The translations under genes and the position numbers were made by a program. A DNA stretch of 64,000 nucleotides. It comes from Eledone cirrhosa. Its lineage: Eukaryota. Location: the NCBI GenBank assembly GCA_964016885.1, contig OZ024740.1:153450001-153514000 (forward strand), given 5' to 3'. The number at the start of each line of letters is the position of its first letter. Position 1 is the stretch's first letter. The notes below the pieces were generated by a model, which worked only from the letters and a program-made list of their open reading frames with translations, did no database searches and was not told the DNA's origin. This document shows positions 1-64,000 of this stretch, in pieces.

Positions 1-4
1 TTAC

Positions 5-328
5 TCTTCTGGACAGCAGTTTAGCCATTGTGATGTGAGCTGGTAGATGATCAGGCTTCACACGCAATGCTTCCTGGTACCAGAATTCTGCCTTGGCCTC
101 ATCATCTGTCTTCATGTAAGCTTCACCTAACATATTGTAAATACTCTGCAATCCATAATAACTGGGTGCCCTTCGGATGGCTGCATTATAGGTTTCAATT
201 GCTAGTTGGTAATTCTGTTGGTCTGCATACATTCTACCGAGGTTATAGAGAGCAGAGATCTTGGTACTTTCGTGAAGTCGGGGGTCTCGCAGACCCGTGA
301 TATCTATATTTGAACAGTTCAAATAACT
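5..328 (-). CDS. TMTC2: TMTC2-like O-mannosyltransferase, TPR-region exon (108 codons, phase 0/0)
   Basis: Hand translation: SYLNCSNIDITGLRDPRLHESTKISALYNLGRMYADQQNYQLAIETYNAAIRRAPSYYGLQSIYNMLGEAYMKTDEAKAEFWYQEALRVKPDHLPAHITMAKLLSRR. These are TPR repeats matching the TMTC2 pattern. Acceptor poly-T...tttacag ends at 329, donor GTAA at 4-1. Not in the ORF track. Confidence 0.9.
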
Positions 329-1091
329 CTGTAAATATAAAAAAAAAAAAAAAAAAGATTTGTTAATAAACAACAATCACAAAATAGAAAAATGCAACTA
401 CAATCTTCTGCACCAGGCATTACATGGCACCCCATCCCCATCCCACCCTTCGAAATGTAAGAAATCAACATTTTCCCTTGCGGAATGGAAACTTTAATTC
501 ATAAATATCAAGTAAGCAAAGATGACAAGGAGAGATAACTCTTGAGTGGGAAGCGAGAGTTATTACCCTTGAGTTATAAACTAGTGGCTCCAGAGTGCAT
601 ACGAGCTCCAATGTACGATTTAATTGATCGTAAACAATCTACAGCACCGAAACAAAAAGCAGAGGGCACAAGGCATATATATATATTGATTCGGAGAAAA
701 ATAACTGAATTTTATAATATTCAAATGTTGTTGTCATTAATGGATTAAATATCTTTTCAAGCTGGAATGCAAAATTATAAAACGTGTTTTTCTTATTTCT
801 GTTCAATATATTTTCATTGATAGGGAAGTGTAGCTGCTCATATACTAAAAGGAAAATATGGAGAAGAAATGGTGGTTAAACTATTTTTTTAAATTACTAG
901 GGTCGGACGAGAAATCTAGGAATTTCTCTTCTCTTTTAAAAAATTATCTTGGTTCAAATTATATAACTATATTTCTAAGTCGTACATATTTTTTGAACTG
1001 AACAAAGTAAGCAATATTTATTACTAATATTTAAAACCAATACCGTTTCAACTGAATACATAAACAATATCTATTAAATATAATAATAATG

Positions 1092-1428
1092 ATAATTGTT
1101 TCTACTTTAGGCACAAGGCCAGCAATTACCCAGTGCATTACTGGTACTTTATTTTATCGACCCCGTAAGGATGAAAGGCAAGAAAATAATTGTGTACTGT
1201 GCTCAGGTGCACTACAACTCACCAAAGGTCCATGTAAAGTACATAGAATAATTGTTTCTACTTTTGACACAGGGCCAGCAATTACCCAGTGTATTACTGG
1301 TACTTTATTTTATCGACCCTGTAAGGATGAAAGGCAAAGTCAACCTCGGCGGGATTTGAACTCAGATCGTAAAGGGACGTAACTATGCTGGAAAGCATGG
1401 CGTCCGACTCTCTACCGATACTGCCAAT
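1092..1428 (-). mobile_element. tRNA-derived SINE family A (partial + full copy)
   Basis: ~185-bp family with A box TGGCAGTATCGG, B box GAGTTCAAATCC, central TTTCATCCTTACGGGGTCGATAAAATAAAGTACCAG and a GTAGAAACAATT(ATT)n tail. Confidence 0.85.
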
Positions 1429-2661
1429 ATAGAATAATGTACAAATGTCAGGAAAGTGAACAGTGTATGAGTCATGATATATACACACAGACATACGCGC
1501 GAGCGCGTTCGTGTGTATGGAGGGGGATCGTTACAAATAGTTTCCCTTTCTGGTAAACCCAATTAAAAGGGAATTTCTACATTTCTCGTCGGATTCTAGC
1601 CGTTTCTTAAAAAAATCTTTAAACACAATTATCTCGTTATGATACTTCTAGGAACCCAAATAGTACATCATAAATACTTAAAATCTACTACATAGAATTT
1701 GTTTCAGAAATTCATGTTTTTTTTTTGTTTTTTTGGTTGAAGCCCACTTATATAAAATAGACAAGAGGACATGAAAATCATTTAAAACATAGGTACAAAG
1801 CCGTCGACTATAAATAACAGACATAGTACTAGACACTGTAACTCGACCCCCGAGAGACGAACGGCGAAGTTGATCGCAGCTGGATTGAATTCAAGATGAA
1901 ATTGAATTCATTACGAAATACCATAAGGCATTTTTGCCGACGCTAATGATTATGCCAATCCGACACCTTTTACTAATGACTTCTTTATTAGTCGAAGATG
2001 GCTGACATCGAACAAACATCAAAGACGGCACAGGGCGATACGGTGTGCGTGCGTGCGTGTGTGTGTGTGCGTGCGTGTGTGTATGCGTGTGCGTGTGTGT
2101 AAAAAGTGGTAAAACAACAAACATGCCAATTTTCAAATAGAAAAGATATTTCCCATTAGCAGGGAAACTTTCGAGTGTCACTTGCGGAGAAAACCCACAA
2201 AAAGCTATGGTCGCCCAGTTGTCATCCTTCAATCTACAGATGTGTACACAAAGCATGCCCACTCACTCGAACCAAACTCGTCCCTCTCACCCTCCTTTAA
2301 ACTAACTGGGTGGAAGGCAGGGTTTCATTCCCGCATTGATTTTCTTCTTCAAGTGAAACTTGAAAAAATTAATCAAGGTTTCGCCGCTGTTTTCAATCCC
2401 TTGAAGCACGTCCACCACACAACCTCTTTCGCAATAGCCACTAGGCAAATGGAAACAGTCTGCTCTTCCCGACTAGAGGAAGATGGCAGGACTGGGTTCT
2501 AACATAGCCTAAAAGCTATAAATTTGGAGTATGGGAACAATTGATTATATCAACCCCAGCGCTTGATTGCAGCAATATTGGAACATAAAACCTGTAAGAA
2601 ATACCATAAGGCATTTTATCAGACACCAACCATTTTACCAATCTACTTTTCAATGTTTTCC

Positions 2662-2841
2662 ATAATTGTTTCTACTTTAGGCACAAGGCCAGCAATTACA
2701 CAGTACATTACTGGTACTTTATTTTATCGACCCCGTAAGGATGAAAGGCAAAATTAACCTCGGCGGGATTTGAACTCAGACTGTAAAGGGACGTAACTAT
2801 GCTAGAAAGCATGGCGTCCGACTCACTACCGATACTGCCAA
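2662..2841 (-). mobile_element. SINE family A
   Basis: Full match to the family consensus. Confidence 0.85.
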
Positions 2842-3283
2842 CATCATAATGATTTATAACAGACACAAGATCATGAATTCTAAAGAAAAATATATTTAAT
2901 CCAGTGACTGACTGCTACATTTTTAATCGATACCGCCAGAAGGATGAAAAGTAAAGTTGTCCTCAAACTTAAAACATAAAGGGACAAAACTAAATACCTC
3001 AATATATCACCAGGCTGATAAAAGCCATTGAAATATTAAGTAAAGGTCGCCTTGGGTGATATGTTTTGTCATGATTCAATCAAAAAACATTGAAGATCTA
3101 AAGTGGAAGTAAATGTCATGGATGTTAAATGTATCAAATTATTCTGTATGAAAGGGAATCCTATGACAAGAAGGTCAGTGAGGGCACAACACCATTAGTT
3201 GTAGCTGAAAGACCAATCACAGATAGCAAAATTGTGTGCTCCGAATAAAAAGTACTGGCATAGTTATGTCCCAAATTTATATC

Positions 3284-3624
3284 TACTACCAGGTCTTGAA
3301 TAATCGCCCTTCCACCGCCTTTATTCCCCCCACCCTACCCCGTCTTATTAAATTTTGCTAATCTATCTGCGGCGAAATTTTATTGTAATTGTCAGTGTTT
3401 CATATCGATACAACAGCTGGATAATCTAATAATTATTTTATTTTACATTAAAGGAACATTATATATGACAAAAAAAAGAACATTACAAGAAATCCCATAT
3501 TTACGAACGTACACTATACAATTGCCGATCCACACCCACCCCACCTACCTATAAGAATTTAAGCAAATGCCCCCCCCCCCCCGTTTATTCCACCATCACC
3601 CCTATTATTTGGAGCCCAAGAGTA
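3284..3624. mobile_element. ~340-bp MITE-like DNA element
   Basis: Homologous along its length to 30341-30680, with TACT...AGAGTA termini. Confidence 0.6.
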
Positions 3625-3869
3625 TTTAAATCAAGTTATTTATCTGGTTAGTTGATATGGTCAACAACTCACGCTTGTATTGATGTATATATAATATTTT
3701 GGGCAGAAAACCCCGACTTCCTCATATGTCGTGGAGGAAGCAATGAGATCGTTTTATTAGGCTGGTCCTGTTCATGCATGTTAGATTTTTCTTGTTGGAT
3801 TTAAAAAGTAAAATGTATTGCGCGTTTAGGAGGAAAAGCCAAACTAGCTATCTTCAATTCGGTATTCGT

Positions 3870-4320
3870 GCCAACCCTTTCCTATGGTCAGGAATCCTGG
3901 GTAATGATTGAAAATACGATCGCGAATACAAGCGGTCAAAATGGAGTTCCTCCGAATGCTATTTGGAATAACGTTACTCGATAAAGCGCGCAGCTCGAAG
4001 ATCAGAGAGCTGCTCCAGTTAGAGCTGCTCCAGTTAGAGCCGCTATTTCTCCGAATTGAGAGCTCCATTACTATGGGCATGTGGTTAGAATATCTCAGGA
4101 AAGAATCACTGGATAGATTTTACAGGCAAAGCCAACCGGCAGCAGAACCAAGGGTAAACCCTGAGCATGATGGCTGGATAACATCCATGAGCTTGGCTGG
4201 TCTCACTTGGGGATCCAGCCGGATCAGTTGGAGATGGTTGCTTCTGACAAGACCTGCTGGGAGGAGTGTTTGAGAACTTTGCTCGCACGACTCTCTCAGG
4301 AATAAATGGACGAAGAATAA
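3870..4320 (+). mobile_element. 3' fragment of a second RTE-type LINE family
   Basis: ORF 3908..4273 RSRIQAVKMEFLRMLFGITLLDKARS matches the RTE C-terminal IQAxEMxFLR motif. Related copies at ~31795-32165 and ~48330-48815. Confidence 0.8.
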
Positions 4321-5297
4321 GAAAAGTATTGTGAGTTACTGAGTCGTCGGTTTCGTCATCGCCGTTATTGTCCCCATCATTATTTTAGGCCATTTTAAAA
4401 AATGTTTGTATGAGTTGGATAGGTCTTCTTTATCGCATCATCTCACTTCTTTTTGTAGCCTCTTGTCATCCCCTTCATGACTTACAGCATTCTGAGTTTA
4501 GGATTGAATATCCTCAGATGAAGTTTCTTCTACCTTGATAGCTTAGCACTTTATTATCAATTACCACATTCCATATGCATCACATGTCTAAAGCAACAGT
4601 ATCTTCCTTGCATACCCAGTTTTTTCTCTCGGATCATGTGCTTCCATTGTTCAGTACCCCAGCAACTATCCTTGATTTCCCAGCTATATTTCCTGTATTC
4701 ATATCCTTAACCACTCATTTGACCATCTTCAATAGCTTGTCCCTCTATTACTCCTACTTGAAATAGTGACTGTCACACATACATTCTCCTACTTAAGCCA
4801 CCTTTTGAGGTAGCATTTCCATGCCTATCTTGTTGTTATCAATAAAAGAAAATACACTACTATTATTCCATAAATACTGTTTCCTCAGCAACATCCTGAT
4901 TTACACTCAAATTTGCAATCTGAAATAGTCTCTGATCCTCACATCACAAGCAAACCTCTTGCATTTAGCTTCTCTCATTGCTAAGTATACATGATCTCTA
5001 GATTTTCTGTTGACAACCTGATATTATTCCTTACTTCCCACTTTCTTCTAACTTTTCAAGGCTTATCTCTTAACTTTTATGTCATTATATTCTGTACCAT
5101 TCCAGGAGCATGTCACTTCCCACTGGCTGCCTGGCTGGCTTCAACCCTGCAGTCACAAATTTTGTCAGTAGTTTGGAGCAGATTTTCTTATAGAAGACAG
5201 CTGTGGGTTTCTACGTTATAAATCACTACCCCCCACCCACACACACACTTGTTATAAACATTACCTTGTACTTTTTTACCTAGGAATACAATTACTA

Positions 5298-5684
5298 ATA
5301 ATTGTTTCTACTTTAGGCACAAGGCCAGCAATTTACCAGTGCATTACTGGTACTTTATTTTATCGACCCCGTAAGGATGAAAGGCAAAGTTAACCTCAGT
5401 GGGATTTGAACTCAGATCTTAAAGGGCCGTAACTCTATACTGCAAAGCATGGCGTCTGACCCTCTACCGATACTGCCAATCCACCGGCCTTACAATTACT
5501 AATAATTGTTTCTACTTTTGGCACACGGCCAGCAATTATCCCAGTGTATTTCTAGTACTTTATTTTATCGCCCCGTAAGGATGAAAGGCAAAGTCAACCT
5601 CAACGGGATTTGAACTCAGACCGTAAAGGGATGTAACCATGCTGCAAAGCATGTCGCTGACTCTCTACCGATACTGCCAATCCA
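5298..5684 (-). mobile_element. SINE family A, two tandem copies
   Basis: Two copies. tacaattactaat is repeated at ~5287 and 5491 (possible TSD). Confidence 0.85.
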
Positions 5685-5871
5685 ATAATGATTTGAAGGC
5701 AGGCAAAGACAATTCTGGTCTGACAACATCATGTACTGGATAGATCACAAGACCACAACACTTCTACACATGATGATAGATACCAATGGTGACTGCTACA
5801 GTGACAACCCAATGTCTGGCTGCACTAGTTGCAGCAACTTGATTGTTTGAATGACTTGTAAGAACTTCACT

Positions 5872-5872
5872 G

Positions 5873-5918
<46 letters not shown>

Positions 5919-5998
5919 TAGTAGTGGTAGTAGTAGTGGTAGTAGTAGTGGTGGTGATAGTAGTAGTAGTAATAGTGGTGGTAGTAGTAGTAATAGTG
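5872..5998. repeat. (GTA)n/(GTG) trinucleotide repeat
   Basis: Direct inspection. Confidence 0.9.
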
Positions 5999-6371
5999 GC
6001 AGGGTGGTAACTCTCCTGCTCATACAGTCATTGCATGATCCAATTAGAACTACCACCATCACTAACCCAACCTAACTCAGCTAGATGATAGCATAAAAAC
6101 ATGCTATAGAATTAATAACATAGTTCCACACATGTACACACAAATATACAGAACCATATACATATATATATAGACTAATTACTGCTCCTCCTTATAGTTT
6201 TTGAACAGCATATTATCAAATATGTCAAACAAGAAATATATTGTAATGTAGTTATGAAACAAAAAACAAAAAAAATCTACTTTATCATGAGTTGGTATCT
6301 TATGTAAGTTGAAGATGGCAATCCGTTGGTGTCGTAACACCTGCATATATATATATGTATGTGTATACATA

Positions 6372-6476
6372 CAGGGTGTCACCAAAACATGCATACACAC
6401 TTTAACAAACAGCATTCTAATAAATATTGCCTGTACAGGTAATCAAAGTGTGTATGCATTTTGGGGGGTCACCCTG
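6372..6476. mobile_element. Tc1/mariner-type MITE
   Basis: TA|CAGGGTG...CACCCTG|TA with ~30-bp imperfect TIRs. A related copy lies in opposite orientation at ~37101-37201. Confidence 0.75.
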
Positions 6477-6509
6477 TATGTGTATATATATATATATATA
6501 TATTGATAC

Positions 6510-6965
6510 TAACTTATGATAAGTGCCCTTCCTCCCACAAAATCATCTCCTGGATCCCACCCCTGTTCTCAACCCCGGAGCCATACATGCAACTTTATCT
6601 CCAATACCCTTTTCCATCTGAATGACCGGTCCTTATGGGTTAGGGACTCCTTCAGCTGGACCTCCACCAGCCAGGTCTATGGGATCTGTTGTACTCTGTT
6701 CAGAGTCATCTACCTAAGTCAATCTGGTTGTCGTCTGGCCGACAGATTTGCTGAAAACCTTCAGGACATCTAAATCAGCAACCTGACTTCGATCTATAAC
6801 ATTTTCGATCTGCCAGCCACTCCACATGTTACCTCAGTTCTTCGGGCTCGCACATTGTGTGCCAGACCCTTTGGCTCGCACTGGCGTAAAGAACATCAAC
6901 TTATATTTTCTTTACAAACCTTTCATCCCCCCCAGCCTTAATGCCTCACCCATCTCCTTATAATC
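6510..6965 (+). mobile_element. Decayed Penelope-like element GIY-YIG endonuclease fragment
   Basis: PGSHPCSQPRSHTCNFI...DSFSWTSTSQVYGICCTLFRVIYLSQSGCRLADRFAENLQDI...HFRSASH...KEHQLIFSLQTFHPP..LN is a degenerate match to the PLE pattern CxxxxCxxC, VIY..C..C..YIG.T.R.L..RF.EH and E..LI..L.T..P.GLN. Confidence 0.75.
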
Positions 6966-7320
6966 TGCTTTGCCAAATACTCTCATACACAGTAAACATA
7001 CTTCCTCTATCCTATGTCACAAACTCGTTAAAACATACATACACTCTTACATACAAATCACAGTTAGATACTTTACACGTAAACACTATAAACTTCAACA
7101 TACAAACACATTAAAATTTAATCATACATTCACACATACGAATCCACACATCTTACAGACATACTCAAACACTACCAGATACTTTACACACACACAAAAT
7201 AAACTTCAATGCATATATACAATACACACATTCAAATTTACATTCACTCACACATAAAAATTCACAACCACACTCAACACGGATATACACATAACACACA
7301 ACAACATTGATACTTTACAT

Positions 7321-7501
7321 AATTGTTTCTATAGGCACAAGGCCAGCAATTACCCAGTACATTACTGGTACTTTATTTTATCGACCCTGTAAGGATGAAA
7401 GGCAAAGTTAACCTCGGCGGGATTTGAACTCAGACTGTAAAGGGACGTAACTATGCTAGAAAGCATGGCGTCCAACCCTCTACCGATACTGCCAATTCAC
7501 C
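7321..7501 (-). mobile_element. SINE family A
   Basis: Consensus match. Confidence 0.85.
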
Positions 7502-7618
7502 ATACTGAATAATAAACCTTTAAACATACACACACTTTTAAACATACACATACACCATACATATAATATTAACACTTAACACACACACTTTTAAACATAC
7601 ACATACACAATACATATA

Positions 7619-7803
7619 TTTGTTTATACTTTTGGCACAAGGCCAGCAATTATCCCAGTGTATTACTGGTACTTTATTTTATCGACCCCGTAAGGATGAA
7701 AGGCAAAGTTAACCTCGGCGGGATTTGAACTCAGACCATAAAGGTCGTAACTCTTTGCTGCAAAGCATGGCGTCCGACCTTCTACTGATACTGCCAATCC
7801 ACA
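7619..7803 (-). mobile_element. SINE family A
   Basis: Consensus match. Confidence 0.85.
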
Positions 7804-8079
7804 TACACATACACCATACATATAATATTAATACTAATACACACATTTCACTTTGCATTCCAAAATCGTTACCAAGACTACCTAATGGTTTATCTTGTCT
7901 ACTCTCCTTTTCATTTTTTACTACAGACTACCTTTTATTTTCAGTATCTATCCTTTGTCATCCTGCCTCTATTTTATGCTAAAGCCGATCTAATTGGACT
8001 TTCTTTCCCATTTTCCATATAAAACGTGAAACTAATAAGACTTTTTGTATCTCTGTTTTGTAGTTTCCTTGAACTATAT

Positions 8080-8119
<40 letters not shown>

Positions 8120-8159
8120 TATATAATATATATAATATATATATATAATATATATATAT

Positions 8160-8202
<43 letters not shown>

Positions 8203-8635
8203 CATACACTCACACACACATATATATATATCTATATAAATATTCACACATATATTTATTTATTCATAAGTAGATCAACTAACTAATCAATAGTATCCAG
8301 CTGTGTCCTATGTGAATGATATTGATTAACCATGCTCTAATTACTATTATCATCGTATTTTCTTTCTGATATTTCAAGCTGTTGATGCTTATCTAATTAA
8401 CATTGTAAAGACTGGGCCAACAAGAGATTCTTTGCACTCGACACTCACTAGAATTACTAAAAAATAGCAGCTAAATTTTCATGAAATTAAGTACACCATG
8501 AAATCAGTGCTGGACTTTCCTATAAGCTATAGCTTAGAGCCACTTGCCTTCTGGTGGAGGGCTCACTTTTAAAATATATTTTAATTTTATCATTAGTTTT
8601 TATTCTTTAATATATATATTATATATATATATATG

Positions 8636-8737
8636 TGTTACTGCTCAAGGAAACAACACATCACCCTGTCTGAGAATTGAACTCACAACCTTTCGATTGC
8701 AAAGCCAATGGTCTAACCACTAAGCCATGTGCCTCCA
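8636..8737 (-). mobile_element. SINE family B head fragment
   Basis: ctcaaggaaacaacacatcacc...ccactaagccatgtgcctcc. Confidence 0.75.
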
Positions 8738-8794
8738 TTATATATATATATTATATATATTATATATATATAATATATATATATATATTATATA

Positions 8795-9443
8795 CTAGCA
8801 GTAAAGCCCGGCGTTGCTCGGGGTCACTCAGTAGCTGTGTTAAAGTTACAATGTTAAGTTTCTTTTTTGGCTTAAAGTCTGTCTGCACGACTATCTGTCT
8901 GCACGCCTAACGAAATTTACAGATACATATATTTTAAATAAACTTATATAATTTTTACTTTTTTTAACGAAATATTTGCTTGTTTTACGTAGTCTTTAAA
9001 TAGACTTGTTTTCAAGTAAAAATATTGTTTTAAAAGGCTTTTAAATGGAAATGAAGCAAAACGGAAGTTTAGTGTTCGAACTGATGAATTTTGCAGGTCA
9101 AAATTTTGCTGGCTCGACAACTGTTCGTGTATTGTGTTAATGTCATTTTAAACGCTGAGAAAGCCAGCGTAATTTTTTAAATTTTTGCACGCAGAAAATG
9201 TAAAGACGCTCAATGTAAACAGAACAAAAGGAAATAACTCGACACTTACGCTCAAAAATCGATACATTAGATTCGATTTCGTCACATAGGGTGGGTCAAT
9301 TTGAAATATTTTTTTCCGATGTCTTCGCTAGGGCTCAATGTACAAGTATAGCAATTTCGGTGCAATTCCGTCAGAGATTCTAAGAGGAGATGTGTGCCAA
9401 AAATCGATAGACAGACAGACAACCACAGCTTTATAGATATAGA
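8795..9443 (-). mobile_element. Non-autonomous Helitron
   Basis: On the minus strand: A|TCTATATCTATAAAG 5' end, (CTGT)n, subterminal hairpin CCCGAGCAACGCCGGG and CTAG|T 3' end. Confidence 0.8.
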
Positions 9444-9449
9444 TAATAT

Positions 9450-9482
<33 letters not shown>

Positions 9483-9887
9483 ATATATATATATATATAT
9501 TATATATATAATATATAATATATAATATATATAATATATATATATATTATATATATAATATATAATATATATATATTATATATAATATATATATAATATA
9601 TATATAATATATATATATTATATATAATATATATATAATATATATATAATATATATATATTATATATAATATATATATAATATATATAATATATATATAA
9701 TATATATATAATATATATATATTATATATAATATATATAATATATATATAATATATATATAATATATATATAATATATATATATTATATATAATATATAT
9801 AATATATATATAATATATATATAATATATATATAATATATATATAATATATATATAATATATATATAATATATATATATTATATATA

Positions 9888-9958
<71 letters not shown>

Positions 9959-10090
9959 ATATATATATATAATATATATATATATTATATATAATATATA
10001 TATATATTATATATAATATATATATTATATATAATATATAATATATATATAATATATATATAATATATATATAATATATATATATATATA

Positions 10091-10380
10091 TCATCATCAT
10101 CATCATCATCAACGTTTAACGTCCGTGTTCCACGCTTGCATGGGTTTGGACGGGGGTAGTCCCACTTGAGGCAAGAGTGATTGTCTTGCTCGCATAGGAC
10201 TGTCTGGCAGGTTTTCTACAGTTGGATGCCCTTCCTAACACCAACCACATTTACAGTGTGGGTCTGGGAGGTTTTTACCGTGTTGCCTACATGGCCACAT
10301 TACAGCGTGGACTGTGTGTTTTTTTGTCGTGACACCTACACGATCTCATTTGTTTCGGCCTCGATGGCGCGGCACCAACA
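10091..10380 (-). mobile_element. 3'-UTR fragment of the RTE LINE
   Basis: Reverse complement of ~16657-17050, with one copy of the 112-bp unit and a (CAT)n tail. Embedded in a (TA)n array. Confidence 0.88.
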
Positions 10381-10436
10381 TATATATATATATTATATAT
10401 AATATATATATTATATATAATATATATATTATATAT

Positions 10437-10473
<37 letters not shown>

Positions 10474-10593
10474 ATATAATATATATATAATAGATATATA
10501 TAATATATATATATATATAGTATATATAATATAATATATATATATATATATATATATAGTATATATAATATAATATATATATATATATATATA

Positions 10594-10625
<32 letters not shown>

Positions 10626-11470
10626 GTATATATAATATAATATATATATATATATATAATATAATATATATAATATAATATATATATATATATATAATAT
10701 AATATATATAATATAATATATATATATATATAATATAATATATATATAATAGATATATATATATATTATATATATTATATATAATATAATATATATATAT
10801 ATATATTATATATAATATATATATATATTATATATAATATATATATATTATATATAATATAATATATATATATATTATATATAATATAATATATATATAA
10901 TATATATATTATATATAATATATATATATATAATATATATATTATATATAATATATATATAATATATATATTATATATAATATATATATATATATAATAT
11001 ATATATTATATATAATATATATATAATATATAATATATATATATATATATATAATATATAATATAATATATATATAATATATATATAATATATATATATA
11101 TATATTATATATAATATATATATATTATATATAATATAATATATATATAATATATATATTATATATAATATATATATTATATATAATATAATATATATAT
11201 AATATATATATTATATATAATATATATATTATATATAATATATATATATATAATATATATATTATATATAATATATATATTATATATAATATATATATAT
11301 ATATATTATATATAATATAATATATATATAATATATATATTATATATAATATATATATAATATATATATTATATATAATATATATATATAATATATAATA
11401 TATATATTATATATAATATATATATATATTATATATAATATAATATATATATAATATATATATTATATAT

Positions 11471-11519
<49 letters not shown>

Positions 11520-11628
11520 GTATAATATAATATATATAATATAATATATAAATATATATATATATATATTATATATATATATTATATATATATTATATAT
11601 ATATATATATATTATATTATATATATAT

Positions 11629-11670
<42 letters not shown>

Positions 11671-11681
11671 TATATATATAT

Positions 11682-11713
<32 letters not shown>

Positions 11714-11729
11714 TATATTATATATATAT

Positions 11730-11768
<39 letters not shown>

Positions 11769-11810
11769 TATATTTTATATATATATATATATATATTATA
11801 TTATATATAT

Positions 11811-11998
11811 GCGGTGGATTGGCAGTATCGGTAGAGGGTCGGAGCCATGCTTTAACGCAAAGAGTTACGGCCCTTGCCATTCTCAGTTCAAATCCCGCCG
11901 ATGTTAACTTTGCCTTTCATCCTGACGGGGTCGATAAAATAAAGTACCAGTAATGCACTGGATAATTGCTGGCTTTGTGCCAAAAGTAGAAACAATTA
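11811..11998 (+). mobile_element. SINE family A inside a (TA)n array
   Basis: gcggtggatttggcagtatcggtagag...gtagaaacaatt. Confidence 0.85.
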
Positions 11999-12205
11999 TA
12001 TATTATATATTATATTATATTATATATATATATTATATTATATATTATATATTATATATATATATATATATTATATATTATACTATATATTATACTATAT
12101 TATATATATATATATATATATTATATTATATATTATATTATATATTATACTATATATTATACTATATTATATATATATATATATTATATATATATATTAT
12201 ATTAT

Positions 12206-12743
12206 ACAATTAAGTTAAAAGTGTACATCCACATATGTATACTGAAATACTAGTATGCATATAAATACACACACGTATACATATGTACATGTACCGAGTT
12301 TTTCACTGGACACTTTACTGTGAGTGTCCAGCTAGTCTGTATGTAACCAAACAGACAAACCGGTTTTTAGAGTCATACGGGTTTTCAAGGAAACACCTTT
12401 CCTCTATTCTCCATAGAGCCAGACAGGAATATTGGACTAGTTTCGATGTTATTACATCTCCTCAGCAATATATACCCATCTTCCGGCTTCTCTGGAGAAT
12501 CGTAAAAGCACATATCGTTATATGCTTTTTCTATGAAAATTAGTAGTGGGCAGACTAATTTGCATAGAACGTGAGTACGCACCGGTTCAGCGGAAACGAT
12601 AAAAACAAATAGACTAGCTGGACACTCACAGTAAAGTGTCCAGTGAAAAACTCGGTACATGTACATATGTATACGTGTGTGTATTTATATGCATACTAGT
12701 ATTTCAGTATACATATGTGGATGTACACTTTTAACTTAATTGT
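12206..12743. repeat. Perfect 133-bp inverted repeat (12206-12338 / 12611-12743) with a 272-bp spacer
   Basis: The arms read as exact reverse complements by eye. Each arm contains a CTGGACACT-N8-AGTGTCCAG hairpin, and the spacer holds a hammerhead. Confidence 0.92.
12429..12471 (-). ncRNA. Minimal type I hammerhead ribozyme
   Basis: AUAUUG CUGAGGA GAUGU-aaua-ACAUC GAAA CUAG UC^ CAAUAU. Intact core, 6-bp stem I, 5-bp stem II, palindromic ACUAGU stem III. Confidence 0.85.
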
Positions 12744-12815
12744 TTAAGCGTCAGTCATACAAAAGTGAGTTACAAACGAAACAAAATTTAATTTTGTTTC
12801 GTTATTTGTTTTTAT

Positions 12816-12859
<44 letters not shown>

Positions 12860-12860
12860 A

Positions 12861-15800
12861 GGGATTGACCTCTCTCTCTCTTGGCCTGCTGAAATCGCCT
12901 CTCACCCCCTCACTCTCACTATCATATACGCTGCTCTCACACTCCCCCTCACTCCTTGCCAACCAAATATAAATAAGCCTTGCTACATGGGACTAAACCC
13001 AGAATTTGTCTCCTATTATTGATGGTCGCTTGTTCAGTTTTCTTCTACGAAATGTAACGTACATATCCATTTCTTCTCAACTCTCCACATTCGGTTCATT
13101 CATCTATATATCTTACAATCGCTCAGAATCAAAAAATCGTATTCAAAATTGGCTTTCTATAATTCTGTTCTGTCTCACCGTTGTTCTAAAAATAATTCTG
13201 CAAACTACCTCAAACTACCTCGCAAACTACCCCATACCCCTCCCTCTGGCCCCCACTCTCCACCTTATTATTTGGACCAATCACAAGTAAACGACCTATG
13301 CTAGCACTTCTGGTTGCTTTTTCGATATGATGGATGAACTAGGGAATTTCTGGAGAGTCAGAAGAATCTGGACACCCGAAGACAATGCAAAAGATAACGA
13401 CAAATTCACCTCATGCTGCCGGACGAAAGGGCAAAGCCCCACCTTCTTTATTGCAGCCGCGGATGGCCAACATAACCCCAACCCCATCAACCACACCCCT
13501 CCCTGCACCCCACCCACCAAACGTAATCCAAAACTTCAGAGTTGGTACCATGAATGTAGGGACCTTAAAATGCCGCTCAAACGAGGTTGTAGAAATGCTT
13601 GAACGTAAGGAGGTTGATGTCTGCTGCATCCAAGAGACCAGGTGGAGAGGCGGGTCTGCTAGATTCATTGTGGGTAAAAAACGATGCTATAAGCTTTTCT
13701 GGGTGGGAAATGACAATGGGCTGGGTGGGGTAGGAATCATGTTAGCAGAAAAATGGGTGGATAAGATAATAGACGTAAATAGAGTAAACGACAGAATAAT
13801 TAAAATAAGACTTGTTCTAAATAGAACTACTGTGACGATAATATCTGCGTACGCACCCCAATCCGGACTGCCTGGCGCTATAAAAGACACTTTCTATGAG
13901 ACACTGATGCTCACTACCTCCCAAATAACCGACGGTGACTATATAATTATTGCTGGCGACCTAAATGGTCACGTTGGACAACATTGTGATGGCTATGATG
14001 AAATCCATGGAGGCTATGGGTTTGGTACTAGAAATGAGGAAGGCTCCAGAATCCTGGAATTCTGTGACGCAAATAACCTAACAATCTGTAACACTAACTT
14101 CAAAAAACGAGACAATCACTTGATCACCTACAGATCAGGGGAACATACCAGCCAGGTAGATTATATCCTTACCAGAAGACGTGACAGAGTGACTGTTGTA
14201 AACACTAAATCCCTCCCCCATGAAGAATGCACCTCCCAACATAGACTGATAATTAGCGACCTATAGTCAGGACGAGACGTACTCGACAGCAGAAGAGGAC
14301 TATCCTCAAGAGAAAAATATGGAAGCTAAAGGACACCACAGCCAGAAATAAATTTCAAAGCATATTACTTGATGCTTTCGACAGTAAGGAAGAGCATTTA
14401 GAGTCGGACAGTGGGAATCCTTGAAAGCAAACCTGCTGATGGTGGCAGACGAAGTCTGGGGCCGGAGCAGGCCTATAGGCAGGAGGAGAGTAACATGGTG
14501 GTGGAACAGTAAGGTGGAGGAGTCGATTAAGGCCAAAAAGCAGGCTTGGAAAATATGGCGGGATGGGGGAAGTAGAGAAGACTATCAAGTGGCCAGGAGG
14601 GAAGCTAGGAGACAAGTGTACTTCGCAAGAAGGGAAGCAGAGGAAAGAAAGTTCAAGCATGTTCTACAACGCGAGGACCAAAAACGTGAGGTGTTCAGGA
14701 TTGCTAGGCAATGTGTCAAGGAAAACCGTGATATTGTTGGGGAGAAGTGTGTACTAAATGATGATGGCATGCTCGCCATCACTGACGCTGATAAGAAGGT
14801 CGCTTGGAAGTGTCACTACGAGAGGCTACTAAATGAGGAGAATAAATGGGAGAAGGATAGTCTCCCCCAGATCGATCCAATAGAGGGACCAGCAGTGTTA
14901 GTTGAAGGTAGTATAATAAGTAAGGCAATCAAAGATATGAAGACGGGTAAGGCGGCTGGGCCTTCGGAAATAGTTGCCGAGATGCTGAAGGCCTCTGGAA
15001 CGGTGGGACACACCATGGTCACCCGGATAGTAAACCAAGTCATACAGAATGGGGTGGTTCCGAAGGACTGGCGTAGCAGCATCATCATTAACTGTTACAA
15101 GGGTAAAGGAGACGCCCTAGATAGGAGTAACTATAGAGGGATTAAATTAATCGACCAGGTCATGAAGGTCACGGAAAAAGTAATAGTGCAACTAATCAGA
15201 GAGAGAATTGATCTAGATGAAATGCAGTTCGGGTTTGTGTCAGGCAAAAGTACCACAGACGCTCTTTTCATTGTACGGCAACTACAGGAGAAGTACCTAG
15301 CTAAAAGTAAACCCCTATACTTAGCCTTTGTCGACTTGGAGAAAGCCTTCGACAGAGTCCCCCGTTCCATTATCTGGTGGGCTCTTAGAAAACTAGGTGT
15401 TGACGAATGGCTTGTGAGAGCTATACAAGCCATGTATAAAGAAACAGTGAGCAAGGTTAGAATTAACAACGAATATAGTGAAGAGTTTAGCGTAAAAGCT
15501 GGTGTCCATCAGGGCTCTGTTCTTAGCCACCTACTATTCATTATTGCTCTTCAGGCTATAACAGAGGAGTTCAAAACCGGCTGCCCATGGGAACTCCTAT
15601 ACGCAGATGACCTAACGCTCATAGCTGAATCAATGGCCGAGCTAGAGAAGAAATTCCAAACATGGAAGCATGGCCTAGAATCAAAAGGCCTTAAAATTAA
15701 CATGGCTAAGACTAAAGTTCTAGTTTGTAGGAAAGAAAATAAGGCGCCGGTCCCTTCCGGGAAATGGCCATGCTCGGTGTGTAGGAAAGGCGTAGGTAGA

Positions 15801-17052
15801 AACTCCATTTTATGTCCCAAATGCAAAGTATGGGTGCATAAAAGATGTAGTGGGATCACAGGTAAGCTAACTAAGAACATAGATTTTACATGTGGCCGGT
15901 GCTCTGGTGCAATAAGTAGCAGCAAGTGCCCACAAAATACTAGCTCTTTCAACTGCGCAGAGGGTTCTATAGAAATAGTGGACAGCTTCCGTTACCTGGG
16001 TGACAAAATCAGGAGTGGGGGAGGGTGCTCCGAAAGTACAGTAGCTAGAGTCAGAACTGGATGGAAAAAGTTCAGAGAGCTTATACCACTATTAGCCGCT
16101 AAAGGGTTCTCCATAAAAATGAAAGGCAGGTTGTATGATGCCTGCATACGAACAGCAATGTTGCATGGCAGTGAGACCTGGGCATTGTGTGCAGAGGATA
16201 TACACAGACTAAAGAGGAACGAAGCTTGCATGCTCCGCTGGATGTGTAATAGTAATATACGCGAACGGCAAAGCATTAACGAACTAAGGAAAAAATTAGA
16301 AATAAGAGGGATCAGATGTTTACTCGAGAGAAGGCTACGTTGGTATGGTCACGTGATGCACATGAAAGACGACAGCTGTATAGCAAAGTGCAGGGCAATA
16401 AAGATAGACGGTAGCCACAGAGTAGGCAGACCCAGAAAAACCTGGGACGAGCTGATAAATTCCGACCTCACACACTTACACCTCTCCAAGACAATGTCAC
16501 TGGACCGAGACCTTTGGCGGTACTCAGTAATAGAGAAGACCCGCCTTGCCTAAATACAAAGTAAAATCTACTACAGTCAGTAGGCATCTCTAACAAAATA
16601 CACCCCGTCCCACCACCCCCACCCCATCCACACCGCCCCTTTCAATGTAAAGTTATGTTGGTGCCACGAAATCCAGGCCGAAACAAATGAGATCGTGTAG
16701 GTGTCACGACAAAAAGAACACACAGTCCACGCTGTAATGTGACCGTGTAGGCAACACGGTAAAAACCTCCCAGTCCCACACTGTAAATGTGGTTGGTGTT
16801 AGGAAGGGAATCCAGCTGTAGAAAACCTGCCAAACAGTCCACGCTGTAATGTGGCCGTGTAGGCAACACAGTAAAAACCTCCCAGCCCCACACTGTAAAT
16901 GTGGTTGGTGTTAGGAAGGGCATCCAACTGTAGAAAACCCGCCAGACAGTCCTATGCGAGCAAGACAACCACTCTTGCCTCAAGTGGGAAAACTCCCGTC
17001 CAAACCCATGCAAGCATGGAACACGGACGTTAAACGATGATGATGATGATGA
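12861..17052 (+). mobile_element. Near full-length RTE-clade non-LTR retrotransposon (LINE), antisense to the host gene
   Basis: 5' UTR, APE endonuclease, RT, ~500-bp 3' UTR and (TGA)n tail. Both flanks are (TA)-rich microsatellite. Confidence 0.92.
13385..16553 (+). pseudogene. LINE ORF (APE endonuclease + reverse transcriptase + PHD-like finger) broken by two frameshifts
   Basis: APE motifs TMNVGTL, IQETRW, SAYAPQ, GDLNGHVG, QVDYIL and SQHRLI. A third frame at 14263-14410 bridges the two ORFs (..RKIWKLKD..). RT motifs NYRGIKL, QFGF, FVDLEKAFD, HQGSVLS, YADD and FRYLG, then the RTE C-terminal RLRWYGHV..GRPRKTW. Confidence 0.9.
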
Positions 17053-17163
17053 TTATATATATATATTATATTATATATTATATATATAATATTATATATA
17101 TATATATTATATATTATACTATATATTATATATTATATATTATACTATATTATATATATATAT

Positions 17164-17207
<44 letters not shown>

Positions 17208-17525
17208 ATATAATATATTATATTATATATATATTATATTATATATATTATATTATATATATATATTATATAATATATTATATTATATATATATTATATT
17301 ATATAATATATTATATTATATATATATATATTATATTATATATTATATATAATATATTATATATATTATATTATATATATTATATTATATTATACATATA
17401 TTATATATATTATATTATATATATATTATATTATATATATATTATATTATATATATATATATATATATATATTTTATTATATATATTATATATATTTTAT
17501 TATATATATTATATATATATATATA
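17053..17525. repeat. (TA)n/(TTATA)n microsatellite
   Basis: Direct inspection. Confidence 0.95.
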
Positions 17526-17526
17526 A

Positions 17527-17702
17527 GGGCGGTGGATTGGCAGTATCAGTAGACAGTCGGACGCCATGCTTTCCGGCATAGTTACGTCCCTTTACGGTCT
17601 GAGTTCAAATCCCGCCGAGGTTAACTTTGCCTTACGGGGTCGATAAAATAAAGTACCAGTAATGTACTGGGTAATTGCTGGCCTTGTGCCAAGAGTAGAA
17701 AC

Positions 17703-17706
<4 letters not shown>
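17527..17706 (+). mobile_element. SINE family A inside a (TA)n array
   Basis: Consensus match with a small internal deletion. Confidence 0.85.
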
Positions 17707-17751
<45 letters not shown>

Positions 17752-19001
17752 GTATATATATATGAGCTCTAGCCGTTTCGACAGCTATATCTAGCTGTCA
17801 AGACGGCCGGAGCTCAGCCGTCAGGGTCCTGAACCTTTTTCCTACACACACACACATATATATATATATATTATTCTTTCTCATTAATATTCACATAAAA
17901 ATTAATAATCATGTATAATTATTAAACATTTTTTTACCCAATTTATTTTTTGAGAGAAAGGCCACAAATTTCATATAGCTTAGGGTTTCAGCACGTGAAA
18001 GTTCGCCTCTTGAAAAAAAGAGAAGGGCACATTAATAATGTAGCCCTTGCGAACTTTTAAAAAGATGCGATATCATCCTCTATTTACTTCTGCTTTCCAT
18101 GTTGGTAATTGTTCGATGGGTTTTCTATGTCAGAGTAGAACGGCTAGTGAATGATGTCTTGCTAAAACATTCTATATTTTGGCATGGCTTCTACTGACAG
18201 ATGCTCAGAATATACTAAATGCTATTATAATGTCACTAACACTTTACAGAGGTACATTTCTTCATGGCACCAACAGCACTATTTTACAGAGTGTACTAGG
18301 TACATTTGATCTGGGCATCAGTCAGAGAGGTTGTTATATTTTTGACCAAATAAATATATTAAGTCTGTCTTCAGCTTAAAGCTCACCAAGCTAGAGATTA
18401 TACTGGTTTCATAAAGTGTCAGACAACTGAAGTTTCAAAACTCTACCCTATGTGGAATGTCTCTAAAATCTGTCTCAAGCCTGGAGGCTCATTAAGCCGA
18501 TGTTTATCCCAGTTTCCTTGAGGTTAACTGAAGTAGAAAATAGCCTCTGGACTCAATGCCAGTCTATTGCAAGGTTAAAACCCCAGTTACTGCAGGTACT
18601 CATTTCTAATACTCAGTATATAAGAGCAAAGAGGAAGTAAAGTATTTTTCTCCAAGAACACAACACACAGCCTGATCCAGGTATCAAACTAACAACATTA
18701 TAATCGTAATTCCAACTGAGTGAGATACCACTATGGCTAATAAATAAAGATATAAAAGAAAGAAAAAAAGATGGAATGACCATGCTTAGGACATATTTGA
18801 TCATATGTCTGCTGAATCAGTGTTGACCTGGAAATAAGCAACAACAACATCAATAACTTATAGATTATAGCTTATCTAGTTCTCAGTATATAATACTATA
18901 GTTTACACTACATTAAAGTCAAGAACAGAAAGAAACAAATCTGTTTCACCAGAGATTTGTTTATATTAAAAGTTGAACTTTGAAAGTCACAAGTAACTTA
19001 C

Positions 19002-19063
19002 TTTTTCTGCTTCATCATTTTTACCTAGCAAACCATAGACAATCCCTAGATTCAGGTAAGCCA
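19002..19063 (-). CDS. TMTC2: TMTC2-like 62-bp exon (TPR)
   Basis: ttttttcttgcag|TG GCT TAC CTG AAT CTA GGG ... GAA AAA|gtaagt = (M)AYLNLGIVYGLLGKNDEAEK. Phase 1 in and phase 0 out, which joins both neighbouring exons in frame. Confidence 0.9.
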
Positions 19064-19094
19064 CTGCAAGAAAAAACAAAAAAAACAATGATAA

Positions 19095-19295
19095 TGATGA
19101 TTTCTACTATAGGCCAGCAATTTGGGGAGAGGGGAAAGTCGATTAAATTGACCCCAGTGCATTACTGATGCTTCATTTTATCAACCCTGTAAGGATGAAA
19201 AACAAAGCTTAACCTTGGCAGGATTTGAACTCAGAACGTAAAGGGCCACAAAGCATAGTGTCTGAGCTCTACAGTTACTACCAATCCACTACCCT
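19095..19295 (-). mobile_element. SINE family A, long subfamily
   Basis: Carries the extra ggggagaggggaaagtcgattaaattgacccc segment. Lies ~30 bp from the acceptor of the 62-bp exon. Confidence 0.75.
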
Positions 19296-20416
19296 AACGA
19301 TGATGATAATAGTAATAGTTTCTGATTTTGGCACAAGCCCAATAATTTTTGGGGTTGGGAGACGATTGTTTTAACTCTTTCTAATTTAAGTACAAAGCCA
19401 ACACGTTTGAGGGTAGGGGAATGCACATAAGATTGACCTCAGTTCTTTGTTTTTTTTTGTTTTAGTTTTATCAATCATGGTGAAAGAAATTTAACCATGA
19501 CAGAACAAATACTAGATAGAATTTTATCTGATGCTCTTTTCTGTCAATTCAATGCGTGACATAACAACAACAATAAAGGGACACTACATGGAGAGGTATT
19601 AAATATTGGTGCATTGGATGAAGGTATATTGAAATAAAATTAGTGAGAAAAAGGGAGTGGCAGTGAAATAATACAGTTTACAAAATTTTATAATGTAGGG
19701 CCAATCAAAGAACCCTAAACATTCAGGATTACCCTAATTACCAAGGGCAAGTACTCTCCCACAGCTGTCATACATAAGCCATCATACATAAGCCTACAGT
19801 TACTTGCTGAGATTAGACCCATTAAATCAGGCTAGGCTTGCCACTTTTAGTCACAATTTTGATGAATGTATTAGAGGACAGTTCTAATAAAAGAAGGATG
19901 CATTCAATAATGTAGTCCTGAGTGCACAGTGCTGAGGAAAAGATGTAATGACCATGGAAGGAAATCCTTTGATCTCAGATTTGCTTATTCAGAATTGACT
20001 TAGACCAAACAACATCATTACTAATTAGACAATAAATTAATGAAATCCTCTATATGAGCATTCTATCAGCCGAAAATGGCACGCAAACCTCACACAAATT
20101 ACTTCTTACTAACTTAAAAAGAATAACACAACGGATAATGAAGTCCAAGATGCAGTGTCTGAGACAGGGTGGAATAATTACAGTTAGAATGTATCTGACC
20201 ACAAGCCTGCTTAATTAGGGCTGGCATGAATTCTAAATAAGAATAATTAATAACATATAGCAAAATTTATAATAAGTAAGATTTAAAACCAAGTTGAAAA
20301 GTTGGCATGCCTAGAACTTTTCTACCTCATTGCAATCAATATCCATAGTTTCAGACATGTTTTTTTTGTTGTTGTTGAATTGGTGTAGTAGATTGACAGT
20401 CAAGATAGACACTTAC

Positions 20417-20502
20417 TTGTGAGTTTTGGACGGCACAAAATTGCTGTCTTGTAGCTCTCTATTGCTTCTTGATAGCGTTGTTGATCTTGTAAGAGAATTC
20501 CT
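20417..20502 (-). CDS. TMTC2: TMTC2-like 86-bp exon (TPR)
   Basis: ccttcatttttcag|A GGA ATT CTC ... CTC ACA A|gtaagt = (L)GILLQDQQRYQEAIESYKTAILCRPKLT(M). Phase 2 in, phase 1 out. Confidence 0.9.
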
Positions 20503-21345
20503 CTGAAAAATGAAGGGAAACATTCATAAAATTAAAATTTAATGAATGGTTTTTAAATGGTTTAGATTGAATAATGCCTATCTCACACAAGGCCATTATT
20601 CCATAGAAGTTCTTGCTTTTATAATGATGTCCCTATATCATTATACAGTCCCAGATAAACGCAGGGTTTGTGAGTGAAAATGGGTAGCTAAAATTGTGAG
20701 GCAGCTCATTGAATTGACTGTACCTTTGTGTGGATGGTAGATACATCTCAGTCAGATTTGATGGTGAGTATTCAGTTGTTTGTGTGACAAAGATGGATTT
20801 TTGAAATATAAATACAATTTATATGATGAGCTTCTGTGTAGTTTCCATCTACACAATTTCATTCAGATGGCTTAAGTCAACCCACAGCTATACAGTTGCT
20901 CAAGATTACCCACAGTGGGTTCAAACTCTGCATTCAAATTTTTACATTTGATAATGCTACCACCTAACCTTTAGGTGCTTCTATTTATTCCACCAGTTTC
21001 AGAAATTCTATAAAGATGCCATGGGTGCTGCTGCTCTTACCCTGATTAAATTACATCAGATAGTCAAAGCAAAACTTTAAATATGCAACAACTTACCAGA
21101 CGAGCGTTCACTCATGTACCAAAAATTCCTGGACAATAAAAAACTCTTGAGATGGTAAATAAAGGATAAAAATACAAAAAGTAAACATCCATGGTAGAGA
21201 GGCCTACTTTTTTAGTTTGTGAAGTATGTTAATTTGGTTAGCCTATGTTGTTCTAGCAAAAGTAAATATATATTTATTTCTTCCAATTCTTTATCTTTAC
21301 TGAAAAGCCATGTTCATGCAACCCACATATAAGAAAAAGGTCAAG

Positions 21346-21525
21346 GATTGGCAATTCTTAAGACCGAGAGGCAGCCATTAGAGTGGCATAGAGTTATAGC
21401 CCTTCTTTACGTTCTGAGTTCAAATGCCACCGAGGTTAACTTTGCCTTTCATGCTTACGGGGTCGATAAAATAAAGTACCAGTAATGCACTGGGATAATT
21501 GCTGGCCTTGTGGTAGAAACAATTA
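21346..21525 (+). mobile_element. SINE family A
   Basis: Diverged head with a consensus body. Confidence 0.78.
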
Positions 21526-21789
21526 TAGAGTATATAAATAAATTTTTTTAGAAAAAATATCACAAAATAGTATTTATCACATTGTGATATTTAATAAATA
21601 AATTCTCCTAAGTGTATTTTCTACAGCTTTTTATATACTTCAACTCATCATAAAATATATTTGATTTAGTTTAAATTATCAAGCTTACAACTTTTGCAGT
21701 TGATTTGCTAAGTTTTGTAATTTAAATTTATGTATTTTTATGAAGTAAATATTAATTATACATCAAAAAGTATCCATTCTTAATCTAGG

Positions 21790-22686
21790 AGAAAAAAAAG
21801 AAGTACTTTGTAAGGTTTAATTACAACCCTACTTCAAAGTAGGCCTCTTGTGCCTCTACACACTTAGCCCAGCAATCATTCCACTGTTCCAAATGTGCCT
21901 ATAATACTTCTGGAAAGGCTCTTAACTCTGTCATTGCTGGCCAAGTGATAGCCTCTCAGCTCTGAAAGTGAAGCCTTTCAATTTTTGCAACAGTCCAAAA
22001 TCAGAAGAACTATATTGGGAAAGTAGAGAGCCTGGCAAATGAATGAAATTCCTTTCTTTGCCAAGAAACCTAGATCAGCTGCGATGAATGGGCCTGGGCT
22101 TTGTCATGATGCACCAGTCAGTTTTGCGAGACCCACAGATCCAGTCACTTATACCAAACTGCATTACAAAGATGTTGGAGAATTTCCCAATAGTACTCTT
22201 TTGTAACTGTCCTTGTGTATATTTGTGACATGCAATGTCTCAGTAGTTGGAATATACAACCAGCATCATTTTGATTTTGCTCTGCACCTGATATACTTTA
22301 GTTTCTAGGTTGTATCTGTACACCAACATCTTATTTCCAGTTATCACAGTATTCAGAGACTGAGGATCCGTGTTGGCAGTAATGGGCAAAATGAAAACAT
22401 GATGAGTAAGTCACATATCTGACAGCAAATGATCAGTGTGCCAAAAACCATGCATTCACAGGGTGGCAAGAGCTGATCTCCAATCACTGAGACGCACAGA
22501 AGAGATGACGAAGAAATGCGATGAGTAGAGAGATGCTGTACTGTAAAGGACCTATCCAACCTATGTGAACATGGAAAAACAGCCATAAAAAGGATGATTA
22601 TGATGATGATGATGATGATGTATGCAGTTCCACTCTACACTCTTTTGTCTCCATAACATCACTGGATACTTTTTAGACACCATGTA
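21790..22686 (-). mobile_element. Mariner transposon relic (C-terminal part)
   Basis: The minus strand encodes FEQWNDCWAKCVEAQEAYFE(V)*, a typical mariner C-terminus. TIR-like sequence near 22660-22686. Confidence 0.6.
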
Positions 22687-22700
22687 TTTATATATATATT

Positions 22701-23820
22701 CTAGCATTAAAGCCCGGCGTTGCTCGGGGTCAGTAAGTTACCAAAGTTAGGTTGCACCACCCATTTTATGGCAGGACTTTTTTGTCTGCCAAGCACTGGG
22801 TGAATGAATTGCAGACCTGGACTGCTGAAGCAGGAGCTGCGCCAGCAGTGACAATTGTAGTTTCGCCTATGGATATTACCTGTGCAAAAAGTGTTGAAAT
22901 TTATTGTTTCACAGTACTTGCGCAACACGCGCGCGTAGACGATGCCAGCCGAACAACAGAGCTGATAGAGTTGTTCTGCATGGTTGTCTAATGTGTGTTT
23001 TCTAAATTTAAGACAGTAGGGAGGGGTGTGATATGGGGGAGAGTTAGCTGCTGTTTCTAGCAGGTTTAGTGACCTCATAGAGGATGTGTTTTCTAAATTT
23101 AAGACAGTAGGGAGTGATGTGATATGGGGAAGAGTTAGCTGCTGTTTCTAGCAGGTTTAGTGACCACCTAGAGGATATTATTGTGCATAGTAAATGAACT
23201 GATACTTCTTTCTTCCACGTTCGTTGATAGATGTTTTAAAAAAGATTTATCGCTATTTTTTTTTGTTGTTGAATAAATTTATCTGTTGCTTTTGAATATG
23301 GGGGAGAGTTAGCTGCTGTTTCTAGCAGGTTTAGTGACATCATAGAGGATATTATTGTGTATAGTAAATGAACTGATACTTCTTTCTTCCACGTTCGTTG
23401 ATAGATGTTTTAAAAAAGATTTATCGCTATTTTTTTTGTTGTTGAATACATTTATTGGTTGCTTTTGAATAATTGTTGTTTCGTATGAAATGTAATAAGT
23501 TCTCTTTGTCATTGAAGTAAATAAATGTTTGACCGTTCCACACTCAAAAACAAACGTTCTTTCTCTCTCTCTTTCAAAGTTTAAGGGGAGTAGAGAGAGG
23601 TAATCAGATTCTAATAGAGGGGTAAAGCGTAATTTATTTAGTTTTATCGATTATTTCCATAATTGTGGGTGAGTGTGAATGAAATAAATAGTCGATGACC
23701 TAAGTTAGACCATTTACAACATTCTTACAGACTGAGTCGAATCGGTTTGAAATTGTGCAAATGTATAAACATGGAACATGCACACACACACAACAACAAC
23801 AATCTGCCTTTTATAGATGA
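22701..23820 (-). mobile_element. Non-autonomous Helitron, same 3' terminus as 8795-9443 but a different interior
   Basis: Plus-strand ctagcattaaagcccggcgttgctcggggtca (hairpin + CTAG) and a TC 5' end at 23820. Internal duplications at 22995-23460. Confidence 0.72.
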
Positions 23821-25367
23821 TATATATATATATATATATGGTGGCTGCCAACTCATTTTCGAGTACGGCCACTACTTTATATCTATGTAGGAGAACCCCT
23901 ACCGATGCACTGAACGAGTGTGACTTTTTAGTCCAGCCAGCGACATGAAAACTCTGGTACAAACACTACACTTGTGACAATTATTGACACATAGTGCTGG
24001 GCCCATGATACCATGTGATGACAAGTGCAGAGAGATCTCCAGATATAAAGCAATGCCTGTGCTGTGAAGCTTTTATAGTGAGCAAAGGCACTGCACAAAG
24101 CCACTCCCACTCTCTTAACCAAGATGATATTTACCAAAAAGAACATATATATATATACATACATACATACATACATACACCACAAATACATACATACATA
24201 CAAAAGAAGAACATATATATATATACATACATACATACACGCACACACATACATAGCAGTTGTGTACTTCTTTTTGGAGATTTAGAAATGGCCACCTTAC
24301 TATGTAAGAACATACATATGTATCTATCTATAGAAAAGCCTATATGCTTGTGGGCAGGTCATGTCTCTGTGTTGATGTTTATCATGCTGGAATGATCCCA
24401 TGGGAGCTTCAATTAAAATCTTTCAAATTTTGAACCTAAGACCATGCATTTCCTGACACACAAAGAGGATGTTTTGACAGTATTTTAATTTCATCACGTT
24501 AAAAAATCATTCAAAACCAACCAGCTGGTATAGAACCAAAGGACAGAGGTGGGGTTGCTGTCTTTGTTCCTTCTCCTATTACAATATACTGTTTAATGAT
24601 ACCATTTACTACCAATACCACCACCACTACCACCAGCTATCATCAGTACCATCTCACTGCTATCACAACAACCAATACCATCACCACAATCATTTCTCAC
24701 CATTACCGTTTCCCCTATCCTCTCTGCCACCACTACCTTCCCCATTGCTACCACCACCACAATCACTAATACCAACATCCCTTCACAACCTAACCCCTAC
24801 TACCACCATCATTCCTAACCACAACAGGGAAGCTTAAACATGGTGGCTTGAAATGCTAGTAGTAATAGTAGTACCCTAATGTCCCTGAAATCTTACCCAG
24901 CCATCTTAAAAAAGATACATAAGATAATGTGGTTCTGAGTTCCTTGTATATAGTAAAAGGGATAACAGGGCTTTATCAAGTGTATACTTGATCAAAGCTG
25001 AAGAAGAATTAAACTACAACAACTGTCACCACAAGTACTACCAATATTACCATCACCTCCACCACTAACACCAACACCACCATTACCTACACCACAAATA
25101 ACCACCACTAACACCTACACCACTACCACCACCACCACCACCATCACTTACACCACCAACCAATCACCATCACCACCACCACAACTTACACTACAGGAGT
25201 AAAACACTTTTTATGTGTTGTGTGGCCAAAGACACTGGCTTACCCTTAGCAGCTAAGATAAAAATTCAATTGCTGATAAAATAAATATCAGTCTAAAGGT
25301 GTATCTAATGACCTTTGGCACTCTAAATACCCTATATTCCTGACTGGAAATCACCCTGATATCTCTC

Positions 25368-25424
<57 letters not shown>

Positions 25425-26289
25425 GTCACAGAGGATTGGCTCAAGGTGATCCATAGGATTTATGGACCCGACTCCAGTATTTATCTGCTATATCTTTTGT
25501 CGCATCAGCAGTCCATAACTCCTATGGGCCACCTTGACCTAATCCTCTGCGAACGCGCGTAACAAGTAGATACACAATAAATATTTTTCATATGTAAACG
25601 AAACTGCCTTGTTTTTTCTATTACATACACTCTGCCTGTGCATTGAGTGCTTGATTTGGTACCAACACCAGTATTTCACCCTACTACCTACACTATATAT
25701 AATGTGTGTGTGTGTGTGCATAGAACAATAAAAACAGAAGTCAGGTGTAAGTAGATAGTTAGTTCATCATTTCAGAGGGTCACTGTATATAGCATGGTAG
25801 TGGTTAAGTTACTACCTATTTCTAGTCTCAAAAACCCTGTTCAATCAGCTGTCCTACTACATATATTCCAATATTCCTCCATTTGTCACTATCTGTACTC
25901 ATTGTTCTATCCTTTCTCTCAGTCATTTCAACTACTTAACTATAATATATCTACTTACCTATGCCCCCCCCTCCCTTCTCTCTCTCTGTCTGTCTCACTC
26001 TCTCACACAATCATATACATACCAACCCACCTTCATATATAGCTATTCACCTGTCTGTACACTTAAATTAGTTATCTACTGTATCAATCTACCTACAGAC
26101 CTAATTATATGTGTAAACCTATCTTTTCTTACTATTGATCACTGTTGACTTGGAGGAACATAGACTGCAGTGAGTAGAATGTCCTGCTTAACATTGCGGA
26201 AGACAAGGCATCTCTCAACTGCTGGTGCCATGCTAAGAGTTATTGAGTACTCTCTGTAAAGTGGTGGATGTTCAAATGGTAACAATATA

Positions 26290-26477
26290 ATAATTGTTTC
26301 TACTTTAGGCACAAAGCCAGCAATTTGAAGGGGAGGGGAAAGTCAATTTAATCGACCCCAGTGCACTACTGTGCTTTATTTTATTAGCAGGATTTGAACT
26401 CAGAATATAAAGGGCCGTAACTCTATGTTTGCTAAGCGTGTTGTCCGATGCTTTATCGATACTGCCAATCCACCGCA
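26290..26477 (-). mobile_element. SINE family A, long subfamily (internally deleted)
   Basis: Consensus head and tail. Confidence 0.75.
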
Positions 26478-27407
26478 CGGATTCTTCAGTCACATAAAAA
26501 AAAACACAACAACCTGTCTCATGCTGATGCCAAGATAAAATGCACTCACTACACAGTATAAATTGATTGATATTCGGAAGAGCATCCAACCATAGAAACC
26601 ATGCTAGAAATAGAACATATAAGACATTATCCCCAACACATTGAGTAGGACAGTTGCACAGAGGTTTCCTCACAATTTTGACTGTGATTTATCTAGGCTT
26701 CATGGCAAACAGTTCAAGACAATTGTAAGTATCAGGCTGTTGCAGTCATTATATGCCATGATAGCAACTGAAGGTATGTGCATCGCAGCTACCTCTTCTG
26801 CCAAACTGATGACTTCATTCTACCCTTGGTTTGGTGAATGAGCTGCCTCTAAGTTTCCAAAGGGAGAGGCTGATTTAATGTGTTAACACACACACACACA
26901 GACCCTCACACATAAATGCACACTACACAGGAATCAAACTTACAAACTTACAATCCTGAGCCTAACACCCTAACCACTGAGCCAAACATCACACCATACA
27001 CATATACACACACACACTACACATATATAGATACACACACAATTACACACACACAGGCACATACATACATATACACTTATGTACCAAGATTACATTTGAA
27101 ATTTATCTGAGGACATGCAGAATATGGTTTACAAAGCTGCTAATCAAATATTTACTGAAGCTAATTACTTTCTGCCAATTAATTAGATCAGTACTGCTAT
27201 ATCATATTTTGTTTCCATTACATTTCCTCATTTATCTCTTCCCAACACCCCACTCCACCACACCTACATCAACATCACCCTCCCCTTACCTCATCTATAT
27301 TTATTATCACAATCATCATCATCATCGTTTGTTTTGTTAGTAGTAATTAATACTGAGAAGACTGTTATTTCTAAGTGAGAGGATTAGCAAGAGATTTATT
27401 ACAAGTT

Positions 27408-27426
27408 TCTGCTGCTACTGCTGCTA

Positions 27427-27467
<41 letters not shown>

Positions 27468-27890
27468 ACTACTGCTGCTGCCGCTGCTACTACTGCTGCT
27501 ACTACTACTACCACTACCGCTGCTGCTGCTGCTGCTGCTACTGGGGATGACACTGATTATGATGATGGGGATGACAATGGTAGTGGTCATGGTGATGATG
27601 ATGATAATGTTAATGTTGATGATGATAATGTTGATGGTGATGATAACTATGATGACGACGATGATGACGATAACGATGATAATAATAACGATGATAATGT
27701 TGATGATGATAATGATGATGATGTTGACAATGATGATGGTGACAATGATGATGGTGACAATGATGATGGTGACAATGATGATGGTGACAATGATGATGGT
27801 GACAATGATGATGGTGACAATGATGATGGTGACAATGATGGTGGTGACAATGATGATGGTGACAATGATGATGGTGATGATAACGACTAT
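27408..27890. repeat. Compound (CTG/CTA)n + (GAT)n repeat ending in a 15-bp unit (GACAATGATGATGGT)n
   Basis: Direct inspection. Confidence 0.9.
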
Positions 27891-28092
27891 GGTAGTGGGT
27901 GATGGTGGCTACAGTTAGAGGAGATTGTGATAGTGGTAAATGAAATGATAATGATGAAGATGGTAATCCAGAAATGTTGTCTCAACTTACAGGCAATGAA
28001 CGGCTTACAAGATCACCAGTTTTATTGCAGATAGGCAAAACATGATATTTAATCTTAATCTTACCAAAATCAAACCATGTAATTTGACATTA

Positions 28093-28131
<39 letters not shown>

Positions 28132-28222
28132 TCATACACAAACACATACACACGCACACACATACTCACATAAACACACATATACACAAACATATATATA
28201 TATATACACACGGTATATATAT

Positions 28223-28408
28223 GGCGGTGGATTGGTAGTATCGGTAGAAAGTCGGACGCCATGCTTTCCAGCATAGTTACGTCCCTTTACGGTCTGAGTT
28301 CAAATCCCACCGAGGTTAACTTTGCCTTTCATCCTTACGGGGTTGATAAAATAAAGTACCAGTAATGTACTGGGTAATTGCTGGCCTTGTGCCTAAAGTA
28401 GAAACAAT
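28223..28408 (+). mobile_element. SINE family A
   Basis: Consensus match. Confidence 0.85.
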
Positions 28409-28452
28409 ATATATATATACACACACATATGTATACATAAACATACTCACAT

Positions 28453-29117
28453 ACCAGGTATGTTCAATAAGCAATGAGAAAATTTCAGGAGAGGCATTAA
28501 ATATCAGTCAATTAGAATACTACTTTATGCTGAAGACTTACATATAATGAATAAAATGATTAACTGGCAACTTCTTATCTGCCTAGGTTGGAGCGTAGTG
28601 GCATATGTGGCGGAACCAGTGTGATTTGATTTGCTGATCTATCAACATGTGGCAAGATGCAGGGAAACATGGAGAAACTTTACACCATCAAATTTAAGAA
28701 ACCAAACAAAAAGCCTATGGAATGTTAGAGGAACCCTATGGAGGTGCATTGATGAAAAAAGCAAGTTTCTACAGATGGTTTAAATGATTGTCTGAAGGAA
28801 ATGAACAGGTTGAAGATGAATGCAGATCTAGAGCATTGAACAGCACACAAAAGAAGCACATAATTCACAAAGTGTGAACATTAGTGATGCAAGGTCATTA
28901 GGCTACTGTGAAGAAGATATCTGTAACTGCTGGTATTAATATTGGCATAGTGGAGACAATTCTGACCAGAGATCTAGAGCTCCACAAAGTCTGTGCCAAG
29001 TTCATGCCAAATATCCTCTCCCATGAGCAGAAGCAGTTTCATATAGATTATTTCACTGACATTTTCGATATGATAGAGGCTAATTCTGGTTTCCTGAATA
29101 AATTAGTGACTAGCTAG
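28453..29117 (+). mobile_element. Mariner transposon relic (left TIR + N-terminal transposase)
   Basis: TIR-like taccaggtatgttcaataag. Encodes ..IVETILTRDLELHKVCAKFMPNILSHEQK..FLNKLVTS, matching the mariner WVPHxL and IVTGDE region. Multiple lesions. Confidence 0.75.
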
Positions 29118-29261
29118 TTTGGCTACTGCATAGAGCAGACAAAACCCACAGGATGCCATTGTTTTTACATACACCTTTTCATGTTAGCATGTTTAGACAA
29201 GAAATTTTGATGCAGTATTCTACTGCCAGATGCTGACACATGCACGTACATGTGTGTGTGT

Positions 29262-29326
<65 letters not shown>

Positions 29327-29421
29327 TGTGTATCTATACTGACTGGGAAAATCACAATCCATCAAAGATAAAAACTATAAACTGTTCTATTTGCCACAAA
29401 AGTAAAAGAAATAACACTTAC

Positions 29422-29536
29422 AGATTATAATGAACATCAGCCATATTGCTGCGGTATTTCAGTGCATTCTTGTATGCAAACTCTGCATCTTTCTCTTTGC
29501 CTTGGCTGTTTAACACATTGGCAAGATTTCCCCATG
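29422..29536 (-). CDS. TMTC2: TMTC2-like 115-bp exon (first TPR)
   Basis: ctattaaag|CA TGG GGA AAT ... TAT AAT CT|gtaagt = (A)WGNLANVLNSQGKEKDAEFAYKNALKYRSNMADVHYN(L). Phase 1 in, phase 2 out. Confidence 0.9.
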
Positions 29537-29572
29537 CTTTAATAGAACATTAGAAGAAAATAATAATAATAA

Positions 29573-29960
29573 TAATTGTTTCTACTTTTGGCACAAGGCC
29601 AGCAATTACCCAGTGCATTACTGGTACTTTATTTTATCAACCCCGTAAGGATGAAAGGCAAAGTTAACCTCGGCGGAATTCGAACTCAGAATGGCAAGGG
29701 CCGTAACTCTAAGCGTCAAAGCATAGTGTCCGACCCTCTACTGATACTGCCAAAATAATAATGGTTTCTAATTTAGGCACAAGGCCAGCAATTTGAAGGG
29801 GAGGGGAAAGTCGATTAAATCAACCCCAGTGCATTACTGGTGCTTTATTTTATCAACCCCATAAGGATGAAAGGCAAAGCTAACCTTGGCAGGATTTGAA
29901 CTCAGAACGTAAAGGGCTGTTGTCCAAGCGTGTTGTCCAATATACAACCGATATTGCCAC
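29573..29960 (-). mobile_element. SINE family A tandem pair (short + long subfamily)
   Basis: Two adjacent copies just upstream of the 115-bp exon. Confidence 0.82.
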
Positions 29961-30340
29961 TAATAATAACAATAATGATTTCTACTCTTTCCAACATTTG
30001 CACAAGTCCAGCAATTTAGGAGGAATTTATCTTTTCTACTATAATGCAGTAACTGACAAATGGAATATTTAAAAATGCAGGTGCCTGAAGACTTCAACCA
30101 TGTTTATCTTTTGCTTCTACTTTGTCATACATTTCTTGGCTAGGTTGTCATATATTTTTTGACAGGGTTATTCTCTTGTGAATTAGACTACTACATTGGC
30201 AACACAACATATATAAGAAGTATATTATACAACAGTGGACAAAAGAAACAAATTAATAATTCAATAAACTAAACAGGCTCACTTCAAATTTTCTTCTTCA
30301 GATTCTTTTTAATTGAGTATCAGAAACTTTGCTCCGTAAG

Positions 30341-30680
30341 TACTCTCAAGTCTTGAATTATTGTACACACCCACCATTGTTAATTAATTTTTCAGACCAC
30401 CCCCCCCTGCTTATTAAATTTTGCTATCTATCTCCAGCAAAATGTTATAGTAAGTGATTCATATTGATACAACAGCTGGAGAATCTAATAATAATTTTAT
30501 TTAACATTAAAAAAACATTATATACGGCAACAAAAGAACATTACAAGAAATGTCATATTTACGAACGAACACCATGCAATTACCAATTTCCCAACTCCCT
30601 TGTTTATTTCAACCCTCCCGCTTATAAGAATTCAAGCAAATGTTCAAACACCCTTCTCTATTATTTGAGAGCCGAGAGTA
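30341..30680. mobile_element. ~340-bp MITE-like DNA element (second copy)
   Basis: TACTCTC...GAGAGTA inverted termini. Shares cttattaaattttgcta, gatacaacagctgga and acattacaagaaat with 3284-3624. Confidence 0.65.
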
Positions 30681-30806
30681 GGTGAAATTTAGCTCCTGGA
30701 GTAAATTTCTTGAAAGTTAGAAGTCTCTGACACAGGGCAACCAATGGATGTAAAGAAGTAATAAAAGTAAAGGAAAACTTTAAATAATTAGAAAAAGAAA
30801 ATTTAC

Positions 30807-31695
30807 CTTTTGCTGGGTTGATATTAATTCCAGAACGATACAGATATTCCTCAGTCAGCCAGTCTTGATTCCTAATAAATGTCCGTGCGGTGAGGGAAAC
30901 TAAAATACATATGACATTAACTATGATAGCTGTCCGACATATCCAACTGGAATGATAGTGAATGTAGAGTTTTTCGGCACCTTTGGCAACCAGCAAGCAA
31001 AACCCCATGCTGGGTATATAGAGGACACGCTCTGCAATCACAAAGCCTACGTAGAAAAATAGATTTGTGGCCGGAATAAACGGCACAATAATGACAGCCA
31101 ATGAAAAAATAATGCAGTTTAATGAAGATCTAGCATCTTCCTCGACAGTTAATGTGTTTTGATGACTAACAGATTCTGAATTTTTTAATTTTCCTCGGGT
31201 CCCATTTAGCACCCTTGGAGGATGATGGTGTGAATCTGTAGTACCATTTCTATGGATTTTTGATACTTTTAAGCTGTGCGCAACAATGTGTGAATTGTGT
31301 TGTGAGTTATGTTGTGTAAAGTGCAATTCTGTTGGTGTAACCTGTGTGCAGTTTGATATGTGTTTTAGAATATAAATAGCAATGTACAAGAGGCCACTGT
31401 AGAAGACCAAGGTAATGATATTCCGTGAATCTCCCAAGCTCTCAACAAGCGGTATAGAGTTCATTGACCAATCAAAGCTCAGAATGTGAGGACAAAGAAG
31501 CAGCCACAAGTTTAAAGGTAGCAGATAGTGGAATGTCAAAGTTCGTGTGAGGAGGCTTTTAGAGTCAGCCGCAGGATTGTCAGAAGGGGCAAATTCTGGT
31601 GGCTTGCTCCCCATTAAACAAAATCGTAGCAACAGTAAACCAGCTGAGCAGACAAACAACATTAAAAGACCTTCCCGGAGACGACTATATTGCTT
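30807..31695 (-). CDS. TMTC2: TMTC2-like 889-bp exon (transmembrane GT-C region, DUF1736)
   Basis: Within ORF 30661..31776: KPPEFAPSDNPAADSKSLLTRTLTF, LSFDWSM, PFIPATNLFFYVGFVIAERVLYIPSMGFC and RNQDW, all TMTC family motifs. Acceptor ctttttcag, donor AAAG|gtaaat. Confidence 0.95.
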
Positions 31696-31794
31696 CTGAA
31701 AAAGGAAAAGAAAGAAAATATATATAAGAATTATATATATAGATATATACATATACATACATACATACACACACACACATGAAAGAATACAATA

Positions 31795-32165
31795 GCAAAT
31801 ACAGCAGCAGAAATGAGGTTCTTTGGAACAACGTTACTCGATAGAGTGTTTAGCTTGGAGATCAGAGAGTCACTCCAGGTAGAGCCACTACTTCACCAAA
31901 TTGAAAGATCACACCTCCAACAATATAGGCATGTGGTTAGAATGTCTGAAGGAAGAATCGATGGACAGATTTTTACGAGCAAAACCAGCCGGCAGGAGAG
32001 CCAGGAGTAGACTCCGAGCAAGATGGTTGGATAACATCCATGAGCTCGGCGGGTCACACTGAGATCCAGCTGAATCACTTGGAGACGGTTGCTTCTGACA
32101 GTACCTAATGGAAGGAGTACTTAAGAACTCTTCCCTTATGACCTTCCCAGGAATAGGTGGGTTAA
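31795..32165 (+). mobile_element. 3' fragment of the second RTE-type LINE family
   Basis: Similar to 3870-4320 (acgttactcgataga...gatcagagag...ggataacatccatgagc). The tail runs into a purine-rich GAA-derived array. Confidence 0.78.
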
Positions 32166-32368
32166 GAAGAAGAGGAAAAAGAAGAGGAAAGAGAAGAGGA
32201 AAAAGAGGAAAGAGAAGAGGAAAAAGAAGAGGAAAAAGGAAGAGGAAAAAGGAAGAGGAAAAAGGAAGAGGAAAAAAGAAGAGGAAAAAGAAAGAGGAAA
32301 AAAGAAGAGGAAAAAGAAAGAGGAAAAAGAAAGAGGAAAAAGAAAGAGGAAGAAGAAAGAGGAAGAAG
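32164..32368. repeat. Polypurine GAA/GGAAAAA-derived array
   Basis: Direct inspection. Abuts a LINE tail. Confidence 0.9.
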
Positions 32369-32430
32369 ACACATACATATAGATAATCACATCTGTGCAT
32401 ATACAAACAAATATGTATACGAGATATATA

Positions 32431-32499
<69 letters not shown>

Positions 32500-32519
32500 T
32501 AAAAATTATATACACACAG

Positions 32520-32565
<46 letters not shown>

Positions 32566-32609
32566 TAAGAGAGTAAAACAAAGAATCCTTTAATACATCA
32601 AAAGTTTTT

Positions 32610-32654
32610 ATTAGCCGACAATGTTTCGTCCTATTAAGGACTCATCAGGGCAAT
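32610..32654 (-). ncRNA. Minimal type I hammerhead ribozyme
   Basis: AUUGCC CUGAUGA GUCC-uuaaua-GGAC GAAA CAUUG UC^ GGC(U)AAU. Canonical core, stem II GUCC/GGAC, GUC cleavage triplet. Confidence 0.85.
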
Positions 32655-33948
32655 CAAAACAACAAGAGGTAATTTCGGCAGATACAAGCCAGAAACTCTG
32701 AAGAATATGGAGTTTACATACACTAATGTCTTACAGGGATATACGATAATAAAAATGAAGATAAAACTAATAAAATTATAATAACTAAGGATGTAGATAA
32801 CATTAAGAACCATATTACAAATTTTTCGGCTCTGTTTAACTGCATTGAGCTATACCTTTTACTGTCATTTCTATAATACGAAGAGGGTGTTTGACTCAAA
32901 CACGCTCCAGTATTCTAATCCTTATATATATATACATATATATAGAATTCACAAGAATCAAAGCTATGTTCAAAGCATTTATTCACTTACTAAGGTAGTA
33001 ATAAATTACTGACCTTCACTGTTTAGGGTTTAAAATATACATAACTATAAAAAGTTTTAGTATATACATAACCATAAATAGTATCCTTAATCGAAAAAAA
33101 TGAAACGAAATTTCATTTCCCACTCTTAGTACGGCTGTTACTTAAATATAAGTATGTACACGTACATACATATATGTATACAGACGTACAGTAGTATGTA
33201 TATATATATACATACATGCACACATATATATATGTATGTATGTATGGATTCACCATGTTAAGCCTCGCAACAAAAACAACCTGCTCTATAATATTGGATT
33301 ATAGAACAACAAGCTGTAATATTCCAACCTAATTCATCAAGGATCCAATATTGAATCATCGTAGATTATGTGAAGGACATATAATCTATATAATACGTTT
33401 CCTGGATTGTGAAAATGGTGGGGTATACGAAAAACCATAACACTGTTTTGCTTCTCATGCTTAAATATTTCTCTGCATATAAGCTTCTATATCATACATA
33501 TAAAATACTATACAACCCCCATAATACTTTGATTGCCCGCTTAAAGTGCTTATATTCCATATAACACCTTACCGCACTATAATCTTATATAAATAGGACA
33601 CACGTGCATGCCCCACGTGTAACTAACTTCTTCTAACTATCCTCCTGCATCTTCTTTGTAAACTGCCAATGTTGTATTATAACTTTAATTTTGTTGTAAT
33701 TTTCTTTTAATATGACTTTAATCTTTGAATGTAAACTGCCATGCTTAAATATTATAATGGATGTCAACCCACTGTGCATCAATATATACATATGTTTCTC
33801 TATGTCTCTTGTGTTGAAAAGGAGGTCATGTATGTAAACAATCATTGAAAAAATTGCTCCGAAGACTCCAAACCTCGGTTTGGAAGAAACAATTGTAAGC
33901 GAATAAATGATTTGAACAGAACTTTGATTCATGTAAATTCTATATATA

Positions 33949-35528
33949 TTGACAGAGTCCCCCAATCCATTATCTGGTGGGCACTTAAAAAACTAGGTGT
34001 AGATGAATGTATAAAGAAACAGTCAGCAAGGTTAGAATTAACAACGAATATAGTTAAGAGTTTAGTGTAAAAGTTGGTGTTCATCAGGGCTCCGTCCTTA
34101 GCCCCCTCCTATTTATTATTGCCCTTTAGGCTATAACAGAGGAGTTCAAGACCGGCTACCCATGGGAACTCCTATACGCAGATGATCTAACGCTCATAGC
34201 TGAATCAATGCCTGAACTAGAGAAGAAATTCCAAACATGGAAGCATGGCCTAGAATCAAAAGGCCTTAAAATTAACCTGTCTAAGACTAAAGTTCTAGTA
34301 TGTAGGAAGGAAAATAGGGCACTGGTCCCATCTGGGTAATGGCCATGCTCAGTGTGTAGGAAAGGAGTAGGCAGAAACTCCATTTTATGTCCCCAATGCT
34401 AAGTATGGGTGGATAAAAGATGTAGTAGGATCACAGGTAAGCTAACTAAGAATATAGATCTTATATGTGGCCGGTGCTCAGGTGCACTAAGTAGCAGCAA
34501 GTGCCTACAGAATACTAGCTCATTCCATTGCACAGATGGTTCTATAGAAATAGTGGACACCTTCTGTTACCTGGGTGACAAAACCAGCAGTGGTGGAGGG
34601 TGCTCTGAAAGTACAGTAGCTAGAGTCAGAACGGGATGGAAAAAGTTCAGAGAGCTTATACCACTATTGGCCGCTAAAGGTTTCTATCTAAAAATGAAAG
34701 GCAGGCTGTATGATGCCTGCATACAAACAGCAATGTCACATGGCAGTGAGGCTTGGGCATTGTGTGCAGAGGATCTATGCAGACTGGAGAGGAACGAAGC
34801 TTGCATGCTCCGTTGGATGTGTAATAGTAATATAGGTGAACGGCAAAGCATAAATGAACTAAGCGAGAAATTAGGAATAAGAGGGATCAGCTGCTGTTTA
34901 CGCGAGGGAAGACTACGTTGGTATGGACACGTGATGCGCATGAAAGACGACAGCTGTATAAAAAAGTGCAGGGCGATCAAAATAGACGGTAGCCACGGAG
35001 TAGGCAGACCCAGAAAACCTGGGACGACTTGATAAATTCCGACCTCACACACTTACACTTCTCCAAGACAATGTCTCTGGACCGAGATCTTTGGTGCTAC
35101 ACAGTAATACAGAAGACCCGCCTTGCCTAAGTACAAAGCGAAACCTACAGTCAGTAGGCACCTCTTAACGAAAATACACCTCCCCCCGTCCCACTACCCC
35201 CACCCCATCCACACTACTCCTTTCGATGTAAAGTTATGTTGGTACGACAACATCCAGTCCTAAATAAATGAGGTCGTGTAGGTGTCACGACAAAAAAAAA
35301 AAACACAGTCCACGCTGTAATGTGGCCGTGTAGGTAACACGGTAAAAACCTCCCAGTCCACACTGTAAATGTGGTTGGTGCTAGGAAGGGCATCCAGTCG
35401 TAGAAAACTCACCAGACAGTCCTATACGAGCAAGAGAACCAATCTTGCCTCAAGTGGGAAAATACCCACCCAAACCCATGCTAGAGTGGAAGATGGACGT
35501 TAAACGATGAAGATGATGATGATGATGA

Positions 35529-35530
<2 letters not shown>
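33949..35530 (+). mobile_element. 5'-truncated, decayed copy of the same RTE LINE
   Basis: Colinear with ~15349-17050 (YADD, PHD region, 3' UTR, (GAT)n tail). Has in-frame stops and a ~24-bp deletion near 34008. Flanked by (TA)n. Confidence 0.92.
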
Positions 35531-35584
<54 letters not shown>

Positions 35585-36499
35585 CAAACACATCCCTACA
35601 TACATGTGTATAAAATGAACATTTTAAGATATCGCAAACTTATTTTGGTTTTATACGAACATCATTAAAGATATTCAAAGACATTGAGTTTAATCATGAT
35701 ATGTCAGTACTATCTCTGATAAAAGGCAAAATGGATATATATGCACACAAATGCCCTATTTACCACATCTACCTGACCCTTGGGTGTCTTAAGTTCACCT
35801 TTGGGAGTTCACCTTTTAGCAAGCATTTCATTCAGGCTTGAGTTCCCCCCTCCCCACTTACATTTTACCTGTAGATATTGAATTACAGATATTTAGATCT
35901 GGATATCAGCTGCATCAATCTCATCTGTCGAGGAGAAGGTAATCTGTAAAACATGGCTGTGACTTTAACTCTTAACATCTGTAACCCATGAAACTTTAAC
36001 TGCCCCACAGTAAAAAATTAAACTCTTTACTTTAGTTTACTGAAAATTTTCATAACAATCTGTCCACAAATAAAAATACTATAAACTTTTGAATTAGCAA
36101 ACCCATTTAAAATATTTTCTGCCAAATAATTACGGGGTGTTAAGTAGACAAGGTGCTGAACTACTGGCTACAAGTCATTTCAAATTTTACTTTAATCATG
36201 AAATTTCATATAAATCGAAGGGAAAAAATGTTCAGCGGGGTTTTGTACCCTCGGGGAACCCTTTGATTAAAATGAAATATACTTATCCAAGTAACCTGGG
36301 CAATGTAGTTTCAGAATATATATGGTTATGGGGGTCTATCTCCCAAACCATAGGAGTTCGTGAACAAACAAACAAACAGACAAAGAGACAAACAGACAGG
36401 AACTACAACTTTATATATATATGTTAAGGGTGAAAGCAGCAATTTTTTGCTTAAACTTCAATCTGTTATTTTAATAAATATATATATATATATATATAT

Positions 36500-36826
36500 T
36501 GGAGGCACATGGCTTAGTGGTTAGAGCCTTGCAATCGAAAGGTTGTGAGTTCAATTCTTAGACCGGGTGATGTGTTGTTTCCTTGAGCAAGACACTATTT
36601 CACATTGCACCAGTTTACTCAGCTGTAGAAATGAGATGATAGGGACCCCAGTCCCTATCATTCCACTGTAAAGTGATCGTGGAGGTGCCACGGCAAAAAA
36701 GCACCCAGCACTCACTGTAAATGAGGTTGATGTTAGGAAGGGCATCCAGCTGTAGAAATAAAGCCAGAATCAGTTCCCCTCCCACCCTTGCAAGCAGGGA
36801 AAAGCGGACATAAAATGAAATGATGA
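36500..36826 (+). mobile_element. tRNA-derived SINE family B with an RTE-type 3' end
   Basis: A box TGGCTTAGTGG, B box GAGTTCAATTC and central TCCTTGAGCAAGACAC. The 3' part is shared with the LINE 3' UTR, and there is a (TGA)n tail. Confidence 0.85.
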
Positions 36827-36832
36827 TATATA

Positions 36833-37093
36833 CAGGGCCGAATTTAGATTTGATGAGGCCCTAAGCTATTTGAGATAATGGGGCCCTTTATATGTTATAA
36901 AAAATGTTATAAAAACTGCAAAACGTTCAATATTAAAGCAGAAAACTGTTTAAAACTATTGCATTATTTTAGTTCTTTTTTATATTATATTTTGGAAATG
37001 TACACACCGTTTTTTTTCAATTTTTTCGGGGCCCCAAGATAGTGAGGACCCTAAGCTATAGCTTGTTTAGCTTATACGTAAATCCCACTCTGG
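36833..37093. mobile_element. hAT-like MITE
   Basis: CAGGGCCGAATTTA...TAAATCCCACTCTG imperfect TIRs, with repeated subterminal GGGCCC/CCCTAAGCTAT motifs. Confidence 0.5.
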
Positions 37094-37100
37094 ATATATA

Positions 37101-37201
37101 CAGAGTGTCCCACAAAAATGTATGCATACTTTTATTACCTGGACGGGTGATATTTATTAGAATGCTGTTAAAGTGAGTATACATTTTTTTGGGACACCAT
37201 A
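37101..37201. mobile_element. Tc1/mariner-type MITE (second copy)
   Basis: cagagtgtcccacaaaaatgtat...atacattttttgggacacc. The interior is the reverse complement of the 6372-6476 interior. Confidence 0.65.
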
Positions 37202-37719
37202 TGTATGTGTGTGTGTGTGCGTATATATATATATATATATATATTGAGCTCAGCCGTCGGGGTCTTACTGGTTCCTATTACCCACTCTACTACCCTAAGT
37301 ATTGAGTACTTTGGTGCGTTATGGTCCACCTGGTTCCTTACCACATTTCCTTCGTTATCTATATATATATATATATATATATATCAAGGGCGGTGCCCCA
37401 GCATGGCCTCAGCCGGATGGCTGTAAAAGAGTAAAAGAGTAATATATATGTATACACACACACATATATTTGTCTCCGTTTTCATGGTGCGTACGATAAT
37501 TAGAAACTGTCTTCATAGTTATTTTGATATGTCTTTGAAATCGGAAAAACAAAATATTTCGCCAGATTCACTAGATTCATTGCACATGTGAATGTATTGG
37601 TGCAGAGAATAGGAAATTTACATGAGTAACGAATCCATTGATGATAATGATATACAGAATATCTGATTAGTATAATTAAAGAAAGAAGATTTTATAAAAA
37701 AAAAAAACACTTCTTTGTA

Positions 37720-37960
37720 TTTCCATTCACTAGGAAAGAAGATAGAACCCATATTCCTTCAGGGAAGTGGCCCAGCTCAATGTGTAGAAACGGAGTAGGC
37801 ATAAACTCCACATTGCGTACACAATGTAAATCTTGGGTACATGAGAGATGTAATGGGATAACTGGTAGACTAACAGGAAAAGAATATTTTATATGTAGAA
37901 AATTCACAGAAATAATCGAAGGGAAGAGCGTCAGTGATATAAACCTCGTAACAGAGAGGT
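37720..37960 (+). mobile_element. Old fragment of a related PHD-containing RTE LINE
   Basis: Encodes PSGKWPSSMCRNGVGINSTLRTQCKSWVHERCNGITGRL, homologous to 15755-15900. Confidence 0.8.
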
Positions 37961-38920
37961 ACTGAAGTAAAGGTACAATAACTCCATAGAAATCCCTTCA
38001 AGCATGTCACATTGACCACCTCCATTAGTCTGATGTAACCTCTGATCAAATAACCTGGCAACACACAATTCAACAGTCTCTTTCCTTCTATGAGAATGCA
38101 CACGGGGCTGATATTGAGGAGAAAATGAACCGAAGGCAGAAACGTGACACAGCAACACCGAAAACAGAATAAGTTTTCCCTTGCAGTCACTGCAGTCGAT
38201 CCTGAATGGTCTCATCAGCCACCAGCAAACGTACAATTGTCATAGGCAGCCACTTCATAATTATTTATAAGCAAAATCAAATCATGATATCCCTGAATAT
38301 TTTTTTTTATTCAATGTATCTTCCTTTGTAAAGTCGTTAGATTGAAAATTATTTGAGATTTGGTTGCTATTTCTAGCATCAGCTACCACCATAGAAGCTT
38401 TCCCCGTTAACTCGTAATGAATCCTTTTGTTTACATTTAAAGCGTGCTACATAGCTAGCTGTCTAGTTTTTCTTGACGATGGGTGGGGATGTTATATATA
38501 TTTTATACATTTCTAATGTGCTTTTTGTTTTGTTTTGTATTTGTTTTTTCTCTTCCCTGTTTTGTGGGGTTTTGTTTTATAAATCAACATTCGGTATAGG
38601 TCATGTGTCAAATGGTTCAGATTGTCACACAAGTGTTCCGTTCATATGTATACACAAGCGTCACGTAAGATGTGCCATATATTGAGACTGACAACGTAAC
38701 GACCACCGTAGTGTGGTACATAACTATATGTAAGTTGGGGTTACAACAAAAAAAAAAAAGAAAAAAAAAAGGAACAATGTTAAAGTTTCTTCATTCCAGC
38801 CAGTATATCAGTGATTCCCAACCTTTTCAATACCCACGACCCCCTTTTATTTAATTGAATTTTCTCACGGACCTCCCGCTACAATCACTCCCTCCTAGAT
38901 AATAGATATAGCGATAATAA

Positions 38921-39337
38921 TAATTGTTTCTACTTTAGGCACAAGGCCAGCAATTTGAAGGAGAGGGGAAAGTCGATTAAATCGACCTTAATGTTTACTG
39001 GTACTTCATTTTATCGACTCCGTAAGGATGAAAGGCTAAGCTAACCACAGCGGGATTTGAACTCGGAACGTAAAGAGACGTAACTCTACGCCACAAAGTA
39101 CGTTGTCCGTCGCTCTACTGATAATAATTATCCGTCGCTCTATTAATAATAATTGTTTCTATTTTAGGCACAAGGCCAGCAATTATCCAGTACATTACTG
39201 GTACTTTATTTTATCGACCCCGTAAGGATGAAAGGCAAAGTTAACCTCGGCAGGATTTGAACTCAGATCGTAAAGGGACGTAATAATAATAACTGTTTCT
39301 ACTTTTGGCACAAGACCAGCAATTACCTAGTGCATTT
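38921..39337 (-). mobile_element. SINE family A cluster (three copies or fragments)
   Basis: Repeated aattgtttcta...ggcacaaggccagc tails. Confidence 0.8.
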
Positions 39338-39510
39338 ACTCTTTTCAGGCATGCTGGGGCACCATCTTGATCTTATCGATCATATTGTCTTCAGCATTCT
39401 TTTTAAGTCTAGTACTTATTTTATCGATCTCTTTTTTTTTTTGCTGAACCGCTATTTTACGATACATAAACACAAATCCCAAAACAGACTTGGGGCTACA
39501 CCCATACATA

Positions 39511-39635
<125 letters not shown>

Positions 39636-41289
39636 CCTTGAATCTCAGTGGCCACAACTTTCTCCTCGAGGGAACAGAAGCTGGAGCAGACCTTAGCGAC
39701 AGCGTCCCTGTCCATGCTGGCCATTGTGTTCCTATGCGATGACCTTGAGCAAGACACTTTATTTTATGTTCCTCCAGTTCAATTATTTTACGTTGCTCAC
39801 GTCACTAGTGCCTAGCTGTATCGGCCTTTACCTCTCTCTTGGACAACATCTGACGAGTGAAGAGGAGAGATTGCCATACATGAGTGACTACTGGTCTTCT
39901 GCATAACATCTTGCCCGGGCTTTGTCCCAACGAGAACTTTCTAGGTGCAAATCCTTTGGTCATTTGTGACCAAAAGGGGTCTTTATGAATGTAGGTGCAT
40001 GATTTAGAGTACAGTGGTGATTGAACATTTTTAATATATAACTTTGATAGGTTTTGGCCAGTATTAATAGCACCTATATTAACAAATTTTCAACATTTTT
40101 TAATATATATATATTAAAAAATGTTCAACACAAAAATATTTGTATCCAAGTAAGGATAACACAGACTGGAATTTAACACGTATCTACTTGATGACCTTAA
40201 CAATCTCTCACTTCAATATAATTGCCAATCTTATTGAATATTGATGGTTATCTGTTTTCTAAACACGTTAATTATTATATAATTAGGAGCAAGGCGCGAC
40301 ACACGGCCTACCTAGGCCAGACTTGCCACCCGTCGTGGACAACCTTTCAAACCCATGCAAATGTGGGAAAATTGACATTAACAGAAATTATGATGATGAT
40401 AAGCTGTTCAATAGTTCAATGTAACATTCATTTACTAGCTTACAGCTGTTTCAGTAACAATCCTGCTCATAGTTGATTGCGTTATGTATATATTGTACAC
40501 TGACAAATGGACAGATTTTCTGTCCTCAATTGGACAGAGTTGGACAAGAAATGAAGAGACCAAGTCAAAACTCAAGTGGAGCTACTGACCCCTTGGATAG
40601 GCTAGGGGGCCAACATTTATATATATATAGAGAGAGAGACAAACAAATACATATACATTCACATGCTTACATATATGCATGCATCGACACATACATATAC
40701 ATTTCCTCTCAATCATTAAGATCTGTAGCAAGCAATGAATTCCACTCAACTCAATTCAACAATGGAAATTGATCTACAAATGTTGCAATTACAGATCTAA
40801 ATCCATGCATACACACATGATGCAATGCTGCAGTTTTTCCTTCTTCACTATTATATCCCTATTTGTCCTCATAGTTGTAATCATCACCATGACCACAATT
40901 TTTATTATTCTCATTTCCAATGTTTTTAGCAATTATTGAGGTACATGTAAAAATAGGTTAGAAAATATATATTTTCTATTTCTTTCTCACTTACACACCC
41001 TCTCTGTTATTAATTTGTTCAATTATTAATTTTTACTTCCTCCACTTCATATACATATATAAATAAATATATATATATATATATATACAAATAAAAGGTA
41101 GAGTTAATAACATACCGATACCCTGTAATTAACAAGCTCAAAGTATAAATACTGAGCATTTCAATAATATATGTAGTAATAAACAGTAAATATTGAGGCG
41201 GTCTGTATATATTTTATTTTATTTTATGTATATACTGCTTGCTTCTGATTAAATTTCTCAAACAAATGTTTTACTGTGTTTATTACAAG

Positions 41290-41323
<34 letters not shown>

Positions 41324-41389
41324 GTAAAAGGGAAACAGAAATAACAACACAATCGGTACAGTATATGGAAGGGATATAGCAGGAAGAGG

Positions 41390-41425
41390 TCTTAGCGTTT
41401 CAGACGCTAGTCCTTCATCAGAAGA
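41390..41425 (-). ncRNA. Degenerate minimal hammerhead motif (probably inactive)
   Basis: UCUU CUGAUGA AGGAC-uagc-GUCU GAAAC GCU AAGA. Core and stems I/II are present, but the cleavage triplet lacks the invariant U. Confidence 0.5.
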
Positions 41426-41589
41426 AAGAATGAGAAATAATAGAGATTGGGAGGACAGGCGGGTTGGAATTGGAAAAAAAATGTAGATTTGAGATTGGGC
41501 ATATTGAAGGTACTAGGGTAGGAAGATGCAGTTTGGCTTTAAGTCAGGGAGAACTACTTTGCTAAGAATAAGCTCTTATAGTTACCATT

Positions 41590-42270
41590 TGTCAACCTGG
41601 GGGATGTCCTTGACAGAATCCTATGTTCTATAATCTTGTGGGTGCTTAGGAAGTTAGGGATAAATGAATGGCTTGTGAGTGGTGTACAATAGTACACTTA
41701 GTAAGGCGTAGGTTAACAATGAATACAGAAATACTTTAGATGTAGGTTGGAGTACTCCACGGTCCAGTTCACAGTCACCTCTACTTTATTTTACTCCTCC
41801 AGGTCAAAACAGAGGAATTCAAGACTGGTTGTCCATGAGAACAGCTGCATATGTATGATCTAGCATTTACATGCAAAAACCACAAAAGAATTAGAAGTTC
41901 CAAACATGGAAACAAAATCTGGAGGTCTCAAAGTAAATTTATCAAAAGTTTTGGTAAGAAAGAGGAAAGGACTCTACTACAAACAGGTACATGGCCATGC
42001 TCAATATGTTGAAAAGGGGTAAGTAGAAACTGAATACAGTGTACCCAGTGTAGACTGTGGACACACAAGGCATGTAGTAGGATCATGAGTAGGCTGTCTG
42101 GGAAGTTAGACTTCAGGTGACAGGTCTGCATGAGATCATCAAAGAGTACTCAAGAAATAAACTCTCAAATGTTCCAAAGGCTTATTAGAAATAGTAGAAA
42201 GCTTTTGTTATCAAGGTACCCTAATTAGCAATAGAGGTGGATGTACCAAAATTGTTATAGGCAGATTGAG
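41590..42270 (+). mobile_element. Highly decayed RT/PHD fragment of a related RTE LINE
   Basis: Recognisable EEFKTGCP, KFQTWKQ, GTWPCSIC, CTQCRLWTHKAC and IVESFCY segments with many lesions. Confidence 0.75.
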
Positions 42271-43818
42271 ATAAATATATATGTTTTGAAACATATGTAA
42301 GGGAATAAATATGGTTTTTGGATGAAAGAAGTAAAATTTTTCCATTAACAGTCTTGTTTATATGCTCTGCCTTTATAACTTTGTTGCTAATATCTTTTGT
42401 TATCTTTTGTTGCTAATATCTTTATATATTATATAAACACATTGAGCTATTTCTTTTTTTACAAACTAGCAATTACATACTATCATTTTAATTCTCTATT
42501 TTCCTTTGAGAATTGTTTGTATAGTTCTACCTATATATTAGAGGCAAAGGGTGCGTGCATACGTTATAGAATCTTGAGTCGATCAATTGCGTTGGTTGAA
42601 GCAAGCAGAATGTTGGCTGCTTACTAAATCGTAGACACACAAAAAGATAACACACACACACACTAGATAACACTACATGCGGCTTTGACCGGGAGGGTCA
42701 TTTAGAGGGAATGGGGGGTGGGGGAGGCTGCACACCCCCATTTTCCGACATGGCGATTGGACTGCATGCCCTGCTTTCCAGGTTACCCTTCGCCACTGAT
42801 ATATATATATATATCTTTCAAGATCGTCATCGTTTTATAGCTGTATTCCATGCAGGCATGCATTAGGTAGGTTTTCACAGATCAAGACTAGATGGTTTGG
42901 GGGATCTCATCCTACTCACAAATTTCATATTAGCATGATTTCTACAGCTAGATTTCTAATGCTAACCACCTTACAGAGTGTACTGAATGTATTTTACTAT
43001 GACACCAGCACTATCATATTACATATTACAGATTTAACGTAGCAACTAAGATTTTGACATAGCTGAGCGAGACTTAAAAACGAAACCAACTGTTAAATAT
43101 AGATGAGAGAGAAAATTAGTGGAACAAAGATTGAATGAGTTTGGATGAGGTGGAGCTTAAGATGACAAATTAGCAGAGTTGTTAATGTATTGGATTACAA
43201 ACACATTGGCTGATAGCATTCTGAATTCAAATACTTCCATGATCAACTTTGCTGTTTATCCTGTCACGGTTGATAAATAAAGTACCAGTCTTGTACTAGA
43301 TGATTCTTCATCTATTTCTCTTCACTTTCTTTCTCTCCAAGAAATCAGCTGTGTTCAGACCTGGAGAGGGATAGGCTCTGCCAGGTTTTATAAAATCTCC
43401 AAGACAGACACTGTGTGTCATGAGAGCAACCCAACACACACTACATGAAGATTTAAGGGCCCCACGAAAATGTAGTTTCGGTTTGCATTGGAACATTTTT
43501 CTGGTATGATAAATTGGGAGCTAAAAAGAAACATCCAGAAAATGAACGACTTGACTGACTGGTTTGAAGCCACTCATCAACACGTTTGGTATCTGAGGAA
43601 AAAGATATTTAAAAACTAGATACGGTCACTCACACAAGTGATGTGTACACAAAGGAAGCAGTGGAGAAAACAACACTTAAGATATATCAGTTGAACAGGA
43701 GTGGTTAGTACAACAATCTGTAGAATACACAGCTATTTACTCTATAACTCAGAGTTTGTATATAAATTCTTATATATACAAGTGTGTATGTGTATACATA
43801 TATATATATACACACATA

Positions 43819-43855
<37 letters not shown>

Positions 43856-45360
43856 ATGTATGTAGGTAAATGAAGGAGTCAGGACCCCGACAGCTGAGCT
43901 CCTGCCATTACAACAGCTAGTTCTGAACTAGCTGCAGCACAACCGTTGTGCTCCTGACTCTTTCATATTACCACACTCTACAACCCCAAGTATTGAGTAT
44001 ACTGGTAAGTAATAGTCTAACAGAATTTTACTGCATAAATTCTGATATACACGTATATATATACACACACACACATCTTTATATACACACACACACATCT
44101 TTATATACACTCACAAACATATATATTTATACATCATTTCACCTACCAATGTTTACAGGGATTGCACATACATACATGCATATATGTGTGTGTGTATATG
44201 AGTGGCTGTGTGTGACTGTTTATATATTCACAAACTCTTATACACTCTAGACACGTGTTTTCACCATCAACACATGTAAGCCTAACCAAGACGGATGGCC
44301 CTTTGCAAGCTCTCCCAGACTGTTTGGGTTGATGTATTCTAATGAGGTATGCTCCTGTTAATTCACCAATAGCGTGATCTCAACTTGTTTTAACATTGGT
44401 AGCACCACATCCATGCTTGCCAATTATTGCTAATTTTACATCTAATCCAACAAATTTCCTCTTCTAAGCATTTCCACCACTCTTATTAGTGATAATCACT
44501 TATTCAGAACTGATGATAATAAATTAAGTGTTTGGTAATGTAGTAACCTGCCAATTAATATTGCTTTGAATGGCACAGTTCTCAAATTATCATGGTTAAT
44601 AAATTGACGCTAAATACTAGAAAAACACTATATATATATATATTATTTAAGGCCTCCAATCAGTCACTAATGACCATGGTTTTGCACCTAGAAAGTTTCC
44701 CTCCAAGGCACAAGCCTGAGCAAGGTTTGTTTGTAGAAGACCAGCAGTCAATATATATATATATATAAACATAGATAGAATACACAGACATAATGGAGAA
44801 AAACTTATTAAATATCACGTTTCTAAAGCAATGGACTCCATTATTTTTCATTTAATATATGTAACATTGACCCCAATAAATCGAATTCATATATGCAGGA
44901 AATGACAAAGGAACACAAGTACAGGAGGGCAACTGTCCTGGGAAACTCCATCCAATTCATGCAAGCAAGGAAAAGCAGAGATAAAGTAAAAAGGAAGATG
45001 TTGTATGTGTGTATGTGTGTGTGTGTTGAATAGTTATAATTTCAATAGGAGTCCCTGCTGTTTCAACTTGTTTCTACAAGTGAAAAATGTACCTTATTTA
45101 GTTTAGCCATAAAAAAAAACATGCCAGGGTCTCATCTAATTCACGCAAGTATGGAAAAGATTGACATAAAAAAGATGGTAATAATAAAATATACATGGCT
45201 GTGTGGTTACAGAGCTTGTTTTGCAACCATGTGGTTCTGTGATCAACATTTTGGCTGTCTTCTATAATAACCTCCAGAGTGGAATTTCATAGATAAAAAC
45301 TGCAGATGCCCATCATGTGTATGTGTGTACATTATATATATATATATATATATACAATAC

Positions 45361-46112
45361 ATAAACAGAGAAAGCCTTAAGCGATACTCCGACCAACTCC
45401 ATCTCACTCAACAAACATTAGGATATACCTAAGTATTATCCCAATTAAGTGTTTGGGGTGCTAACTAATCAGTATTACGTGGATAGCTGGTTGTATTATT
45501 TTATATGAGACATTATTAAATAAATATCTCTTTCCTTCCAGACGGCTGTTTCGTTATAAGATTTCTACAAATTGGGATAAATAATTTCCAGGTTATGTAG
45601 AAACTTGTATATAATCCATAGTTTTATACACAAGCGGGCTCTCATAAACTCATCAGTGGATGCCCAAATAATATCGATATAAGAATTATATCGACATTAA
45701 TAGAAGAGACTGGTAGATTAGAAAATCCAACATTCCTCCCAAAGATAAAATATACACTGTCCCCAAAAGGGTAAAGGGAGGTCATCTTAAAATAAAACAA
45801 TATACACGCTGGTCATTTAAACCCATTAGGTATTAATACGTGTATAAGAACTCAATTGGAAATTTAAAAGAATAACCACATGTATACACAACCAATGCAC
45901 ACACAGAGATATTAAAACATAATAAATACATGCATGGATCATCCATATACACACATAGCTATTCTCTAAGGCTAAATCAGACATGGGATACAAGGAAGAT
46001 CAATCAGTATTTCATATAAAAAATAATAATAAGAGAGTCGTACCTTATATCTGGAAATCATATCAGGCCACCAAGAGTATATATTCAATAAATAAACAGA
46101 GAAAGCCTTAAG

Positions 46113-46117
<5 letters not shown>
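45361..46117 (-). mobile_element. Non-coding, terminally redundant hammerhead-bearing element (Penelope pLTR / retrozyme-like)
   Basis: 26-bp direct repeat ataaacagagaaagccttaagcgata at 45361 and 46092 (period 731). Hammerhead inside, (TA)n on both sides, no credible ORF. Confidence 0.65.
45537..45660 (-). ncRNA. Type I hammerhead ribozyme with a large branched domain II
   Basis: UCCA CUGAUGA GUU(U)AUGAGA ...[two hairpins]... UCUUAUAAC GAAA CAGCCG UC^ UGGA. Confidence 0.78.
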
Positions 46118-46161
<44 letters not shown>

Positions 46162-47181
46162 AGTGAGAGAGAGAAGGGGGAGGGGATAAAAATGAGAATG
46201 ATAAAATATGTGCCAGGCATGAAAAGTACTGAAGTCAAAATGACTGAAACCATTAAAAGAATAATAGAATATTTATATATAATTCATTTAGTATTTATGT
46301 CACAAGAACGAGTGCTTAATAACATTACAGAGATTAATAGTTTTATTAAGTTTGTGTCAGGAGTATTGCCTGCTGATTACCGGGTGACTTGACTTTCTGA
46401 TAACCTTGTAAACACAGACTAATGGGTGTGGGGACACTGATTCAACCCTCATAAAACTATATAGATATATATATATATATAGGAGAAAGTATGACCCCGA
46501 CGGCAGAGCTCAAGCCGTTTCGATGGCTATTTCTGGACTCAAAGATATATGTCACAGAAAAAAGAGATCAGTGTTGCGACGAAAGGAATATATATATATA
46601 TATATATATATATTGATGAAGGACTATTTTTATCATATGTAACCCATGTGCAGCCATGCAGTATTCTTTCTTCTCATGTTTTTTATATATATTTTCCTCA
46701 GCTGCGTTTGTCTGTTTCTCTCTTACTGCTTCCCCGCTCTCTGTTTCTCTCACCCCTCTGTCAGTTACACTTTCTCTCAACTGGCCTCTTCCTCGCACTT
46801 CCACTCACTCACTCTCTGTTTCTCCCCTTCTCACTTCCTCCCATTTGGCCTGTAGTGGGTTCTCTTCTTGCTCACATCTCACTCACGTCGGACGTTCTGT
46901 ATATCTCTCTCGCTCATGAAATCCACCCAGCTTAAGCTGACCGGATTTCCATGATGCTTGTGTTTTCCTATCTTTGCGTTACTTTCCTTCCGTGTTTGTT
47001 TACTGTCTCACTCGCTTTACGCGATTTACTTGTCCCAATAGCTTTATTTAGCTATTGCTCGCACCAACCTGAGGTATATGATTTTTAAAGCGATGAAATA
47101 CCAATGAAGGTTGGAAAATCACTGACGAAGGACTATTTTTATCATATGTAACCCATGTGCAACCACGCAGTATTCTTTCTC

Positions 47182-47413
<232 letters not shown>

Positions 47414-48329
47414 GATTTATTTAATATAGAAATGAGTTCTACAGAACTAGAACTGTTTCTTTCATTTGAAATTGTCAGATCTACTCACTTTGAAGTTATT
47501 TCTATATGGAATAAATAGTTGTTTCTACTTTTGGCACATAATGTCCCTTCCCTAGTTAATGTATTGGGTACCTTATTTAACTGTGGTCCCTTTCCATTCC
47601 TCTTCGGAAAACCATCCCCCCCCCCCACACACACACGAGAAAAAGGTGGGTAACACTTGGGTGTTGATAGAGAATGTTAGCTGATAACCTTGTTGAGAAC
47701 ATTAACAACAGATGGTCAGTCTATCAGTCCATTTTGGGTTCTAATTTTAAGGGTGGAGCTGCATGATCTGATGTCTGTGAGGTGTTGATTGATACACATG
47801 ATCACTGTATGGTGAATAGTAAATTATAGTAGTATTGATGGTGATGGCAGTGGTAGTGGAATGGATGGCAGCAGTGGTAGTGGGGTGGGGGATGGAGGGT
47901 AGCGGTGATAGGGGTGATGATATTTGGGATGGCCCACCATGTGGTTATGATAGAATGGTAGTGATGACATTTTCTTTTTGTTTTTGGTAGTGATGGTGAT
48001 GGCAACAGTAGTAGTAGTAGTAGTAATAATAGTAGTAGTGTTTACCCACCCCTACTATTCAGGTTAACTCTAGCTGTGAAGATTTATCTGAGATAAGTCC
48101 CACCTCTCTAGGGGAATTGCATCATTAAATATGTCTTTCTCTTTTGAAAACAGAAAGGTGTAATTGTGTGAAGATTTGGCTGCTATTTCTAGCAGATCAA
48201 GCAACCATGTAGAGTACTGTTCCTGTTCCCAAAGTGTGTTCCAAGAAGGCCCAGACTTCTGTAAAAAAAACTGTTTGGGGTGCTGCAAATAAATTTATAA
48301 AAATTTGATTTTTTTAAAGAGCATTTGAT

Positions 48330-48815
48330 AATCAGAAGGGTGATAGGTGTAAAAGCTAAACTCGCAATCTTCAATTCAGTATTTGTGCCAACCCTCATGA
48401 ATCTTGGGTAATGACTGAAAGAATATGATCACAAATACAAGCGACTGGAATGGGGTTCCTCTGAAGGGTTTTTGGTGTAACGTTACTCGATAGATTGTGT
48501 AACTCAGAGATCAGAGATTTGCTTTAATTAGAATCTCTACATCTCTGAATTAAGAAATCAGAACTCCGATACAACGGGTACGTGGTTAGAATCTTTCAGG
48601 AAAGAATCACTGGACAGATTGTATTAGAAAAACCAATGAGCAGGAGACCCAGGGGTAGACCCAGAGCAGGATGGTTGGATAACATCCATGTGCTTGGCTG
48701 GTCTCATTTGGGGATCCAGCTGGATCAGTTAGAGATGGTTGCCTCTGACAGGACCTGCTGGAAGGAGTATTTGAGGATTCTGTCCCTATGTTCCTCATGA
48801 ATAAGTGGATGAAGA
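48330..48815 (+). mobile_element. 3' fragment of the second RTE-type LINE family
   Basis: Similar to 3870-4320. Encodes RRPRGRPRAGWLD. Confidence 0.78.
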
Positions 48816-50488
48816 AGGAGTAGAAGAGTAAATTCTCTCTTTAAAACAATTTTTGTTTTATTTAATGTCATTAAAATTAAGGTGGCAAGATTTTCATAAA
48901 ATATAGGCATGATTTCAGTGACCTTTGGAAAATCATATATTGATAAAATATGTTTTGAAACCACTGACATGGAAGCTGTAACATTCTTAGGGTTTTCTTA
49001 GTAGTTGATGCTGATGTTGTTATTGTAATGGTGGTAAACAGAATCAAATTAACATTCATGTTTAGAATAAACACAATAAATAAATAAATAAAAGAGACTA
49101 AAAAGTCTTTTAATGTTTGCTGCTGTAATTAGGTGACATTCTTGTGTGTAGTTTTGGAGATAATTTACAGACCACAAAAATGTAATAACTACAGAAGTAC
49201 AACAGACAGTTTAAGGTATGCCAAGTCTGTTGTGTTGTCCAATAACTAACAAACAGAACAGCAAGCAGCATAGTCATAATAAGTCTGCTATAATTATCAT
49301 GAACTGTGTGGTGTGTCGGTGACAAAGAAAATAAATATCTCTGACAAATAAAGTAGGTAGGTAGATAGTAGGAGATTGATGTGTAGGTAGGTAGGTAGGT
49401 AGGTAGGTAGGTAGGTAGGTAGGTAGGTAGGCTAATAAGTAGAAAGGTGGATAGATGCAGTGGGTTGATAGGTACAATAGACTGATAGGTACAGTAAGGC
49501 TATGTATAATGTATATGTAATATAAATCAGCTGAGATTATCCGAGCAAATGCTTCTACTTCAGGTGTCTAAATCTACAAACTAAAAAAATAAAAAATAAA
49601 AAAAGGAGATTACTCCAATAACATCATTTTATATCTACGTTCCATGCTGGCATGGGTTTGAGAGTTGTTTCAGTCTGAATCAGTTCTAATTTGGAATTAC
49701 TGCCCTCCTAGATGGGTTGAAGGACCAGGTCTCTTTCATATATTGCATTTCGACATGGTCTGTGCAGCTGGATCAGTGGATCTGAATTTTGGACAATAAA
49801 AAAAATGCAGTATGGGAGTGAATCTCTGTTTTAAATTTGTTAGATTTCATTAACAAAGTGTATTCTACTCAGCAAGTCCGTGATCCATATAGAGAAATAG
49901 GTAAATTGGTTGTAAGGCAGGCAGTTAGCTAAATATGTAAGTAGGTAGTTAAATAGATATGTAGGTAGGGAGGTGAATGTAGAGGCCTAAAATATCTGTC
50001 TAGAGCCCAGGGGTTTATCCTGATTTCCATGGTTGTTAAGTGACAGAGTACAAGACTTTCCTCTGGATAGGACGCCATACTGGAACAACGTAAATAAAGT
50101 GTTTTGCTTAAGAGCACAACACACAACCCAGTCCAGGATTCTAACCTACGACATTATGATCATAAGCCCAACACACTTGCCACTGGGCTATGTGCCTCCA
50201 CAAATGTGGAGGTGCATACATATAAATAGCATCACATTTTTTTGTTCACAACTCAAACACCACCACTACTCTTTTTGACCTCTTTCTCAGGCAAAGGGCA
50301 AGGGTCAAACATCACCAAGCAGATTCTTCAATTGAACTTAAAATAATCTGTGTATTCTCCAAAGTATTAAAACTGCTGTGTTCTGGTAAAGTGACTAATT
50401 TTGGTTAGCCAGTTGCTCCCATTTTCTTTTCATTGTTTAGTCAAGGAGGGGAGAGCAATGCCCATGACTTTTTTAAGGTCTCAGTGAC

Positions 50489-50489
<1 letters not shown>

Positions 50490-50554
<65 letters not shown>

Positions 50555-50555
50555 T

Positions 50556-50623
<68 letters not shown>
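50490..50623. repeat. (GA)n/(GATA) microsatellite
   Basis: Direct inspection. Confidence 0.95.
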
Positions 50624-50627
<4 letters not shown>

Positions 50628-50786
50628 TTATTCTCAACTGAAGACCTAGGTTGAATGCTTACAACAGAGAAAGAGAGAGGAAAAGTTATCCTCAACCAAA
50701 GACCTAGTTTGAATGCTTACAACAGAGTGGGCTCTGCTAAAGGGATTCAAGGGCTACCAAGTGGCAGTATTAAACTGAGTAATGGA

Positions 50787-51001
50787 TTAACCATTTAGCA
50801 TTTAAACCAGCCATATCCAGCCAGAATTCTCTCACGTCTTTCTGTTCAAACTGGATGTAACTGGCCACTAATAGTGATGTTAAGATATTGTTCTAAAATA
50901 AATAATATAAAAATCTCATAGATTCAATATTATGCGAGGTAAAGCCTTTACCATGAAAATATAATAATAAATATAGAGTAATGTAAATGCTAAAGGGTTA
51001 A
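50787..51001. mobile_element. piggyBac-like MITE
   Basis: TTAA|CCATTTAGCATTTA...TAAATGCTAAAGGG|TTAA. Confidence 0.75.
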
Positions 51002-51687
51002 ATATAGCACCTAAGAAAGCCACTGCACCATTTGAACTCACAATTGTTTCTACTTTTGGCACAAGGCCAGCAATTACCCAGTGCATTACTGGTACTTTAT
51101 TTTATCGACCCCGTAAGGATGAAAGCATTTGAACTCAATGTAAATAGGTGCAGAAAAATTCCCCAAAGCATCTCAGCTGATGCTCTGACAATTCTGCTGA
51201 TCCACTACAATGGAATGGTGATTTATTTTATCAACACTGAAAGGATAAAAAGCAAAAACATCTCAGCATGATTTCAATTGAGAGGAGGAAGATTCAGAAG
51301 AAATACACAAGACAACATGTAATGGAAGCCAAAACATTGGAAGACAAGCAAAATAGAGAGATTAGTTAGAGAGAAAGGCTAATTAACTAAATGTTTATTG
51401 TTATAGCTTACACTCCAACAGGTTTTACCAGCCTAAAAAGAGATTAGACCTCAGAGGAGGTTTCTTGGGTGTTTTAATGATAGGAACACCAATCATACCA
51501 TGTGACCATTTTTCCTATGACAGGAGGCATGATTTGAGCTCAGAACCCAGAGTGTTTCACCAATCAACTGCCCTGGACTGATACTTATATTTATCAACCT
51601 CGAATTGAAGAAATGCAAATGTTACCTCAGAAGGATTTGAACAGAGAGCTGGAACAATTACCACAAGGCATTTATTCTGACACACTA

Positions 51688-51918
51688 ATCATCATCATCA
51701 TTATCGTTTAACATCCATATTCCACACTTGCATGGGTTTGGACGGGAGTTTTCCCACTTGAGGCAAGAGTGGTTGTCTTGCTCGCATAGGACTGTCTGGC
51801 GGGTTTTCTACGGCTGGATGCCCTTCCTAACACCAACCACATTTACAGTGTGGGACTGGGAGGTTTTTACCGTGTTATTTACACGGCCACATTACAGCGT
51901 GGACTGTGTTTTTTTTGT
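51688..51918 (-). mobile_element. 3'-UTR fragment of the RTE LINE
   Basis: Reverse complement of the LINE 3' end (catgggtttggacgggagttttcccacttgaggcaagag...). Confidence 0.85.
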
Positions 51919-54227
51919 GTGGTTCTACTAATTAACTGCCTTAATTAACCAAATGAAACAACACTAAACCAAACATACACTCCCTTCCTCATATCTATGT
52001 ATCTATGGTGTCTGTAGGAATAGTAAAGGAAAGAAAGAAAATGATAATGCTATTGAGAAAAATACATATTAGGTAATATATCACTTAGTCAAATACCTTA
52101 ATAGAATTAATAGTATAGCAACATACCACCCTTCCCCTACTTTTCTTTCTTTTTTTATTTCTCTTGATAACACATAACTCTAAGTGCAACATTTAACAGT
52201 CGGTGGGGTTGGTTGCCTTGTCAAGTGTAATGTTTGGTACATACGATTTATGGTGTGATTAACTTAATGTACATAGATAGCATCAAGTATTGATCAAATT
52301 TTCGTTTTAATAAATATTGCTATTATTTAACCCCAGGTCAGGCCCGATTGAGCAGACGTATGCTTAAAGAATAAAATGAATATAAGGATAAGAAAAAAGA
52401 AAATTCAAGTTATATAAAAATTAAAATTATAAAAAAATTATAATTCAATTAAATTCAAAACTAAATTGAAAATGCAAATATAAATGAAAAATACCTATTG
52501 TCCTCTAACCAAGATATTGTGTCTGATCCCAATGTTTAAAGTGTTTAAAAAGACTGACAACTATGCCACTTTCAAATGAAGTTCTTTTGCCTGTAAATAT
52601 AGCAAACCCACACCACCTCATATATATATCATACCATAAACATATTGCCTACACCACTCTGAATAAATTGATTATAAATATAGTTCCGTGAAATGATTTC
52701 TAACAATTGAAGACACTTGCCCAAGGTTACGAAGCAAAACTTTTTAACCACACAGCCATGCCTGTGTCTACGCCATCATTATGAGGATACCTAAAATGGC
52801 TATAACCTAAAGGCTGAACTCTTAGTGTAATATTTGAGGAAGATTTGGTAGCAATTTCTTGCAGGTTTAGGATTCCTATCTAGCTTGTGTATATATGTAT
52901 GTGTCTTTGTTTATATATTTTACACAACACCAGTGATGAAAAACAAACTTGTCTAAAACCAGTCTAACTGGTAATTGAGCCAGTGGGCAAAATAAGCATC
53001 TGTACTGGGGTTCGTGTGATTGACTAAAAACATCCAAAAGCAGTGTCCCAGCATGACCATGATCCAGTGACTGAAATCCATTCATCGCAAGTAGAAAGGG
53101 CTCTTCAGCTGAGTTAATGACTGACAACTTCTCTAATGCTAGTGCGACACAAAATACAACCCAGTAGACCATATAAGGTATTTAGCAATAGAAAAGGCAT
53201 CCCACAATAGAAATCATGCCTAAAAGAGCTGAGAGGACTTATAATTTGTGTGAGAGGTCTGATGTATCTAGAGTTAGTGAGCTTGGTTGGGGCTAGGAAA
53301 GGCATCCAGCTGTAGAAAATCTTTTTTAAAAAAATGAAAAAAATAAAATAACAAAAGCTTGGGCAGGCTCTTCAACAGTGTCTATGAAAAGACAATCCAC
53401 CTAGTGCTAGTACCACAATAAAATGTATTCAATAGAGTGTTAGATTATATGTATGTGAGATATAAGCCCCCAAATCGATAAAGTACAGGAAAGTATGTGA
53501 AAGAGATGCAGGCCCACAGCCCATTTGAAAGGTCAATAGCTCTGCTTGGTTACTGACCAATCCGTGATGGGATGTACAATCAGAGCTAGTCAGGAAAATG
53601 GGTGGTTAATGGTAATGATATATGTATGTATTACTCTATTACATGTTCCAGATGACAGGCTGAGGCAATACCCTTTATAGTAGCTGTGCCATTTGTTTAC
53701 GCCTTGCATAAACAATGTCCTGAAGCTTAACAGTTCAATGATTATCTGTCGACTTTTGTAATATACTGAAAAAGTATGGGTTAGTGTGAGGTATCAAGTC
53801 ATAGAATACTGCTTCAAAATAGTCTCATCCAACCCAAGCCAACATGAGAAGGCAGAGATGATGGTAACAACAATGATGATGCTATTCAACCATGTTATGG
53901 CACTGTAACTTCTGATAGAATTATAGGGGTGCCATCATAACATGGGCATTTTAAACCTCTCCAGATATGATCATAGCTGGTTTCTTCCAGACAAAGAGAG
54001 GGAGAAAAGCAAGTCAGAAAGAGATAGAAGAAGAATTGCTCCCAATATTAAACTGGTACTTTTTTTTTTATTGATCTTAAAAGGATTAAAGACAAAGTCA
54101 ACTCCAGTGGGATTTGAACTCAAGAATGCAGAGAGTTAGAATGAATACTGCAAAGCATTCTAATCATTGTTCGAACAACTCAGCCAATTAGCTACCTCAT
54201 ACATATATATATATATACATACATACG

Positions 54228-54573
54228 TGGAGGCACATGGCTTCGTGGTTAGAGCATTGGCCTTGCAATCGAAACGTTGTGAGTTCAATTCTCAGACCAG
54301 GTGATGTGTTGTTTCCTTGAGCAAGACACTTTATTTCACATTGCTCCAGTTTACTCAGCTGTAGAAATGAGATGATAGGGACTGGGGTCCATATCACTCC
54401 ACTGCAAAGTGGTCGTGGAGGTGCCACGGAAAAAAAGCACCCAGCACTCACTGTAAATGAGGTTGGTGTTAGGAAGGGCATCCAGCTGTAGAAATCAAGC
54501 CAGAATCAGTTGCCGTCCCACCCTTGCAAGCAGGGAAAAGTGGACGTAAAATGATGATGATGATGATGATGAT
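54228..54573 (+). mobile_element. SINE family B
   Basis: Full copy with a (GAT)n tail. Confidence 0.87.
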
Positions 54574-54650
54574 GTGTACATACAAAGCTATCTCTATATG
54601 GCATGAGAAATAAAACTACAGTGATTATTTTAGTGTGCAGTTGACCCATG

Positions 54651-55318
54651 TTTGTATATTTCTAACTGTAATTTTGTGTAGTTCTAACTGTAATTTTGTG
54701 TAGTTCTAACTGTAATTTTGTGTAGTTCTAACTGTAATTTTGTGTAGTTCTAACTGTAATTTTGTGTAGTTCTAACTGTAATTTTGTGTAGTTCTAACTG
54801 TAATTTTGTGTAGTTCTAACTGTAATTTTGTGTAGTTCTAACTGTAATTTTGTGTAGTTCTAACTGTAATTTTGTGTAGTTCTAAATGTAATTTTGTGTA
54901 GTTCTAAATGTAATTTTGTGTAGTTCTAACTGTAATTTTGTGTAGTTCTAAATGTAATTTTGTGTAGTTCTAAATGTAATTTTGTATATTTCTAACTGTA
55001 ATTTTGTGTAGTTCTAACTGTAATTTTGTGTAGTTCTAACTGTAATTTTGTGTAGTTCTAACTGTAATTTTGTGTAGTTCTAACTGTAATTTTGTGTAGT
55101 TCTAAATGTAATTTTGTGTAGTTCTAAATGTAATTTTGTGTAGTTCTAAATGTAATTTTGTGTAGTTCTAAATGTAATTTTGTGTAGTTCTAAATGTAAT
55201 TTTGTGTAGTTCTAAATGTAATTTTGTGTAGTTCTAAATGTAATTTTGTGTAGTTCTAAATGTAATTTTGTGTAGTTCTAAATGTAATTTTGTGTAGTGC
55301 TAAATGTAATTTTGTGCA
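54651..55318. repeat. 22-bp minisatellite, ~30 copies (TCTAAMTGTAATTTTGTGTAGT)
   Basis: Head-to-tail repeats with no spacers. Confidence 0.95.
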
Positions 55319-56200
55319 TTATGTTTACATTTTATGTCAAATAATACATGTTCTTATATGTTACATGATGTTGAAAAGACTTAAAACACTCATAAAATGT
55401 TAAAAATAGCCATTACAAATGTACCATAGATTCATATCATATCAAACACTGGGTTATGACACCTGTCTCAAAGATTTGTACAGTTCTAAAATTTCCTTAG
55501 AATAAACCCCACAATCCCAACATAGCACAGCTACACATTATTATGCCACACTGTAAGTAACAGCAAAGGATATCAAATTAGTTAAGACAAACATTATAAT
55601 TTATGGAATCCTGTCTACAATTTGTGATATAACCCCACTTAAGAGTTGTTTATATAAGGCATCTCATTCGACCTTTCTAAAACAGGGTCACACACACATC
55701 ACACAGCAAAGTATCCAATTTGTTGATAGAGGTGGAAAGGGAGGAGGCATATTAATGGAATTTGAATAATTTTACATCTCTTAAAGGTTAAATATAAGAC
55801 ACATTTGCTGTAATATTAATTAATAGATGAAATTACAGAATTGCTTGTCGGCAGTCCATTAATAATGTAGCTATGTGTGTGTGTATGCCCCCCACATGCT
55901 GGTATTGTAGGTGTGTTTATGTGTGTTTGAGTGTGTACGTGTTTCAGTATGGGAAATATTATGTGAAACACAGATATATGAATACATATATCTGGTATGT
56001 TAGGTGTGGGGGTGGTGTAGATGTGTGTTTGTGTGCTAAGTATTGTGAATGTGTTGTTTCATATGGGAAATATTATGTGAAACAAATGTATACATATATC
56101 TGTGTATGTTAGTGTCTGTCTTTGTGTGTAGATGTGTGTATGTGTACTGAGTATTGTGAATGTGTTTCAGTATGTGGAATGTGTGTGTGTCTATAAAACG

Positions 56201-56232
<32 letters not shown>

Positions 56233-57355
56233 TGTGTGTGCTCATGTATGTGTGAATGAAATGCAGTATTTTTTATTCATGTGTCTTGAGGGTGTAGAGA
56301 AATAATGTTTAAACAGAAAGGAGTACCTGAGAGTACAGAGGCGTGGAATTGCCCGATAGAGAGTGGGGTGGGGTGGGGGACAAACGTTTTGGAGAGAATG
56401 TGTGAGCTGCATTAATTTAGTGTGTACATATATATATATATTTATAAATACACACACACACACATATATATATATTTATAAATACAAACACACACATACA
56501 CACACATAAATATATATATATATTAATACAAACACACAAATATATATACAGAAATATAAACACACACACACAAACATATATATATAAATACAAACACACA
56601 AATATATAAATACAAACATACACACAAATATATATATATATTTATAAACACAAACATATACACACACATATACATAAATATATATATATATATTTATAAA
56701 TACACACACAAACACACACACAAATATATAAATATATATATAAATACAAACACACGCACGCACATAAATATATATATATAAAATAAATACAAACATACAC
56801 ACACAAATATATATATATTTATAAACAAACATATACACACACACACATATATATATACATATGTTAAATGATGATATATATATACATATACTCATGCACC
56901 ACACACAAATATATGTGTGTGTTTGTGAACATACACCCTCACCTGACAGCTTTATAATATATGGTTTAGCAGTTTTTCTCTGAATGCTGAATGTGAATCT
57001 ATTGTTAGGTTGTTAAAAAGCCACTTGATTGAATTCCTGGCACAAACTGTACATCTCTGAATATATTTACATAAATAAATATATTGCCTGCTTTTACAAA
57101 AACATAGCTAAAGATCTTAAGATGTTCTAACCCAAGTAATTGATCAAGTAAAACACAAGCTTATTAATTTTCATAGCCATCTGAAAAGCCACAATTGTGT
57201 TTTGTTACTTCTGAACAAAGAAACATAACTTTACTTTACTTCAATTTGCTTCACAAAAATAAAAGGTTTCACTCCTACTTCACTATTAACTATTTTGAAA
57301 CCAAACCACCTGAAACCACCCTTGGTTCTGTGATACAGAATTGCTTATTTTGATA

Positions 57356-57578
57356 TTAACCCTTTAGCATTTAAACCGGCTGTATCTGTCCAGAATTCTT
57401 TCCCTTTCTTGAAACCGGTCATAACCAGCAGCTTACACTGATGTTAACGCATTGTTCTTAAAACAAACAGTAACATCATCAAAATCTCGTACACTCGAGA
57501 ATATATAAGATAATTATGTGAGATAAAGATGAATATACAATAGTAAATTATAGAGTAATGTAAATGCTAAAGCTTTAA
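57356..57578. mobile_element. piggyBac-like MITE
   Basis: TTAA|CCCTTTAGCATTTA...TAAATGCTAAAGCT|TTAA. Same orientation as the 50787 copy. Confidence 0.75.
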
Positions 57579-57768
57579 AACCTTCCATCATAATTTCATT
57601 TTAGAAATTGTTCTTAAGTAACTGAAACCAGTAGATTTGAACTAAAAGGTCTGCTCAATCAGCATTGATATAGAGCTACAACACTACCTTAACAAACCAG
57701 TCTAATCTATGTCACCATGGTAACGTAGACATGATAATGATGATAATGATGACTAAAAACATACATAC

Positions 57769-58390
57769 CAGTTTGAAAATTTGAAGAAAAGTCTTTGGTG
57801 ATATTTTCTGTTGAACAAACACCTCATAGATGATGCATATACCCAGAACAGTAATCCCATGTTCTTTGGTCAACATGCTCATGGTAGCCAAAATAGTAGA
57901 CAAAAACAAGTACAAAAGCCTCTTGCTATAATTTGGTGTCATTTCAGAGTTGGTAAATTCTTTAGGGTCTCCATCACAATAGCCATCTCTGTAGTAGATA
58001 TATTGACGGTAACTAAGAAAGCTGAGTATGAAAAACAAACATGCTCCAACATCAGCTCGACCTACAATGCCAGCAACAGCTTCAGTGTGAATTGGGTGTG
58101 TGGCGAACAAGAGTCCTGCTAGAAGTGTCGATAGACTCCTTTGGAGGAAAACACTAGACATGTGAGTGAAGACAACTGTGACTAATGAGTGAAGTAAGAC
58201 ATTGGTAAAATGATAACTCCAAGGGTTTAGCTTACTGAAGAAGTGATTCAGACGGAAAGAGAGGACACATATTGGCCTATATGATTTGTGTGAACCACTG
58301 TTGACCAATGGTGTTCCCCAGAAATCACTGTAAAAAATGTTTTGGATTGGTGTCTCAGGAAGGAGGTCGGGGTTCTTCTGAACAGCTCGA
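57769..58390 (-). CDS. TMTC2: TMTC2-like 622-bp exon (N-terminal luminal loop and TM helices; probable second coding exon)
   Basis: Within ORF 57712..58413: RAVQKNPDLLPETP..DFWGTPLVNSGSHKSYRPICVLSFRLN, HPIHTEAVAGIVGRAD and KEHGIT, which are hallmark TMTC2 motifs. Acceptor tctttacag, donor CTG|gtatgt. Confidence 0.95.
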
Positions 58391-58524
58391 CTGTAAAGAA
58401 AAAAGAAAAACAAAATTAAGAAACAAATTATAAATCAATTATTAAACCAATAAATATTTTTTTAGTTATACTTTTGTCGTAAGGGTCAGTGATCAGGTTG
58501 TAGTGATGTTAACCATACAGCACC

Positions 58525-58748
58525 TTAACACTTTAGCATTTACATTACTCTATATTTACTATAGCATTTTCATGGTAAACACTTTACCTCACATAATTCT
58601 CACATAATATTGAATCAATGAGATTTTGATATTTATTTTGAGAACAATTCCTTAACAGCAGTATGAGTGGCCAGTTACAGTCGGTTTGAACAAAAAGAGG
58701 TGAGAGAATTCTGGCCAGATATGGCTGGTTTAAATGCTAAAGGGTTAA
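58525..58748. mobile_element. piggyBac-like MITE, inverted relative to the 57356 copy
   Basis: TTAA|CACTTTAGCATTTACATTACTCTA...GGTTTAAATGCTAAAGGG|TTAA. Confidence 0.78.
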
Positions 58749-59519
58749 CATCCTTTCATTTCGTACCTTACAACACACCAGTACACAGACTACAAACACT
58801 TATATACATCAGCACACTAACATACTAATTTGACACATACTCATAACTCTAAATCAACATTTCTCTCCAAAACACCTTAATACCTGCCATTTGTATAGAA
58901 CTTCTTGTACGTCTCTATACATACAGTTCACTCTTTCTCCTTCACTCTACTATCACTTTCTTTCCCCTTATTAATTCATACTACTCTCTAATTCATAGCT
59001 ACCACCCTCTCTTTATATTTAACACCTACACTACACACAAAAATGTCCTCCTACCAACCTCTCCTACTTCCTCACTCTCCTTGCTCTTTCTCATTAGTCC
59101 ACACCACCATCCAGTTAACTACTCCCACTTTTTCTCTAGGTTTGCTCTCATTGCCAACTGTCCTAACATTTAAACCTATTCAACAGGAAGTAGCGATTTA
59201 AAACACATCTGTTCTTAAACTTGGTATTGTTCCAACAAGTTTTCTTGTTTCTTATTCTTTTCTTTGTCAGGCCCCTTCTCTTTCTATTCAGTAGAAATAT
59301 TTACACTCTTCACACATTGTTCATATTTTGTGCATATATTTTGTTTTGTCAACCACATGTCTTCTCTTTTCAGTTTCTTTTTTCATTACATTATTTTAAA
59401 CTCTCATTGCCTTTCATCCTTACGGGGTCGATAAAATAAAGTACCAGTAATGTACTGGGTATTTGCTGGCCTTGTGCCAAAAGTAGAAACAATTATTTTA
59501 AACTCTCATATATCCCAAA

Positions 59520-59780
59520 AGTCAGCCTAAAAGTGACACAGAGGAGACTGAGGTTAGCTGGACATGTTCACCGACATCCAGAGTTGACATTGCACTCAGT
59601 GCTCCTTTGGGAGCCGCTACATGGACACACTAGAAGAGGAAGACCAAGGTTAACGTATGTTGATGCCCTAAGGACAGACACTGGTCTGTTGGAGACGCAG
59701 GACATGGCAGCAATAATGAGGGACAGAGACCGCTGGATCTCCATGGATCTCGGGAATTTTACCCGCCTTAGATAGATAGA
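59520..59780 (+). mobile_element. 3' fragment of a third non-LTR (RTE-like) element
   Basis: RRLRLAGHVHRHPE...LLWEP..RRGRPRLTYVD C-terminal motif followed by a (TAGA)n tail. Confidence 0.75.
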
Positions 59781-60763
59781 TATTAATTGTTTTCTTTTTT
59801 CTCCTGCTATGTTAACTTTACCTAACAAACACCATTTAAGTTGATTACCAATGGGTAGAACTGGTGGTTCTGATTGGTAAACCATGATGCAACAAATTAT
59901 ATATATATATAATTATACATACATACATACATACATACATACATACATACATACATACATACATACAGAGAGAGAGAGAAATAATTCCATTTAATTGTAT
60001 AACAGATAATTGAATAATTTGGTTAATTACACAACTTTACTAAACACTGATCCATTTAACATGAAATCTATGTAAAAATGATTGGTTAATTATATGCAGA
60101 CAATTTCACTCAATTGCCGAAGATTTTTCTCCAATTCTTGTAAATAGATAGATAAATAGATAAATAATAAATAAATATATAAAAATAAATAAATAAATAA
60201 ATGAATAAATTAAATAAATAAATAAGTAGGCTGTAGCTTAAAATTGATATGAATAAAGTGATTCTGGAAGCTTCTGTTTTCATAATGAATTATAATGGCA
60301 GTAGTCATTAATTCGTGTTTACAAACAGCCGATGTCAAAATAGTCAAATGTTTTTAGATTATTCATTCCTACTATTTCAATGAATTAAAGAGTATTGATT
60401 GATGTTTAGATTCAACTATATTTTTATCTTGTTTTTACTTGTGCCATAAATTACTTCAATAAATAAATATTCATTGTCGATGACATTTGTAAAAATTTGC
60501 TGTTTTCATTATCACCAAACATTAGCTTGTAATTAACCCAGTAAAATATTTCTTAATCTACATAACTCTTGTTATGTGAATATTATTGTTGAGACGGACA
60601 TATGAATTACTCTAACTTGAAATTAGAGTTGAGAACTGCAATTATAAGAAATAAGTCAATTGATTATTATGTCTATACATATGAAGGACAACATAGCTTT
60701 GAATAAATGGGACATATAAATCTGTAAAAAAGAAGAAAAATATTTTATTATATAATCCATACA

Positions 60764-61215
60764 AGGGCAGTGGATTGGTAGTATCGGTAGAGGGCAGGAC
60801 ACTATGCTTTTCAGCATAGAGTTACGGTCCTTTATGATCTGAGTTCAAATCCCGCCGAGGTTAACTTTGCCTTTCATCCTTACGGGGTCGATAAAATAAA
60901 GTACCAGTCACGCACAGGGGTCGATTTAATCAACTTTCCCCTCCCCCAAATTGCTGGCTTTGTGCCTATATAAGAAACAATTATATAATCCATACATAGT
61001 GCAGTGGATCGGCAGAATTGGTAGAGCGCCGAACACCATGCTTTGCGGCATAGAGTTATGGCCCTTTACGTTCTCGGTTCAAATCTCGTCGAGGTTAGCA
61101 TTGCCTTTCAACTTTATGGGGTTGATAAAATAAAGTACTAGTAATGCATTGGGGTCGATTTAATCTACTTTCCCCTCTCCCCAAATTGCTGGTCTTGTGC
61201 CTATAGTAGAAATCA
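60764..61215 (+). mobile_element. SINE family A tandem pair (long subfamily)
   Basis: Two copies, with tataatccataca repeated before, between and after them (TSD-like). Confidence 0.82.
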
Positions 61216-61570
61216 TTATATAATCCATAACATGTGTGCAACATAACCTCAATACTTTACTACTGAAAATATATTAAAATCTCATAATTTATTGCCTGTT
61301 ATAGATAATTTCATTAATTATATAAGACTATCAGCTAGGCTATGGGATCAGGTGTATTATAAAGAGCAAAATAGAAAATAAATTGATCAAGCAGGCATAA
61401 TCAGTAGGTCAGACTAGACGTTTACAATACATTATCTCATGACAATCATTGTAAATAATAATTCGATTAGCCTTGAAAATATTAATTCATTTAAATAGAA
61501 ACTGATGCTTATTTCTCCAGCTTAATACTTCAAACGATAGTAAAAAAAGCTAAAACATGGTAAATATAGG

Positions 61571-61726
61571 TACAGTATTTCTTGGCACCGAAGGATGCAC
61601 CCTAATTTTGACAACAAAAATTGAGAAAAAAAAATAATAAACAACCTTCAGCCTCCAGGACGCATGGTAGATTTTTGAGACTTATTTTAGGAAAAAAGTA
61701 GCGTCTTCGATGCCGAGAGATATGGT
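61571..61726. mobile_element. pogo/Tigger-like MITE
   Basis: TACAGTATTTCTTGGCACCGAAGGATGC...GCGTCTTCGATGCCGAGAGATATGGTA imperfect TIRs with TA ends. Confidence 0.6.
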
Positions 61727-63117
61727 AGGTGGGATTTGGCAGTCATGCCAAGGACAAAACAACTATGGTGCTGGTGCTACAATAACATGTACCAAGTACT
61801 CTGTAAAGTGATTAGTGATAGGAAAATGACATCCATTTTCAGAAACCATATCAAAGTAGAAACACGGAGGACAGCATAGAGAAATGGATGCAAAATGGTA
61901 ATGATGATGATCATAGTTAAAACATTGTTAAAAATAGAACTGCATAAAAACAGATTTATTCATTTCCTTACAACATAGCCATGGTGTTTCAGCAAAGTAC
62001 TGTGTATCTGTCTGTCTCTGTCTCTCCCTGCGTGTGGGTGTCTGTGTGAGTGTGTGCAAACATGAGCATTATAGCATGTGTGGCTGTGCATGTTTTGATT
62101 TATCTACATAGCCTTGTATGTCTTATTACATGCTAAATAAACGTCTAGAATATTTTACATATTTTCATATTAGAATGCACGTATGACTGTTTATGTATGT
62201 GTCAGCATTTCTAGTAATAGCTATATATAGCCTCACAAATTTATGCTGGAGTACACAGTTCAGTGATTATAGAATTTATTAATATTTCAAGTGCTCTTCT
62301 AACTCAGCAATGAATTCACCATCCTATACTGAAAGTTCTTTGATTTGCTCAATTTCAAATATGCTTATGTATCTATTCATATGTAATATATGTATATTAC
62401 ATATGACATGGATGTATTATATATGTATACATTATGCATGTTATATACGTGCGTATATAGATAGATAGATATGTGTACGCATGTTACATATACCATCTAT
62501 CTATTATCTGTGTGTATGTATGTGTCTGTGTGTACACATGGTACATATAAAGTCGACAACTTTCAGAAATCCTTAAAAATGTGTTGTTTGTATGACCCAC
62601 GAGGGAAAAGATGAGTGGCAAGAGAAGGTTTAGATTTACAAAAGCTCACAAGATGTTTAAGAAAAAACAGTATAAAAGTTATTTGCAAATGTAATCATTA
62701 TACCCTAGCACCAGATTGCAGAGTAATAAAAATAGAACTTATGAATATTATTATTAGGGGGTCATGTTGGCCTAGCAGAATTCATAGAAGGGTGTGTAAG
62801 ACACTGCAATATTTAGTTTCATTGCTCTATATTTTATGTTCCAATACTACTGTAGTCTACTTCGCCATTCATCAGGGAATTTGATAAATTGAATATTTAT
62901 CCATACACAGGCATGGCATGGCTAATGGAGATCACGTTGTAAGAACATAGTTTTCAGTTCAATCCCACTGCATGTCACATTGGGCAAATATAGTCTACTA
63001 TAGACTTGGGTTCACCAATGTCTTGTAAATGAAATTAAGTAGATTGAAACTGAGTGGAGGTCCCATATATATGTGTGTGTATGTATATATATATACACAT
63101 ACACACAAGGGTTGGAC

Positions 63118-63155
<38 letters not shown>

Positions 63156-63205
63156 CTGCCCAACCTTTGCTAGTAGGGAAAGCAAACATTAAAACAAGGA
63201 TGATG

Positions 63206-63261
<56 letters not shown>

Positions 63262-63358
63262 TACACAAACGTATGTATGCATATATATATATACACATAT
63301 ATACACACACGTATACATGTACACAGATACACACACACACACACACACATATATATAT

Positions 63359-63657
63359 CATCATCATCATCATCATCATATGTCTGCTTTTCCCTGCTTG
63401 CAAGGGTTGGACAAGAACTGATTCTGGCTTGATTTCTACAGCTGGATGCCCTTCCTAACACCAACCTCATTTACAGTGAGTGCTGGGTGCTTTTTTGCCG
63501 TGGCACCTCCACGACCACTTTGCAGTGGAATGATAGGGACCCCAGTCCCTATCATCTCATTTCTACAGCTGAGTAAACTGGAGCAATGTGAAATAAAGTG
63601 TCTTGCTCAAGGAAACAACACATCACCCGGTCTGAGAATTGAACTCACAACCTTTCG
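63359..63657 (-). mobile_element. SINE family B (5'-truncated)
   Basis: Reverse complement of ~54270-54573. Confidence 0.85.
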
Positions 63658-64000
63658 ATATATATATATATAACACATACTACCTATGTATGTATGTATG
63701 TATCATTTAATAAGTAATTATACAGAGTGCAACAATATCCATCAATAGTAACCAAGAGGCATTCGTTGGTATGAAAACCTATTTTTGATATAATTACTTT
63801 ACAATACATCATACAAGTTATTTCATACTATTCAGGCCAAATCCACACACATGTTTATATATAATGCTTATCTACTCAGTTTTGAATTGGACGACTTTCT
63901 TACTCATAAGTATGTGACATTGGCGCCATGATGATCTATATAGTAGCTTTTTAAACCAGCAAGTGATTTATATTTAGGACATATCAGTACCTTTTGTCCT

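Follow-up and report, generated by a model that had tools for sequence, protein, structure and literature searches.

A 465-nt Hammerhead Retrozyme in a TMTC2 Intron of Eledone cirrhosa, Likely Inserted in Trans by a Penelope-like Element as Two Head-to-Head Truncated Copies

An Inverted, Noncoding Insertion in a TMTC2 Intron

The window studied here is a stretch of 64,000 nucleotides from Eledone cirrhosa (contig OZ024740.1, positions 153,450,001 to 153,514,000) that carries exons of TMTC2; the exon at 57760-58389 shares 90% identity with Octopus bimaculoides TMTC2, and tblastn placed the last exons of the gene just outside the window, in a neighboring stretch (L181). An element at 12206-12815 lies within an 18.7-kb intron of this gene, with 6.2 kb and 11.9 kb separating it from the nearest exons and its hammerhead ribozyme in sense to the pre-mRNA. 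An earlier note, made from the sequence of the window alone, had spoken of a host intron, and the exons on either side (19067-18990 and 331-5, minus strand) identify that host as TMTC2. The same intron also holds nine SINE copies or pieces in both orientations. A SINE of ~190 nt occupies 11812-11995 of the window and recurs at ~20 other places, often beside (TA)n and in both orientations, with 72–92% identity between copies and a head that appears tRNA-like by eye. A LINE at 13343-16553 (plus strand), in the same intron, encodes an endonuclease (PF03372) and a reverse transcriptase (RT; PF00078) in two frames, with a PHD finger inside the RT open reading frame (ORF).

Mapped onto the unit of a tandem locus (L005) as monomer reference, the insertion resolves into two arms (table 1). 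Arm B, of ~405 nt and 97% identical to that unit, crosses the ribozyme cleavage site and terminates at a tail-less site, which we call site B; base 12611 is common to arms A and B, giving 1 nt of exact microhomology at the inner junction. The inverted repeat arises where two 5′-truncated copies, joined head to head, overlap: complementarity between 12206-12338 and 12611-12743 is exact over 133 bp, as the earlier note had read it, ends on both sides and encloses a loop of 272 nt, and a mismatch-tolerant repeat search at the same locus returns an inverted repeat of 143 nt at 98%. Both arms contain the 9-bp hairpin (at 12306-12331 and, mirrored, in the right arm), and the hairpin at 12775-12803 is likewise present, as first described. 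The extent of the element, drawn at 12206-12743, needed correction, for the right arm continues to 12815 and the hairpin at 12775-12803 lies in the tail of the element, where it likely forms part of a protein-binding signal. A paired G>A/C>T change in this tail hairpin was considered as covariation and rejected, having been seen once while other copies carry single changes. No ORF of at least 100 aa crosses 12206-12815, and the element lacks the RT and GIY-YIG ORF by which an autonomous Penelope-like element (PLE) would be recognized.

Table 1. Features of the insertion, its ribozyme and its surroundings (window coordinates)
Feature	Position	Strand	Description
Whole insertion	12206..12815		Two 5′-truncated copies of the 465-nt hammerhead monomer, head to head; 3′ ends out into (TA)n
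Arm B	12206..12610	-	Monomer ~290-465 then 1-229, numbered from the hammerhead cut
Arm A	12611..12815	+	Monomer ~97-301; terminus is tailed site A; ~205 nt
Perfect inverted repeat, left arm	12206..12338	+	Monomer part present in both copies
Perfect inverted repeat, right arm	12611..12743	+	Monomer part present in both copies
Tail	12744..12815	+	Stretch of arm A past site B; 72 nt in this copy, 74 nt if measured from the modal B end
Tail hairpin, 13 bp	12775-12803	+	Retained across the 465-nt family, with a shorter form in the sister family
Left (TA)n-type target flank	11996..12205		Sequence
Right (TA)n target flank	12816..12858		Sequence
Type I hammerhead	12412..12484	-	Rfam HH9, 30.4 bits, E 0.0013
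Hammerhead stem I	12471-12466 with 12434-12429	-	Extended, bulged
Hammerhead core CUGAGGA	12465-12459	-	Followed by stem II (12458-12445) and GAAA
Hammerhead stem III	CUAG loop 12440-12437	-	1 bp
TMTC2 exon upstream of the element-bearing intron	18990..19067	-	tblastn; splice ends seen
TMTC2 exon downstream of the element-bearing intron	5..331	-	tblastn

A Type I Hammerhead with a One-Base-Pair Stem III

The hammerhead that the earlier note placed in the loop is borne out by a match to HH9 at 12412-12484 (minus strand), which scores below the gathering score of 52 for that family and has covarying stems. Its elements follow one another in the order CUGAGGA, stem II, GAAA, CUAG and UC, with a predicted cut after 12435, and the 91-nt region containing them folds with z = -2.6. 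Against sister families (described below), 5 of 15 pairs in stems I and II are changed on both sides, and 95.6% of cells in the alignment pair, compared with 34–49% in slid controls; the alignment comprises six distinct rows from few lineages, and its covariation is hence support for the fold, not proof. The catalytic core of this copy is intact except at the tolerant N7 position.

The suggestion of a self-cleaving loop did not hold up equally well. Efficient cleavage by this lone hammerhead is unlikely, as is strong cutting of the TMTC2 pre-mRNA, because stem III is a single base pair closed by CUAG and because the insertion contains one hammerhead only. This judgment is by analogy: in the accessible text of PMC7229834, an axolotl ribozyme with the same form of stem III cut to 6% in an hour as a monomer, whereas its dimers cleaved well. 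The CUAG palindrome of stem III is able to pair between two hammerhead copies. Two consecutive hammerheads, which the available part of a 2026 preprint takes as the mark of an active copy, are lacking at 12206-12815 and found in other members of the family. A second, unrelated type I hammerhead (Hammerhead_1, 31.7 bits, E 0.0006) lies at 32610-32654 on the minus strand in another TMTC2 intron, where it adjoins (TA)n and probably marks one terminus of a further PLE or retrozyme.

A Dispersed Family with Two Fixed Ends

Genome searches run separately with the loop and with the arm, a check suggested by the earlier note, recover the same dispersed family at 96–100%, and inversion proves to be family-wide rather than the mark of a TIR element; an exact 25-mer of the family has 167 matches genome-wide, compared with none for the reversed control. 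Tandem loci define a monomer of 465 nt with one hammerhead, and the repeat at 12206-12815 is a dispersed, noncoding type I hammerhead repeat, that is, a non-LTR retrozyme. We gathered 82 distinct insertions and scored 81, one cut by a locus edge being omitted; drawn from the best 40 matches and from exact 25-mer matches on C1–C5, the sample is biased to young copies. Arms shorter than 42 nt were left unscored, and several copies counted as single-armed show, by eye, a short inverted stub with the other end type. A segmental duplicate (C1:139416065) is kept in the tally of end pairs and omitted from the arm-mismatch, containment, junction, and exact-repeat counts.

Two-armed insertions make up 54 of the 81, and in all 54 the 3′ ends point outward. 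Arm ends fall at two sites 74 nt apart on the monomer, B at ~227 and A at ~301, and the two-armed insertions nearly always combine them: 49 are A+B, one is A+A, none is B+B and four have one end elsewhere (binomial 49 versus 1, p = 4.5e-14, with one of the 49 being the segmental duplicate). The sole A+A insertion (C4:119564733; L107:4234-4512) has a short arm that starts at monomer position 223, next to site B, and may be a tail-only piece. A TA-rich flank is present on at least one side of 75 of the 81 insertions, and on both sides of 54; the insertion ends, compared across the family, lack direct terminal repeats. Inner junctions carry filler bases in 14 of 53 cases, and among the 39 filler-free junctions 14 have microhomology of at least 3 nt, against 6% expected. 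Stops at the 5′ side are raised at monomer positions 1-62 and 280-341. Truncation at the ribozyme cut was considered and dropped, as there is no pile-up at the cut and stops also follow strong hairpins, which leaves the pattern uninformative.

The fixed ends extend to related elements. The sister hammerhead retrozymes (L189:7570-8700 at C4:351546563, L171:7560-9001, L184, L185, and L191–L220) have monomers of 442 nt in L200 and ~510 nt in L171, with the same hammerhead type, a tail hairpin, and A+B ends; an array of at least eight units occurs in L204, and two copies, L184 and L185, are found less than 50 kb from the window. In the 442-nt sister family, whose ends are homologous to A and B of the 465-nt family, 16 of 21 two-armed insertions are A+B and none is A+A or B+B, the remaining five having an end elsewhere or cut (counted by eye on 30 loci, 24 of them distinct).

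These counts bear on two explanations that would make the inverted repeat something other than a retroelement insertion. A DNA transposon of MITE or foldback type, bounded by terminal inverted repeats and bearing a hammerhead-like motif by chance, would fit the long perfect repeats at 12206-12743 and the TA-rich target; however, arm lengths run from 108 to 1213 nt for A and from 44 to 1764 nt for B, with no fixed terminal repeats across copies, which refutes it. Its two ends, moreover, are different sequences of a tandem monomer, at least two hammerhead cores stand on one strand in 13 of the 82 insertions (head-to-tail arrays), and the stems covary across sister families. The hammerhead core is almost invariant in ~60 arms; an ordinary MITE with an unconserved loop motif was what the earlier note had named as a refuting finding. 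A fold-back artifact of sequencing or assembly, to which the identity of the two arms at 12206-12815 might point, is just as hard to credit: neither flank mirrors the other, the right arm carries 72 nt that are absent from the left, both ends sit on the fixed sites of the family, and the layout recurs at 54 loci, whose arms differ on average by 0.9%.

A few individual copies are of note. The largest palindrome seen in the family, C1:193161540 (L121:3541-5880), has arms measuring 1312 and 1023 nt that are exactly complementary over 672 bp and is inserted, judging by eye from its flank matches, at the tail-less terminus of an L161-type PLE. Two pairs of copies share flanks (C1:139188570 with C1:139416065, and C1:248159524 with C1:248955974, the latter 0.8 Mb apart in opposite orientation); these are either segmental duplications or assembly duplicates.

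Shared Variants Point to a Common Template

The arms of one insertion differ at 90 of 9948 sites (0.9%), compared with 3.3% between insertions, and none of 2000 permutations reached so low a within-insertion mismatch. Between the tandem units of a single arm the difference is 0.87%, and this agreement between inverted and tandem mismatch argues against any special conversion linking the arms and in favor of their having been identical when inserted. Among the variants private to one insertion (48 insertions), 15 are found in all passes, one in some and 96 in a single pass, the last group fitting the pattern expected of later mutation; the insertion at C12:14420721 carries three private variants in all four of its tandem units. 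The cleavage site is crossed by 70 of 108 arms. Judged from sequence comparison, two primings on one, possibly circular, RNA would fit the shared variants, and a single monomeric circle would most simply account for both these and the site-crossing arms. Alternatively, a homogeneous uncut multimer or rare subfamilies outside the sample could explain the shared variants, as could gene conversion.

The same mismatch rate bears on the age of the TMTC2 copy, which the earlier note had called very recent on the strength of its perfect arms. At 0.9% mismatch a perfect stretch of 133 bp has a probability of 0.30, and the copy carries, outside the inverted repeat, changes found in no or few other copies (one of them at hammerhead N7), such that nothing supports recency beyond the general youth of the family. 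The picture of a ribozyme caged by the arms fares similarly: the position of the hammerhead within the loop is a by-product of the truncation points, and copies contain 0 to 5 cores. An exact inversion of this length lies far outside chance expectation, yet it is common in the family: 31 of 53 two-armed copies match or exceed 133 bp (median 152). Given these counts and the probability of 0.30, neither perfection nor caging is special.

Indeed, the insertion at 12206-12815 is a typical copy of its family, ordinary in layout, arm length, and identity, and is likely an inert passenger of the TMTC2 intron. A contrary reading would make the hairpin and ribozyme a functional regulatory device, acting through editing, small RNA, or a cut that lowers TMTC2 output. 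It could draw on the intronic position and sense orientation of the hammerhead, the predicted perfect duplex of 133 bp, and the largely intact catalytic core; we nonetheless regard it as very unlikely, considering the typicality of the copy, the weak cutting predicted from stem III and the single hammerhead, the distance to the nearest exons, the other inverted SINE pairs of the same intron, and the want of any sign of selection on the copy. The octopus lineage is known for heavy A-to-I editing, and insertions of this family add long predicted intronic duplexes to it; as a predicted structure, the 133-bp duplex is a plausible substrate for ADAR or Dicer, as had been suggested. Among 56 template-borne variants in family copies, A>G and T>C changes (nine each) are not in excess, and hence no editing footprint was found.

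Penelope-like Elements as the Candidate Source of the Machinery

PLEs with an RT, a GIY-YIG domain, and a CX2-5CxxC finger are abundant in the genome: there are at least 150 GIY-YIG loci among the matches listed (10,596 first-look candidates), and PLE ORFs reach 938 and 1096 residues, measured stop to stop. Near-complete ORFs with all three features lie at L161:3309-6122 (minus strand), L163:2275-5562 (plus strand), and in L162, and L166 and L175 each hold a head-to-head pair of PLE ORFs. We refer to PLEs with this finger as Neptune-type, a label taken from the finger as described in the accessible text of PMC8557442. The PLE in L163 lies in (TA)n and has an inverted, tail-less left end and a right end with a 40-nt tail, so that Neptune-type PLEs resemble the 465-nt family both in their (TA)n target and in their inverted and tailed ends. 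A minimal hammerhead-like motif is also visible by eye in L163, near 6925-6952.

None of the Neptune-type PLEs examined has pLTR sequence in common with the 465-nt family. No pLTR homologous to the family was found by blastn with monomer parts at 50 of the 150 listed GIY-YIG loci, and with neighboring stretches included the same search returned sister retrozymes only, at ~75% over short blocks. In tblastn with five PLE ORFs, no family copy abuts a PLE ORF, the nearest being 320 bp away. Two antisense matches of 9–13 nt to the pLTR of the L164 family are out of register by eye and were set aside as chance.

A Model of Asymmetric Priming, and a Single-Priming Alternative

The earlier note had proposed a PLE- or retrozyme-type insertion with an inverted partial copy, and this part of it stands, in the form of two head-to-head truncated monomers. 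We consider it likely (a probability of about 0.8) that the retrozyme was copied into (TA)n by a PLE RT-endonuclease acting in trans, its two head-to-head truncated copies overlapping to form the inverted repeat. A PLE protein, predicted to be a dimer (PMC11167929, accessible text), would bind the retrozyme RNA at its tail and nick both strands of an AT-rich target; each nick would prime one cDNA on the same RNA template, one at site A and the other at site B; both cDNAs would run 5′-ward, often through the hammerhead site (the RNA then being a circle or an uncut multimer), halt at differing points, and be joined head to head by 0–6 nt of microhomology.

A second way of making the same ends invokes the same PLE helper and a single priming, in which the cDNA begun at site A either undergoes fold-back or serves as template for a DNA copy, the endonuclease cuts that DNA at AATT or ATAT to give end B, and the asymmetry of the junctions arises from later central deletions. 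It has published grounds, at least in the portions of the sources available: the tail of PLE insertions was ascribed to EN-mediated resolution (PMC8557442), palindromes at junctions were read as self-priming (PMC3846280), and the PLE endonuclease of anole prefers ATT (PMC11167929), with site B lying within AATT. It accounts equally well for the shared variants and the strict A+B pairing, and 3 of the 49 A+B junctions are indeed symmetric palindromes (5′ ends at 61/61, 59/59, and 331/331). The other 46 junctions are asymmetric, however, and in 22 of the 49 the length of arm B exceeds that of arm A once the tail is subtracted from the latter. The content of one arm lies inside that of the other in 41 of 48 insertions, so that DNA fold-back could still have produced those 41; in seven of the 48, including 12206-12815, neither lies inside the other, and these need either two templated syntheses or a later, central deletion. 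The single-priming scheme must therefore add extra deletions, and the tail boundaries coincide with RT start sites in vitro (PMC11167929, accessible text). Overall the data of the family lean against an origin of end B by fold-back and endonuclease cutting, and we judge it an unlikely route.

Returning to priming by the helper on both target strands, we tentatively hypothesize, at somewhat less than even odds, that PLE insertion proceeds obligately by asymmetric double priming, both starts being made on a single circular retrozyme RNA. One protomer of the dimer would always begin on the 3′ side of the tail and the other always on its 5′ side, both would copy around that circle, and their cDNAs would be joined head to head. 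If this is true, the 49 versus 1 versus 0 end pairs of the 465-nt family, the 16 versus 0 versus 0 of the 442-nt family, and the private variants carried by every tandem unit and both arms would be in vivo evidence that priming is asymmetric and that transposition uses a circular template, with the 465-nt RNA offering a compact substrate on which to test asymmetric priming.

Comparison with Known Systems

Metazoan non-LTR retrozymes have been described (Cervera and de la Pena 2020, PMC7229834), and they have been presented as PLE derivatives tied to PLE pLTRs (Li, Clavereau and Pollet 2026, 10.64898/2026.07.22.740005); as far as the accessible parts of these two sources go, their members are likewise short noncoding monomers with one type I hammerhead, found as monomers and head-to-tail arrays. 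The unit of 465 nt is slightly longer than the 150–450 bp given in the former and falls within the 51–972 bp given in the latter, and its one-base-pair stem III, capped by a palindromic tetraloop, is shared with HHR_Amex1 of axolotl (PMC7229834). An octopus host, inverted arms, and fixed ends go beyond what the available text of these sources describes for metazoan retrozymes.

The layout is closer to that of EN+ PLEs, whose insertions include an inverted 5′-truncated copy and a tail at one end (Craig 2021, PMC8557442, Fig. 2; Arkhipova 2013, PMC3846280); in the sections of these papers available, the head-to-head copy, the tail at one end, the microsatellite target, and the microhomology junctions all have counterparts in the 465-nt family. 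The family differs in having no ORF and in a tail of 74 nt, compared with 30–40 bp in print, and whereas the tail of EN+ PLEs is described as often at one end, this is a near-rule here, holding for 49 of the 50 insertions whose ends both fall on site A or site B. The anole Poseidon element PAc offers an in vitro parallel: in the accessible text of PMC11167929 (Frangieh 2024), two RT start sites bound the tail, internal and downstream of the hammerhead as are the two ends of the 465-nt family, both strands of an AT-rich target are cut and extended, and cutting by the ribozyme is not required for insertion. Neither a difference in start site between the target strands nor a pairing of sites within single insertions is reported for PAc in vitro in that text, whereas the two ends of a 465-nt family insertion almost never use the same site. 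We found no report of octopus retrozymes or of counted A+B pairing, a weak negative given that subscription journals and preprint supplements were outside the coverage of the literature search.

The retrozyme class and the PLE insertion layout are known already, and the insertion in TMTC2 adds an octopus member to them. The locus itself matters little, being a typical copy of a known class; the 465-nt family has more to offer, for it is young and free of ORFs, with ends that can be counted. Its near-strict A+B pairing and its shared variants serve as a test of the PLE mechanism, bearing both on how PLEs make tandem and inverted insertions and on whether retrozyme circles act as the template.

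Follow-up and report, generated by a model that had tools for sequence, protein, structure and literature searches.

Background

Hammerhead ribozymes are already known from Penelope-like elements. The minimal type I forms described in PMC4209133 lie near the 3' end of the element, mostly in solo truncated copies, and combine a short helix I with a long helix II, a small loop II and a palindromic helix III that needs a partner; they carry an extra base between A9 and 10.1 and a G10.1-C11.1 pair, and their cleavage as dimers is reviewed in PMC6765202. Animal non-LTR retrozymes (PMC7229834; bioRxiv 10.64898/2026.07.22.740005) are non-coding, low-GC tandem units of ~170-400 nt with one type I hammerhead each, which occur as monomers, dimers and multimers and have been proposed to be non-autonomous Penelope derivatives. 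Hydra-clade Penelope-like elements prefer (TA)n targets, and canonical hammerheads have been reported for Hydra (PMC8557442). The passages of that paper dealing with Naiad elements flag 'HHR_half_core' cases, two of them from cephalopods, in which the core halves are 35-50 nt apart; these are said not to fit descriptors, and no structure is proposed for them there. In pseudoknotted hammerheads, a short helix is able to join the stem I and stem II sides (PMC3088659). The role of hammerheads in Penelope-like elements is stated as open in PMC8557442, and cleavage was dispensable in vitro in the experiments reported in PMC11167929.

The motif considered here comes from Eledone cirrhosa. Like the minimal Penelope hammerheads, it is of type I, with a 4-bp helix I, a long helix II (9 bp), a palindromic helix III needing a partner, a position near the 3' end of its element and a predominance of solo truncated copies. 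Unlike theirs, its loop II is a branched domain of 78 nt that contains two hairpins supported by covariation and a linker with the potential to pair with the stem I flank. There is no extra base between A9 and 10.1, and only 34 of 128 copies have G-C as the 10.1-11.1 pair at the foot of stem II (26 family-A rows having been scored G-C after correction of the bulge register), against 30 with A-U and 57 with U-U, the last being shared with one axolotl retrozyme form. The repeat that carries it resembles the retrozymes in composition, tandem organisation and one hammerhead per unit, whereas its units are longer (695-770 or ~990 nt), its loop II is branched and its ends are clearly of Penelope type. 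With the Hydra clade it shares (TA)n targets, and with the pseudoknotted hammerheads a short helix that could join the two stems, although here the partner strand is a junction linker that follows a stem II of 9 bp, and the same helix is in competition with the active fold. Relative to the Naiad cases, the core halves are still further apart (97 nt in the window motif) and the fold is backed by covariation. In the literature searched, including PMC10085705 and PMC13725137, no branched loop II was described for an animal hammerhead, the Naiad cases being the nearest; work on dimer variants and Terminons, and supplementary drawings beyond the scope of the search, may show long-loop forms. What is new is the conserved branched form, its scale and a candidate switch.

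Architecture of the motif

The window is a stretch of 64,000 nucleotides (GCA_964016885.1, contig OZ024740.1, positions 153,450,001 to 153,514,000), within which all coordinates below are given. On its minus strand, positions 45660-45537 read as a type I hammerhead in which loop II is replaced by a predicted 78-nt domain containing two hairpins. Stem I is formed by UCCA (45657-45660; outer pair U-A in 80 and C-G in 45 of 128 copies) and UGGA (45537-45540). The core sequence CUGAUGA (C3-A9) occupies 45650-45656 and is followed by the 5' strand of stem II (45640-45649), for which family comparison indicates 9 bp with one bulged U; the 3' strand lies at 45553-45561. Between them are the 5-nt linker GCCCG (45635-45639), the 31-nt hairpin A (45604-45634), in which the letters vary while the structure is kept, and the 42-nt hairpin B (45562-45603), consisting of a near-invariant CUACA/UGUAG stem, an internal loop and an inner 3-bp stem. 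The remaining block, 45541-45552, comprises GAAA (45552-45549), stem III (CAGCCG, 45548-45543), a self-complementary stem that reads ACAGCCGU in this copy and ACGGCCGU elsewhere in the family, and UC (U16.1 and C17; 45542-45541), so that the predicted cut falls between 45541 and 45540. Just upstream of stem I, UGGGC (45662-45666) is predicted from the sequence and the family alignment to be the 5' strand of a pseudoknot or competing helix, the 3' strand of which is the linker.

Each part named by the initial annotation, including the predicted cut, was found on the minus strand where that annotation had put it; the linker had been omitted there. The 'near-palindromic' CAGCCG reported there is indeed present in this copy, as a rare variant; the perfect palindrome ACGGCCGU is found in 28 of the 30 closest loci. 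Standard searches overlook the motif: Rfam gave no match in the window at the gathering score and, when relaxed to E 10, 21 weak matches of which none was to a hammerhead family. A purpose-made long-loop descriptor returned only the motif at 45537-45660 and one short-loop candidate from the 64-kb window. Both engineered and natural hammerheads tolerate large loop II inserts, hence activity here would be no surprise. Taken alone, the window motif folds unremarkably, with a z score of -1.45 and a minimum-energy fold that mispairs the core.

Two other features of the window can be recorded. A short-loop hammerhead-like match at 12465-12435 (minus strand) has a 6-bp stem I, a 5-bp stem II, a palindromic ACUAGU and the triplet GUC. 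At 47415-47483 (minus strand) lies a degenerate copy of another common small repeat, which in its copy at locus L141 reads as a short-stem hammerhead-like sequence (CUGAAGA...GAAAC).

Conservation of the core and covariation of the helices

Conservation was assessed in 100 copies taken in order along contig C1 by the 3' block of the repeat alone, of which the 40 with an upstream marker span the motif; these were chosen without using the catalytic core. C3, U4, G5, G8, A9, G12, A13 and A14 are invariant in all 40, and A6 and A15.1 are kept in 39. By contrast with these fixed positions, N7 is free (U in 27, A in 10 and C in 3), and the cut triplets read from the alignment are GUU (25), GUC (14) and GUA (1), never GUG. 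The hammerhead rule CUGANGA, GAAA, NUH, in which only N7 and H17 may vary, is thus followed in 39-40 of 40 copies at each fixed position. Two patterns spanning the hammerhead matched the genome (G000) 2,851 and 956 times, against 0 and 0 matches for the reversed controls.

The alignment used for covariation contained 19 sequences. Of 24 cluster representatives, 18 were kept after exclusion of six that had deletions or were truncated at the 5' end, and locus L005, which has no 5' flank, was added. From this alignment RNAalifold recovers stems I to III as well as hairpins A and B unaided, with double changes at 12 of 35 pairs. For the structure as named above, 14 of 42 pairs are changed on both sides: 1/4 in stem I, 3/9 in stem II, 5/10 in hairpin A, 2/7 and 1/3 in the outer and inner stems of hairpin B, and 2/4 in stem III. 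The covariation score is 0.221, against 0.125 for shuffled alignments and at most 0.069 for slid ones, while the number of further pair types in the named structure does not exceed that in shuffles. Because the subfamilies are related, these double changes represent few independent events. A 2-nt compensatory indel in hairpin A was ruled out, as the alignment shows substitutions. Family covariation supports three helices around the core, with helix I open, and the paralogues, in which the initial annotation had proposed that the fold be checked, keep both the core and the nested helices. The hammerhead with a branched two-hairpin loop II is therefore a real architecture, maintained across the family with covariation.

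That the motif is a chance look-alike, or satellite DNA functionless at the RNA level, is hardly credible: the single-sequence z score, the AT-richness and one ~64-kb tandem array would suit such an origin, yet every helix except the candidate pseudoknot covaries, the core shows its own conservation pattern and the copies are dispersed and 5'-truncated.

The carrier repeat

Beyond the view of the initial annotation, the motif belongs to one copy, decayed and solo, of a large and probably Penelope-like repeat. Comparison with 30 loci defines a full 731-bp non-coding unit at 45355-46085 (minus strand), the 3' end of which is fixed at 45355; it has no counterpart of a 28-nt block that most family-A copies have. 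Upstream is a partial copy of the last ~32 bp of the unit (46086-46117, minus strand), forming a pseudo-LTR-like partial tandem, and (TA)n runs flank the whole on the 3' side, the target (45332-45354), and on the 5' side (46115-46160). The conserved 3'-terminal block (45355-45430, minus strand) has 6,491 exact matches in the genome and none in the control, which puts the copy number at a minimum of 6,491, in several subfamilies whose divergence amounts to 15-38% of positions per 50-column window. A repeat search gave 2,378 candidates, of which the 40 scored are 95-100% identical. The hexamer TTGAGT, starting at 45411 and standing ~57-61 nt ahead of the fixed 3' end, is the putative start of reverse transcription.

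Across the 30 loci the 3' end is fixed and the 5' ends are ragged; partial tandems of differing length are seen in the window and at L002, L004, L018 and L022-L024, and an inverted junction at L028. Among 75 copies examined, 9 run on into the next unit; (TA)4, a sequence found at 9.8% of random window positions, terminates 63 of the 66 that remain. Tandem units measure 695-767 bp or, with an internal duplication, ~990 bp (989-993), contain one hammerhead each and occur as dimers and one trimer. No ORF of note is present in the window unit or the tandem units; a supposed ORF remnant, 'PNG-LND', was rejected as its frame is not continuous. Whole units fold with z scores of -5.1 to -8.2 (four of four units, 12 shuffles each). 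An array of ~64 kb at C2:312,267,000-312,331,000 (L322-L327, L360 and L361), which holds at least 38 of the matches, is composed of 747- and ~1,000-bp units that share a hairpin B change and have intact cores where read, at the array ends; it is likely to be a source locus or a satellite. A 3' end that is fixed, 5' ends that are not, partial tandems, inversions and insertion at (TA)n indicate, by the marks of Penelope-like elements given in PMC8557442 and PMC11167929, a non-autonomous element of this kind, of retrozyme type.

Further details of the units were observed. At L111/L112 (C1:62.90 Mb), two subfamilies form a mixed tandem (C-C-A), which suggests insertion beside existing copies or template switching. 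An internal motif, ATTGAGTTCTT, with a hairpin at 45856-45839 (minus strand), resembles the 3'-terminal module, and the duplication in the 990-bp units restarts ~60 nt past this motif with the same junction sequence as the unit start.

Taking these results together, we put at roughly 0.82 the probability that this is a type I hammerhead with an intact core and a conserved two-hairpin branch as loop II, on a protein-free, multi-copy repeat of ~700-770 bp that is likely to be a Penelope-like passenger, and that it is predicted to cut only in pairs.

In the surroundings of the window copy, exons of a TMTC-type O-mannosyltransferase lie at 30661-31833 and 57712-58434 (minus strand), the first with a Pfam TMTC (DUF1736) match; the upstream exon, which we take to belong to this putative gene, matched no solved structure. 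The hammerhead copy is probably in an intron of the gene, on the transcribed (sense) strand. A LINE with endonuclease and reverse-transcriptase frames, presumably RTE-type, is found at 13343-16553 (plus strand), with a fragment at 34403-35032.

A candidate helix between the stem I flank and the linker

UGGGC, just 5' of stem I, is complementary to the linker GCCCR, and both are constant while their flanks vary; GGG and CCC in particular are unchanged next to variable bases. In the 19-sequence alignment 77% of the cells of this helix are paired. When folding is modelled without pseudoknots, the helix competes with the ribozyme; in 15 copies the alternative lies between -7.8 and +2.8 kcal/mol relative to the hammerhead fold. 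In 13 of the 15 copies it has a probability of at least 0.95 at the stage when the 3' strand of stem II has yet to be transcribed, and in two copies with a natural break in the helix stems I and II fold at ~0.9. The helix may accordingly be read from these models as either an activating pseudoknot or an off-switch.

The first reading takes UGGGC/GCCCR for a normal activating pseudoknot that joins stems I and II, with the hairpins limited to presenting the linker or binding a protein; it falls a little short of even odds. About 40% of natural hammerheads use such a pseudoknot, including one of 5 bp in the human C10 ribozyme, according to PMC3088659, and the 5-bp core overlaps neither stem I nor the first 9 pairs of stem II, with GGG and CCC constant. 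Set against this, none of the five pairs shows a double change; in several subfamilies the helix cannot grow to 6-7 bp unless it recruits bases of stems I and II, and it competes with the hammerhead fold as well; and a stem I of 4 bp, much shorter than the 9-bp stem II, would be a poor fit with the crystal geometry. For this helix we lean towards a possible role in timing. A search for more distant relatives with a different stem I, in which the pseudoknot might covary, produced 39 matches, all judged by eye to be truncated or mutated known subfamilies or noise.

Stem III and the state of the window copy

Stem III is self-complementary in every subfamily with different letters: among 128 copies, ACAAUUGU occurs in 33, ACGGCCGU in 30, ACGAGUCGU in 25, ACG(A)GACGUCCGU in 18 and ACGAUCGU in 15. 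It is too tight to close within one molecule. Cleavage is predicted solely for copies joined in pairs by the palindrome, in line with the dimeric Penelope hammerheads, in which helix I is short, helix II long and helix III palindromic (PMC4209133). At 45547 the window copy carries A in place of the G seen in 28 of 30 close loci, and the predicted self-duplex falls from -14.1 kcal/mol for the family palindrome to -1.7 kcal/mol. In an outside sample, the family base at this position accounts for more than 99% of depth; two contig runs of unclear kind, from one sample, contain the family and its stem III variants. A second change, G at 45643 in the 5' strand of stem II, is private to the window copy (A in 29 of 30 loci). 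Being solo and having a damaged palindrome, the window copy is probably close to inactive on these predictions.

The search for a helper and other long-insert hammerheads

Among 30 GIY-YIG, 20 long-ORF and Hydra family E loci, a small share of the ~10,600 GIY-YIG and 65,000 Hydra-type candidates, none proved to be an autonomous element with homology to the unit. When a profile of eight units was run on the GIY-YIG, Neptune-like and other loci, it detected only further copies of its own family, and two intact Hydra-clade tandems gave no match to it. One copy has a Neptune-like ORF 2.1 kb upstream, which was rejected as a helper, being a separate fragment. Several Neptune-like families with frames of up to ~940 codons were also seen (L196-L215), mostly with no clear adjacent hammerhead by the filter used.

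Family E (L358:4358-7284, C2:170.43 Mb; also L359 and L128-L130) is a young family that has an intact 830-codon Hydra-clade Penelope-like frame with RWR, DKT, CxCX5C, CxxC and CxH motifs, and forms ~6-kb tandems, all 150 scored matches being 99-100% identical. In contrast to the canonical hammerheads reported for Hydra (PMC8557442), its hammerhead has a long, 116-nt rod-like stem II insert. Within the insert, donor-like AG|GUAUGU and acceptor-like UUGUACAUAG sequences could mark a small intron. Family E has no sequence homology to the unit; TTGAGT stands ~55 nt ahead of its 3' end, compared with 57-61 nt in the unit, and a 16-nt motif common to the two does not rise above shuffles, which score as high in 16, 26 and 40 of 100 cases for three units. 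The helper is likely to be of the Hydra clade.

The genome contains many long loop II inserts, a point likewise outside the scope of the initial annotation. A loose pattern allowing 40-130 nt between the core halves has 57,055 matches against 3,903 in the control; among the first 100 of the 57,055, ~22 are, by eye, a false match inside a LINE ORF. The difference between pattern and control implies that some elements reported as hammerhead-less may carry long-insert hammerheads. In 17 listed loci and L358, stem III is fully self-complementary in 16 of 22 motifs and stem I has at least 4 bp in 12 of 22. Many unrelated families (L131-L144) have hammerhead-like motifs with 45-119-nt stem II inserts and a palindromic stem III, often as inverted pairs.

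Insertion ends and alternative roles of the fold

Of 90 copies still running at that point, 16 have their 5' end in the 30 nt that follow the cut site, compared with 5.3 expected (Poisson p 1.5e-4; ~2.5e-3 corrected over 17 windows); the 100 copies used for this count include some that share a locus. Windows equally rich in TA 4-mers contain 0 of 62 and 3 of 56 ends. Most of the 16 lie 7-18 nt from the cut site, and only 2 of 100 copies end within 1 nt of it. The excess may also reflect polymerase stalling at the foot of an extended stem I, or TA micro-homology. The other 74 of 90 copies extend past the site, which makes an uncut or rejoined RNA the main template; uncut RNA was likewise the main template for the anole element in vitro (PMC11167929). 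Family E shows no such excess, with ~3 of 100 breaks after the cut and 4 of 97 before it, counted by eye.

These ends bear on the proposal that what maintains the fold is its use as a signal for packaging or protein binding, with negligible cleavage in vivo. The copies that pass the cut site and the family E distribution are in keeping with it, as are the poor cutting of Penelope hammerheads in vitro (PMC4209133) and, in the experiments described in PMC11167929, core mutants that left in vitro insertion unchanged and RNA without ends at the site. It is nevertheless unlikely, given the excess of ends after the cut site and the fact that all catalytic positions persist across divergent subfamilies, together with the NUH rule and the self-complementarity of stem III.

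Still less probable is that hairpin B hides a 3' splice site, composed of a branch-like UACAUAAC, a pyrimidine run and UAG, such that splicing remodels or removes the ribozyme. The near-invariant CUACA/UGUAG and the pyrimidine-rich loop fit this idea, and a GU-containing donor-like site occurs ~40 nt into the unit; in Drosophila Penelope, an intron end abuts the hammerhead (PMC4209133). However, base pairing alone accounts for the letters of hairpin B, and inspection by eye of 69 genomic matches whose base preceding the AG is changed reveals no spliced junction, all being point changes, small deletions or truncations.

Proposed cycle and implications

In the favoured interpretation, a hammerhead carried by a Penelope-like passenger and cutting in pairs, tandem copies would be transcribed into structured RNA, and a Penelope-type protein acting in trans, most likely from the abundant TA-targeting Hydra clade, would nick (TA)n DNA. 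Reverse transcription would start inside the RNA, ~185 nt downstream of the cut site, and would usually pass an uncut or rejoined hammerhead, giving rise to 5'-truncated, partial-tandem insertions; an internal start and protein-assisted cleavage are described in PMC11167929. The UGGGC/GCCCR helix, linking the stem I flank to the branch, would be the first to fold as the RNA is transcribed, the 78-nt branch holding back closure of stem II, and would most likely set when the ribozyme is on.

A more speculative extension, possible rather than probable, is that the branch acts as a timer, the early UGGGC/GCCCR helix holding the ribozyme off until a partner or helper refolds it; that long-insert hammerheads form a major hidden class; and that the pile-up of 5' ends records cleavage in vivo. 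If there is such a timer, the element itself would control whether its RNA is cut or copied through. If there is such a class, it would comprise tens of thousands of sites in many families, including an active autonomous Hydra-clade element, and would be invisible to current models.

The family offers a naturally occurring hammerhead in which loop II is large, branched and covarying and in which one helix is a candidate for regulation; its thousands of copies in several subfamilies are ready-made variants. Short-loop descriptors and Rfam undercount ribozymes of this kind, and the ends of insertions offer a way of asking, from DNA alone, about ribozyme cutting in vivo.
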